From positions 1 through 38,443 of IMG/VR virus record IMGVR_UViG_3300033067_001359: DNA of 38,443 nucleotides. The stretch is one strand, 5' to 3'. How positions within the stretch are numbered: position 1 is the first letter of the stretch; each line of letters opens with the position of its first letter. The notes beneath the pieces were generated by a model that saw nothing but the letters and a program-made list of their open reading frames with translations, was not told the origin of the DNA and searched no databases. The stretch is from a virus. Lineage: Duplodnaviria; Caudoviricetes. Below, piece after piece: positions 1 to 38,443 of this stretch. A program made the translations under genes and the position numbers.

Positions 1-149
1 TCGTCAGTGCGCATGCCGGATATCAGCATCAGTTCAATGAAGATACTCATAGCGTGCCTTGTCGATTTAACTGGAAATTGTCGCAGTTCCTTCACCTCGA
101 CCATGAGGCGCTTCACTTGATCATTTGTTAGGTGCTTGGTGATGGCCAT
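1..149 (-). CDS. N-terminal part of a probable tyrosine recombinase/integrase, running off the left edge
   Basis: Hand-translated: MAITKHLTNDQVKRLM...IFIELMLISGMRTD; resembles the LxxxxVxxL...LxLxTGMRxxE box I of tyrosine recombinases. Confidence 0.5.
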   Translation of the reverse strand, partial: MAITKHLTNDQVKRLMVEVKELRQFPVKSTRHAMSIFIELMLISGMRTD

Positions 150-153
150 ATGT

Positions 154-381
154 TCAAGTTCCCTTACTCGTTAAGAATTCCTCTGCAAACCGCATCGCAG
201 CGGTTATGTTCTGGAAGTCTGTATCTACATGCAAGATATCTTCCACCTCATGGCGTATCTGTAACTCATACCGTGGACCGGACGAATCATCCGGCATACG
301 ACGAATTGTGGCCTTGAATAGCAACCCCTCTGAGTATGCAGTTAACCCTGTTGGGTCGATTGTCCAGGAAACGGTGGTCAT
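154..381 (-). CDS. hypothetical phage protein
   Basis: 75 aa, AAAGGA RBS, tightly packed in leftward gene run. Confidence 0.65.
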   Translation of the reverse strand: MTTVSWTIDPTGLTAYSEGLLFKATIRRMPDDSSGPRYELQIRHEVEDILHVDTDFQNITAAMRFAEEFLTSKGT

Positions 382-608
382 TTGTTGTTATCCTTTCGTT
401 TTTGCGCAGCATCCAGGCCACGCAGATAACCGAAGAAGCCGCTAAGCGCCATCCAGGCCAACGTGATCATGGTTGGGTTATCTTTAAAGATCGCATCGAA
501 AATATAGTTGAACAGCGTTTCAGTATTGGCCACAACGAAAAGGAAAAGCAGCGCAGCCATGGACAACAGTCCAAGCAACCAGTCACGGAGTTTCATGCGC
601 TCACGCAT
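378..608 (-). CDS. small membrane protein
   Basis: Two hydrophobic segments; ATGA overlap with next gene. Confidence 0.6.
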   Translation of the reverse strand: MRERMKLRDWLLGLLSMAALLFLFVVANTETLFNYIFDAIFKDNPTMITLAWMALSGFFGYLRGLDAAQKRKDNNK

Positions 609-912
609 ACCAGCTCCGATGCCGCGGGCTTCCGTCCCAGATTCCCGCCGAATACCCTTGCATGCCTAATTTTGTAAGCGAGACATATGCCCCTCGAATT
701 ATCCGGCACGTCGCTTCCGGCGCATCGTCCTCGCGTTCCCCTGCAATAACTTTATCGGACGCCCAACTTGTATCCTGAACCCGAACAGCTGGAAGCTTTA
801 CGACAACGCAACTTGCCTTGCCCTTTAATGCAACAACTTGGTAAAAATCGACCTGAGTTTGATCGTATCCCCATGAGTGAACAAGAATAGTACCTGGTTT
901 GATATCGCTCAT
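601..912 (-). CDS. conserved hypothetical phage protein
   Basis: 103 aa, SWGYDQTQVDFYQVV motif common in phage early regions; GAGGAGG RBS. Confidence 0.75.
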   Translation of the reverse strand: MSDIKPGTILVHSWGYDQTQVDFYQVVALKGKASCVVVKLPAVRVQDTSWASDKVIAGEREDDAPEATCRIIRGAYVSLTKLGMQGYSAGIWDGSPRHRSWYA

Positions 913-1100
913 ATTGTAACCTCCTCAATGGCCCTGGTGATTTCGACTGCAACCAAGGCCCTCGCCTCAACCAGTTCGCCAAGCACCGTGGCCATGGCCG
1001 CAGTTAACTCCGGCACAAGCTTCAAGGCGTCAACGATGCCGTCGATGGCTTCAGTTAGATTGGCTTCGATTAGAGTTAGCGTGTCTAGTTTGGGGTTCAT
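909..1100 (-). CDS. hypothetical protein
   Basis: 63 aa helical ORF coupled to neighbours. Confidence 0.6.
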   Translation of the reverse strand: MNPKLDTLTLIEANLTEAIDGIVDALKLVPELTAAMATVLGELVEARALVAVEITRAIEEVTI

Positions 1101-1101
1101 G

Positions 1102-1404
1102 CTAATAGTCCCGGCCTTGGGCCTTGAGTATGTTCAACAGTCTATTCAGCATGCGGCCGAACGCCTCAAGCGTTACGGTGTCGAACTCGTTAAGCATCAT
1201 GGTTACGGTATCTTCTTCGTCCAATTGAACGCCGAACGCGCCGGGCTTAAAGCTCATGAGTTCCGGCACATCATGTTCATCGCGGCTATATAGGATCTCG
1301 CACAAAGGAAAGGCAAACGCCATCGCATCGCCCCATGCATCGCCTGAATTGTGCAGCCGGTATTCGGCCTTAAGCTGTTCAAGCTTGTCGCCATCTTTTC
1401 TCAT
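1102..1404 (-). CDS. hypothetical protein
   Basis: 100 aa, AAGGAG RBS. Confidence 0.7.
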   Translation of the reverse strand: MRKDGDKLEQLKAEYRLHNSGDAWGDAMAFAFPLCEILYSRDEHDVPELMSFKPGAFGVQLDEEDTVTMMLNEFDTVTLEAFGRMLNRLLNILKAQGRDY

Positions 1405-1415
1405 GTTAATTCTCC

Positions 1416-1799
1416 TTAGGCCACAAGGCCGTTAAGCTTTAGAAATTCAATTTGTGTTTCGATCGACTTAACAAGATCCGTAAGCGCACCGCAGTGCATG
1501 TCATTTTCCATGGCATGATTGGTTGCCTCTGCATCGTCATCCGGATTGGAAAGGAGCACTCCGCCGAGTGTGTCGATACCTTTGAACGTGCCAAAGGTTG
1601 CCGTAACTCGCAGCCAAACAGCAACTAAGTCGCCGTTACGGATACGCTCAGCGTCTTCGGGATACTCAACAGGATCGCAAAGGTCTTCGATGGTGCAATC
1701 GGTATCCTCAAACACTTCGATCTTAAGCTGCGCACCGTTCTTGACGCCGTTACATTCAAAATCATGCAATCCAAGGTCAATAGGATTAATAGGTTTCAT
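1416..1799 (-). CDS. hypothetical acidic protein
   Basis: 127 aa, GAGG RBS, ATGA coupling with upstream ORF. Confidence 0.7.
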   Translation of the reverse strand: MKPINPIDLGLHDFECNGVKNGAQLKIEVFEDTDCTIEDLCDPVEYPEDAERIRNGDLVAVWLRVTATFGTFKGIDTLGGVLLSNPDDDAEATNHAMENDMHCGALTDLVKSIETQIEFLKLNGLVA

Positions 1800-1966
1800 T
1801 TCGTCACCTCAACCACGGCAGGCGCCCTGGTGATATCAGACATCGGCATGGGCCGTTGGCCGCATGCTGCAAGCACCACGCCGGCCATAACGGCCACAAT
1901 CACCGTGTTCTGGATACGGTCTAGGATGCGGTCTAATCGAAGCTGGTTTCGGTTTAGGTTAGTCAT
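1796..1966 (-). CDS. small putative lipoprotein (56 aa, not in ORF track)
   Basis: MTNLNRNQLRLDRILDRIQNTVIVAVMAGVVLAACGQRPM...; hydrophobic stretch ending in lipobox LAA-C. Confidence 0.6.
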   Translation of the reverse strand: MTNLNRNQLRLDRILDRIQNTVIVAVMAGVVLAACGQRPMPMSDITRAPAVVEVTK

Positions 1967-1977
1967 GCTGATTAGGT

Positions 1978-1993
1978 TGCATGCGGCATGCCA
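1978..1993 (-). promoter_or_regulatory. candidate sigma54 (-24/-12) promoter
   Basis: Minus strand TGGCATGCCGCATGCA matches TGGCACG-N4-TTGCW with exact GG-N10-GC spacing, immediately upstream of the first gene of the left operon. Confidence 0.5.
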
Positions 1994-2039
1994 CTTGTCG
2001 CAGTTAATGATTCCGCGACAATCAAGGCGGCAACCGTGA

Positions 2040-3120
2040 CGAACTAATAGTCACTTTCAACATGTAACCTTAACGTAGCTATATCTATCGCAAACAAATC
2101 AACCAGTTAACCTTACCGTCGAACTTATAGACGCAACGTCTAAACAATCAACATGGCCCCCGGAGCACGGCATATAGCTCCTGTTGCCCTGTAACAGTCT
2201 ATAAGCCTATTGGCGACAACGGGCGCATATAGGCCTGTTACAGGCTCCAATAAGCATGTTGGGCTTATATGAGACCGTTACAGCGTTACAGGGCCATTGG
2301 AGCATGTAACAGGGAACAGGCAGCGGGTAGCTGGTATCAGGCATCAGGTAACAGGTAAAAGGCATCAGGCATCAGGCAGCGCATGGGTAACAGGCCAAGG
2401 TTGACGTGGGCAGGGAACAGGTTGAGGCAGCATGCTGAGGTAACATGCAACGTCGGCATGCAACCTTTTCAACCTATATATGTACAAATCTATAGCTGTT
2501 AACCTGTAAAAGATCCCAACATTATGTAAACTAACAGGTTGCCCAAACCTTAACGTAACCACGTTGGCCTTGTCCCCATCGACCATTAACCCATGCATTC
2601 AACTAGATACGATGTAGCAGACTACTGATTCTGCTAGCGCGTGTAACGTAACTGGTTGATTGCTGATGGCTAAGGAAAACTTGAGGCCGGTATGGCACGC
2701 CCGCCGACCCGCCCTCTCCCTTTTATTTTATGGTTCCTACCCTACCCATCTTCCCCAAACCTGCGACCTTCGCCTGATGCCTCTGCCTGATGCCTTCGCG
2801 CCCTCGCCCATCAGCCGGCCCTCTGCCTGGCGCCATCGCTCTGCGCCGTTGCCCCATCTGCACCCATGCAGCCATGGCCCCTCCCCCCGCCTAGTCAGCT
2901 TGTTCACATTTCCCCCGCCCGGCCGCCGAAAACTGCGGACTGTGCCCAGACACCAGCGACAGTCTCCCTGATGCCTATTACCAGGCAGAAAGCCTCTGGT
3001 GCCCTCTAGCCCTCCACCGGCCAGGTGGCCATCTACAGGGCAATATAGGAAGTCTGAGGGGTGCCTGTACTAGGCAGCCGGCCAAAGGTGCATTGTTACA
3101 GGTTAAGGTAGACGCGTTGA
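2040..3120. repeat. non-coding block with dispersed short repeats (candidate origin or packaging/terminus region)
   Basis: GGCATCAGG at 2340, 2361, 2368 and its reverse complement at 2773, 2786, 2967; many GT(A/T)ACAG copies; AACCTTA repeats; no credible ORF. Confidence 0.55.
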
Positions 3121-3122
3121 TT

Positions 3123-3145
3123 AGTTCGCATGAAACGTGCGAACT
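3123..3145 (-). terminator. hairpin at the end of the leftward operon
   Basis: AGTTCGCA...TGCGAACT stem adjoining the stop of 3145..3381; no clear U-tract. Confidence 0.35.
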
Positions 3146-3381
3146 TAAGGGAGGGAGTGTATCTGTTGACCGGATCGAATTACGGCGCGGAAGCGGACTC
3201 TTGAGTTTTTGAAATCCAGTTCCGGACCCAGCACCCTCATAAGATCGTTGGCCACAATGGCCTCGGATAGAGTCTTAACCATCAGCCGATAAATCTTCTT
3301 TCGCTCTTTGTTGATCTCTTCTTCAGAAAGACCCATTTCAAGTTCCCAGTAGAGCGCCCGCTTTACCACTTTCAGTTCCAT
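3145..3381 (-). CDS. hypothetical protein
   Basis: 78 aa, in operon-like run. Confidence 0.6.
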   Translation of the reverse strand: MELKVVKRALYWELEMGLSEEEINKERKKIYRLMVKTLSEAIVANDLMRVLGPELDFKNSRVRFRAVIRSGQQIHSLP

Positions 3382-3384
3382 GGC

Positions 3385-3720
3385 TTACCTGTGACCGATA
3401 GTCCAGCCGGCGGATCTGTTGCGGGCCAGCATGAGCCTTCTTGCTGTGAACGGTCGCTCAAAATGCGGATAGGCGCTATCCGACGGCGTAAACCGACGAA
3501 AGCGGTAGTCGCCATGAGACAGGCGGCAGAGCAGATATTCTGACCGTGGCCAGTCACCGCCAAGAAGCTTTTGCGTGTCGATGAAGCGCTGGACTTGCTC
3601 AACCATCTCGGGTCCGAACGGTGACTGCCGGCCAAGAGCCTCATAGGTGTTCTTAACGTCTTCCATGCTTATTGTGTTCGGATGATGACCGTAACGGTTA
3701 CTATCTGGCGAATCAGTCAT
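3385..3720 (-). CDS. hypothetical protein
   Basis: 111 aa, packed between neighbours. Confidence 0.6.
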   Translation of the reverse strand: MTDSPDSNRYGHHPNTISMEDVKNTYEALGRQSPFGPEMVEQVQRFIDTQKLLGGDWPRSEYLLCRLSHGDYRFRRFTPSDSAYPHFERPFTARRLMLARNRSAGWTIGHR

Positions 3721-3916
3721 AGTCCGGGATTTCTACTGAGGTGAAGGCAGTGCAAGCCTCTTGCAGTCTCTCGATGCGTACCATGAGGCTCGCGATTTTC
3801 CTCACTTCAGCGGAAAGAATCTCCAGTGCCTGACAAAGTTCAGTTCCCTCTAACGCGTCCATATATTTATTCAAAATGATAAAGGCTTCGTTTGTAGTCA
3901 CTTTGGCTCCTCCCAA
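3713..3916 (-). CDS. hypothetical protein
   Basis: 67 aa; true start may be the GTG at 3901. Confidence 0.55.
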   Translation of the reverse strand: MGGAKVTTNEAFIILNKYMDALEGTELCQALEILSAEVRKIASLMVRIERLQEACTAFTSVEIPDYD

Positions 3917-4080
3917 GCCTGTGGATCAATCCGCATGCCATCGACATCAACCCAGACCATCTTCTTGCAACCTTCACAGTAGCCTGCGGCCTGTTCGTCG
4001 TTGCTATCAACTAAGCCTGCCAGTTCGCATGGTTCATCGATTCCTTCGATGTAGTCCGTGCACTGCCTACAGAAGCTCAT
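3898..4080 (-). CDS. small Cys-rich (CxxC x2) protein
   Basis: CRQC...CEGC; GGAG RBS; ATGA coupling. Confidence 0.6.
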   Translation of the reverse strand: MSFCRQCTDYIEGIDEPCELAGLVDSNDEQAAGYCEGCKKMVWVDVDGMRIDPQAWEEPK

Positions 4081-4322
4081 GCGCCGGCTCCCTTTTGCTG
4101 GTCAGCTAAATCTTCCCAGGTCACAAACTGGCCAAGGTCAAGCTTGAGAAAGCGCGCAAGCTTAATGAGGGTGTCAGAGCGGACTACGTGATCAGCTCGC
4201 AGGATGTTCTTAATCGTAACCGGCGACACGCCACAGCCAAGGGCTACCTGATCCGCGTCAAGCTTGTGGTGATCCATCTTAAGCCGTATCACTTCAGCCA
4301 GACGTTTCGGTAGATCGTTCAC
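4077..4322 (-). CDS. XRE-family helix-turn-helix regulator
   Basis: DQVALGCGVSPVTIKNIL...TLIKLARFLKL, typical HTH_3 pattern. Confidence 0.8.
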   Translation of the reverse strand: MNDLPKRLAEVIRLKMDHHKLDADQVALGCGVSPVTIKNILRADHVVRSDTLIKLARFLKLDLGQFVTWEDLADQQKGAGA

Positions 4323-4361
4323 TGGCTCAGTGCCTCAATCCACAGGTTAAAGATTTCAAGT

Positions 4362-4670
4362 TCAGGTGGCGTTGTCGTTAAAGTCGATTGCATCTGGTTC
4401 CCTCTTAAAGTCTGCTTCTACAATGTTGCCGTCGCCGTAACAAGTCACGCACACCCAGCGGCCGGATTCATACACCAGGTCCACGCCATCGAAGCTGGTT
4501 ATCTTGCGACCGGCTCGGCAGCTTTGCACGAGGTCACCGCCACGCAGCCACCCTTGCCGTCTACACTTACGGCAGAGCGTTACCAGTTCAACGATAGACG
4601 GCAAGCCGTAGCAGATGGGACAGTCTCGGTTACTGCCACCGCAACGTTGACAGGTGATTCGGCTGGTCAT
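4362..4670 (-). CDS. Zn-finger-like hypothetical protein
   Basis: Four CxxC pairs; GGGAG RBS. Confidence 0.55.
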   Translation of the reverse strand: MTSRITCQRCGGSNRDCPICYGLPSIVELVTLCRKCRRQGWLRGGDLVQSCRAGRKITSFDGVDLVYESGRWVCVTCYGDGNIVEADFKREPDAIDFNDNAT

Positions 4671-4851
4671 GTTTCTCTTTCTCCCTTAACAGCAACAATG
4701 CAAAGTCACACAGCCGCACGAGGAACCCCGGCGGAAAGGTGATGGTGCCATGTTTCGTGATGAAGCCGATTGAATCGGCTTCAGTGGCATTCTCACGCCA
4801 GCCTTCGACTTCAACGCGGGTCATGCGCCTATCGTCCGTTAGCTTGGTCAT
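4630..4851 (-). CDS. hypothetical protein
   Basis: 73 aa, ATGA coupling. Confidence 0.55.
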   Translation of the reverse strand: MTKLTDDRRMTRVEVEGWRENATEADSIGFITKHGTITFPPGFLVRLCDFALLLLREKEKHDQPNHLSTLRWQ

Positions 4852-5066
4852 TTGGGGGCCCTGAAAACATAAGGAAGATATTCCTTAACGATTCGACGAA
4901 TTCGACTATTTTCCAATGAAAGTTGCTCCGATTCTGGGCGGTATGCCTTGAGAACTCGACACCGATCGCAGTGCCACGGCTGAAGTCCCGTTCGTGGCTC
5001 GTGAACATGCGCAGGCATCCGCCAAAGCAACTGGCCAAATTGTTCCTTATTGATCGAAGCCATCAC
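4848..5066 (-). CDS. hypothetical protein
   Basis: 72 aa, coupled ORF with HxH...CxxC. Confidence 0.55.
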   Translation of the reverse strand: MMASINKEQFGQLLWRMPAHVHEPRTGLQPWHCDRCRVLKAYRPESEQLSLENSRIRRIVKEYLPYVFRAPK

Positions 5067-5254
5067 TGCCCCTCAATCCGCGCGTCACACTCAGCCTTCT
5101 GATCGCCCTTATTATCCTGCGAAAAATCAGTGCAGCTTAGCGGTCGCCAGTCAGGAAAATCGCGCACGTTATCTAGATTCCTGGCGCAGGTTACGCAGTA
5201 TGGGAATGGCCACTTGGGGCGGCAACGGGAATAGTCGTATGGAAGCTGTTTCAC
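5063..5254 (-). CDS. small Cys-rich hypothetical protein
   Basis: LPYDYSRC...CVTCAR; coupled. Confidence 0.55.
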   Translation of the reverse strand: MKQLPYDYSRCRPKWPFPYCVTCARNLDNVRDFPDWRPLSCTDFSQDNKGDQKAECDARIEGQ

Positions 5255-5571
5255 TTGTCACCCTCGCCCATCAAACGTTTGCGGAGCCAGTCACATGCGG
5301 CGCGGAAGCCTTGTTCAAATCCAAACGTGGCAAGAGCCGCTTCCGATTGAGCGTGACCCTTATCCATAAGCTTATTCATGAAGGCGTTACAGTAACCTTC
5401 CATCTCGTAGCGGCTCACCTCAACTAGCTTCCGCTCCTCGCGGATGGCGTCTCGTATCGCTCTACCTAGTCCAGCTTCATCTACACGCCACTCGGGATCT
5501 AGGTCGCAATTCTCGTACCATTCTACGTTTGTGCGAACGATTTCCTGGGCGATTGCTTCAGGCGTCTTCAT
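5251..5571 (-). CDS. hypothetical protein
   Basis: Start trimmed to ATG (MKTPEAIA) just outside the IS left end. Confidence 0.65.
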   Translation of the reverse strand: MKTPEAIAQEIVRTNVEWYENCDLDPEWRVDEAGLGRAIRDAIREERKLVEVSRYEMEGYCNAFMNKLMDKGHAQSEAALATFGFEQGFRAACDWLRKRLMGEGDK

Positions 5572-5590
5572 TTCTTTTGGCAACTATCCC

Positions 5591-5619
5591 TTGACAACAA
5601 GTGACCATTTTGGTATCCT
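5591..5619 (+). promoter_or_regulatory. sigma70-type promoter for the transposase, probably leaderless
   Basis: TTGACA-17 bp-TATCCT with extended TG; ATG 6 nt downstream, no SD. Confidence 0.6.
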
Positions 5620-5625
5620 TTACGC

Positions 5626-6486
5626 ATGAGATACACCATTAAAGACTTCAAAAAGGACTTCCCCGACGACAAGGCTTGCTTGGCACATATCTTCAAGAAG
5701 CGTTATCCTGACGGTTTGAAATGCCCGAAGTGCGGAAAGTCGTCGTTCCATCCAGTTGCTAACCGCCGAGCCTATGCTTGCGCTTGCGGCTTTCAGACTT
5801 ATCCGACTGAAGGTACGATCTTTCACAAAAGCCCCACCCCGCTTACTATGTGGTTTCACGCCATTTTCCTGATTAGCCAAAGCAAGAACGGGGTCGCCGC
5901 CAAAGAACTCGAACGGCACCTTGGCGTTACCTACAAATGTGCGTGGAGAATCAATAAACAGATTCGGATGCTTATGAGACAATCCCCCGATCCGCTGGAC
6001 GGGAAGGAGATCATCGAACTGGACGAAACCTACATTGGCGGCGTTCGCCGTGGGAAACGTGGGCGTGGTGCCGCTGGTAAGACGCCCGTGTTCGGGGCGG
6101 TTGAGCGTAAAGGCAAGATCAAAACTCGCACCGTCAAGAACGTCAAGATGGTAACGCTGATGCCCTTGGTTCAGGCTATGGTTCCCCCGAACTCTGTCAT
6201 TACGACCGATGAATCCAACAGTTACAACAAGGTCCGGTCTATTGGGCACCTTCACGAAACCGTCCAGCACGGGAAGGGTCAATACGTCCAGGGCGACGTT
6301 CACACTAACACGATTGAGAGTTTCTGGTCGCAGTTCAAACGGTCGGTTCATGGGACTTTCCACGCTGTTTCGCCAAAGTATTTGCAGACTTACTTGGACG
6401 AGTTTTCTTTCCGCTACAACCATCGTGGCGCTTTGATTCCCGCCGTGATGTTTTCACGGGTTGGGAAGCCAGCGAAAGCAGCCTGA
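5626..6486 (+). CDS. IS1595-family (ISXO2-like) DDE transposase
   Basis: CPKCG Zn ribbon; IELDETYIGG, ITTDE, HTNTIESFWSQFKR, YLDEFSFRYN. Confidence 0.95.
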   Translation: MRYTIKDFKKDFPDDKACLAHIFKKRYPDGLKCPKCGKSSFHPVANRRAYACACGFQTYPTEGTIFHKSPTPLTMWFHAIFLISQSKNGVAAKELERHLGVTYKCAWRINKQIRMLMRQSPDPLDGKEIIELDETYIGGVRRGKRGRGAAGKTPVFGAVERKGKIKTRTVKNVKMVTLMPLVQAMVPPNSVITTDESNSYNKVRSIGHLHETVQHGKGQYVQGDVHTNTIESFWSQFKRSVHGTFHAVSPKYLQTYLDEFSFRYNHRGALIPAVMFSRVGKPAKAA

Positions 6487-6501
6487 AAAACTCAGGCTTA
6501 C

Positions 6502-7209
6502 TCACGGATTGAGCCATATAACCTCCTTGCTTTGTTTAGCTCCCTTCTTGCCCTCCAAAGCCTTCACAGTTCGGAAGGGTGAGAACGGAAGCCAGGAAGC
6601 GCCATCCTGTTCACAGACCATCACTTGCCCCTGTCTGGCTCGGCACCACTTGGCGAGGTTGTCAAAATCAATTTTATTGAAGCGATACCGAACCCCCGAC
6701 ACCTGATATGGTGGGTCAACAAACCAAGAAGCATCTTGGTTTTCAATTTGCTCATAGGACTTGTTTTCAATCTTCCAATGCCGAATTTGACCAAGCTGAC
6801 TGGCAATTCTGCCACGGATTACTTCGCCCCAAAACGAATTTGGTCGCCAACCATCACGCATCCATTTCCCTGGTATATTACAGGGAGATACATTCCCTTT
6901 GTTTAACCAGAATCCGATCAACCACTTTGCTTCTTGGCACAGAGGCATTTCTCTTACGTCCGTTATCTCTAGTGGAAGGGCTAAAATTTCGCTTTCCTTA
7001 ACATGAATAAGATAGTCCCAGACGCTACAGATGATGGGATCACGGTCAAACAAAAGCACGTTCTTTTGTGGGTAATGAAGTGAATACCCCGCCGAGCCAG
7101 CGAAAGGCTCAATAAGTGTTTTGTGCTGAGGCTGAGGGTAATGTTTAGCAATGCGCCACTTCCCGCCAAAATATGTAAAAAACAATTCAAGTCTTTTCAT
7201 TTCATACAT
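6502..7209 (-). CDS. DNA adenine methyltransferase (Dam/D12-like), IS passenger
   Basis: YFGGK, EPFAGSA (SAM binding), FVDPPY catalytic motif. Confidence 0.9.
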   Translation of the reverse strand: MYEMKRLELFFTYFGGKWRIAKHYPQPQHKTLIEPFAGSAGYSLHYPQKNVLLFDRDPIICSVWDYLIHVKESEILALPLEITDVREMPLCQEAKWLIGFWLNKGNVSPCNIPGKWMRDGWRPNSFWGEVIRGRIASQLGQIRHWKIENKSYEQIENQDASWFVDPPYQVSGVRYRFNKIDFDNLAKWCRARQGQVMVCEQDGASWLPFSPFRTVKALEGKKGAKQSKEVIWLNP

Positions 7210-7246
7210 CCTTACTTGTTGTCAAGGGATAGTTGCCTAACCTTTT

Positions 7247-7609
7247 TCACTTCCCCTCCAACTCCGCCAGCGCGGCACGGGCAATTCTACCCTTGTCAGA
7301 CTTCCGCCTATCATCACCCGTCTCTTTTACGAATCCCGTCCACGGCGGCGAGTCTTTATACTGCGTAACGACTTCGCGCGTTTGAATAGAATCATCCGCA
7401 TAAAACTCCAAAGCCGCCCGCGCCTTTTCCAGCTTCCGATTCGCCAGTTCGATTTCGTCTAGCAGATTGAGGACATTAGGCGGCATTGTGCGCCCATCGT
7501 ATTCTGCTTGGTAATCGATCCACCGACAGTCGTCTTTCTCCACGGACTCGATGTAGATTCCACAAAGCTCACGCAGCCGCCGTAGATTTTGGATGGATTC
7601 TGCGGTCAT
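7247..7609 (-). CDS. hypothetical protein (Ead/Ea22-like composition)
   Basis: PPNVLNLLDEIE...ALEFYAD...GRIARAAL; start trimmed to ATGA overlap. Confidence 0.65.
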   Translation of the reverse strand: MTAESIQNLRRLRELCGIYIESVEKDDCRWIDYQAEYDGRTMPPNVLNLLDEIELANRKLEKARAALEFYADDSIQTREVVTQYKDSPPWTGFVKETGDDRRKSDKGRIARAALAELEGK

Positions 7610-8040
7610 AGCTTCCATTCCAATGTCGCCATTAGCTTTCTGCCCCACTCGGGAAAATGCTTAAGGATGTCTTTTGCCGTCATCGGTGAGCCGTCTAATT
7701 TTGCTCGCTCAAGGGCGATACGGCAGCCGTCGCTGCATGCGCCAGTGAGAATTTTGAATTCGCCGAGTGTGATCTTTCTCTTTTGACCGGCCTCTCGTAT
7801 CTCGTCACGAAGTGCCTCTAACGATGGACGTTTATCGGGATCTTTCCAAATAGCGTCGGCAATAGCCTCAGCGAGCGAGCTGCCGTGCGCGCATAGATGG
7901 GAGCCTTTGAGGGTTACAAAGAAGCGAGGTTTGCTGTTTACCTTGTAGGATTCAACAACGTGACCTTCACGAGTAACACTGACACGAGGAGTGGCGTCGA
8001 TGTTTTCTTCTAGGCCGTCCCTAAAAAATGTGATTCCCAT
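7606..8040 (-). CDS. hypothetical protein associated with Gly-repeat genes
   Basis: ITLGEFKILTGACSDG motif; TAATG coupling with the repeat ORF. Confidence 0.7.
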   Translation of the reverse strand: MGITFFRDGLEENIDATPRVSVTREGHVVESYKVNSKPRFFVTLKGSHLCAHGSSLAEAIADAIWKDPDKRPSLEALRDEIREAGQKRKITLGEFKILTGACSDGCRIALERAKLDGSPMTAKDILKHFPEWGRKLMATLEWKL

Positions 8041-8312
8041 TACTGCATTACCCCGTACCCGTACCCGTACCCGTACCCGTACCCGTCCCCGGCCCCGTAC
8101 CCGTACCCGTCCCCGTCCCCGTACCCGTCCCCGGCCCCGGACCCGTACCCGTACCCGTCCCCGGACCCGTACCCGTACCCGTCCCCGTACCCGGACCCGT
8201 ACCCGTCCCCGTCCCCGTACCCGGACCCGGACCCGGACCCGGCCCCGTACCCGTACCCGGACCCGGACCCGTCCCCGTACCCGGACCCGTTGATTACGCC
8301 CTTATCTTTCAT
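8040..8312 (-). CDS. Gly-X (X=Y/D/S/A) dipeptide-repeat protein
   Basis: MKDKGVIN-(GX)n-GVMQ; coupled to both neighbours. Confidence 0.65.
   Translation of the reverse strand: MKDKGVINGSGYGDGSGSGYGYGAGSGSGSGYGDGDGYGSGYGDGYGYGSGDGYGYGSGAGDGYGDGDGYGYGAGDGYGYGYGYGYGVMQ
8052..8288. repeat. hexanucleotide tandem repeat, ~39 units
   Basis: Minus-strand unit GGG-(T/G)(A/C)C. Confidence 0.95.
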
Positions 8313-8685
8313 AAGACATGATCGAAGCATGTGCCTCGTCCGTCATCTCGGCCAATTCAAGGCCGTTCGGATTGACGATAGTGACAGAAGGAAGTTTCGC
8401 TCCGATTTGATGATCCGCTTTATCCTTAAGCCCATTAGCCGCGACATCTGAAATAGACCCAGACTTATCACGCGTGTACACGCGCCAAAGTCTACGTGCA
8501 TCTTTTAAAGTAACCGTCGTCCCATCAAACGCCACCACGGTGCCTGCATGCACGCCCGCGACATTTGCTCTTACGATCATGTTCTTGCCGATAACTAACT
8601 GTTGCGGACTCTTCATTTTCATTTCCCCTTTAGATTGTTTCTTTGTGGTTTTCGGCTTCTCAACCGGCTTCTTTTGCTTGGTCAT
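8302..8685 (-). CDS. DUF6948-like phage protein
   Basis: IVRANVAGVHAG...VTLKDARRLWR...SISDVAANG; family recalled from memory; start uncertain (8685 or 8622). Confidence 0.65.
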   Translation of the reverse strand: MTKQKKPVEKPKTTKKQSKGEMKMKSPQQLVIGKNMIVRANVAGVHAGTVVAFDGTTVTLKDARRLWRVYTRDKSGSISDVAANGLKDKADHQIGAKLPSVTIVNPNGLELAEMTDEAHASIMSYER

Positions 8686-8966
8686 GTCGCTTCTCCAAGC
8701 GCCCGGTCGATGTCGGCTAGTATCTTTTCCATGCGTTCCTCTGCGGCTCTGCCTGGCTGGCGCCACTTCTCCAGTGCATCCACCGCAACCTCCAGCGCAT
8801 TTGCCAACAGGGCTTGTGTCTCGATTACCTGATCCGTGGCGCGGTCATCGTATTGATTCGCCTCATACAGCACCTTGCGAATCGCTTCTAGTTTCTGGCG
8901 GATTGTGTCGGTCGTATTCAACTTGTCACCGATGATGTCTTCGTCTGATAGTCCTGGGTTGGTCAT
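8682..8966 (-). CDS. hypothetical protein
   Basis: 94 aa, GGAGG RBS. Confidence 0.65.
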   Translation of the reverse strand: MTNPGLSDEDIIGDKLNTTDTIRQKLEAIRKVLYEANQYDDRATDQVIETQALLANALEVAVDALEKWRQPGRAAEERMEKILADIDRALGEAT

Positions 8967-9334
8967 TTAGAATCCTCCACGAGCCTTATCCTATTGGCAG
9001 AGCGTCGCAGTGAACGAATCTTCGCGATATCCACACCGTATCCTCGTTCGCTTGCTTCCCCAACTGCTGCCAATAGCCGTTTACGGGTGGCAATCTTCGG
9101 CAACACTCTGCGGTAGTGGGAGAGGGCTTGCGGCGAGCCAAAGGCATATGGATAGTTCTGAATCCAGATTTCTACCCCATCAATCTCACAGACGAAGTTA
9201 CTTTTAATCACGACTGAATGATTGTCCAGCATGTCGTTTAACTCGCGATCCCACTCGGCTGATGTTGGATGGTTTTGCATCCAAAACTCTGGCTGGAAAA
9301 GCTTGGCAAGGAACTCTTTAATGTCGAATTTCAT
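8963..9334 (-). CDS. hypothetical phage protein
   Basis: 123 aa, EIWIQNYPYAFG motif. Confidence 0.65.
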   Translation of the reverse strand: MKFDIKEFLAKLFQPEFWMQNHPTSAEWDRELNDMLDNHSVVIKSNFVCEIDGVEIWIQNYPYAFGSPQALSHYRRVLPKIATRKRLLAAVGEASERGYGVDIAKIRSLRRSANRIRLVEDSK

Positions 9335-9583
9335 GCCTCAACGAATTAACCGTGCGACGGTAAATTGTCGAGAGTTGAAAGTGAAGGCGCTCAAGCTGAG
9401 TCCAAACATAAGCCCCACGATCACAGCTCGCACGTCTTGATTAGTCCGTTTTAGGGCAACGCCTTCTAAGAATGTCGAAGCTGACGGCCTTGGCTCGTCA
9501 TGCACTGGTGCTACCCGGATACTTCGACACTCATAGAAAACACGGAAGCGCCGGAGTCGATTTCAATCAGCCACACTAAAATA

Positions 9584-10411
9584 TCAACTCGCAAAACGCT
9601 TCCGTAGATTCTCTTTAACCGCGTCCGCAAATTTCAGCAAGCTATCGTCACGGCCAATTTGTTCATTCGGATGATGCGCATGGTTCCACAGATCATCTGC
9701 GCCCTCTCGCCGCTTGCCGTCTTGCCCTGGCTGGTCCGATCTTCCTTTGTTCATTTTCTCGTTGAACTCAGCCCTGCTCATCGTCCAGTAGTGATTTATC
9801 CGGATACGGTCATACTTTGCGACCAGTCCCGGAGGATGTGCTGATGTCACCCGTTCATGGTTCTCGTTGACCGTCTCCCAAGGAGTATGACACAGGAAAA
9901 AGTGAGGATTACAAACCTGTTGAATCATCCTCGGCTGAATGAAGCTCTTCACATGCGGCGTTGTCTCGCGGTAGGCATCCGTGAACCGTTCAATGACAAG
10001 CTTGGGGCTCGCTGACTCGTGACCTGAGCTATTGAACATCTTCCAGCTTACAGCCAATGCGCCATGGATCTCGAATTCCCTTAGGAAATCCGGGATCATC
10101 TGGCCCTGTGGACAGAAGCAGTATTCATCGACACCAGTCACGATCATCCATGCGCTGTTGTCTTGCCCCCAGTTGATGGCGTCAACAATGAGCCAGACTC
10201 CGGCGCCGTTATTCTGGTACTCAACTGGAACTGGTTTTAGGCTGACGATACCGGCATCTGTGTAAGGTTTTAGGCATTCAGTCAGCCCGTCACTTGAACC
10301 GTTGTCGTAGATGAGGAAATGGTCAAAGCCTTGAAGCAAATGAAACTCAATCCACTGTGGAATGTAGGGGGCTTCATTCTTCACGCCGACTACAGCGGTT
10401 AACTTACGCAT
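9584..10411 (-). CDS. glycosyltransferase, GT-A fold (GT92/GT2-like)
   Basis: KNEAPYIPQWIEFH...FLIYDNGSSDG, GVDEY, INHYWTMS. Confidence 0.85.
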   Translation of the reverse strand: MRKLTAVVGVKNEAPYIPQWIEFHLLQGFDHFLIYDNGSSDGLTECLKPYTDAGIVSLKPVPVEYQNNGAGVWLIVDAINWGQDNSAWMIVTGVDEYCFCPQGQMIPDFLREFEIHGALAVSWKMFNSSGHESASPKLVIERFTDAYRETTPHVKSFIQPRMIQQVCNPHFFLCHTPWETVNENHERVTSAHPPGLVAKYDRIRINHYWTMSRAEFNEKMNKGRSDQPGQDGKRREGADDLWNHAHHPNEQIGRDDSLLKFADAVKENLRKRFAS

Positions 10412-10613
10412 CTGAATTTTCCCCTAGAATGTATGTGGTGTTTTGGGTTTGCGCTTTGCGATTTAAAAAGTCCATGTACACAAGCTTGCTTGTCGTAATC
10501 CAGGAACCATTGGGGATTCTAGGATGCCCATACACAACTCCGGTTAATCGCCAGCCAAACTCTTTTCCGTAGTCACGAAACTGCCACTTCTCCAGCTTAA
10601 CCTCGTGGTTCAT
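10404..10613 (-). CDS. conserved hypothetical phage protein
   Basis: GVVYGHPRIPNGSWITTS...TQNTTYILG. Confidence 0.65.
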   Translation of the reverse strand: MNHEVKLEKWQFRDYGKEFGWRLTGVVYGHPRIPNGSWITTSKLVYMDFLNRKAQTQNTTYILGENSDA

Positions 10614-10798
10614 TGTGGATTCTCTTTAGCATAACGATGCTGCCAAATCTCTGAATTGTTAAGGTTGCGGACGATGACAAAAGGCTGACACCAACAATCA
10701 GGCGATGCGCGGTGCTCCAGGATGTCATCCTGAGGCGCTAGATGTAGTTGCTGGTCGATATCTGCCGGGTCGAGTCTTGGCTTTTTCTCAGGCCCCAT
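10610..10798 (-). CDS. hypothetical protein
   Basis: H...DCWCQP...WQH motif. Confidence 0.6.
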   Translation of the reverse strand: MGPEKKPRLDPADIDQQLHLAPQDDILEHRASPDCWCQPFVIVRNLNNSEIWQHRYAKENPQ

Positions 10799-10814
10799 GG
10801 GACCATGATACTAG

Positions 10815-11048
10815 ATGAAGCTACGGCGGGGGCAAATGGTAGTGGTTACGTTCCTGGACCACGTTATGGGTCGCGAGTCGCTCGTGACCTGTCAGACGAT
10901 GGGCTGGATTGAACGTTGGGATGAAAAGAAGATCGTTCTCAAGTGGTGGCGACTTGGTGATAAGTCACTATCAAAAGAGAACGATGAAAATTACACGCTG
11001 GTGCGCGCTGCCATCACAAAGATAACGCCGCTTTCAATTGCGGAATGA
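10815..11048 (+). CDS. small beta-rich hypothetical phage protein
   Basis: VVVTFLDH...CQTMGWI pattern; lone plus-strand gene. Confidence 0.6.
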   Translation: MKLRRGQMVVVTFLDHVMGRESLVTCQTMGWIERWDEKKIVLKWWRLGDKSLSKENDENYTLVRAAITKITPLSIAE

Positions 11049-11832
11049 AGCCTTCCATCAGCTGCTCACCGTACCTGTAATCGTCACGAATAAGCTCTGG
11101 CTTGAAATCAAGCGGTCCAAGCAGATTCACCTCCGGAAACAGGTCAAAGATCTGCGGCCCCTGGCCTGGCAGAAAGCAAATATCACGGTCTAACTTGTAG
11201 TTCTCTTCAGTGGCCATTTGAATGGCTCTCAGGCCATTGTGCAGCGGATTGCCCACCTTCCAACCGTCACCGCGACGTGGATCTTTGGTGTAACAGTGAA
11301 GGTTAAGGATCACGTCACAGCGCTCAGCCACGGCTTTCGCCAAATTCAAATTCTGCTTTATCCCGCCATCGCACCAGGCAAAGGTTTCCGCCTGATAAAG
11401 CTCCACGTAGCCTGGGATGGACGCGGAAGATACCGTCATGTTGACGATATCTTCGTCGTCATGCGGCGTGGACCGGATCTCGCCACTTAGCATCGAGACT
11501 GAGGTGACGAAAAAGGGCACCTTTGCCACGGGACAGGCATCCTTGTGCTTTTGCAGGAGACGGCGAAGGGGCTCAGGTGACTTCAGTCCGCGCTTCCAGG
11601 GAAGAGAAATCCAATAGTTTCCTTCAAAGATGTCTGATTCTGACCGGATGCCATGCCAAAGATCACGTAAACCATCTGCTCCAGCATGCGCGTAGCCGAA
11701 GGCGTTAAGGGAGCCAGCCGAAGTGCCAACCAAAAGGTCAGGGCGAATGCCATGTTTTTCCATGCTACTGAGCGCACCGGCTTGTTTCGCACCCGCAGCA
11801 CCTCCACCAGATAAGACAACGCCAAACTTCAT
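11014..11832 (-). CDS. patatin-like phospholipase
   Basis: LSGGGAAG oxyanion motif, GTSAG nucleophile, DGG; start trimmed to MKFGVVL. Confidence 0.92.
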   Translation of the reverse strand: MKFGVVLSGGGAAGAKQAGALSSMEKHGIRPDLLVGTSAGSLNAFGYAHAGADGLRDLWHGIRSESDIFEGNYWISLPWKRGLKSPEPLRRLLQKHKDACPVAKVPFFVTSVSMLSGEIRSTPHDDEDIVNMTVSSASIPGYVELYQAETFAWCDGGIKQNLNLAKAVAERCDVILNLHCYTKDPRRGDGWKVGNPLHNGLRAIQMATEENYKLDRDICFLPGQGPQIFDLFPEVNLLGPLDFKPELIRDDYRYGEQLMEGFIPQLKAALSL

Positions 11833-11837
11833 GACGG

Positions 11838-12035
11838 TTACTTGCCCATTGCCTTGATGATTTCGCGGCCAATCGCCACAAGACACGTAATGCAGGCCTG
11901 GATCTCATCGCCACTCATGCCTTTTGCGCTCAACTCCTGCTTTTCTGCCTGATGTTTTGCGATTTTCGCCTGAATCATGTCATAGGCAGCCTGGAGCCCT
12001 GCGCGATAAGCGCGTTTTTGGATGTATTTGAACAT
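11838..12035 (-). CDS. hypothetical protein
   Basis: 65 aa, GGGGG RBS. Confidence 0.6.
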   Translation of the reverse strand: MFKYIQKRAYRAGLQAAYDMIQAKIAKHQAEKQELSAKGMSGDEIQACITCLVAIGREIIKAMGK

Positions 12036-12073
12036 TTTGTGTACCCCCGAGATGTCAGTGTCTCAGAGAACAG

Positions 12074-12559
12074 CTACTTTTTGAAGTCGGGGATTTGGTT
12101 TCTAGCTTCCGCTAGGATTTGAGAGATGCGCCCTGGACTTACACCGAGGATTTCAGCGATTTCCTGGAAATCTAAGCCCCACTTGCCTCGCAAAATGATG
12201 ATTGTGCGGGCAGCCTGCATGGTTTCCATGAGCTTTGCACCAGCGCCAAGGTTTAACGTCATCAATGGCTCGGTTCTAGCAACTGGTGGAAAGTTTTTCT
12301 TCGTGCGATGGATGGATTTGAGTGCATCTCGTGGCTGGCTGCGATCTTTTGGCTTCGTGTTCTCGGAGAAGAAAGTGCGACCGTATTCGTTGCGGACAAA
12401 ATCCACCAGCGCCTGCTCGGTTGACTGATGATGGCCTTTGCCTTCAAGCAAAAGCACCGCGCGCCAGGCCGCAAAGTCAGCGGCTACCTGCGCAAAGCCC
12501 ATGCGAACGGCCGTCCGCATCGAGCCAAAGTAGCGTTTAACGATTTGGTCTTCTGTCAC
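12074..12559 (-). CDS. sigma70 region-4 HTH protein (ECF-sigma-like)
   Basis: RTIIILRGKWGLDFQEIAEILGVSPGRISQI; degenerate region-2-like ALVDFVR. Confidence 0.7.
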   Translation of the reverse strand: MTEDQIVKRYFGSMRTAVRMGFAQVAADFAAWRAVLLLEGKGHHQSTEQALVDFVRNEYGRTFFSENTKPKDRSQPRDALKSIHRTKKNFPPVARTEPLMTLNLGAGAKLMETMQAARTIIILRGKWGLDFQEIAEILGVSPGRISQILAEARNQIPDFKK

Positions 12560-12835
12560 AAGGGTCAGTGTGACCTGTGGCGAGGGTAAAGGCTAGCCGC
12601 CGCGCTTCTTCTTGTGGACGACGGTTACGCCAAGCCAGTTTGGAAACTTACGCTTCTTTCGCGTAGAATCCCCGTAACGAGCCTCACGCTCCAAGCCCCC
12701 TTCATCATTTTGTTGTTGCTTGAACGGATTTGGGAGAAGGACCTGATGAGCCTGGCTCGGAACATTTGACCCGTTACGGGGAAATTTTTGGTTCATGGTT
12801 AGGTGGGATGGGAATAGGGCGAGTTATGGGCGTCG

Positions 12836-13219
12836 TCAAGATTGTGACCAAAGATTTGGAGCTGGAGGAAGTTGCAATTGCGCAGGTTCCGCATAGAGAT
12901 CCACCTTTGGATAGTTCAAGTACTTCTGTTTTTTGCCAACGCTTCTGTAGAACGCTGGGTTTGTGGGGCAAAGTTCCATAGGAAGCTTCGCAGCTTTCCA
13001 AAATGCATCAAGGCCATGTCCGATGGTCCTCATCGGAAACACATGAAACCTATGAGTCGCCGGCCAGAAATCTACCCAATTAACTCGAAGGTGAATGGGA
13101 CACACGCAGAACTCCGCAATGTCGATGCGATTAACCGCACACACATCTTTGATGTGTTCTCGGATCTGTTCTTGATAGACCCTTGGGAGCAACACTCGAC
13201 CTGGCACCTGAATTAGCAT
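12836..13219 (-). CDS. hypothetical protein
   Basis: GAGG RBS before MLIQVPG. Confidence 0.55.
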   Translation of the reverse strand: MLIQVPGRVLLPRVYQEQIREHIKDVCAVNRIDIAEFCVCPIHLRVNWVDFWPATHRFHVFPMRTIGHGLDAFWKAAKLPMELCPTNPAFYRSVGKKQKYLNYPKVDLYAEPAQLQLPPAPNLWSQS

Positions 13220-13731
13220 ACTTAACCTCACTTTTTACTTTTTAGACAATAAGCGGGTAAGGGTAAGGGTCTTTTGTTCAAGACTCCTACCGGCCCGCCG
13301 TCTCCGGGCCTGGTCCGCTGACTTAGTTTGCTTGGGTTTCGTTGTCTCCAGGTTCGACCGTTGGGACGTTCCGAGCATCCCTGCCCGATCCCCATAAAAT
13401 CTTGAACTCCAGAGAAAGTGTTTCAAAGAACTGGCCGGGTATCCCTTTTGTTCCCCGTTGCCGTTCCCATGAGACAACTTCTTCCCAAACTTTTCTGTGA
13501 TCCGTCTTCCCTTGCGGTGCCTTCTAAGAAACACTTCACCGCGTTGTCCGAAAACCACAGGACAGTACTCCCAGAGCTTTTTTTTAAGGAAGTGAAGCCA
13601 GTCGCCTAGGAAACCAAAAAACTTCCGCCTTGACACAAAACCGGCTCCGGATGAAGCTTGCTTTGTGATTTCAGCACTCACAGGTTCCCCCGAAAGCTTA
13701 CAAAAGTAAACCGTAGGGGGACGAATTTTCT

Positions 13732-13944
13732 GTGACCCACCAAGTCATCCCTCCAAAAGACCCCATTGAACTGATCAGATTAGCCAAATTCCTCATGGAC
13801 CGTTGGATTCGTGACGGTATCGCGCCCAATTGGGACGGCGAAAAGCAGCTGTTGGACAAAATGGTCGGCATAGACCAGGTTGGCATCTTGCTTGATGAGA
13901 TCGACCGGCTACGTGCGCAGTTGGCCGCCAATTTTACTTCTTAG
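13732..13944 (+). CDS. hypothetical protein
   Basis: 70 aa, AGGGGG RBS, first rightward gene. Confidence 0.6.
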   Translation: MTHQVIPPKDPIELIRLAKFLMDRWIRDGIAPNWDGEKQLLDKMVGIDQVGILLDEIDRLRAQLAANFTS

Positions 13945-13971
13945 CTTTTCCAAGTCACACTGGTTAGACCA

Positions 13972-14523
13972 GTGGCAAAGAAAAAAGCCGATCAACCGTT
14001 AGGACTCTACTTAGCCGACGAGAAAAAGGCTGAGATACAGGCAACCATCACGGACGCACGCTCAGAGCGCGTATACAGTTCCACCAAATCCAGAGACGCC
14101 ACCAAGGCCGGCGGCAAGCATCAGCGTTCCTTTCGCCATTCGCTGGCGCATGATCGCGAGGACGCGATGATTGACGCCATCGACATGCGACGGAACATGG
14201 AAAAGCTGGTGCCGTTGCTGGATAAGTTTGGCGAGGGGAAGATTGACGTTCAAGGCTTCCTCAACGGTGTCTCAGGTCACATGACGCGCGAGATGCTGAC
14301 GATTGCCATGAGCGGTGACAGTGAGAAGAATCGGTTGGACGCGCTAAAGCATTTATTAGGCATTGCAGGGCACTCTCCAACGCAAAAGCATGAGATCGGG
14401 CGCATTGACCCGTCAACGCCAAAGGAAGCGCTGCTGGCGATTATACGCGGTTCCAAGCGGGATCTAGAGGATGAGGGTATCGAGGTAACTGGTGATGAGC
14501 CAGATAAACCTGAAGGAGCTTGA
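13972..14523 (+). CDS. probable terminase small subunit
   Basis: Directly upstream of TerL; helical, SEKNRLDALKHLL pattern. Confidence 0.6.
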   Translation: MAKKKADQPLGLYLADEKKAEIQATITDARSERVYSSTKSRDATKAGGKHQRSFRHSLAHDREDAMIDAIDMRRNMEKLVPLLDKFGEGKIDVQGFLNGVSGHMTREMLTIAMSGDSEKNRLDALKHLLGIAGHSPTQKHEIGRIDPSTPKEALLAIIRGSKRDLEDEGIEVTGDEPDKPEGA

Positions 14524-16924
14524 GAAGCTGTCGCAGGAAGATCTTCTGCTGATAGCATCACAGGTAACGGATCTAAAGCGAGCCAGGCGGCAGAAGAAGT
14601 TAGACTTCTACCTGCGAAACGCGCATCCAAGCCAGATTCAATTCCACAAGGCAACGCAGCGGATACGGTACATATTCGCTGGGAACAGGTGTCTTCGTGG
14701 CGATCAGCGAGTCATCACGATTGATGGCCCGCTCGCCATTTCCCAAATCACTCGTCAGACAAAGTATCTTTCGCGTCGTCCGGATGGATCGTTTGGTTAC
14801 TCTCTAGGTAGCGTTCCATTCCAGAAAACTGCGGATGATCTTTTCCTAGTTCGTCACGAGCACGGAGAATTTGTCGCTTCCGGATCTCACCGAGTTTTTT
14901 GCGCTGATTATACGTATCGATCTGTTCGGGATCTGGATTGTGAAACTTTCCTTTTTCATACAACCGAGAAAGCAGTTTCTTCTTCCCCTCTTCAGACCAA
15001 TTGGGGCATTTCCCTTTCAGGGTTGCGGAGAGATGTTCTGCATTTGATTGAAAAAGGCGCAAATTTTCTGGTGCGTTGTTTAGACGGTTCCCGTCGATGT
15101 GATCAACAACCTCGTGCGGCAGAAGATAGCGACCAAGCTTTTGCTCCATCACTAAGCGATGTTCAAGGATCAGGCCGCGAAGTCTTTTCTTCCCAGGTTT
15201 CCGACAATAGGGGTGCCCAAGGGGAGCTGTCACAAGGACATAACCATCCCGATCAACCTTCCTTCCGCCCTTCCAATTCTTTGAAAGTTCTCCCGGAGGA
15301 GCCTTCTTACTTCGTGGAAGACCCCATCGTTCCTGAATCCCACGAACATAGCGCGGCGTGCAGCCAAGCATCTCCGCAATCTCTCGGCTTGTTAGTTTCC
15401 CGTCTGAAATCTCCTCAATCTTCTGCTCAAGAACAGGATCTTTTCTTTTCCCCATGGCGACTGGCCCCCTCTGTTTCCAGGTTAATTGAGATTAGAAAAA
15501 TCGCAACGGAGCCAGTTTGGGATGTAACGATTCAAGCCACCCATAACTACGTAACCGAAGATGGAACGGTGCATGAGAACTCCGGCAAATCGACAGCCGG
15601 CATGGCCGAACTCATCTGGCGCTGCATGGGCACGCACCCATTCCAAAAGGTAAAGATACCGATCAAAAGTTGCGTCATCCTGATCGACTTTGAAAACGCC
15701 TGTAAATCAGTCTTTGAGCCGAAGCTTACGGAATGGGCACCTGAGGGTTCCATCAAAAAGCTTGAGCGCCACCAGGGCGGCGCCATCAAACGCATCTATT
15801 GGACCAGTGGCTCGATCACGGATGTCTATTCGCATGACCAGGCGATCTCCGTCTTTGAAGGCAGCGATTACGACTTGGCTTGGTTTGACGAGCCGCCGCC
15901 GAAGATGATCTTCAACGCTGTCTGGCGCGGGATGACTGACCGTGGCGGCATGATGTATCTGACAGGCACTCCGCTAACTGCACCCTGGCTCTTTGATGAA
16001 TGGAAGAAAGTCACCGAGCAAAAGGACCCGCTCCGGTGGGCGATTCAGTTTCACTCAAAAGAAAACGCATCAAACCTTGGCGAGGGAAACCGTGAGCTTG
16101 GCTTAAAGCGGCTTGAGGAGTTTGCCTCGATGCTGTCGCCGGAAGAACGTGCGGCTCGGTTAGAAGGTGGCTTCATCCAGATGCAGGGCCTCATCTTCAA
16201 AACCTGGAACCGTGGCACGCATGTGATTCGCCAGTTCCCGATCCCGGTGCAGTGGGAGATTATCGAGTCAATTGACCCGCACCCGGCAAAACCGTGGGCG
16301 ATAACGTGGACCGCGAAAGCATCCAATGGCTCAAAGATCCTACTCTCTAGTCTCTATGCGGACGGGACAATAGACGACATCGCAACTTCAATCGTGATGG
16401 GTCGCGAGCAGCTGGAGATAAAAGATGGTTTGCGGCCGCGAATTGCAAAGACGCTGATTGATAACGCATCCAGTGTCCCGCTCTGGCAGCGATCAAATAC
16501 TGACCCGACGAGTCGTCGATTGTCTGTCCGCGAGGAGCTGGAGAACATGATCGGGCCACGAGGTGCTGGCGGCCCGCGAGTAACCTGTGCACCAAAAAAC
16601 GTTGCCGGAAAGATTGATCTTTTCAAGCGATGGCTTACTGTAAAGGAGAGGCGGGGTCAGGTTAGGGCTGACTTCTACGTTTTCGATAACGAGGATAACG
16701 AGGGATTTATCCGCGAAATTGAAATGTATCAGTGGGCAAAGTTCAAGGCGCGTGATCGCCAAGATGAAGCTCGCGGCAGTCCGGTAAAGAAACATGACGA
16801 TCTAATAGACTCAGTCTTACAGGTCGCACTCACGGAGGGGGAAGAGCCGGAGAGTCCAGTGGAGGGTAGCCTCGACATGACTCAAGGGTTCCAGGGATAT
16901 GGACAAAGAGCAGCAAGTACCTAA
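14492..16924 (+). CDS. terL: terminase large subunit, intein-containing
   Basis: Spliced Walker A AGNR/SGKS, Walker B AWFDE, TGTP coupling motif, nuclease IDPH...HDDLID. Confidence 0.93.
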   Translation: MMSQINLKELEKLSQEDLLLIASQVTDLKRARRQKKLDFYLRNAHPSQIQFHKATQRIRYIFAGNRCLRGDQRVITIDGPLAISQITRQTKYLSRRPDGSFGYSLGSVPFQKTADDLFLVRHEHGEFVASGSHRVFCADYTYRSVRDLDCETFLFHTTEKAVSSSPLQTNWGISLSGLRRDVLHLIEKGANFLVRCLDGSRRCDQQPRAAEDSDQAFAPSLSDVQGSGREVFSSQVSDNRGAQGELSQGHNHPDQPSFRPSNSLKVLPEEPSYFVEDPIVPESHEHSAACSQASPQSLGLLVSRLKSPQSSAQEQDLFFSPWRLAPSVSRLIEIRKIATEPVWDVTIQATHNYVTEDGTVHENSGKSTAGMAELIWRCMGTHPFQKVKIPIKSCVILIDFENACKSVFEPKLTEWAPEGSIKKLERHQGGAIKRIYWTSGSITDVYSHDQAISVFEGSDYDLAWFDEPPPKMIFNAVWRGMTDRGGMMYLTGTPLTAPWLFDEWKKVTEQKDPLRWAIQFHSKENASNLGEGNRELGLKRLEEFASMLSPEERAARLEGGFIQMQGLIFKTWNRGTHVIRQFPIPVQWEIIESIDPHPAKPWAITWTAKASNGSKILLSSLYADGTIDDIATSIVMGREQLEIKDGLRPRIAKTLIDNASSVPLWQRSNTDPTSRRLSVREELENMIGPRGAGGPRVTCAPKNVAGKIDLFKRWLTVKERRGQVRADFYVFDNEDNEGFIREIEMYQWAKFKARDRQDEARGSPVKKHDDLIDSVLQVALTEGEEPESPVEGSLDMTQGFQGYGQRAAST
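14690..15580 (+). mobile_element. intein (297 aa) in TerL Walker A
   Basis: Starts CLRGDQRV; block B ASGSHRVF; block F VWDVTIQATHNY; ends VHEN followed by Ser+1. Confidence 0.9.
14748..15455 (-). CDS. HTH + HNH homing endonuclease encoded antisense inside the intein
   Basis: SREIAEMLGCT HTH, NWKGG, EHRLVME...VVDHIDGNRLNNAPENL; AGAGGGGG RBS 9 nt upstream of ATG. Confidence 0.9.
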   Translation of the reverse strand: MGKRKDPVLEQKIEEISDGKLTSREIAEMLGCTPRYVRGIQERWGLPRSKKAPPGELSKNWKGGRKVDRDGYVLVTAPLGHPYCRKPGKKRLRGLILEHRLVMEQKLGRYLLPHEVVDHIDGNRLNNAPENLRLFQSNAEHLSATLKGKCPNWSEEGKKKLLSRLYEKGKFHNPDPEQIDTYNQRKKLGEIRKRQILRARDELGKDHPQFSGMERYLESNQTIHPDDAKDTLSDE

Positions 16925-19121
16925 GAGAGATCAAACGTTACCTGATTCGCAGATTGATGAGGAATACGTATCGCGGATCGCCAGGGAAACCTGGCAGCAG
17001 TCCGAAGTTGAGCGCAACGAATACCTAAACCGTAGACAGGCCTATGAGGCAAGTTGGCGGCAGCTCGACAATCCTGACTTCACTGGTCCCTGGGAAAACG
17101 CCGCAAACTTCCATGTGCCTGTAGCACTCACCTACGGCAAAGCCGCTCATGCGCGTCTTTGGCAGCTCTTCTCCAATCAAAATGGTTTCTTCAACGTTGA
17201 AGCGCGCCAGGAAGTCTTCCGCGACAAAGAAGTCAAAATCAAACAGTTCATGGATTGGGTGTGGGAGAACTGGGCCAACAGTAAGATCGGCTGTCGCCGT
17301 GAAATGGACCGTTGGCTTTGGGATATCGTCTTGTCTGGTTCCGGTTTCCTTAAGTGTTACTGGAAAAAAGAAGTTCGCCGTTACATGGGAGTGGAGACGG
17401 TCATCGAGCAGAGCCAAGAGCTGACGTTTGATCCGGCCTCTCTCACTGGCGTTCAGACCGATTACAAAACCAAAGCCGTTCAGAAGAACGTTGAAACCGA
17501 AGAGATCCTGGAGACGCCGCAAGTTCGTCGCATTCTCTTTGAAGACATCGTTATGCCGATTGGCGCGCCTGATCCGCAGGAATCCCATCACGTTGTAACG
17601 CGCGTCTATATGACCGATGACGATTTGAAGGCGAAAGTCGCCCAAGGCATCTTCTTTGAAGGTGCCGTTCAAGATTCGATCACGGCTCGTCAGAACATTT
17701 ACATGGTTGGTGATCAGGGCAACCAGCTCAAGCAGGAGCGGGTTGATATCGACGGCTTCTCGGTGAACGGTACGCGGTCTGATATCAATGATCGCCACGT
17801 CATCCTTGAATACTACGGCCCGGCATTTGTTGAGCATCAGGTAAACGATGTCTACGAGGCAGCTCAAGATCTCAGCCGCAGTAAGCAGGAAATCGTAGCT
17901 TGGGTTCACTGGGAAACCCGGCGTGTACTCGGATGGACTTATCTCTCGCGGATTAGCCCGTCTGGCCTTCGCCCAATTTTCAAAGCGGATTTCATTTCGT
18001 TCCCAGACCGCACGCAAGGTGTTGGCGTATCGGAGGTGCTGTATGACATTGGACGTAATATTGATGCTATTTACAATATGCGTGTCGATAATGGCACTCT
18101 CGCTTCCATCCCTATGTTTGCCTACCGAGCATCGAGTTCGCTCAAACCTTCCCTCATGCGCATTCGTCCTGGTACTGGCATCCCTGTTGATGATGTTAAT
18201 GACCTTCGTCAGTTCCAGTTCCCGTTCCTGAGTGGATTTGGCTATCAAGAGGAAGCTCAGCTAACTGGTTACGCAGAGAAGATGCTGGCCGTGTCTGAGC
18301 TTAACCTTGGCCGTGCGCCTGAGAAAGTTGGTGCGCTCCGTAACGCTACCGGCTCCAATCTGATCGCATCCGAGTCCGGCATCCAGCTTGAGATCCACTT
18401 TGACCGTATCGCGCACACGCTCTCGCGAGTGCTTCAGTTCATGTTCCAGCTTTGCCGTGAACGGATGCCGGAGAAACTTTTCTTCCGCGTAACGGGCGAC
18501 ACCGGCAAGCCGATCTTTGGCCAAGTGAACCGTGACGATCTGATGGGCGAGTATGACTTCAGAATCTCGGTGGACATTTTGGGTCAATCGCAGCTGGAGA
18601 AACAGCAACAAGCCGTGATGATGATGCAGACGTTGATGAACCCGATGTTCACGCAGACGGGAACCGTGACGCCTTCTAACATCTACAATCTCGGTAAAAA
18701 TTTCCTGAAGGCGTATCGAGTTGGTCGTGTGGACGATTACTTGACTCCGCCGCCTGACTATCAGGGTCCGTCCATCTCCCCGCTTGAACGTATTGCACGA
18801 ATCATGCTTGGCGTGACGGATGGCCTTGAGCAAACGGTACGTCTTCAGGATAACCATGAAGAGGCGCTGGCGGCTTATCAAGCCTTCCAGGATTCTGACA
18901 ACTACGGCCTGTTAACGCAGCCGGCTCAGATCGCAGCTCTTCAAGGGCTCATTCAAAAGACGCAGCAGATGTTGGCCGCACAGCAGGCAGGTGGCAATCC
19001 GAACTTGGCTGGCATGCAGGTGCCGCGTGGTGGCTTTGGTGCCGTCGGAACGCCGATTGGTGGCGGTGGCGAGAGTTTGAGTCCTCAACAGATGGGAGTT
19101 CCTAATGGTCCAGTGGTTTAA
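16899..19121 (+). CDS. portal protein (podovirus-type)
   Basis: 740 aa after TerL; GSGFLKCYW, GVGVSE, RNATG motifs; Q/G-rich tail. Confidence 0.85.
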   Translation: MDKEQQVPKRDQTLPDSQIDEEYVSRIARETWQQSEVERNEYLNRRQAYEASWRQLDNPDFTGPWENAANFHVPVALTYGKAAHARLWQLFSNQNGFFNVEARQEVFRDKEVKIKQFMDWVWENWANSKIGCRREMDRWLWDIVLSGSGFLKCYWKKEVRRYMGVETVIEQSQELTFDPASLTGVQTDYKTKAVQKNVETEEILETPQVRRILFEDIVMPIGAPDPQESHHVVTRVYMTDDDLKAKVAQGIFFEGAVQDSITARQNIYMVGDQGNQLKQERVDIDGFSVNGTRSDINDRHVILEYYGPAFVEHQVNDVYEAAQDLSRSKQEIVAWVHWETRRVLGWTYLSRISPSGLRPIFKADFISFPDRTQGVGVSEVLYDIGRNIDAIYNMRVDNGTLASIPMFAYRASSSLKPSLMRIRPGTGIPVDDVNDLRQFQFPFLSGFGYQEEAQLTGYAEKMLAVSELNLGRAPEKVGALRNATGSNLIASESGIQLEIHFDRIAHTLSRVLQFMFQLCRERMPEKLFFRVTGDTGKPIFGQVNRDDLMGEYDFRISVDILGQSQLEKQQQAVMMMQTLMNPMFTQTGTVTPSNIYNLGKNFLKAYRVGRVDDYLTPPPDYQGPSISPLERIARIMLGVTDGLEQTVRLQDNHEEALAAYQAFQDSDNYGLLTQPAQIAALQGLIQKTQQMLAAQQAGGNPNLAGMQVPRGGFGAVGTPIGGGGESLSPQQMGVPNGPVV

Positions 19122-19503
19122 GAATTTGTTCAAGAAAAAGAAGCCAGTGTATGTGCCCCTCATTGAGTTCAATGTTGGCGTGCATCACAACTTCATTGTT
19201 TCCTCTGGGGCTAAGCTCTTTAACTGTCGCAACGAGGAAGGATTTCAGCTTCTCCGTCGCGTCATTGAATCAAACCGGAACTTGGAGCTTTGTTCTCTGG
19301 CATCGCTGAGAGCAGGAGACACGTTGACGCTAGCAAAGGTGCAAGGACGCCTTGAAGCGCTCACGCTGCTTGGAAATTACTGTCAGGACGCAGTTGATCC
19401 TGAAATCTATAAAGCGCGGCTAAAAGATAACGAAGAGAAGAAAAAAGACACGGCAAGGATTCTGCGTATGAGTCGCGGCGTCAGTGCTGATGCGGTCATT
19501 TAA
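19105..19503 (+). CDS. hypothetical post-portal protein
   Basis: 132 aa, KVQGRLEAL pattern. Confidence 0.65.
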   Translation: MVQWFKNLFKKKKPVYVPLIEFNVGVHHNFIVSSGAKLFNCRNEEGFQLLRRVIESNRNLELCSLASLRAGDTLTLAKVQGRLEALTLLGNYCQDAVDPEIYKARLKDNEEKKKDTARILRMSRGVSADAVI

Positions 19504-19520
19504 CTAAGAAAGGAAAGATC

Positions 19521-19670
19521 ATGGCTAGTGCAATTAAACCCACCCAACGTCGTCTTGAAGAGCAAGGATACACCCAGAAGAAGGGTCCCAAGGCTCCCGC
19601 AGGAAAAGGAAAAGATGCGCCTATGAAAAGCGTCAAGAAACCGAAGAAAGGAGTCACTTATGGCAAGTAA
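19521..19670 (+). CDS. Lys-rich 49-aa peptide (not in ORF track)
   Basis: AAGGA RBS; MASAIKPTQRRLEEQGYTQKKGPKAPAGKGKDAPMKSVKKPKKGVTYGK. Confidence 0.6.
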   Translation: MASAIKPTQRRLEEQGYTQKKGPKAPAGKGKDAPMKSVKKPKKGVTYGK

Positions 19671-19743
19671 GAAGAAAGCCCCGAAGAAAGCCCCTAAAAA
19701 GGCCGTTTCTAAAATGATGGGCAAAAAATCCAAAGGCTGCTGA
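19660..19743 (+). CDS. Lys-rich 27-aa peptide (not in ORF track)
   Basis: AAAGGAG RBS; MASKKKAPKKAPKKAVSKMMGKKSKGC. Confidence 0.55.
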   Translation: MASKKKAPKKAPKKAVSKMMGKKSKGC

Positions 19744-19790
19744 TTTAGTTTTCAGCCAAGTTAGGTCATTATGAAGGGGAGGGCACTCGT

Positions 19791-20510
19791 ATGAGTGAAG
19801 AACAGGGCTCCGTGGAAGAAGAAACCACGAGCGAAGGCAACGGGGCGGAGGGAACCTCGGAGCAGTCTCAGGGAACTGGGGCAACCAAAGAAGACTTTGA
19901 ATTCCTTAAGAATCAAAATGAGCAACTTTCACAGCAGGTGAATCGTCTCTTGGCTAGTTTGCAGCCTAAAGCGGCAGAAACCGCACCGGGCCTGACTCGC
20001 GAAGAGATGGCAGCCGTAACCGCTGATCCTAATAAGATCGGTGACATTGTGAATGCAAAGCTCACGCAGGCAACGCACAAGCTGACGGAAGATCAGCGGC
20101 GTGCACAGTTTGATGCGAAAGCAGAAGCTGAGTTTCCTGCGATGAAGACCGACGAGAAGTTTAAGCGTGAAGTGCTTGCGGCCGCAAATGAGCTGATGGC
20201 TCAGGACGGTACTCCGGCAACCTCGCCGACTCTTCTCTACCGTGCCGCGCAACTGGCCGCTGCAAAGCGTGCCGTTAGCGGTAACAACAAGGGAGTCACA
20301 AGCAACATGCCTACCAGCGAAAGTCCCGCAACTGGTCGCCCGCGTCAGGCACAAGGCACCGCGAAAATTGACGATAACGATCCTCGGATCGTTGCGGCAA
20401 AGACCATCGGACTGTCGAAGGAACAAGTTGATCGGCTGAAGAAAACGCTACCGGCTTACGTTCCCTCGCAACGCAAACAAGGAAGGGTTTTGACTCGTGA
20501 ATCTCGCTAA
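19791..20510 (+). CDS. capsid scaffolding protein
   Basis: Acidic N-terminus, coiled coil, position upstream of capsid genes. Confidence 0.7.
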   Translation: MSEEQGSVEEETTSEGNGAEGTSEQSQGTGATKEDFEFLKNQNEQLSQQVNRLLASLQPKAAETAPGLTREEMAAVTADPNKIGDIVNAKLTQATHKLTEDQRRAQFDAKAEAEFPAMKTDEKFKREVLAAANELMAQDGTPATSPTLLYRAAQLAAAKRAVSGNNKGVTSNMPTSESPATGRPRQAQGTAKIDDNDPRIVAAKTIGLSKEQVDRLKKTLPAYVPSQRKQGRVLTRESR

Positions 20511-20934
20511 TAAAAAAGATTGGAAATTTTCGCTGAAGAAAGTCAACCGTGACGATATCACGGATCTTCCTTTTACGATTCACGGCATCCAGCTTCGTTG
20601 GCTTGCCAATCGTAAGAATGAGAACCGCCACATGGCCGGCCAATGGAAAACCTTGAAGAAGAGCGATCTTCCGAAGGATCTCGTGGCAAGTCTTGAGGAG
20701 TCGTACATCGGGATTTTCGGTGACGGTGACACTATCCGCAACGGGGATCTTGTCCTTGGATACGCAAGCATTGAGCATGCACGCGAACTTAAAAACGAGT
20801 TGGCAAAGAGTGCTCGGGATCAGGCAGAGAAGGTTTTCCGGAAACCTACCGAGTCTACCCCTAACAATGCGCTATCCATTGATCGGTCCGAGACGGGTAT
20901 CGGCAACGTCGGCGAAGAGTTTTTTAACAAGTAA
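20497..20934 (+). CDS. hypothetical head-region protein
   Basis: 145 aa, LRWL...GDLVL pattern. Confidence 0.7.
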   Translation: MNLANKKDWKFSLKKVNRDDITDLPFTIHGIQLRWLANRKNENRHMAGQWKTLKKSDLPKDLVASLEESYIGIFGDGDTIRNGDLVLGYASIEHARELKNELAKSARDQAEKVFRKPTESTPNNALSIDRSETGIGNVGEEFFNK

Positions 20935-20961
20935 TTTAACTTATCTCGGGGGGAGATAAAC

Positions 20962-21465
20962 ATGGTAAATGCAAACAATGCCTTCGGCCTCCGTCTTTCG
21001 ACGGACGAGGGTAAAGAGTACCGGGTTCGCCGGTATCCGAAAAAGAGCGGCAACGCTATTTTTCCTGGTGACCCTGTAATCGCAGACGCAGCCGGCACGG
21101 TTGACGTTGGTGTCGCAGGTGGCGCGCTTCTTGGCGTGGCACTTGAGTACGGCGCAGCAACCTCGACTGATCCCATCGCAGTGTGTGACGATCCTGAAGC
21201 TCTCTTCTCCATCCAGGCTAACAGCCAAGTGGTGGCAGCAGATACCTTCTTGAACGCAAACGTTGCAGCTGGTGCAGGTGATGTGAGTCTTCGTCGCTCC
21301 AAGTTCACGCTTGATGTCGGCGCAATGGACACTACGGCAACCCGTCAGTTGAAGATTCTTGGTCTGACCTCGATTGCATCGAACGCCTTCGGCAGCTTCG
21401 CGCAACTGAACGTTAAGATCAACAACCACGTCTTCAAGGGCGGAACGGGAACTGCTGGCGTCTAA
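20962..21465 (+). CDS. capsid cement/decoration protein
   Basis: NAFGLR...AIFPGDPV...VCDDP; immediately before the MCP. Confidence 0.65.
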   Translation: MVNANNAFGLRLSTDEGKEYRVRRYPKKSGNAIFPGDPVIADAAGTVDVGVAGGALLGVALEYGAATSTDPIAVCDDPEALFSIQANSQVVAADTFLNANVAAGAGDVSLRRSKFTLDVGAMDTTATRQLKILGLTSIASNAFGSFAQLNVKINNHVFKGGTGTAGV

Positions 21466-21494
21466 CGCTAGCGTTTAATCGGGGGGATTAAAAA

Positions 21495-22424
21495 ATGTCT
21501 ATTATGCTTAGAAATCAGTGGTCGGATTTCGTCCTTGAGGACGCACTTCCGGCGCTGGAGTTGATTGTTGAGGATTCTTTCCAAAGCTTCGAGTCGAAGT
21601 ACGACAAGATCTTCAACGTGAAGAACATGCGCACCAGTATTGCGCAAAGCTCGCAAGTGTCGAGCCTGCAACCTGCCGGTGCAGTTGGTGAAGCGGAACA
21701 AGTTCCCCTTCAACGCCTCTACCAAGGTTACGCAAAAACGTACAAGGCAATCAAGTACGGCTTGATGCTGGCTACGTCGCAGGAACTTTTGGACGATATG
21801 GAATACGACGTTTTCACCAGCAACGGTGAGAAGCTTTCGCGTTCCTTCATGTCCACGGTTGAGATCATGGCAGCAAACGTGCTTAATACCGGCTTCTCGG
21901 CCCTTGGCCCTGACGGTAAGGCACTCTTTGCAACCGATCACCCGTCGCTTGCTCCTGGTGTGGCTCCCGTTTCCAACAAGCTCGCAACGCCTGCCGATTT
22001 GTCGATGACGACGATCAAGGGTCTTGCCACGCTTCTGCGGAAAACGACTGACACGGCCGGCAACAAGATCCAAATCAAGCCGAAGAACCTGATCGTCTCT
22101 GCTGACGACGAGTTCCTCGCGAGCGAGCTTCTTGACTCCAAGTTCTTGGTCGACACGGGCAACGCCTCTGTCAACGCCATCAACTCGGTGCAAGTGCTCT
22201 ACGGCATCAAGCCGATGGTTTGGGATTACCTCACGGACGCGGATGCAGTCTTCCTTCAAGGCGACAAGAAGGACCACATGCTCTGCTTCTACTGGCGTAA
22301 GATGGCCGCAATCGCTACCGAATACGACTTCAAGACGGAAGTGGCTCTCACGAAGCTCACTGGCCGCTTTGACGTCGGATACAGCGATTGGCGCGGTATC
22401 GTCGGCACCGAAGGCGCGGGCTGA
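21495..22424 (+). CDS. major capsid protein (Mu gpT-like, HK97 fold)
   Basis: 309 aa; GPDGKALFATDHP, PKNLIV, YLTD, RFDVGYSDWRG. Confidence 0.9.
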   Translation: MSIMLRNQWSDFVLEDALPALELIVEDSFQSFESKYDKIFNVKNMRTSIAQSSQVSSLQPAGAVGEAEQVPLQRLYQGYAKTYKAIKYGLMLATSQELLDDMEYDVFTSNGEKLSRSFMSTVEIMAANVLNTGFSALGPDGKALFATDHPSLAPGVAPVSNKLATPADLSMTTIKGLATLLRKTTDTAGNKIQIKPKNLIVSADDEFLASELLDSKFLVDTGNASVNAINSVQVLYGIKPMVWDYLTDADAVFLQGDKKDHMLCFYWRKMAAIATEYDFKTEVALTKLTGRFDVGYSDWRGIVGTEGAG

Positions 22425-22442
22425 TTTAGTTAGTTGGTCTGA

Positions 22443-22473
22443 AAGGGGGAGGCGCGTTGCTCCCCCTTCTTTT
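22443..22473 (+). terminator. Rho-independent terminator after the MCP
   Basis: AAGGGGGAG/CTCCCCCTT stem followed by CTTTT. Confidence 0.75.
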
Positions 22474-22487
22474 GAGGGGTGTCTTCA

Positions 22488-25103
22488 ATGAAGAAGTATC
22501 TTGTTTCCGCTGGCTTGTTCTTGTCTGTGGTGGCGCTAGCTGCCTCTTCGTTTACCACGCACTATCAACTTGAGAAGCCTCAAGACGGCGACGTTAACTG
22601 GGGCAACTCTTACCGCTCCAATATGAATGAGATTGATGAACAGATGTTCATCAACATGTCGTCGGTTACGGCGCACATTGCCTCTGTCACGGCTCACACA
22701 GCAGCGCACATCTCAGCACTGGCAGGGACAGAGTGTCCATCCGCCACCAACGTTCAAGAGTTCCTTGATTGCCTAGACGCTGCGGCCACGAACACGGTCC
22801 ATTTGACGGGCGACGAGACGATCACTGGAAACAAGACCTTCACCGGTAACAATAACTTCACTGGATCAAACCAGTTCACATCTCTCAACACTCTTTCTGG
22901 TCAGCTTCAGCTGGCGGGAACGGGGCGTGTGACCTTTGCCGCTAATGCTCTCCATGAGACTAAAAATCGCGCCGTAGTTACTGACTCCCTTGGGTCCGTG
23001 ACCACGATGAATGACATCTCAGATGAAAACGTCCAGCAACTGGCTGGCGTTACCGGAAACATTCAAGATCAAATCAACAACATCATTAACGGTGGCAGCG
23101 GCGCTCCGTACGTGCTCCGTACCGGCGACTCGATGTCTGGTGCGCTTAACCTTCAAGGCGCCACGATGCAGGTAACTGGTAGCGGGGTGAACAAAGCCTT
23201 CACCATTACGGCACCGGCCTCTGTTACGGGCGGCGTGCGGATTGCAACGCAAGGAGCCACGGCATACTTTGGCACTCCCGGTCGCACGGTGATTGGCTCC
23301 ATTCCCCAGGGTTCAGTGCTTGTCACGCAGGATGACGGTGGCATTGATGTGCCGTATGTTAAGGCGTCGGTAACGACTGCCGATGAACTGGCCTTTCTCT
23401 CTGGCGTTGGCGGTCTAGCTAACGGTTATCCGCTCACCAAAAATGGGGCTGGCAACGTTGGCATCATCCCGGTTTCCTCCGCTGAGATCTATTCGCTGGT
23501 CGGTGTAACGGCTAACGTTCAAAGTCAGCTCAACGCTCTAGCTGCTGCCACCGTGGACGTGTCGGCTTTTGTCGCAAAAGTTGGCTCCACGATGACCGGC
23601 CCCCTTATCATGTCTGGAGCAACGGCCAATATTGAATTGACCTCAACGGCTGAACTCATCCTAAACCGTGGAGGAGGTGGCAATAACAAGATCAGATCAA
23701 CGGCCGGCGGCACCCCGGATCTTGAGATCTTGGCAGGTAACTCGCTTGGGATGACTATCCCCTATGGAACGGGAGCAGTTGATGTTCCCCGTGGACTATC
23801 CTCTACAACCGTAAACGTCTCCGGGCTTACGGCGTCGCGCCTTGTGCGCACGAATGGAAGCAAGGAGCTTGTTTCGGTAACGGCGGCCGTAACGGATCAA
23901 GAGCTTGGGTATCTGGTTGGTGTGACGGCACCCATTCAAGCGCAACTTGCATCGGTTAGCGTTGACGTGAGCGGGCTTGTGCAAAAGTCAGGTGACACGA
24001 TGACTGGAAAACTCGCGGTGATCAATAATCAGAACGGTGGGCTAGAGATACAAACACCTTCTGGTTCTGCGGGATTCCTCATCAATCGCACGGGAAGTTC
24101 TTCGGGTTCCTTCTACCTTGGGACCGCTGGCGACCGAGATGGCGCAAGCACCTACGACGAACTCCAATTTCGAAAAGGCAACGGCACGAGCACCGCGTTT
24201 ACAATGCGGGGTTACGATTCGGGAGTTCAGCAGCTACTTTTCGGCACGAGCAACGACGCCTATATCTCTAGAACCGGAACGAGTGAGCTTGGATTCTACA
24301 CGGCCGGCGGCTTGCGCGGCGGATTCTACAGCGACGGCACCTTCCGACTCTATGGCGGCACCTCGGGCTATGTCGGCTTCCAGGCCTCAAGCTCGACCAC
24401 AAGCTATAACCTCACGCTGCCCGCGGTTCAGGGTGCCACGAACTCCGTCATGGAGAACAACGGATCTGGGAATCTTTCCTGGCGCGAGTGGAAGCCGCCC
24501 TCTGTTACGAGCTACACCACGGCTGGTTCTAACCTCTACACGGTTCCCTCGGGCGCTCGCTACATCACCATCAACATGGTCGGAGCTGGCGGCGGCGGCG
24601 GTCCTTCCTCCAACGTGGCACTCGGCTCAGTCGGCGGATCTTCCGTCATCATTGGCGTAGCTACGGCAACGGGTGGTGGGGCTGGTCCCTGGGGTCTGAC
24701 GGGAGCAACGGGCGGCGTTTCGACTGTCGCGACTTCGGGGACGATTCTAGACTGCGGCTCGACCAATGGCGGTTACGGCAATCCTGGCGAAGAGCTGCTT
24801 CTCACTGACTACGGCGTGGGCGGTAACGGCGGCAGTTCCTACTACGGTGGGGCTGGTGGCGGCGGCGGCCCGGTTAGTAACGGTCAAACGGCAGCTACGG
24901 CAAGCGGCTCCGGTGGCGGTGGAGCTGGAGTCGGCGGCCCTGGTAAATCGGGCGCTGGTGGCGGAGCAGGTGGCTACGTCTGTGCAACTGTGACGAGTCT
25001 ATCTGCAACATATCCTGTGACGGTGGGCGCAGCCGGTGGCGGTGCATCGGGCGCTGGTAACGGTGGCTCAGGTAAGGTCGTCATCACGGAGTATTACCAG
25101 TGA
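22488..25103 (+). CDS. tail fibre-like protein with N-terminal signal peptide and Gly-rich C-terminal domain
   Basis: TTHYQLEKPQDGDVNWG anchor-like start; repeated G(D/S)xMxG and LxGVTxx(I/V)QxQ motifs; GAGGGG RBS. Confidence 0.8.
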   Translation: MKKYLVSAGLFLSVVALAASSFTTHYQLEKPQDGDVNWGNSYRSNMNEIDEQMFINMSSVTAHIASVTAHTAAHISALAGTECPSATNVQEFLDCLDAAATNTVHLTGDETITGNKTFTGNNNFTGSNQFTSLNTLSGQLQLAGTGRVTFAANALHETKNRAVVTDSLGSVTTMNDISDENVQQLAGVTGNIQDQINNIINGGSGAPYVLRTGDSMSGALNLQGATMQVTGSGVNKAFTITAPASVTGGVRIATQGATAYFGTPGRTVIGSIPQGSVLVTQDDGGIDVPYVKASVTTADELAFLSGVGGLANGYPLTKNGAGNVGIIPVSSAEIYSLVGVTANVQSQLNALAAATVDVSAFVAKVGSTMTGPLIMSGATANIELTSTAELILNRGGGGNNKIRSTAGGTPDLEILAGNSLGMTIPYGTGAVDVPRGLSSTTVNVSGLTASRLVRTNGSKELVSVTAAVTDQELGYLVGVTAPIQAQLASVSVDVSGLVQKSGDTMTGKLAVINNQNGGLEIQTPSGSAGFLINRTGSSSGSFYLGTAGDRDGASTYDELQFRKGNGTSTAFTMRGYDSGVQQLLFGTSNDAYISRTGTSELGFYTAGGLRGGFYSDGTFRLYGGTSGYVGFQASSSTTSYNLTLPAVQGATNSVMENNGSGNLSWREWKPPSVTSYTTAGSNLYTVPSGARYITINMVGAGGGGGPSSNVALGSVGGSSVIIGVATATGGGAGPWGLTGATGGVSTVATSGTILDCGSTNGGYGNPGEELLLTDYGVGGNGGSSYYGGAGGGGGPVSNGQTAATASGSGGGGAGVGGPGKSGAGGGAGGYVCATVTSLSATYPVTVGAAGGGASGAGNGGSGKVVITEYYQ

Positions 25104-25339
25104 CGAAGCTGACGCAAAACTCCTACGTGTCCATGAGCTTGCTGCTTCCCTTCATTGGTGGGGTGATGTGGCTTGCAAACGTTCACTCTGAGGCAAGGTC
25201 AGCAAATGAGCATGTGCAGCAGCTTGAGGCAGGCCTCATGGAATACAAAGCAAAAGAATCATCAGACGATGCGGAAACGCGGAAGCTTTTGATGGAAATT
25301 TTACAAAGAGTCTCTAGAATCGAGGCAAGGGGGAAATAG
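25100..25339 (+). CDS. holin-like membrane protein
   Basis: Single N-terminal TM segment plus coiled coil, upstream of the amidase. Confidence 0.45.
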   Translation: MTKLTQNSYVSMSLLLPFIGGVMWLANVHSEARSANEHVQQLEAGLMEYKAKESSDDAETRKLLMEILQRVSRIEARGK

Positions 25340-25654
25340 ATGTCCACACGTTACGCTCTCAAAGGAAAGAAGATCACGGTAGGCACGACGCCGGTTGCAC
25401 TTGGCACTGGCTACGTTAACAGCATCAGCTTCGTTACGGCTGTCGGTAACACTGGCAACGTGTTTATTGGTGATGCCGACGTGTCTGAAGACAACGGTTA
25501 CTTGCTCGATGCAGATCGCCAAGTGACGACTGGTCAGCTTTTGGCAGGCCAAGTTGGCGAGAACTTCGACCTCTCACAGATCTACGTTGTAGGCTCGGCT
25601 GCGGGCCAGATTGTACATATCCTCTATGATGCCACAAAAACCGTTGCCGATTAG
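25340..25654 (+). CDS. small beta-rich putative virion protein
   Basis: NTGNVFIG...NGYLL pattern. Confidence 0.65.
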   Translation: MSTRYALKGKKITVGTTPVALGTGYVNSISFVTAVGNTGNVFIGDADVSEDNGYLLDADRQVTTGQLLAGQVGENFDLSQIYVVGSAAGQIVHILYDATKTVAD

Positions 25655-25664
25655 GATTCGCGGG

Positions 25665-26222
25665 ATGCAGATCGCGCTGATTGTAGGCCATACGCTAAAG
25701 AAGCCTGGAGCTTTCTCCAAGGCGCTTGGGCATGAGTATGGCTTCAATAAGCAGCTTGCAGACAAAGTGTACTGGGAGCTTCGCCGTCGCCAGATACCGT
25801 CGCTTGTCTTTGTGAAAGACAACATGGAGCAATCGGCAGTGCATCGTCAGGTGAACGAGTATCTGCGGCGTCCAAAGCCGATGGCAATCGAGTTTCATTT
25901 CAACGCATCCCTTGATGGCAAAGCTATCGGGACTGAGACGTTGTATGACGCTGATCCGCCTGAGGGAAAGATACTTGCCGCACTGATGCAGCAAAAGATT
26001 GCCGCAGCCTTTAGCCGTGAAGGTGAGCAGGATCGTGGCGCAAAGCTGATTGAAGAAGGCGACCGTGGGCACCGCAACCTGGCTGGTATTGACGTGCCGG
26101 CATGTATCATTGAGCCGTTCTTTGGCGACAATCAGGCTGACTGTGATCTGGTGCAGGCGCGGATGAGTGATCTGGTGGCGGCAATTTGTGACGGGTGCGA
26201 GGCATTTGCAAACGCTTACTGA
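25665..26222 (+). CDS. N-acetylmuramoyl-L-alanine amidase (Amidase_3) endolysin
   Basis: IALIVGH, EYGFN, IEFHFNA, IIEPFF. Confidence 0.9.
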   Translation: MQIALIVGHTLKKPGAFSKALGHEYGFNKQLADKVYWELRRRQIPSLVFVKDNMEQSAVHRQVNEYLRRPKPMAIEFHFNASLDGKAIGTETLYDADPPEGKILAALMQQKIAAAFSREGEQDRGAKLIEEGDRGHRNLAGIDVPACIIEPFFGDNQADCDLVQARMSDLVAAICDGCEAFANAY

Positions 26223-26237
26223 TGGGGGAAAGAGTGT

Positions 26238-27230
26238 ATGAGTTCATCGACATCTTTTGGTTCTGGCGTCTTTGGTTCGGGCGGACTTGGCTCGGCTCCC
26301 TTCTTCTCGGTAAAAGAGTTGATCGACTCCATTCTGCTGGCAACGAGCCACCGGACACCTGCGAACTATCCAACTGAGAGAGCCGCCATTCTCCAGTTCA
26401 TCAACAACAAGTATCAAGAAGTTTGCCTTGGCCAATTCTGGCGCTGGATGCATGCAAGCTATGACTTCAGACTGCAAGAGCAGTACACGGCAGGCACCTG
26501 TTCTGCGGTTCAAGGCTCAGATCAGATCACGGGAATTGGCACGGTCTTTAGCTCGAACCTGACTCCTGGCAATATTTTCTTCTTCAACACGAGTCAGTCT
26601 GTTTATCATGTGCTCTCGGTTGAAAGTAACACGAGCTTCACCATGGAGACGGCGTTCTCGGAAGATACGCAGTCAAACGGTGCCTATACGATTGCAAAGA
26701 ATCAATACAAGCTCCCGAAGGAAACCGACCACATCAAATCGTTTGTAGTTGATTCGCAGATCTTGGCGCGTCCAGTGGGGCCTGAAGACTTTAGACTGAT
26801 CCAAAGTCGCGATCCGACCCGTACTGGTCGCCCTGAAGTGTACACGCTCATTCGCCGTGACTATGACGATGACGCCATTTACATGGAAGTGTATCCGGCA
26901 CCTGACAAGTTCTACCAGTGTCACATCGACTACTCGGTGCGGATCTTGAAGCTTGAAGATTCGGCTTCCTGCTACCCGATCATTCCTGACCGTTACCGGG
27001 CCGTGCTCTACTACGGTGGGCTTGCTGAATTCTATCGCTTCCTAAAAGATCCAACTAACATGCAGCTAGCGCTTGGCGACTACAAGAACATGCTCATGCA
27101 GATGAAAAACGATAAGCAGCTAACGGATCAGGAGCTAGTGATTGTGCCTGGTCGCAATTACCGCAACCGTAGACGTTGGGGCACTTGGGCTGTGTCGATG
27201 AGCATCGAAGATTTCGGAAAGCTTGACTGA
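26238..27230 (+). CDS. head-tail adaptor protein with inserted beta domain
   Basis: ILQFIN...WRW, YKLP, VYPAPD, PIIPDRY. Confidence 0.7.
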   Translation: MSSSTSFGSGVFGSGGLGSAPFFSVKELIDSILLATSHRTPANYPTERAAILQFINNKYQEVCLGQFWRWMHASYDFRLQEQYTAGTCSAVQGSDQITGIGTVFSSNLTPGNIFFFNTSQSVYHVLSVESNTSFTMETAFSEDTQSNGAYTIAKNQYKLPKETDHIKSFVVDSQILARPVGPEDFRLIQSRDPTRTGRPEVYTLIRRDYDDDAIYMEVYPAPDKFYQCHIDYSVRILKLEDSASCYPIIPDRYRAVLYYGGLAEFYRFLKDPTNMQLALGDYKNMLMQMKNDKQLTDQELVIVPGRNYRNRRRWGTWAVSMSIEDFGKLD

Positions 27231-27232
27231 AG

Positions 27233-28837
27233 ATGTCGAACACGCGGACCACTAAGCTCTACAGCTACTTTGGCAAAGAGGCGCTAGCTGGTGGCCTTAA
27301 CGTGTCGGATAATCCGCTGATTATCTCCCCAGCTGAGATGACGGTGGCAGAGAACATTTCCATTGCTCAGAGCCTCGGACGCAGAAAGCGCCCAGGACTT
27401 GAGAACTATGGACTTAGTTCCTTTAGCTCGACGGCAAGCTGGCCTGTAGCAGGTGCGCCGATTCGTGGCGTCATCCAGTACTGGCGATATGTGTCGGGAA
27501 CAGGTAACGCGGTAGAAGACATTTTCTTGCACCAGCAAAATAAGGTGTATTCGATTGAATCTAGGATCAGTCCAGCAATTAACCGGACTGGAGCTGCTAC
27601 GTTATCAAGCGCGGGAATTCCTCAGTATCAGGTTTTCCAGGGGATTCTCTTTTTCTGTAACACTGATCCGGCGGATGGTTATAAAAAGTGGGATGGCACT
27701 AGCGGCTCTCCGGGAAACATTCAAAACGCAAATCCTCCGCCTGACGGAGCTGGGAAATATCTAGGCGCCTTTGGCGGTCGGATGATCATGGCGGGGAACC
27801 CTGACTTCCCATTTAGGGTATATATCTCTGCTCCATTTGATGGCGAAACCTGGTCGGGCGCTGGCACGACATCCTTCGATCTTGACTATGACGGTGACCC
27901 GACTGGTGTGACTGCGATCTTCCCGGATCTTGACGGCAATCTTTATGTCTCAACTCGCAGATCAATCTACGCACTATTTGCCTCTGATCTTAATGATGTA
28001 GCTACTTATCAGGTGCAGCGGATCACGCGCGGCATTGGCTGCATCTCAGCCCGTACCGTGGTGGCGACGGCAAACGACATTCTCTTTGTCTCTCAGCGTG
28101 GTTTGCACTCACTGAAAAAAATCATCGTTTCTGATCAAACCGAGATCACTTTCCTCTCGCGGCCCGTGCAGAAGATCTTCACAGATCAGATTGCGTTTAA
28201 CCTCATTGACCAGGCTCAGGCTGTTTGGGACGAGACGCAAAACCTCTACATCCTATCTATCCCGAGTTCCGGCCAAACGAAGAACGATATTCTGCTTGTT
28301 TATAACGTGACCTTTGCGATTTGGACGACGTGGACTGGGGTTCAGGCAAGGAGCCTGGCGCCGATCCTTCTGTCCGGTAAGCAGTACATCTTGGCGGGGC
28401 GCGAGAACGGAAACCTTTCCTTCCTCAACACGAATGCATCAAGCGATAACGGCACTGGATTCTCAGCCAAGTTCAGGTCTGGGAAGATGTTCCCCGGTGG
28501 CGACATCACAACCCGCAAGAGCTTTAAGTCGATCACGGTGCTTGTCTCGTCTCCCAACGTCGCAAACATCAACATTGGCTGGTCTATTGACGACACCGAT
28601 AAAACGCATGTCGGCAGCTCGGTCCTATCGCTTGGCCGTGACTCAGCCCTTCTTGGACAGACCTTCATCTTAGGCGCCTCGCGTCTTGGCATCGGTCGAT
28701 TCCTGCCGTTTACTGTTCCTATCAATGAGTATGGACACAATTTCCAGCTTGAGATTTCAGTCTCTGGCGACTCCGACATGGAGTTTTATGGCTACGTTTT
28801 GGAGGTAGAAGATGCGAACGAAGTTACTGGCGCTTAG
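27233..28837 (+). CDS. tail nozzle/DNA stabilisation protein (P22 gp10-like role)
   Basis: 534 aa beta-rich; GGLN, KRPG, GIGC motifs; follows the adaptor. Confidence 0.75.
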   Translation: MSNTRTTKLYSYFGKEALAGGLNVSDNPLIISPAEMTVAENISIAQSLGRRKRPGLENYGLSSFSSTASWPVAGAPIRGVIQYWRYVSGTGNAVEDIFLHQQNKVYSIESRISPAINRTGAATLSSAGIPQYQVFQGILFFCNTDPADGYKKWDGTSGSPGNIQNANPPPDGAGKYLGAFGGRMIMAGNPDFPFRVYISAPFDGETWSGAGTTSFDLDYDGDPTGVTAIFPDLDGNLYVSTRRSIYALFASDLNDVATYQVQRITRGIGCISARTVVATANDILFVSQRGLHSLKKIIVSDQTEITFLSRPVQKIFTDQIAFNLIDQAQAVWDETQNLYILSIPSSGQTKNDILLVYNVTFAIWTTWTGVQARSLAPILLSGKQYILAGRENGNLSFLNTNASSDNGTGFSAKFRSGKMFPGGDITTRKSFKSITVLVSSPNVANINIGWSIDDTDKTHVGSSVLSLGRDSALLGQTFILGASRLGIGRFLPFTVPINEYGHNFQLEISVSGDSDMEFYGYVLEVEDANEVTGA

Positions 28838-29750
28838 CCTTGGGCTCTTGGTTGCAGTAGGTGTTGGAGCCGCGACCATATCCCGAATCACGACTTTCAC
28901 GGATGGCACGATCCTATTCGCGTCGGATTTGAATGCTGAGTTCAACAACATCATCAACGCCATCAACGGTGGACTTGATAACGACAACTTGGCCGCCAAC
29001 GCCAACATTGCTCCGACTAAGATCTCAACCGTGATTGACGGCGAGGGAATTGCTCGCGATCCGTCAACGGGAGCATTATCTGTTAATCCAGATCAGGTTA
29101 CGCTGACTATTGCCTCGGATCTCGTGAAGATTAAAGACGGCGGCGTAGCAACGCTTCAGATCTCAACACAAGCCGTGACGACTGAAAAGCTGGCGCTTGG
29201 CTCGGTGACTACACAGATCTTAGCCAACAACTCGGTCACAAATGACAAGTTAGCACTCGCATCGGTAACGACTCAGAATTTGACTCCTAACTCTATTGGG
29301 GTCGCTAATCTTGTTGACGTAACTTCAACTGGAGCAACGGCGAATCTTAACCAGATGGCCGTATCCCCCTCTTCAGCTAGCTTCAGTACAACTTCTACGT
29401 CTTTCGTTGACGTTCCTTCAGTAAGTGTCACTATCGCGGCATCTGGTCGACCTATGCTTGTGACTCTTATGTCTGATGGTGGCTCGGTTGCCGGAGGTCT
29501 TCAAGCCAACCATGGGACATCTCGCGCCACTTGCTATTATCGCATCACCGATGCGGCTACCTTTGAGCGTAATTATTTCATTTCCGCAGAGGGAGGAACA
29601 ATTTCAACGCCATTCCCAGGATCTGAGCTTTTTATAACCACTCCTCAGACTTATTTATTTAAATTACAGGTTCGTTCTGAAAGTGTTGGAGCTGGAGCTG
29701 GAACGACTTGTTTTATCTACAACGCCAGACTGGTGGCATTCGAGTTATGA
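28812..29750 (+). CDS. second tail fibre/spike-like protein with N-terminal signal peptide
   Basis: TFTDGTILFASDLNAEFNNI anchor-like motif; (A/S)VTxxxLA repeats; GGAGG RBS. Confidence 0.8.
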   Translation: MRTKLLALSLGLLVAVGVGAATISRITTFTDGTILFASDLNAEFNNIINAINGGLDNDNLAANANIAPTKISTVIDGEGIARDPSTGALSVNPDQVTLTIASDLVKIKDGGVATLQISTQAVTTEKLALGSVTTQILANNSVTNDKLALASVTTQNLTPNSIGVANLVDVTSTGATANLNQMAVSPSSASFSTTSTSFVDVPSVSVTIAASGRPMLVTLMSDGGSVAGGLQANHGTSRATCYYRITDAATFERNYFISAEGGTISTPFPGSELFITTPQTYLFKLQVRSESVGAGAGTTCFIYNARLVAFEL

Positions 29751-30160
29751 AAATCAGACCGATCAGGGAAGAGGATTATGAAAAGGTTGTTGGCTGGTAC
29801 GCTGACGTGTCTTGGCCTACGCCGGCCGTTGACGGTAGTTTGCCGAAGAATGGTTTTGTGGCGGAGGTTGAGGGAACTGGAGAAATCGCAGGATGCCTGT
29901 GGGTGTCGCTCGATGGGTCATCATCAGCTGAGCTTAAATGGCCTGCCACGAATCCGTACCTGGACCCTAGGGCACAAGCCTCGGCGGTAGAGCATCTTAT
30001 CCGTTACGTGCAGAAGATGGCGCCAAACCTCAAGCCTGAGGTAAGGCTGCTACTGCTGTATACCCGCTCACCGGCCTTGGCCCAAGCCATGGAGAATTGC
30101 GGTTTCCGTAAGAAAGAAAAGATTATCCAGTGCTCGTGGGTGTTACCTCATGAAGGTTAG
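29747..30160 (+). CDS. GNAT-fold-like protein
   Basis: MKIRPIREEDY...GFVAEVE...CGF. Confidence 0.6.
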   Translation: MKIRPIREEDYEKVVGWYADVSWPTPAVDGSLPKNGFVAEVEGTGEIAGCLWVSLDGSSSAELKWPATNPYLDPRAQASAVEHLIRYVQKMAPNLKPEVRLLLLYTRSPALAQAMENCGFRKKEKIIQCSWVLPHEG

Positions 30161-30548
30161 GGCGCTTGATCCAGTTGAATGGCCTGAGTTCCGTCCCTGG
30201 TACAAGTACCGGGGTGACGAGCTGCCGTTTGACGATCTGGTGCCGCTGCAATCAGGCTTCGTGGTTGAGGATGAAAAGGGAAAGCTTGCTGTAGGGTTTT
30301 TGATCATTACGAACTCCAAGACTGCTCTCATGGAATTCCTGATGACCAACAATGAGCGCCACCAGCTTGACCAGGCGAAGGCCATCACAAAGTTAGCTTT
30401 GCACATCGAGGCTACGGCGAAAGCATTAAACTTTACCGTTATAATGGGATTCACACCGGAGGATCACGATTCTCTGGGAAGGTTTTACTTTAGGCAAGGC
30501 GCGGCACGGGCCACAAAGCTCATGCGGCTTTTCTATAAAAAGCTCTAG
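30150..30548 (+). CDS. GNAT-fold-like protein
   Basis: MKVRAL...GFVVEDE...LGRFYFRQG. Confidence 0.6.
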   Translation: MKVRALDPVEWPEFRPWYKYRGDELPFDDLVPLQSGFVVEDEKGKLAVGFLIITNSKTALMEFLMTNNERHQLDQAKAITKLALHIEATAKALNFTVIMGFTPEDHDSLGRFYFRQGAARATKLMRLFYKKL

Positions 30549-30562
30549 GGGAGGGGCAACTT

Positions 30563-31453
30563 ATGGGAATGGACCCGGCAACAATCGGCTTAGCGGTAGG
30601 AGCTACATCGGCAATAGCCGGTGGCATGTTAGGCAGTAAGGGGACTCCAACGGAGACGGCCACTACTCAAAAGAATATTGTTCCAGCCGGAGCGCTTGAG
30701 CAGCAGCTTCAGAACCAGAGCCTTGATAACTATGCTCAGCAGCAGAGTATCGTTAATGATTTGCAGAATCGCTTGGGGCTATACGATAGCATCCAGCAAC
30801 AGGCAATCGGTAACACGCAAGACATTCTCTCTGGCCAAGCGTTTAACCTGACGCCTCAAGAGCAGACCCAGCTTAATGATCTTCGTCAGTCCCTTATCGC
30901 CGAGTCACAGGCTCCCGTGCAGCAGTTGATTGACACGAATCTACGGAAGGTTGCATCAAGCGCCGGTCAACGAAACATACGTGGGCAGGCGTTAACTGAG
31001 CAAAGCGGCCGGGTGATTCAGACTGGAGCCGAGCAATTGGGTGCGGCAAGTCGCGCAGCTAATTCACAGGTGGCGAATCTGGCCGCCGGTCTGCCTTATC
31101 AACGAGTGGCAGCGCAACAAAACTCTCTGAACGCAGGCCTGAACATGCGCAATGCGCTTGCTCAACAGGCGATTAATAACAGGTCACTGACGCAAAATCC
31201 GGCACTTCTTCAAAGCTTATTGAGAGAGAGACTTTCAGGCGGTTCTTCTACTACAACGCAGGCCGGTCAGGATGGAAATTGGCTAAATGGAGTTTTGGGA
31301 GCTGCGGCCGGGTTTGGTGGAGGAGTGCAAAGTTACTCCAACATTAGGAGTGCTTTTAACAATCTAGAAAAGACTGGAAACAATAGCGGTTCTCAGTTGT
31401 CTGGCTGGTCGGGCTTGGCGGGTGATTTGCCTAGTCAGTCGAATGTGGGGTGA
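30563..31453 (+). CDS. internal virion/ejection protein
   Basis: MDPATIG start, Q/A/G-rich, podoviral position. Confidence 0.65.
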   Translation: MGMDPATIGLAVGATSAIAGGMLGSKGTPTETATTQKNIVPAGALEQQLQNQSLDNYAQQQSIVNDLQNRLGLYDSIQQQAIGNTQDILSGQAFNLTPQEQTQLNDLRQSLIAESQAPVQQLIDTNLRKVASSAGQRNIRGQALTEQSGRVIQTGAEQLGAASRAANSQVANLAAGLPYQRVAAQQNSLNAGLNMRNALAQQAINNRSLTQNPALLQSLLRERLSGGSSTTTQAGQDGNWLNGVLGAAAGFGGGVQSYSNIRSAFNNLEKTGNNSGSQLSGWSGLAGDLPSQSNVG

Positions 31454-31456
31454 TCT

Positions 31457-32554
31457 ATGGGCTTGCGTGATTTTCTAGCTAACCTGCAAGGAGTAACAAA
31501 CGCGACAAAGGGAGCCGCTGATTCTTCTGCTGCTCTCCGCGAGCAACTAGCCATGCAGCAGTATGCGCAACAGTTGCCTGGCATCATTCAATCTGGTGAC
31601 CAGGGACAGTTAGCTGGAGCCGCCGCCCAGGCACAAGATTTGCCCACATTGCGCGCGCTCATTGCTAACAGCGCCAAGTTCCAGCAGAAGGAAAAGCCTG
31701 CCAGTGAGCCGTATCGGAAGACGATTGAAGGCATCGTTGGCAAGCCGCTTGATCCGTCGCTGACGGAGACTCAGCTAAAAGAGATTGGCGGGTTGACATC
31801 TACCAAGCAGAAGCTCGATCAGAATCAGTCTCAGTTTGAGGGCAAAGAGGGACGGCTAAACGTTAACAAGCTGAAGGACGACGCGGCAAAGTTTGCGGCA
31901 CCGTTGATGAAGACGGAGAAGGAAATTAACGAATCTGTTAGCGGCCTTGAAGCTTCACTCAACTCTTTCAAGCAGAAGGCATCTCCGCAAGCGCTCAACC
32001 TTGTCATTCGGTCAGTGATCAAGGCATCCGGCGACAATCGTGTATCCGACCAAGACATCGCAGGCCTCAACCTGAGAAGTGGATTGCCAAACCAAATCCC
32101 TGCGCTCTCCAACTTCCTCCAGGGCAAGACGGCGGAGACGCTGACTCCCGACCAAAAGAATGAAGTGTTGCGGATTGCAGATACTATCGTGAACACGGCT
32201 GAATCGAGAAAGCAGCGCGTGCTTGGCGCCCAGTATCTTTCACAGGTGAACGCCTACCCGCAGCTAGTAGAAAAGGATCATCCTTCAGTGGCAAGCTTTG
32301 CCGAAAAACTGGGCCTCGAGAAACCAACTATTGATGAGAACGGCATTGTTCGGACTAAGAAGAGAGGTCAAAAGGTAGAGATCCCTGCTGACTCCAGACT
32401 GGGCAAGTTAACTGCAATGGCAGACAAGATTAAGGACCCAAAGCGCAAGCAACAGGCGCTCAATGCTCTTGGTAAGTACAGTAACGAGACGCTTGATCCT
32501 GGCAAGGAAGCCGAGTTTAAGTCGCTGATTGAGAAGTTTGCTGGAGGAAATTAA
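31457..32554 (+). CDS. internal virion/ejection protein
   Basis: Helical, RVSDQD motif. Confidence 0.65.
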   Translation: MGLRDFLANLQGVTNATKGAADSSAALREQLAMQQYAQQLPGIIQSGDQGQLAGAAAQAQDLPTLRALIANSAKFQQKEKPASEPYRKTIEGIVGKPLDPSLTETQLKEIGGLTSTKQKLDQNQSQFEGKEGRLNVNKLKDDAAKFAAPLMKTEKEINESVSGLEASLNSFKQKASPQALNLVIRSVIKASGDNRVSDQDIAGLNLRSGLPNQIPALSNFLQGKTAETLTPDQKNEVLRIADTIVNTAESRKQRVLGAQYLSQVNAYPQLVEKDHPSVASFAEKLGLEKPTIDENGIVRTKKRGQKVEIPADSRLGKLTAMADKIKDPKRKQQALNALGKYSNETLDPGKEAEFKSLIEKFAGGN

Positions 32555-34323
32555 TGGCTGACGTGAATGATGATCCTTTCGCGGCACTTGCTCCGCAGAC
32601 GGTTTCAAAGGAAGAGCTGCAAGCCACGGGTGCCTTACCAAAGGAAACCAAGCCTCTCAGCCTGACGGATCGTCTGGCGCTCACTATCATCTTTGACACG
32701 CAGCCAAAGAAACGTGCGGCCTTTCTCAATAAGCTTGGCTATGAGATGGACCCGCAGAATGACAATCGTTACCGGCCGATTGGCTCAAAGGAGAAATTTC
32801 TAAGGGAAATTGATCCGCTCGGTGGCGAGGAAACAAGCAGCACGAAAGCATATTTCAAGGAGCTTGCAGCAGATGCACTAGAGGCAGGAGCGGTTGGAGT
32901 GCAGGGAGCTGGCGAATTGGCAGGCTTTGCTGCTGGTGGCCCGGCAGGGAGAGCCTTAGCTTACAACGTAATTGAGTCCGCTAAAGACACCTTGGCTCCG
33001 CTGTTCTTGGACAAAGACATTCCTACTGATTACGCGCTTCGCGCCGCACAGACTGCTTATGGAGCCATTCTGCCTGAAGCCATGGCAGGTGGATCGAAGC
33101 TCGCAACCGATAAGCTTATCAAGCCTGCTCTTGAGGGAATCTCAAACGGCGTACGCAAGCTCTACAAGTTTGGCGGCGGCAACATCTCAGACACTGTCTG
33201 GCAGGGGTTACAAAAAAACTGGAAGCTACTTTCTGACGAGAAGGCCTTGAAGAGTGCCGGCGATGCAATTGATTCTACGGTTGAGAAGCTATACGGAATG
33301 GAAGCCGGAGATAAGGTCATTCCAAAGAAGATTGAACCCGGTAGTCTTTTCTCAGACGCTCTTAATGCCCTAGAGGGGCCGCGTCGTGCTGAGGCTTCAA
33401 AGCTATCCGCAATCGGACAGGCTTCCATTTCAAAAGACGAGGCACTTGCCCCGTTGCTTGCAGCTAAGGCTCGCATCGAGCAAAAGCCGAGATTGTCTGA
33501 TACGGTCGATGAGCCTGGACTGGCGTGGATCAACAAAGAAATCGGTAAACTTCAAAAGTCGGGCGCTCAAAGCTATACCTTTGGAGAGGCTGATGACATT
33601 GTGAAGTCTCTTCAGACTGACGCATATGACAGCGACGAAGCATGGCGCACTCAAATCGTTCAGCCGCTCGTTGAAGACATCAATGGGCTGCTTAAAGCAA
33701 AAGCCGAGTCTTTAGGCTCACCTTATGCTCAAATTAAGCAACAGGAATCCCAGATCTTTAAAGCCTTTCAAAAGTCCCGCAAGGCTCTCAACAAGGAAAC
33801 CGCTCGTAGCTTAGTTGTCGGCGGCCTGCCGACTGGTGCGGACCGTGCTGATCTCAACACGAAAGCTTTGAACGAAGCCGTGGACGCTATCTCTGCCACC
33901 GTGATACCTGGATTTAAGGACCAGCTGCAAAATGATCAGATCGCTCACCAGGTCTTCAAGGTCATGGAGTCAAGTTCCCGGCCGAAGGGCTCTTTTGGCG
34001 TGCTATCGACAGCCGGTGGCTTGGGAGCTGGCACCTATGCAGCGTTAAATGCTACTCCACTGTCGCCAGTAGCCGCTCCGGCAGCCGCCGCAACCTCAGC
34101 TCTAACCGCAGCCGCTCTCGTGCCTCGCATCGGGTTGCCTGTGGCTGGAGCAGCGGATCAGTTGGCTAGTCGCTTGAGCACGGCAGCAGCTCCTGAGGCG
34201 GCGTCAGAAGGCGTAGCAGCGTTGCTCCGGCAATCGCTAGCACAACCTGTTGCAGCGGAGCTGGCCGCGCCACAGAACGTGGCACCGGCCCCGGTTGAAG
34301 ATGACCCGTTTGCTGGACTCTAA
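32554..34323 (+). CDS. large internal virion/ejection protein
   Basis: 589 aa Ala/Gly-rich helical; last gene of the operon. Confidence 0.65.
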   Translation: MADVNDDPFAALAPQTVSKEELQATGALPKETKPLSLTDRLALTIIFDTQPKKRAAFLNKLGYEMDPQNDNRYRPIGSKEKFLREIDPLGGEETSSTKAYFKELAADALEAGAVGVQGAGELAGFAAGGPAGRALAYNVIESAKDTLAPLFLDKDIPTDYALRAAQTAYGAILPEAMAGGSKLATDKLIKPALEGISNGVRKLYKFGGGNISDTVWQGLQKNWKLLSDEKALKSAGDAIDSTVEKLYGMEAGDKVIPKKIEPGSLFSDALNALEGPRRAEASKLSAIGQASISKDEALAPLLAAKARIEQKPRLSDTVDEPGLAWINKEIGKLQKSGAQSYTFGEADDIVKSLQTDAYDSDEAWRTQIVQPLVEDINGLLKAKAESLGSPYAQIKQQESQIFKAFQKSRKALNKETARSLVVGGLPTGADRADLNTKALNEAVDAISATVIPGFKDQLQNDQIAHQVFKVMESSSRPKGSFGVLSTAGGLGAGTYAALNATPLSPVAAPAAAATSALTAAALVPRIGLPVAGAADQLASRLSTAAAPEAASEGVAALLRQSLAQPVAAELAAPQNVAPAPVEDDPFAGL

Positions 34324-35333
34324 AGGTTATTGAGCACAGTCCGCCACTTATCTGCTGCATGCGAACTTAACCGTTCGCTCAGCACATAGTCACGCGCCCG
34401 GCTTCCCATCTCTTCCATCTTCTCTGGATGGTTAGCGGCCCACGTCAGCTGCTCCTCCCACGAGTTGAAGTCAGAGTTGTCTTCAGCAAACAGCATCACT
34501 TGGCGATGAGCATGCTGAATGAAATCGGATCTGGGTGAGGCAATAAGCGGGATGCCGTGCGGTGCCATCTCGAGTAACTTCAAATCGCTTTTGGCTTCAT
34601 TGAACGGATTCTTGTTTAAGCCCACCAAGCAAACTGAGAAGGGATAGGCGGCCGCCACTCCTGGATAGCTTAAGTAATCAACGTAGCCTGACTCAAAGAC
34701 CACTTGCGTGCCAAATTCACGATACAGATCATCCGGACAGATGCCGTGGAAGTAGCTCTTAGCGTCAGCATTTGACCGTAGGAACTGCTTTAAGCCAGCC
34801 TTGAAAGTGTCTTGATCGGCACGATGTTGCTGGCCACCAGTCCACCCTGCAATGAAGCAGTTTTTATGCGGCTTATTTAACGGCTTATAGGCCTTGTAGA
34901 CCCGTTCACTGATGGAGTTTTCAATCACCGTTTGACGTGGATTATGGGCTGCGTAACGAGTGGCCAGAAACTTTGTCGAGAAGACGCAGTGGTCTACGGC
35001 TTGAATGAGGAAGGCGATCTTTTGCGAGCTGAAGTGCCCGTAGGCTTCATGGTCTAGAGGCAAATCAGAAAGCAAATCGTCGAGATCCACAATCGTCTTG
35101 CAGCCGTAATGGAACTTGGCACGTTCAGCTAGATACAGGAACTCGTCACTGGTGGGATGAACAAAGACTAAAGCATCCAGGTAAAAAGCATCAGAGTGAC
35201 GCAGATCGCCAATGTCAAAGAATCTAAAATCAAATTCATCCCGGAGATGGATGAATGGTAAATGCACTCGCTGATAAACAAGTCCATGGTTTGAGTTAGG
35301 GGAGACGACGCCAATCTTAAGCTTTTTGCTCAT
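34320..35333 (-). CDS. glycosyltransferase, GT-B fold (GT4-like)
   Basis: VDLDD, GWTGG, NPFNEAKSDLKLLE, GIPLIAS. Confidence 0.85.
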   Translation of the reverse strand: MSKKLKIGVVSPNSNHGLVYQRVHLPFIHLRDEFDFRFFDIGDLRHSDAFYLDALVFVHPTSDEFLYLAERAKFHYGCKTIVDLDDLLSDLPLDHEAYGHFSSQKIAFLIQAVDHCVFSTKFLATRYAAHNPRQTVIENSISERVYKAYKPLNKPHKNCFIAGWTGGQQHRADQDTFKAGLKQFLRSNADAKSYFHGICPDDLYREFGTQVVFESGYVDYLSYPGVAAAYPFSVCLVGLNKNPFNEAKSDLKLLEMAPHGIPLIASPRSDFIQHAHRQVMLFAEDNSDFNSWEEQLTWAANHPEKMEEMGSRARDYVLSERLSSHAADKWRTVLNNL

Positions 35334-35583
35334 AATCCTCTCGACGGATACCATGCTTCTTCATCTTTTCACAGAAGGTTGTGCGGTTGATGCCAAGGAT
35401 ATTGGCACCGCGTTGCGGGCTTCCTTCACCTTCAATGAGCGTATTCTCAACTAAGGCGGCCTCGAGCAGGTCAAATGCCTGCTTTATCGTTAGGCCATTC
35501 TTTAGCAGCGCTGTTCTCAGCAACTTGTAACAAGTATCTAGCTCTGAGGAGGGTAAGGAATGTTTCAATTTCAACTGCGGCAT
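35317..35583 (-). CDS. stand-alone Fis-family HTH protein
   Basis: EAALVENTL...GANILGINRTTFCEKMKKHGI; start uncertain. Confidence 0.75.
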   Translation of the reverse strand: MPQLKLKHSLPSSELDTCYKLLRTALLKNGLTIKQAFDLLEAALVENTLIEGEGSPQRGANILGINRTTFCEKMKKHGIRREDYEQKA

Positions 35584-35869
35584 AGAGTTTCCCTCGGTTT
35601 CTGGTGAAGGATAGAACTCCAGGATAGCTCCCATGTCCAGCGGCCTGCCTTAGTGCGTCCCAAATATTGAGCTTTTCTTGATTCTTAGATTCAAAGCAAA
35701 AAGGAAGCGCCGAGCGGGCAGCGGGAGAAAGCCAAAGGTCCTCTCCAACCACGCCACTCGGCACAACCTTAATGTCATCCGGGCTGAGTTCCGGGAAACG
35801 CGAAAGCAAAAGGTCCCTTAGAGCAGCGCACGCTCTCCTCCCCTTGGCTTTCGCACTAGATGCTCGCAT
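35471..35869 (-). CDS. PD-(D/E)XK Holliday junction resolvase-like nuclease
   Basis: SAKAKGR...GEDL...FESKNQEKLNIW. Confidence 0.75.
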   Translation of the reverse strand: MRASSAKAKGRRACAALRDLLLSRFPELSPDDIKVVPSGVVGEDLWLSPAARSALPFCFESKNQEKLNIWDALRQAAGHGSYPGVLSFTRNRGKLYAAVEIETFLTLLRARYLLQVAENSAAKEWPNDKAGI

Positions 35870-35895
35870 CCCCCGATGCCCCCTCCCAGGATAAG

Positions 35896-36318
35896 TTAAC
35901 CGTTCTTGAGTGCCAGAAACGCGGCCAGAGGCTTTTCGGGATCACGTTGAATGGTGAAAGTCGAAACCTCTTTGCCACCCTTCTTCTGGGTATAGCTTGA
36001 AACTCTGGTGAACCGGCAAAAGTATCCCAGCATTTTCATCTTTTCTTTGCCGTCAGCCAGATGCTCAGGCTTTGCGGACTTGTCGCCAGTCTTTGCAGCG
36101 AGGATGTTCGTTGCATCGTATTTTGCCGTGCCGCCAGTTAGGATCTTTACTGCCTTACCCGTTTCAGCATCGTAGCCCGTGAAATTTACGGTCGGCGTGT
36201 TGAACTGCTTATTCATATCGGCCACCACGTCTTCAACGTAGAAGTCTTTATGTTGACCGGGCTCCAGCGAGTTCAGAAGGAAGCTGTCGTCTTGGTTTGA
36301 AAGTGTCTCAAGTGCCAT
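35896..36318 (-). CDS. hypothetical protein, possibly OB-fold ssDNA-binding
   Basis: AAGGAG RBS; beta-rich; near the RecE-like gene. Confidence 0.55.
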   Translation of the reverse strand: MALETLSNQDDSFLLNSLEPGQHKDFYVEDVVADMNKQFNTPTVNFTGYDAETGKAVKILTGGTAKYDATNILAAKTGDKSAKPEHLADGKEKMKMLGYFCRFTRVSSYTQKKGGKEVSTFTIQRDPEKPLAAFLALKNG

Positions 36319-36328
36319 CTCAGTCTCC

Positions 36329-36598
36329 TTACGCAATGTCAGTGGGGTCAACGGGGTACTGCTGAACAATGGCGCTGTTCGCACTCATCATCACAAAGCT
36401 CAATTGAGTAAGTGCAGTGGCCTTTTCGCGGGACTCAGGGCAGAGATCCCCGATCAGGAACGCAAGTTCACGGACCTTTTTGCGGATCGTGGTCATGTTC
36501 GACTTCCCGGTAGCGTCCGGCGAATGGAATGCAAATCTAGACAGAATTTCTGCCTGTTGTTTCGTCATTCCCGGTTCATTGGTTCCAAGTTCACTCAT
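36329..36598 (-). CDS. Acb2/Tad1-like helical hairpin protein
   Basis: RFAFHSP...IR...ELA...CPESREKATALTQL...MSANSAI. Confidence 0.6.
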   Translation of the reverse strand: MSELGTNEPGMTKQQAEILSRFAFHSPDATGKSNMTTIRKKVRELAFLIGDLCPESREKATALTQLSFVMMSANSAIVQQYPVDPTDIA

Positions 36599-37448
36599 AT
36601 TTTACCTCTCTTTTTTCTTGTTCTTGTTTCTCTGCAAGCGCCCGCTGATGATACCAGCTAGACACTCCACATTCTCCTGAATGAAGCGGAAGAGCCGGAT
36701 ACTCTTTGCGCTCCTGACACTGTTTCACGGCCTTCAGTGCCTGCTTATATTCAAAGCGTCCAAGGTCTAGATCTTCCTGCTTTGCCGAATGCAGGGTCAT
36801 AAGAAAGGGACGCTCGTGACTGACCGCAAGCCACTCCCATCTGGTCCACTTCTTACCAGTTAGTTTTGATAGGCCATCGAGATAATAGGCAGCCTGTCTG
36901 TGATACTTCCAAAGGGTCACCGAGTGGGCAAAGTCTTTCGGGTCTTTCGTGGTCTTGAGATCCAGTACCCAGGCATCTTCCATGAATGCCATGTCAGCGC
37001 GGGCTTTGCACTGCACCCCAGTCTCTTCATCAATCCAGAAAAACGAAACCTCAGCTTTACCTTTCCCAAGCAAGTCGCCGTAGTTCTGATGCACGAGATC
37101 TGAACAATCAGCGTAGCGATCATAGTCTTCTGCCGGGAGGAAAATCTTATTTGGATATTCACTCTCAAGCCTAGCTTTAGTTTCTTTGCCGACCTTAGTT
37201 CTAAGATCAAGCTCTGGGAGTCTGCCGTATTCTTGCAGGAAAAGATTTGGCTCTAGCACTGCCGAGTGAACGGCGGTTCCTTCTTTCTGAGCTTTCCCGC
37301 TGGGAGTTTTATTTCCCTCCAGGATGCGGTATTGATAGAGCCTTGGGGCGCTTAGAAATAACGACAGTTCAGAGTTCGACATCCAATCCGTATGTGAACG
37401 GTAGACGTCGTTTGGCATGTTTTCATAAATCCCCGGCTTAATCCCCAT
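36591..37448 (-). CDS. RecE/exonuclease VIII-like PD-(D/E)XK nuclease (DUF3799-like)
   Basis: GTAVHSAVLEP, EVSFFW, CKARAD, DLKTT, YHRQAAYY. Confidence 0.88.
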   Translation of the reverse strand: MGIKPGIYENMPNDVYRSHTDWMSNSELSLFLSAPRLYQYRILEGNKTPSGKAQKEGTAVHSAVLEPNLFLQEYGRLPELDLRTKVGKETKARLESEYPNKIFLPAEDYDRYADCSDLVHQNYGDLLGKGKAEVSFFWIDEETGVQCKARADMAFMEDAWVLDLKTTKDPKDFAHSVTLWKYHRQAAYYLDGLSKLTGKKWTRWEWLAVSHERPFLMTLHSAKQEDLDLGRFEYKQALKAVKQCQERKEYPALPLHSGECGVSSWYHQRALAEKQEQEKREVKYE

Positions 37449-37463
37449 AGAGGAGTAGTTTAG

Positions 37464-38249
37464 GTGAGTTCCGAGAAAACGCAAATGAAGCTGGGCGTCA
37501 TCATCCCCAACTATTCAAAGTCCCCGAAAGACTTGGACATGCTAAAGCGCGCCATTTCATCAGTCCGTTTGCATGAGCCTCGCATGCCGATTCTGATTGT
37601 AGACGACGCATCGCCCTGGCCGCCTCGTCATGTGACTTTCTCCGAGATGTTGATACCCGTGTGGCATAGGAAGGTAAACGGTGGCTATTCGGCTGCCATC
37701 AATTCGGGCCTCTCCATTCTAAGGTCAGCTGGCTTCACGCATGTGCTGACGATGAATTCAGATGTGGAAGTGACAACACCGTTTCGGCTAACGCTAGAGG
37801 ATGCCTTCAAGCAGGCTGACATCATCGGTGGCCGGCTCCTGTATCCGACAGGTCGCATTCAGGCGGCAGGCTTTGAGATTGACGACGAGGGACGCCCCCT
37901 TGAGATCGCAAAAGGAAAAATCTTCCATGATGCAGCCGAGACTCACATGCCTCGCTACTGCTTCGGGGTCACAGGTGCCCTACAAGCCTTCTCACTGGCG
38001 ATTGGTAATTACTCGGAAGCCTATGGCCTTGGCTTTGAAGACGTAGAGTTTTGTGCCAGAGCCTGGTCCACTGGTCGCAAGGTTGCCTATATCCCGACCA
38101 TTCAAGGGGTGCATGGCGAATCAGAAACCCGCGGCAAGGAACCAAGCGCCAGAGAGATGGCTTCTATGCGCCAGTGGATGGAAGTGGACTCAAGGCTCCA
38201 TGACCTGCCACGGATTCGCCAGCGAATTGCGGCACTAAACAGGGTCTAG
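37464..38249 (+). CDS. glycosyltransferase family 2
   Basis: VIIPNY, IVDDAS, NGGYSAAINSG, NSD, GFEDVEFC. Confidence 0.9.
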   Translation: MSSEKTQMKLGVIIPNYSKSPKDLDMLKRAISSVRLHEPRMPILIVDDASPWPPRHVTFSEMLIPVWHRKVNGGYSAAINSGLSILRSAGFTHVLTMNSDVEVTTPFRLTLEDAFKQADIIGGRLLYPTGRIQAAGFEIDDEGRPLEIAKGKIFHDAAETHMPRYCFGVTGALQAFSLAIGNYSEAYGLGFEDVEFCARAWSTGRKVAYIPTIQGVHGESETRGKEPSAREMASMRQWMEVDSRLHDLPRIRQRIAALNRV

Positions 38250-38430
38250 AGGCAAGTTCCAGTTCGTCTTCTGAAAAGATGAACCCTCGTTGGTTACCGT
38301 AAGCAATGATCACATGGCATACGTACGCCAGAGGCTTATCAGCTCTCTCAAGCCGCTCTGCCACGTAGAACTTTGCGTTCTTAAAGAAGCCGTCTTTGGG
38401 CTTAACCACGTCACCGTAAAAGAATTTCAT
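38164..38430 (-). CDS. hypothetical protein
   Basis: GGAGGAG RBS; FYGDVVK...FSEDELEL SH3-like pattern. Confidence 0.6.
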   Translation of the reverse strand: MKFFYGDVVKPKDGFFKNAKFYVAERLERADKPLAYVCHVIIAYGNQRGFIFSEDELELASRPCLVPQFAGESVAGHGALSPLPSTGA

Positions 38431-38443
38431 CTCACTCCTCCAT

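Follow-up and report, generated by a model that had tools for sequence, protein, structure and literature searches.

The locus examined here raises the question of whether a terminase intein can be mobile through a nuclease that is not part of it in frame, and whether the gene running through it on the opposite strand is that nuclease. The window, meaning the whole 38,443-nt phage contig that was analysed, carries TerS, TerL, portal, major head and tail-fibre genes all on the plus strand, and a leftward gene block including a methyltransferase lies upstream. The features of the locus are as follows.

14492..14689, plus strand: 66-aa N-extein of TerL, up to and including the first half of the Walker A motif (from the ORF, the sequence and relatives P0124-P0242)
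14639..14657, plus strand: cluster of 8 substitutions that separates both insert alleles from the empty alleles, 33-51 nt upstream of the insertion
14690..15580, plus strand: class-1-type intein, 297 aa, with Cys1, block B His67, block F Asp278 and His285, and terminal H-E-N297
14690..14962, plus strand: N-terminal Hint half, residues 1-91; the codons of residues 20-91 double, in antisense, as those of the C-terminal part of the HNH protein
14963..15460, plus strand: linker, residues 92-257, predicted to be disordered; lies opposite the codons for the HTH and HNH core
15461..15580, plus strand: C-terminal Hint half, blocks F and G, with the last 50 nt (15531-15580) common to the shorter insert of a near-identical phage
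15581..16924, plus strand: TerL C-extein, starting at Ser+1 (S-G-K-S; from the sequence and domain matches)
14748..15455, minus strand: HNH endonuclease gene, 235 aa, with HTH 3-50, I-HmuI-like HNH core 64-149 and helical C-terminal part ~181-230
15465..15472, minus strand: Shine-Dalgarno-like octamer AGAGGGGG, 9 nt ahead of the HNH ATG (from the sequence)
15479..15506, minus strand: weak promoter-like site with 7/12 consensus letters, where many relatives have a strong match

The TerL intein and the antisense HNH gene

The TerL ORF (14492-16924, plus strand, 810 aa) matched Terminase_6N (E 7e-11) and phrog_2. Its insert at 14690-15580 encodes 297 aa that start with C1 and end in H-E-N, followed by Ser+1, and removal of the insert restored the Walker A motif A-G-N-R-S-G-K-S. 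A single contig of 1,506 nt from run X1, possibly the source run, spanned the whole insert with 0 differences, which excludes an assembly join. Modelling of the insert gave a Hint fold assembled from residues 1-91 and 258-297 (pLDDT ~97) around a disordered middle, and the best Foldseek matches of the model were the DnaE and DnaB inteins (E 2e-6). C1, H67, D278 and N297 were invariant among 58 aligned family members. The TerL insert is an intein that splits Walker A, as an earlier note on this DNA had claimed.

Several features are those of class 1 inteins, namely Cys at position 1, a terminal Asn, Ser at +1, a Hint fold built from both ends, the block B His, the block F Asp and an in-frame insertion at a conserved site for which empty alleles are present. 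The penultimate residue is Glu296 instead of His, with His295 and block F His285 present. A penultimate His is usual in class 1 inteins but not obligatory. The H-E-N ending was found in 1 of 107 family elements, that of the window, and H-H-N in 83 of 107; the mini-intein P0125 of a related TerL has the same H-E-N ending as the window intein. The window intein is predicted to splice most likely via the class 1 route. No nuclease of the canonical kind was found in frame between blocks B and F, and searches of the intein frame against Pfam and PHROGs gave no match to a nuclease family. The centre of the intein had been described as featureless and Ser/Pro-rich, which holds for residues 92-257 (17% Ser, 8% Pro) but not for residues 20-91, which belong to the folded splicing domain.

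The antisense ORF matched HNH_3 (E 2e-11; Pfam 43.8 bits against a cut-off of 24.8) and, across residues 11-220, phrog_10730 (E 2e-37); its HTH matches were weak. In its model (mean pLDDT 87.7) an HTH at the N-terminus is followed by a nuclease core and then, in the C-terminal part, by helices at ~181-230. The Asp-His pair and the downstream Asn residues of the HNH_3 core are intact, and D118, H119, N127, N131 and H141 were invariant in 121 sequences. The top Foldseek match of the core was I-HmuI, a weak match (E 0.027; sequence E 0.44) that was also weak by VIA (Z 5.7, rmsd 3.1 over 74 residues), and phmmer found no match to the HNH protein in the PDB. The 235-aa HTH-HNH protein with its own putative ribosome-binding site, as first read from the sequence, is borne out. 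The gene has the orientation of the leftward gene block, opposite to the packaging operon.

Open frames and selection on the two strands

The antisense overlap covers intein residues 20-256 and runs through block B. Codon alignment placed position 1 opposite position 1 and each wobble base opposite position 2 of the other strand, so that both the reach and the register given in the earlier note proved correct. The bases of catalytic His67 are common to G189 and E190 of the HNH protein. Codon-aligned shadow ORFs are present elsewhere in the window, such as 5620-6423(-) against 5626-6486(+).

In 14 control genes read in the same register, the opposite strand held a mean of 12.3 stops per 235 codons, and the longest open run was 106 codons. 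Synonymous shuffling yielded zero opposite-strand stops in 8 of 20,000 trials for the HNH gene and in 14 of 20,000 for the intein frame. The open antisense frame exceeds chance expectation. In the family register, a Phe whose next residue is I, M, T, N or K inevitably places a stop on the opposite strand. The 121 HNH proteins, which are kin and hence not 121 independent trials, contained 0 such pairs where 93.9 would be expected, and 82 of the reversed pair. For the window alone, the absence of stops over intein residues 21-91 was not significant when the intein residues were held fixed (P ~0.5), and for this reason dual selection over that stretch rests on the family.

HNH relatives numbered 663 proteins at E 1e-20 or better. 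The 175 loci analysed were the best 80 of 233 viral, the best 80 of at least 349 metagenome and 15 genome loci. Scored with intein profiles that were built partly from the same viral loci, 129 of the 175 had an open antisense frame flanked by both intein halves (72/80 viral, 44/80 metagenome and 13/15 genome). A further 8 had an open frame and one intein half, mostly near a contig end, and 4 had an open frame and neither half. The frame was closed at 34 loci, 33 of them lacking any intein half and apparently carrying a free-standing HNH gene. Allowing for overlap between the collections, 107 of 133 delimited elements were distinct. Either frame might instead be a shadow ORF or open by chance, or the locus might be an assembly artefact. 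Codon-aligned shadow ORFs do occur in the window, but both frames were modelled as known domains, stop-free shuffles were as rare as stated above, 76 of 80 relatives keep the register and a single contig spans the insert. We regard this explanation as already refuted.

Elements in which the HNH tail is present, as in the window, form a long subfamily, defined by coverage of the window's protein. Divergence was compared in 11 long-subfamily and 9 short-subfamily pairs, each element being used once. Within the linker, HNH wobble positions diverged more than intein wobble positions in 20 of 20 pairs (0.42 against 0.16 in the long subfamily), and amino-acid divergence in the long subfamily was 0.26 in the HNH frame against 0.50 in the intein frame. 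The pattern was reversed in the non-overlapped ends of the intein, where intein wobble positions diverged more. The linker evolves for the HNH frame. A comparison of homologues, proposed in the earlier note as a check, came out in favour of its reading, with the plus frame open in 76 of 80 viral loci, the linker diverging mainly at the HNH wobble and empty alleles in existence.

Over intein residues 24-90, the three base classes of the long subfamily differed at 0.16, 0.22 and 0.18, and amino-acid divergence was equal in the two frames (intein 0.28, HNH 0.27). The three base classes of the non-overlapped N-terminal part in the short subfamily gave 0.16, 0.09 and 0.38. Intein wobble sites diverged less in the overlap (0.18) than in either comparison set, the short subfamily or blocks F/G (0.38 in each; Fisher p 1e-15 and 5e-13, with sites treated as independent). 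Over intein residues 24-70, 36 of 38 long elements kept the HNH frame open, compared with 9 of 68 short ones. In the long subfamily, ~65 splicing-domain codons, including that of catalytic His67, are under selection as protein on both strands. The idea of a dual-coding selfish element with the HNH gene as a tolerated linker is supported by these results, but it understated the case, since selection on both frames also reaches codons of the splicing domain. The long subfamily offers a naturally occurring example in which one piece of DNA encodes a predicted folded domain on each strand and selection acts on both at once, which can inform work on how domains are born de novo and on the design of overlapping genes.

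A profile of the HNH tail gave 47 matches among 1.84 billion representatives, 40 with an HNH core and 7 that were short fragments. The forbidden dipeptide was absent from these matches (0 against 30.1 expected), and all were consistent with membership of the antisense-HNH family. A quick tree, built from 113 columns and rooted at the midpoint, left many forks open; it placed the long subfamily as one clade among the short ones (SH-aLRT 95) and the intein-borne HNH cores mostly apart from the free ones (3 label changes). The tail occurs in one clade only, is absent outside the overlap and is under purifying selection in its own frame. The tree suggests, short of proof, that the tail is derived, and the tail appears to have been overprinted on the older Hint domain. 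An ESM Atlas search of the tail reached a best score of 0.75, an uninformative level.

Alleles, exchange and expression

Insertion sites of family elements cluster in or beside Walker A. The host C-exteins (75 scanned of 99) comprised at least 53 terminases, 1 helicase, 2 clamp loaders and 2 other ATPases, with 17 of the 75 unnamed or unmatched. The HNH antisense family is common in phages. Nine cultured phages matched the HNH protein, eight from the Ymer group (Ymer genus) and PHS3, and the records of Ymer, PHS3, Sabo, Taid, Setonix and Amona confirmed that the element lies within terL; it was also present at an Enterobacter and an Acinetobacter genome locus. Annotation of these cultured phages captures just one of the two frames: in the Ymer record the long ORF appears as hypothetical, and that of PHS3 lists an HNH gene and a shortened terL. 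With PHS3, a cultured carrier whose marine host is harmless, expression timing, nicking and intein-versus-intein competition are directly testable.

Among 119 TerL relatives, 104 were empty, 13 had an intein at the window's site and 2 were fragments. Ten of the 13 inteins matched the family linker profile, which makes the family the commonest intein at this TerL site; two were mini-inteins (P0125 and P0199) and one had in-frame LAGLIDADG-like motifs by eye. Of the 104 empty relatives, 62 have a +1 residue other than Ser/Thr, among them the closest one (79% over the C-extein), and homing into those relatives would consequently need co-conversion. Cos-phage terminases have HNH partners, and with at least 53 of 75 scanned host proteins being terminases the HNH protein could be taken for a domesticated terminase packaging cofactor. 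Its absence from near-identical phages, the 104 empty sites among 119 TerL relatives and its presence in a helicase and clamp loaders make such a role very improbable.

Seven of 19 sequencing runs were compared. Runs X3, X9 and X10, from three studies, contained near-identical phages with an exact join across the insert, i.e. an empty site; in X10 much of the genome differs by just 0-4 bases per 400-1,600. The empty allele codes N-R-S-G-K, with different synonymous codons for Arg-1 and Ser+1, and has 8 differences 33-51 nt upstream that amount to three amino-acid changes. The intein-less target that the earlier note had stitched together for a cleavage assay does not correspond to this natural allele. 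The substitution cluster fits a possible co-conversion tract, or a possible loss of the nuclease's own target. Identical pieces of the window's insert were found in runs X2 and X5 of one other study; the same intein in another host was considered there and rejected, as both runs also contain other pieces of the window phage.

In run X4, flanks ~99% identical to those of the window enclosed a different insert of 387 nt (129 codons) at the same site. Only the first 5 and last 50 nt are common to the two inserts, with 332 letters unaligned at 80%, which excludes a simple deletion and means that one insert recently replaced another. By its size and ends, the X4 insert would be a mini-intein. A 20-nt pattern taken from the shared 3' tail matched 0 viral contigs. 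The H-E-N ending common to the related mini-intein suggests that a mini-intein already at the site was displaced by the nuclease-bearing intein, which retained the tail of its predecessor, a direction of replacement that we infer. The coexistence of full, empty and short-insert alleles points to recent exchange.

Promoters were sought on the HNH strand, antisense to the last 50 intein codons of dereplicated elements, with a 12-letter sigma-70-like consensus. Elements with a match of at least 10/12 letters numbered 7 of 34 in the long and 22 of 58 in the short subfamily; the highest counts in 100 synonymous shuffles were 4 and 7, respectively, the other strand had 0 and 1, and internal windows had none. 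The sites of the long subfamily lie ~73 nt from the intein 3' end. In the window, a site with 7/12 letters precedes the Shine-Dalgarno-like octamer; a consensus promoter scan of 13500-16200 gave 3 sites against 1.8 expected, none of them upstream of the HNH gene. Shine-Dalgarno-like sites were present in 25 of 38 long and 36 of 68 short elements, counts that have no null and are not taken as evidence. Earlier or independent HNH expression is plausible, and it may be uncoupled from late TerL expression as the earlier note supposed.

Collectively, we consider it likely that the locus is a mobile terminase intein whose homing nuclease is encoded separately, by the HNH gene of the opposite strand. 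Splicing of the TerL precursor would remove the 297-aa insert and so restore Walker A, and the HNH protein would likely be made from its own promoter and a ribosome-binding site within the 3' end of the intein. This protein would then nick or cut the terL genes of co-infecting phages where these lack the intein, and recombination would copy the element into them. As to its history, a free-standing HNH gene probably entered a mini-intein backwards, in the only register in which nearly all stops are synonymously avoidable, and in one sub-lineage the C-terminal end of the HNH protein would later have grown over the N-terminal splicing domain. The nuclease may, in addition, interfere with rival phages.

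Such interference could also be the main role of an active HNH protein, with marker exclusion of rival phages through cutting of terL, with or without the intein, in place of homing. The different 129-codon insert in a near-identical phage is expected if one intein displaced another, and intron endonucleases have been reported in phage competition (PMC11620839). However, the patchy presence in TerL and the spread to many Walker A sites and to non-terminase ATPases are what homing predicts, and the two roles are compatible with each other; we regard interference as the main role as unlikely. It is very unlikely, in our judgement, that the HNH gene, as a selfish passenger, shelters in inteins and travels independently of them, the intein being inherited separately. 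The 33 free-standing closed-frame loci and the mini-inteins P0125 and P0199, which lack the HNH gene at the same site, would fit such a passenger, but register and position are fixed across 107 elements, the expression signals lie inside block F, the HNH tail is fused to splicing-domain codons and the intein-borne cores stand mostly apart from the free cores.

The reading as a mobile intein with an opposite-strand nuclease can be taken further, to an account that we hold, as a whole, with middling confidence. The C-terminal helical domain of the HNH protein would have been born de novo by antisense overprinting on the N-terminal splicing domain of the intein, so that the same codons, including that of the catalytic His, would encode two folded and selected domains, and the nuclease promoter in block F would add a further layer. 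The element would also displace resident mini-inteins, and the copy in the window would have been left with a borrowed C-terminal tail.

Relation to known inteins and nucleases

Anti-sense LAGLIDADG and Vsr-like nucleases have been described in actinobacteriophage inteins, including those of terminases (Gosselin, Arsenault, Gogarten; bioRxiv 10.1101/2025.01.02.630785). Non-canonical layouts are termed rare there (63 of 784 inteins), second ORFs are stated as a rule to fall outside the splicing domain, and HNH nucleases are given in frame only. The present family shares with those inteins a contiguous intein, an intact nuclease ORF on the opposite strand and TerL among its hosts. For the published inteins, evidence of continued homing is given and an origin through invasion by a free-standing nuclease gene is proposed. 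Unlike the published subtypes, the nuclease here is HNH_3 rather than LAGLIDADG or Vsr-like and belongs to a large family, one subfamily of which overlaps ~70 splicing-domain codons including the block B His. The window element works like these anti-sense inteins but is a separate subtype.

The earlier note had left open whether the architecture was already published. The layout of an intein with an antisense nuclease is known, in its LAGLIDADG and Vsr-like forms; the present family is set apart by its HNH type and, in one subfamily, by the splicing-domain overlap. No antisense HNH intein was found in print, although InBase notes, subscription papers and preprint supplements might contain one; the main text of the Ymer paper had 0 matches for intein or HNH. 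Surveys that look for nucleases in the intein's own frame would class these elements as decayed, which would bias tests of the homing cycle.

The HNH core aligns with that of I-HmuI (PDB 1u3e; PMC3428280) over H-R-L...D-H-x-D-G-N...N-L-R, and as in I-HmuI the protein is likely a nicking enzyme with separate DNA-binding domains. I-HmuI differs in being borne by a phage group I intron and sense-encoded; the HTH of the present protein is N-terminal, and its extra C-terminal helical part is confined to the antisense-HNH family. The ShiLan element is an actively homing, out-of-frame HNH insertion in phage methylases (PMC11855218). It too has a hidden HNH gene and a host frame that reads through without stops, but it lies on the same strand (frame 3), has no splicing domain and encodes a zinc-finger HNH.

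A cyanobacterial DnaX intein with an out-of-frame LAGLIDADG nuclease shows frame-specific selection and coexisting alleles (Phillips, DeSimone, Gogarten; bioRxiv 10.64898/2026.09.14.751524, which cites Gorbalenya 1998 for this intein). It resembles the window element in its disordered linker, purifying selection on the nuclease frame, P-loop NTPase host and full, mini and empty alleles within one population. It differs in its LAGLIDADG nuclease, its location in a bacterial chromosome gene and an overlap that is described as lying between the splicing halves. The nuclease ORF of the DnaX intein is given as +2 in bioRxiv 10.64898/2026.09.14.751524 and as anti-sense in bioRxiv 10.1101/2025.01.02.630785.

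Alternative inserts and empty TerL sites

A near-identical phage (run X4) carries an in-frame 387-nt insert of different sequence at the same TerL site. The two inserts have common sequence at their ends only, and differ over window positions 14695-15530. In run X3, which has the empty-site allele, record 6 also starts at window position 15531, where the tail common to the two inserts begins. By its size and ends the X4 insert is likely a 129-aa mini-intein, and the confinement of common sequence to the ends probably points to the replacement of one intein by another. At this site the TerL relative P0237 contains an intein of 338 aa with LAGLIDADG-like motifs in frame. The presence of this type at a site of antisense-HNH inteins implies competition for one site among nucleases of unrelated types.

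The first C-extein residue (+1) was other than Ser or Thr in 62 of the 104 empty TerL relatives (including P0124), and was Gly in 33. Such a site is unusable by an intein unless that codon is co-converted, and these residues possibly reflect escape from invasion.

Host genes and insertion sites of the antisense-HNH inteins

The antisense-HNH intein family was also found in P-loop NTPases other than terminase, implying host-gene switching between Walker A sites. Some members were inserted beyond the Walker A Lys rather than before S-G-K, at a second site that lies three codons further downstream.

Non-terminase hosts and second-site loci
Helicase: L025, L026
Clamp loader: L066, L135
ATPase: L100, L124
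Possibly SMC-like: L077 (contig cut)
Inserted between G-K and T: L053-L055, L059-L061, L068-L071, L120, L127, L138

Locus L073 retains the intein N-half, yet has stops in the host frame; this element may be decayed or split. No intein half was detected at L129, L136, L144 or L156, although the antisense frame is open in all four.

Annotation in cultured phages

Only one frame is annotated in each of two cultured phages: PHS3 (L082, KX912252) is given the HNH gene and a shortened terL, while in Ymer (L081, OP748252.2) the long ORF is listed as a hypothetical protein and no HNH gene is annotated.

Other regions of the window

Two further regions were observed.

5620-6486 and 6502-7209: codon-aligned ORFs overlapping on opposite strands, adjoining a DNA methyltransferase
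34320-37484, minus strand: glycosyltransferase and exonuclease VIII-like gene, beyond the tail genes

In the overlapping pair, the plus-strand ORF (286 aa) matches PHROGs of unknown function and the minus-strand ORF has 267 aa. The best family match of the adjoining methyltransferase is limited to its C-terminal 100 residues.
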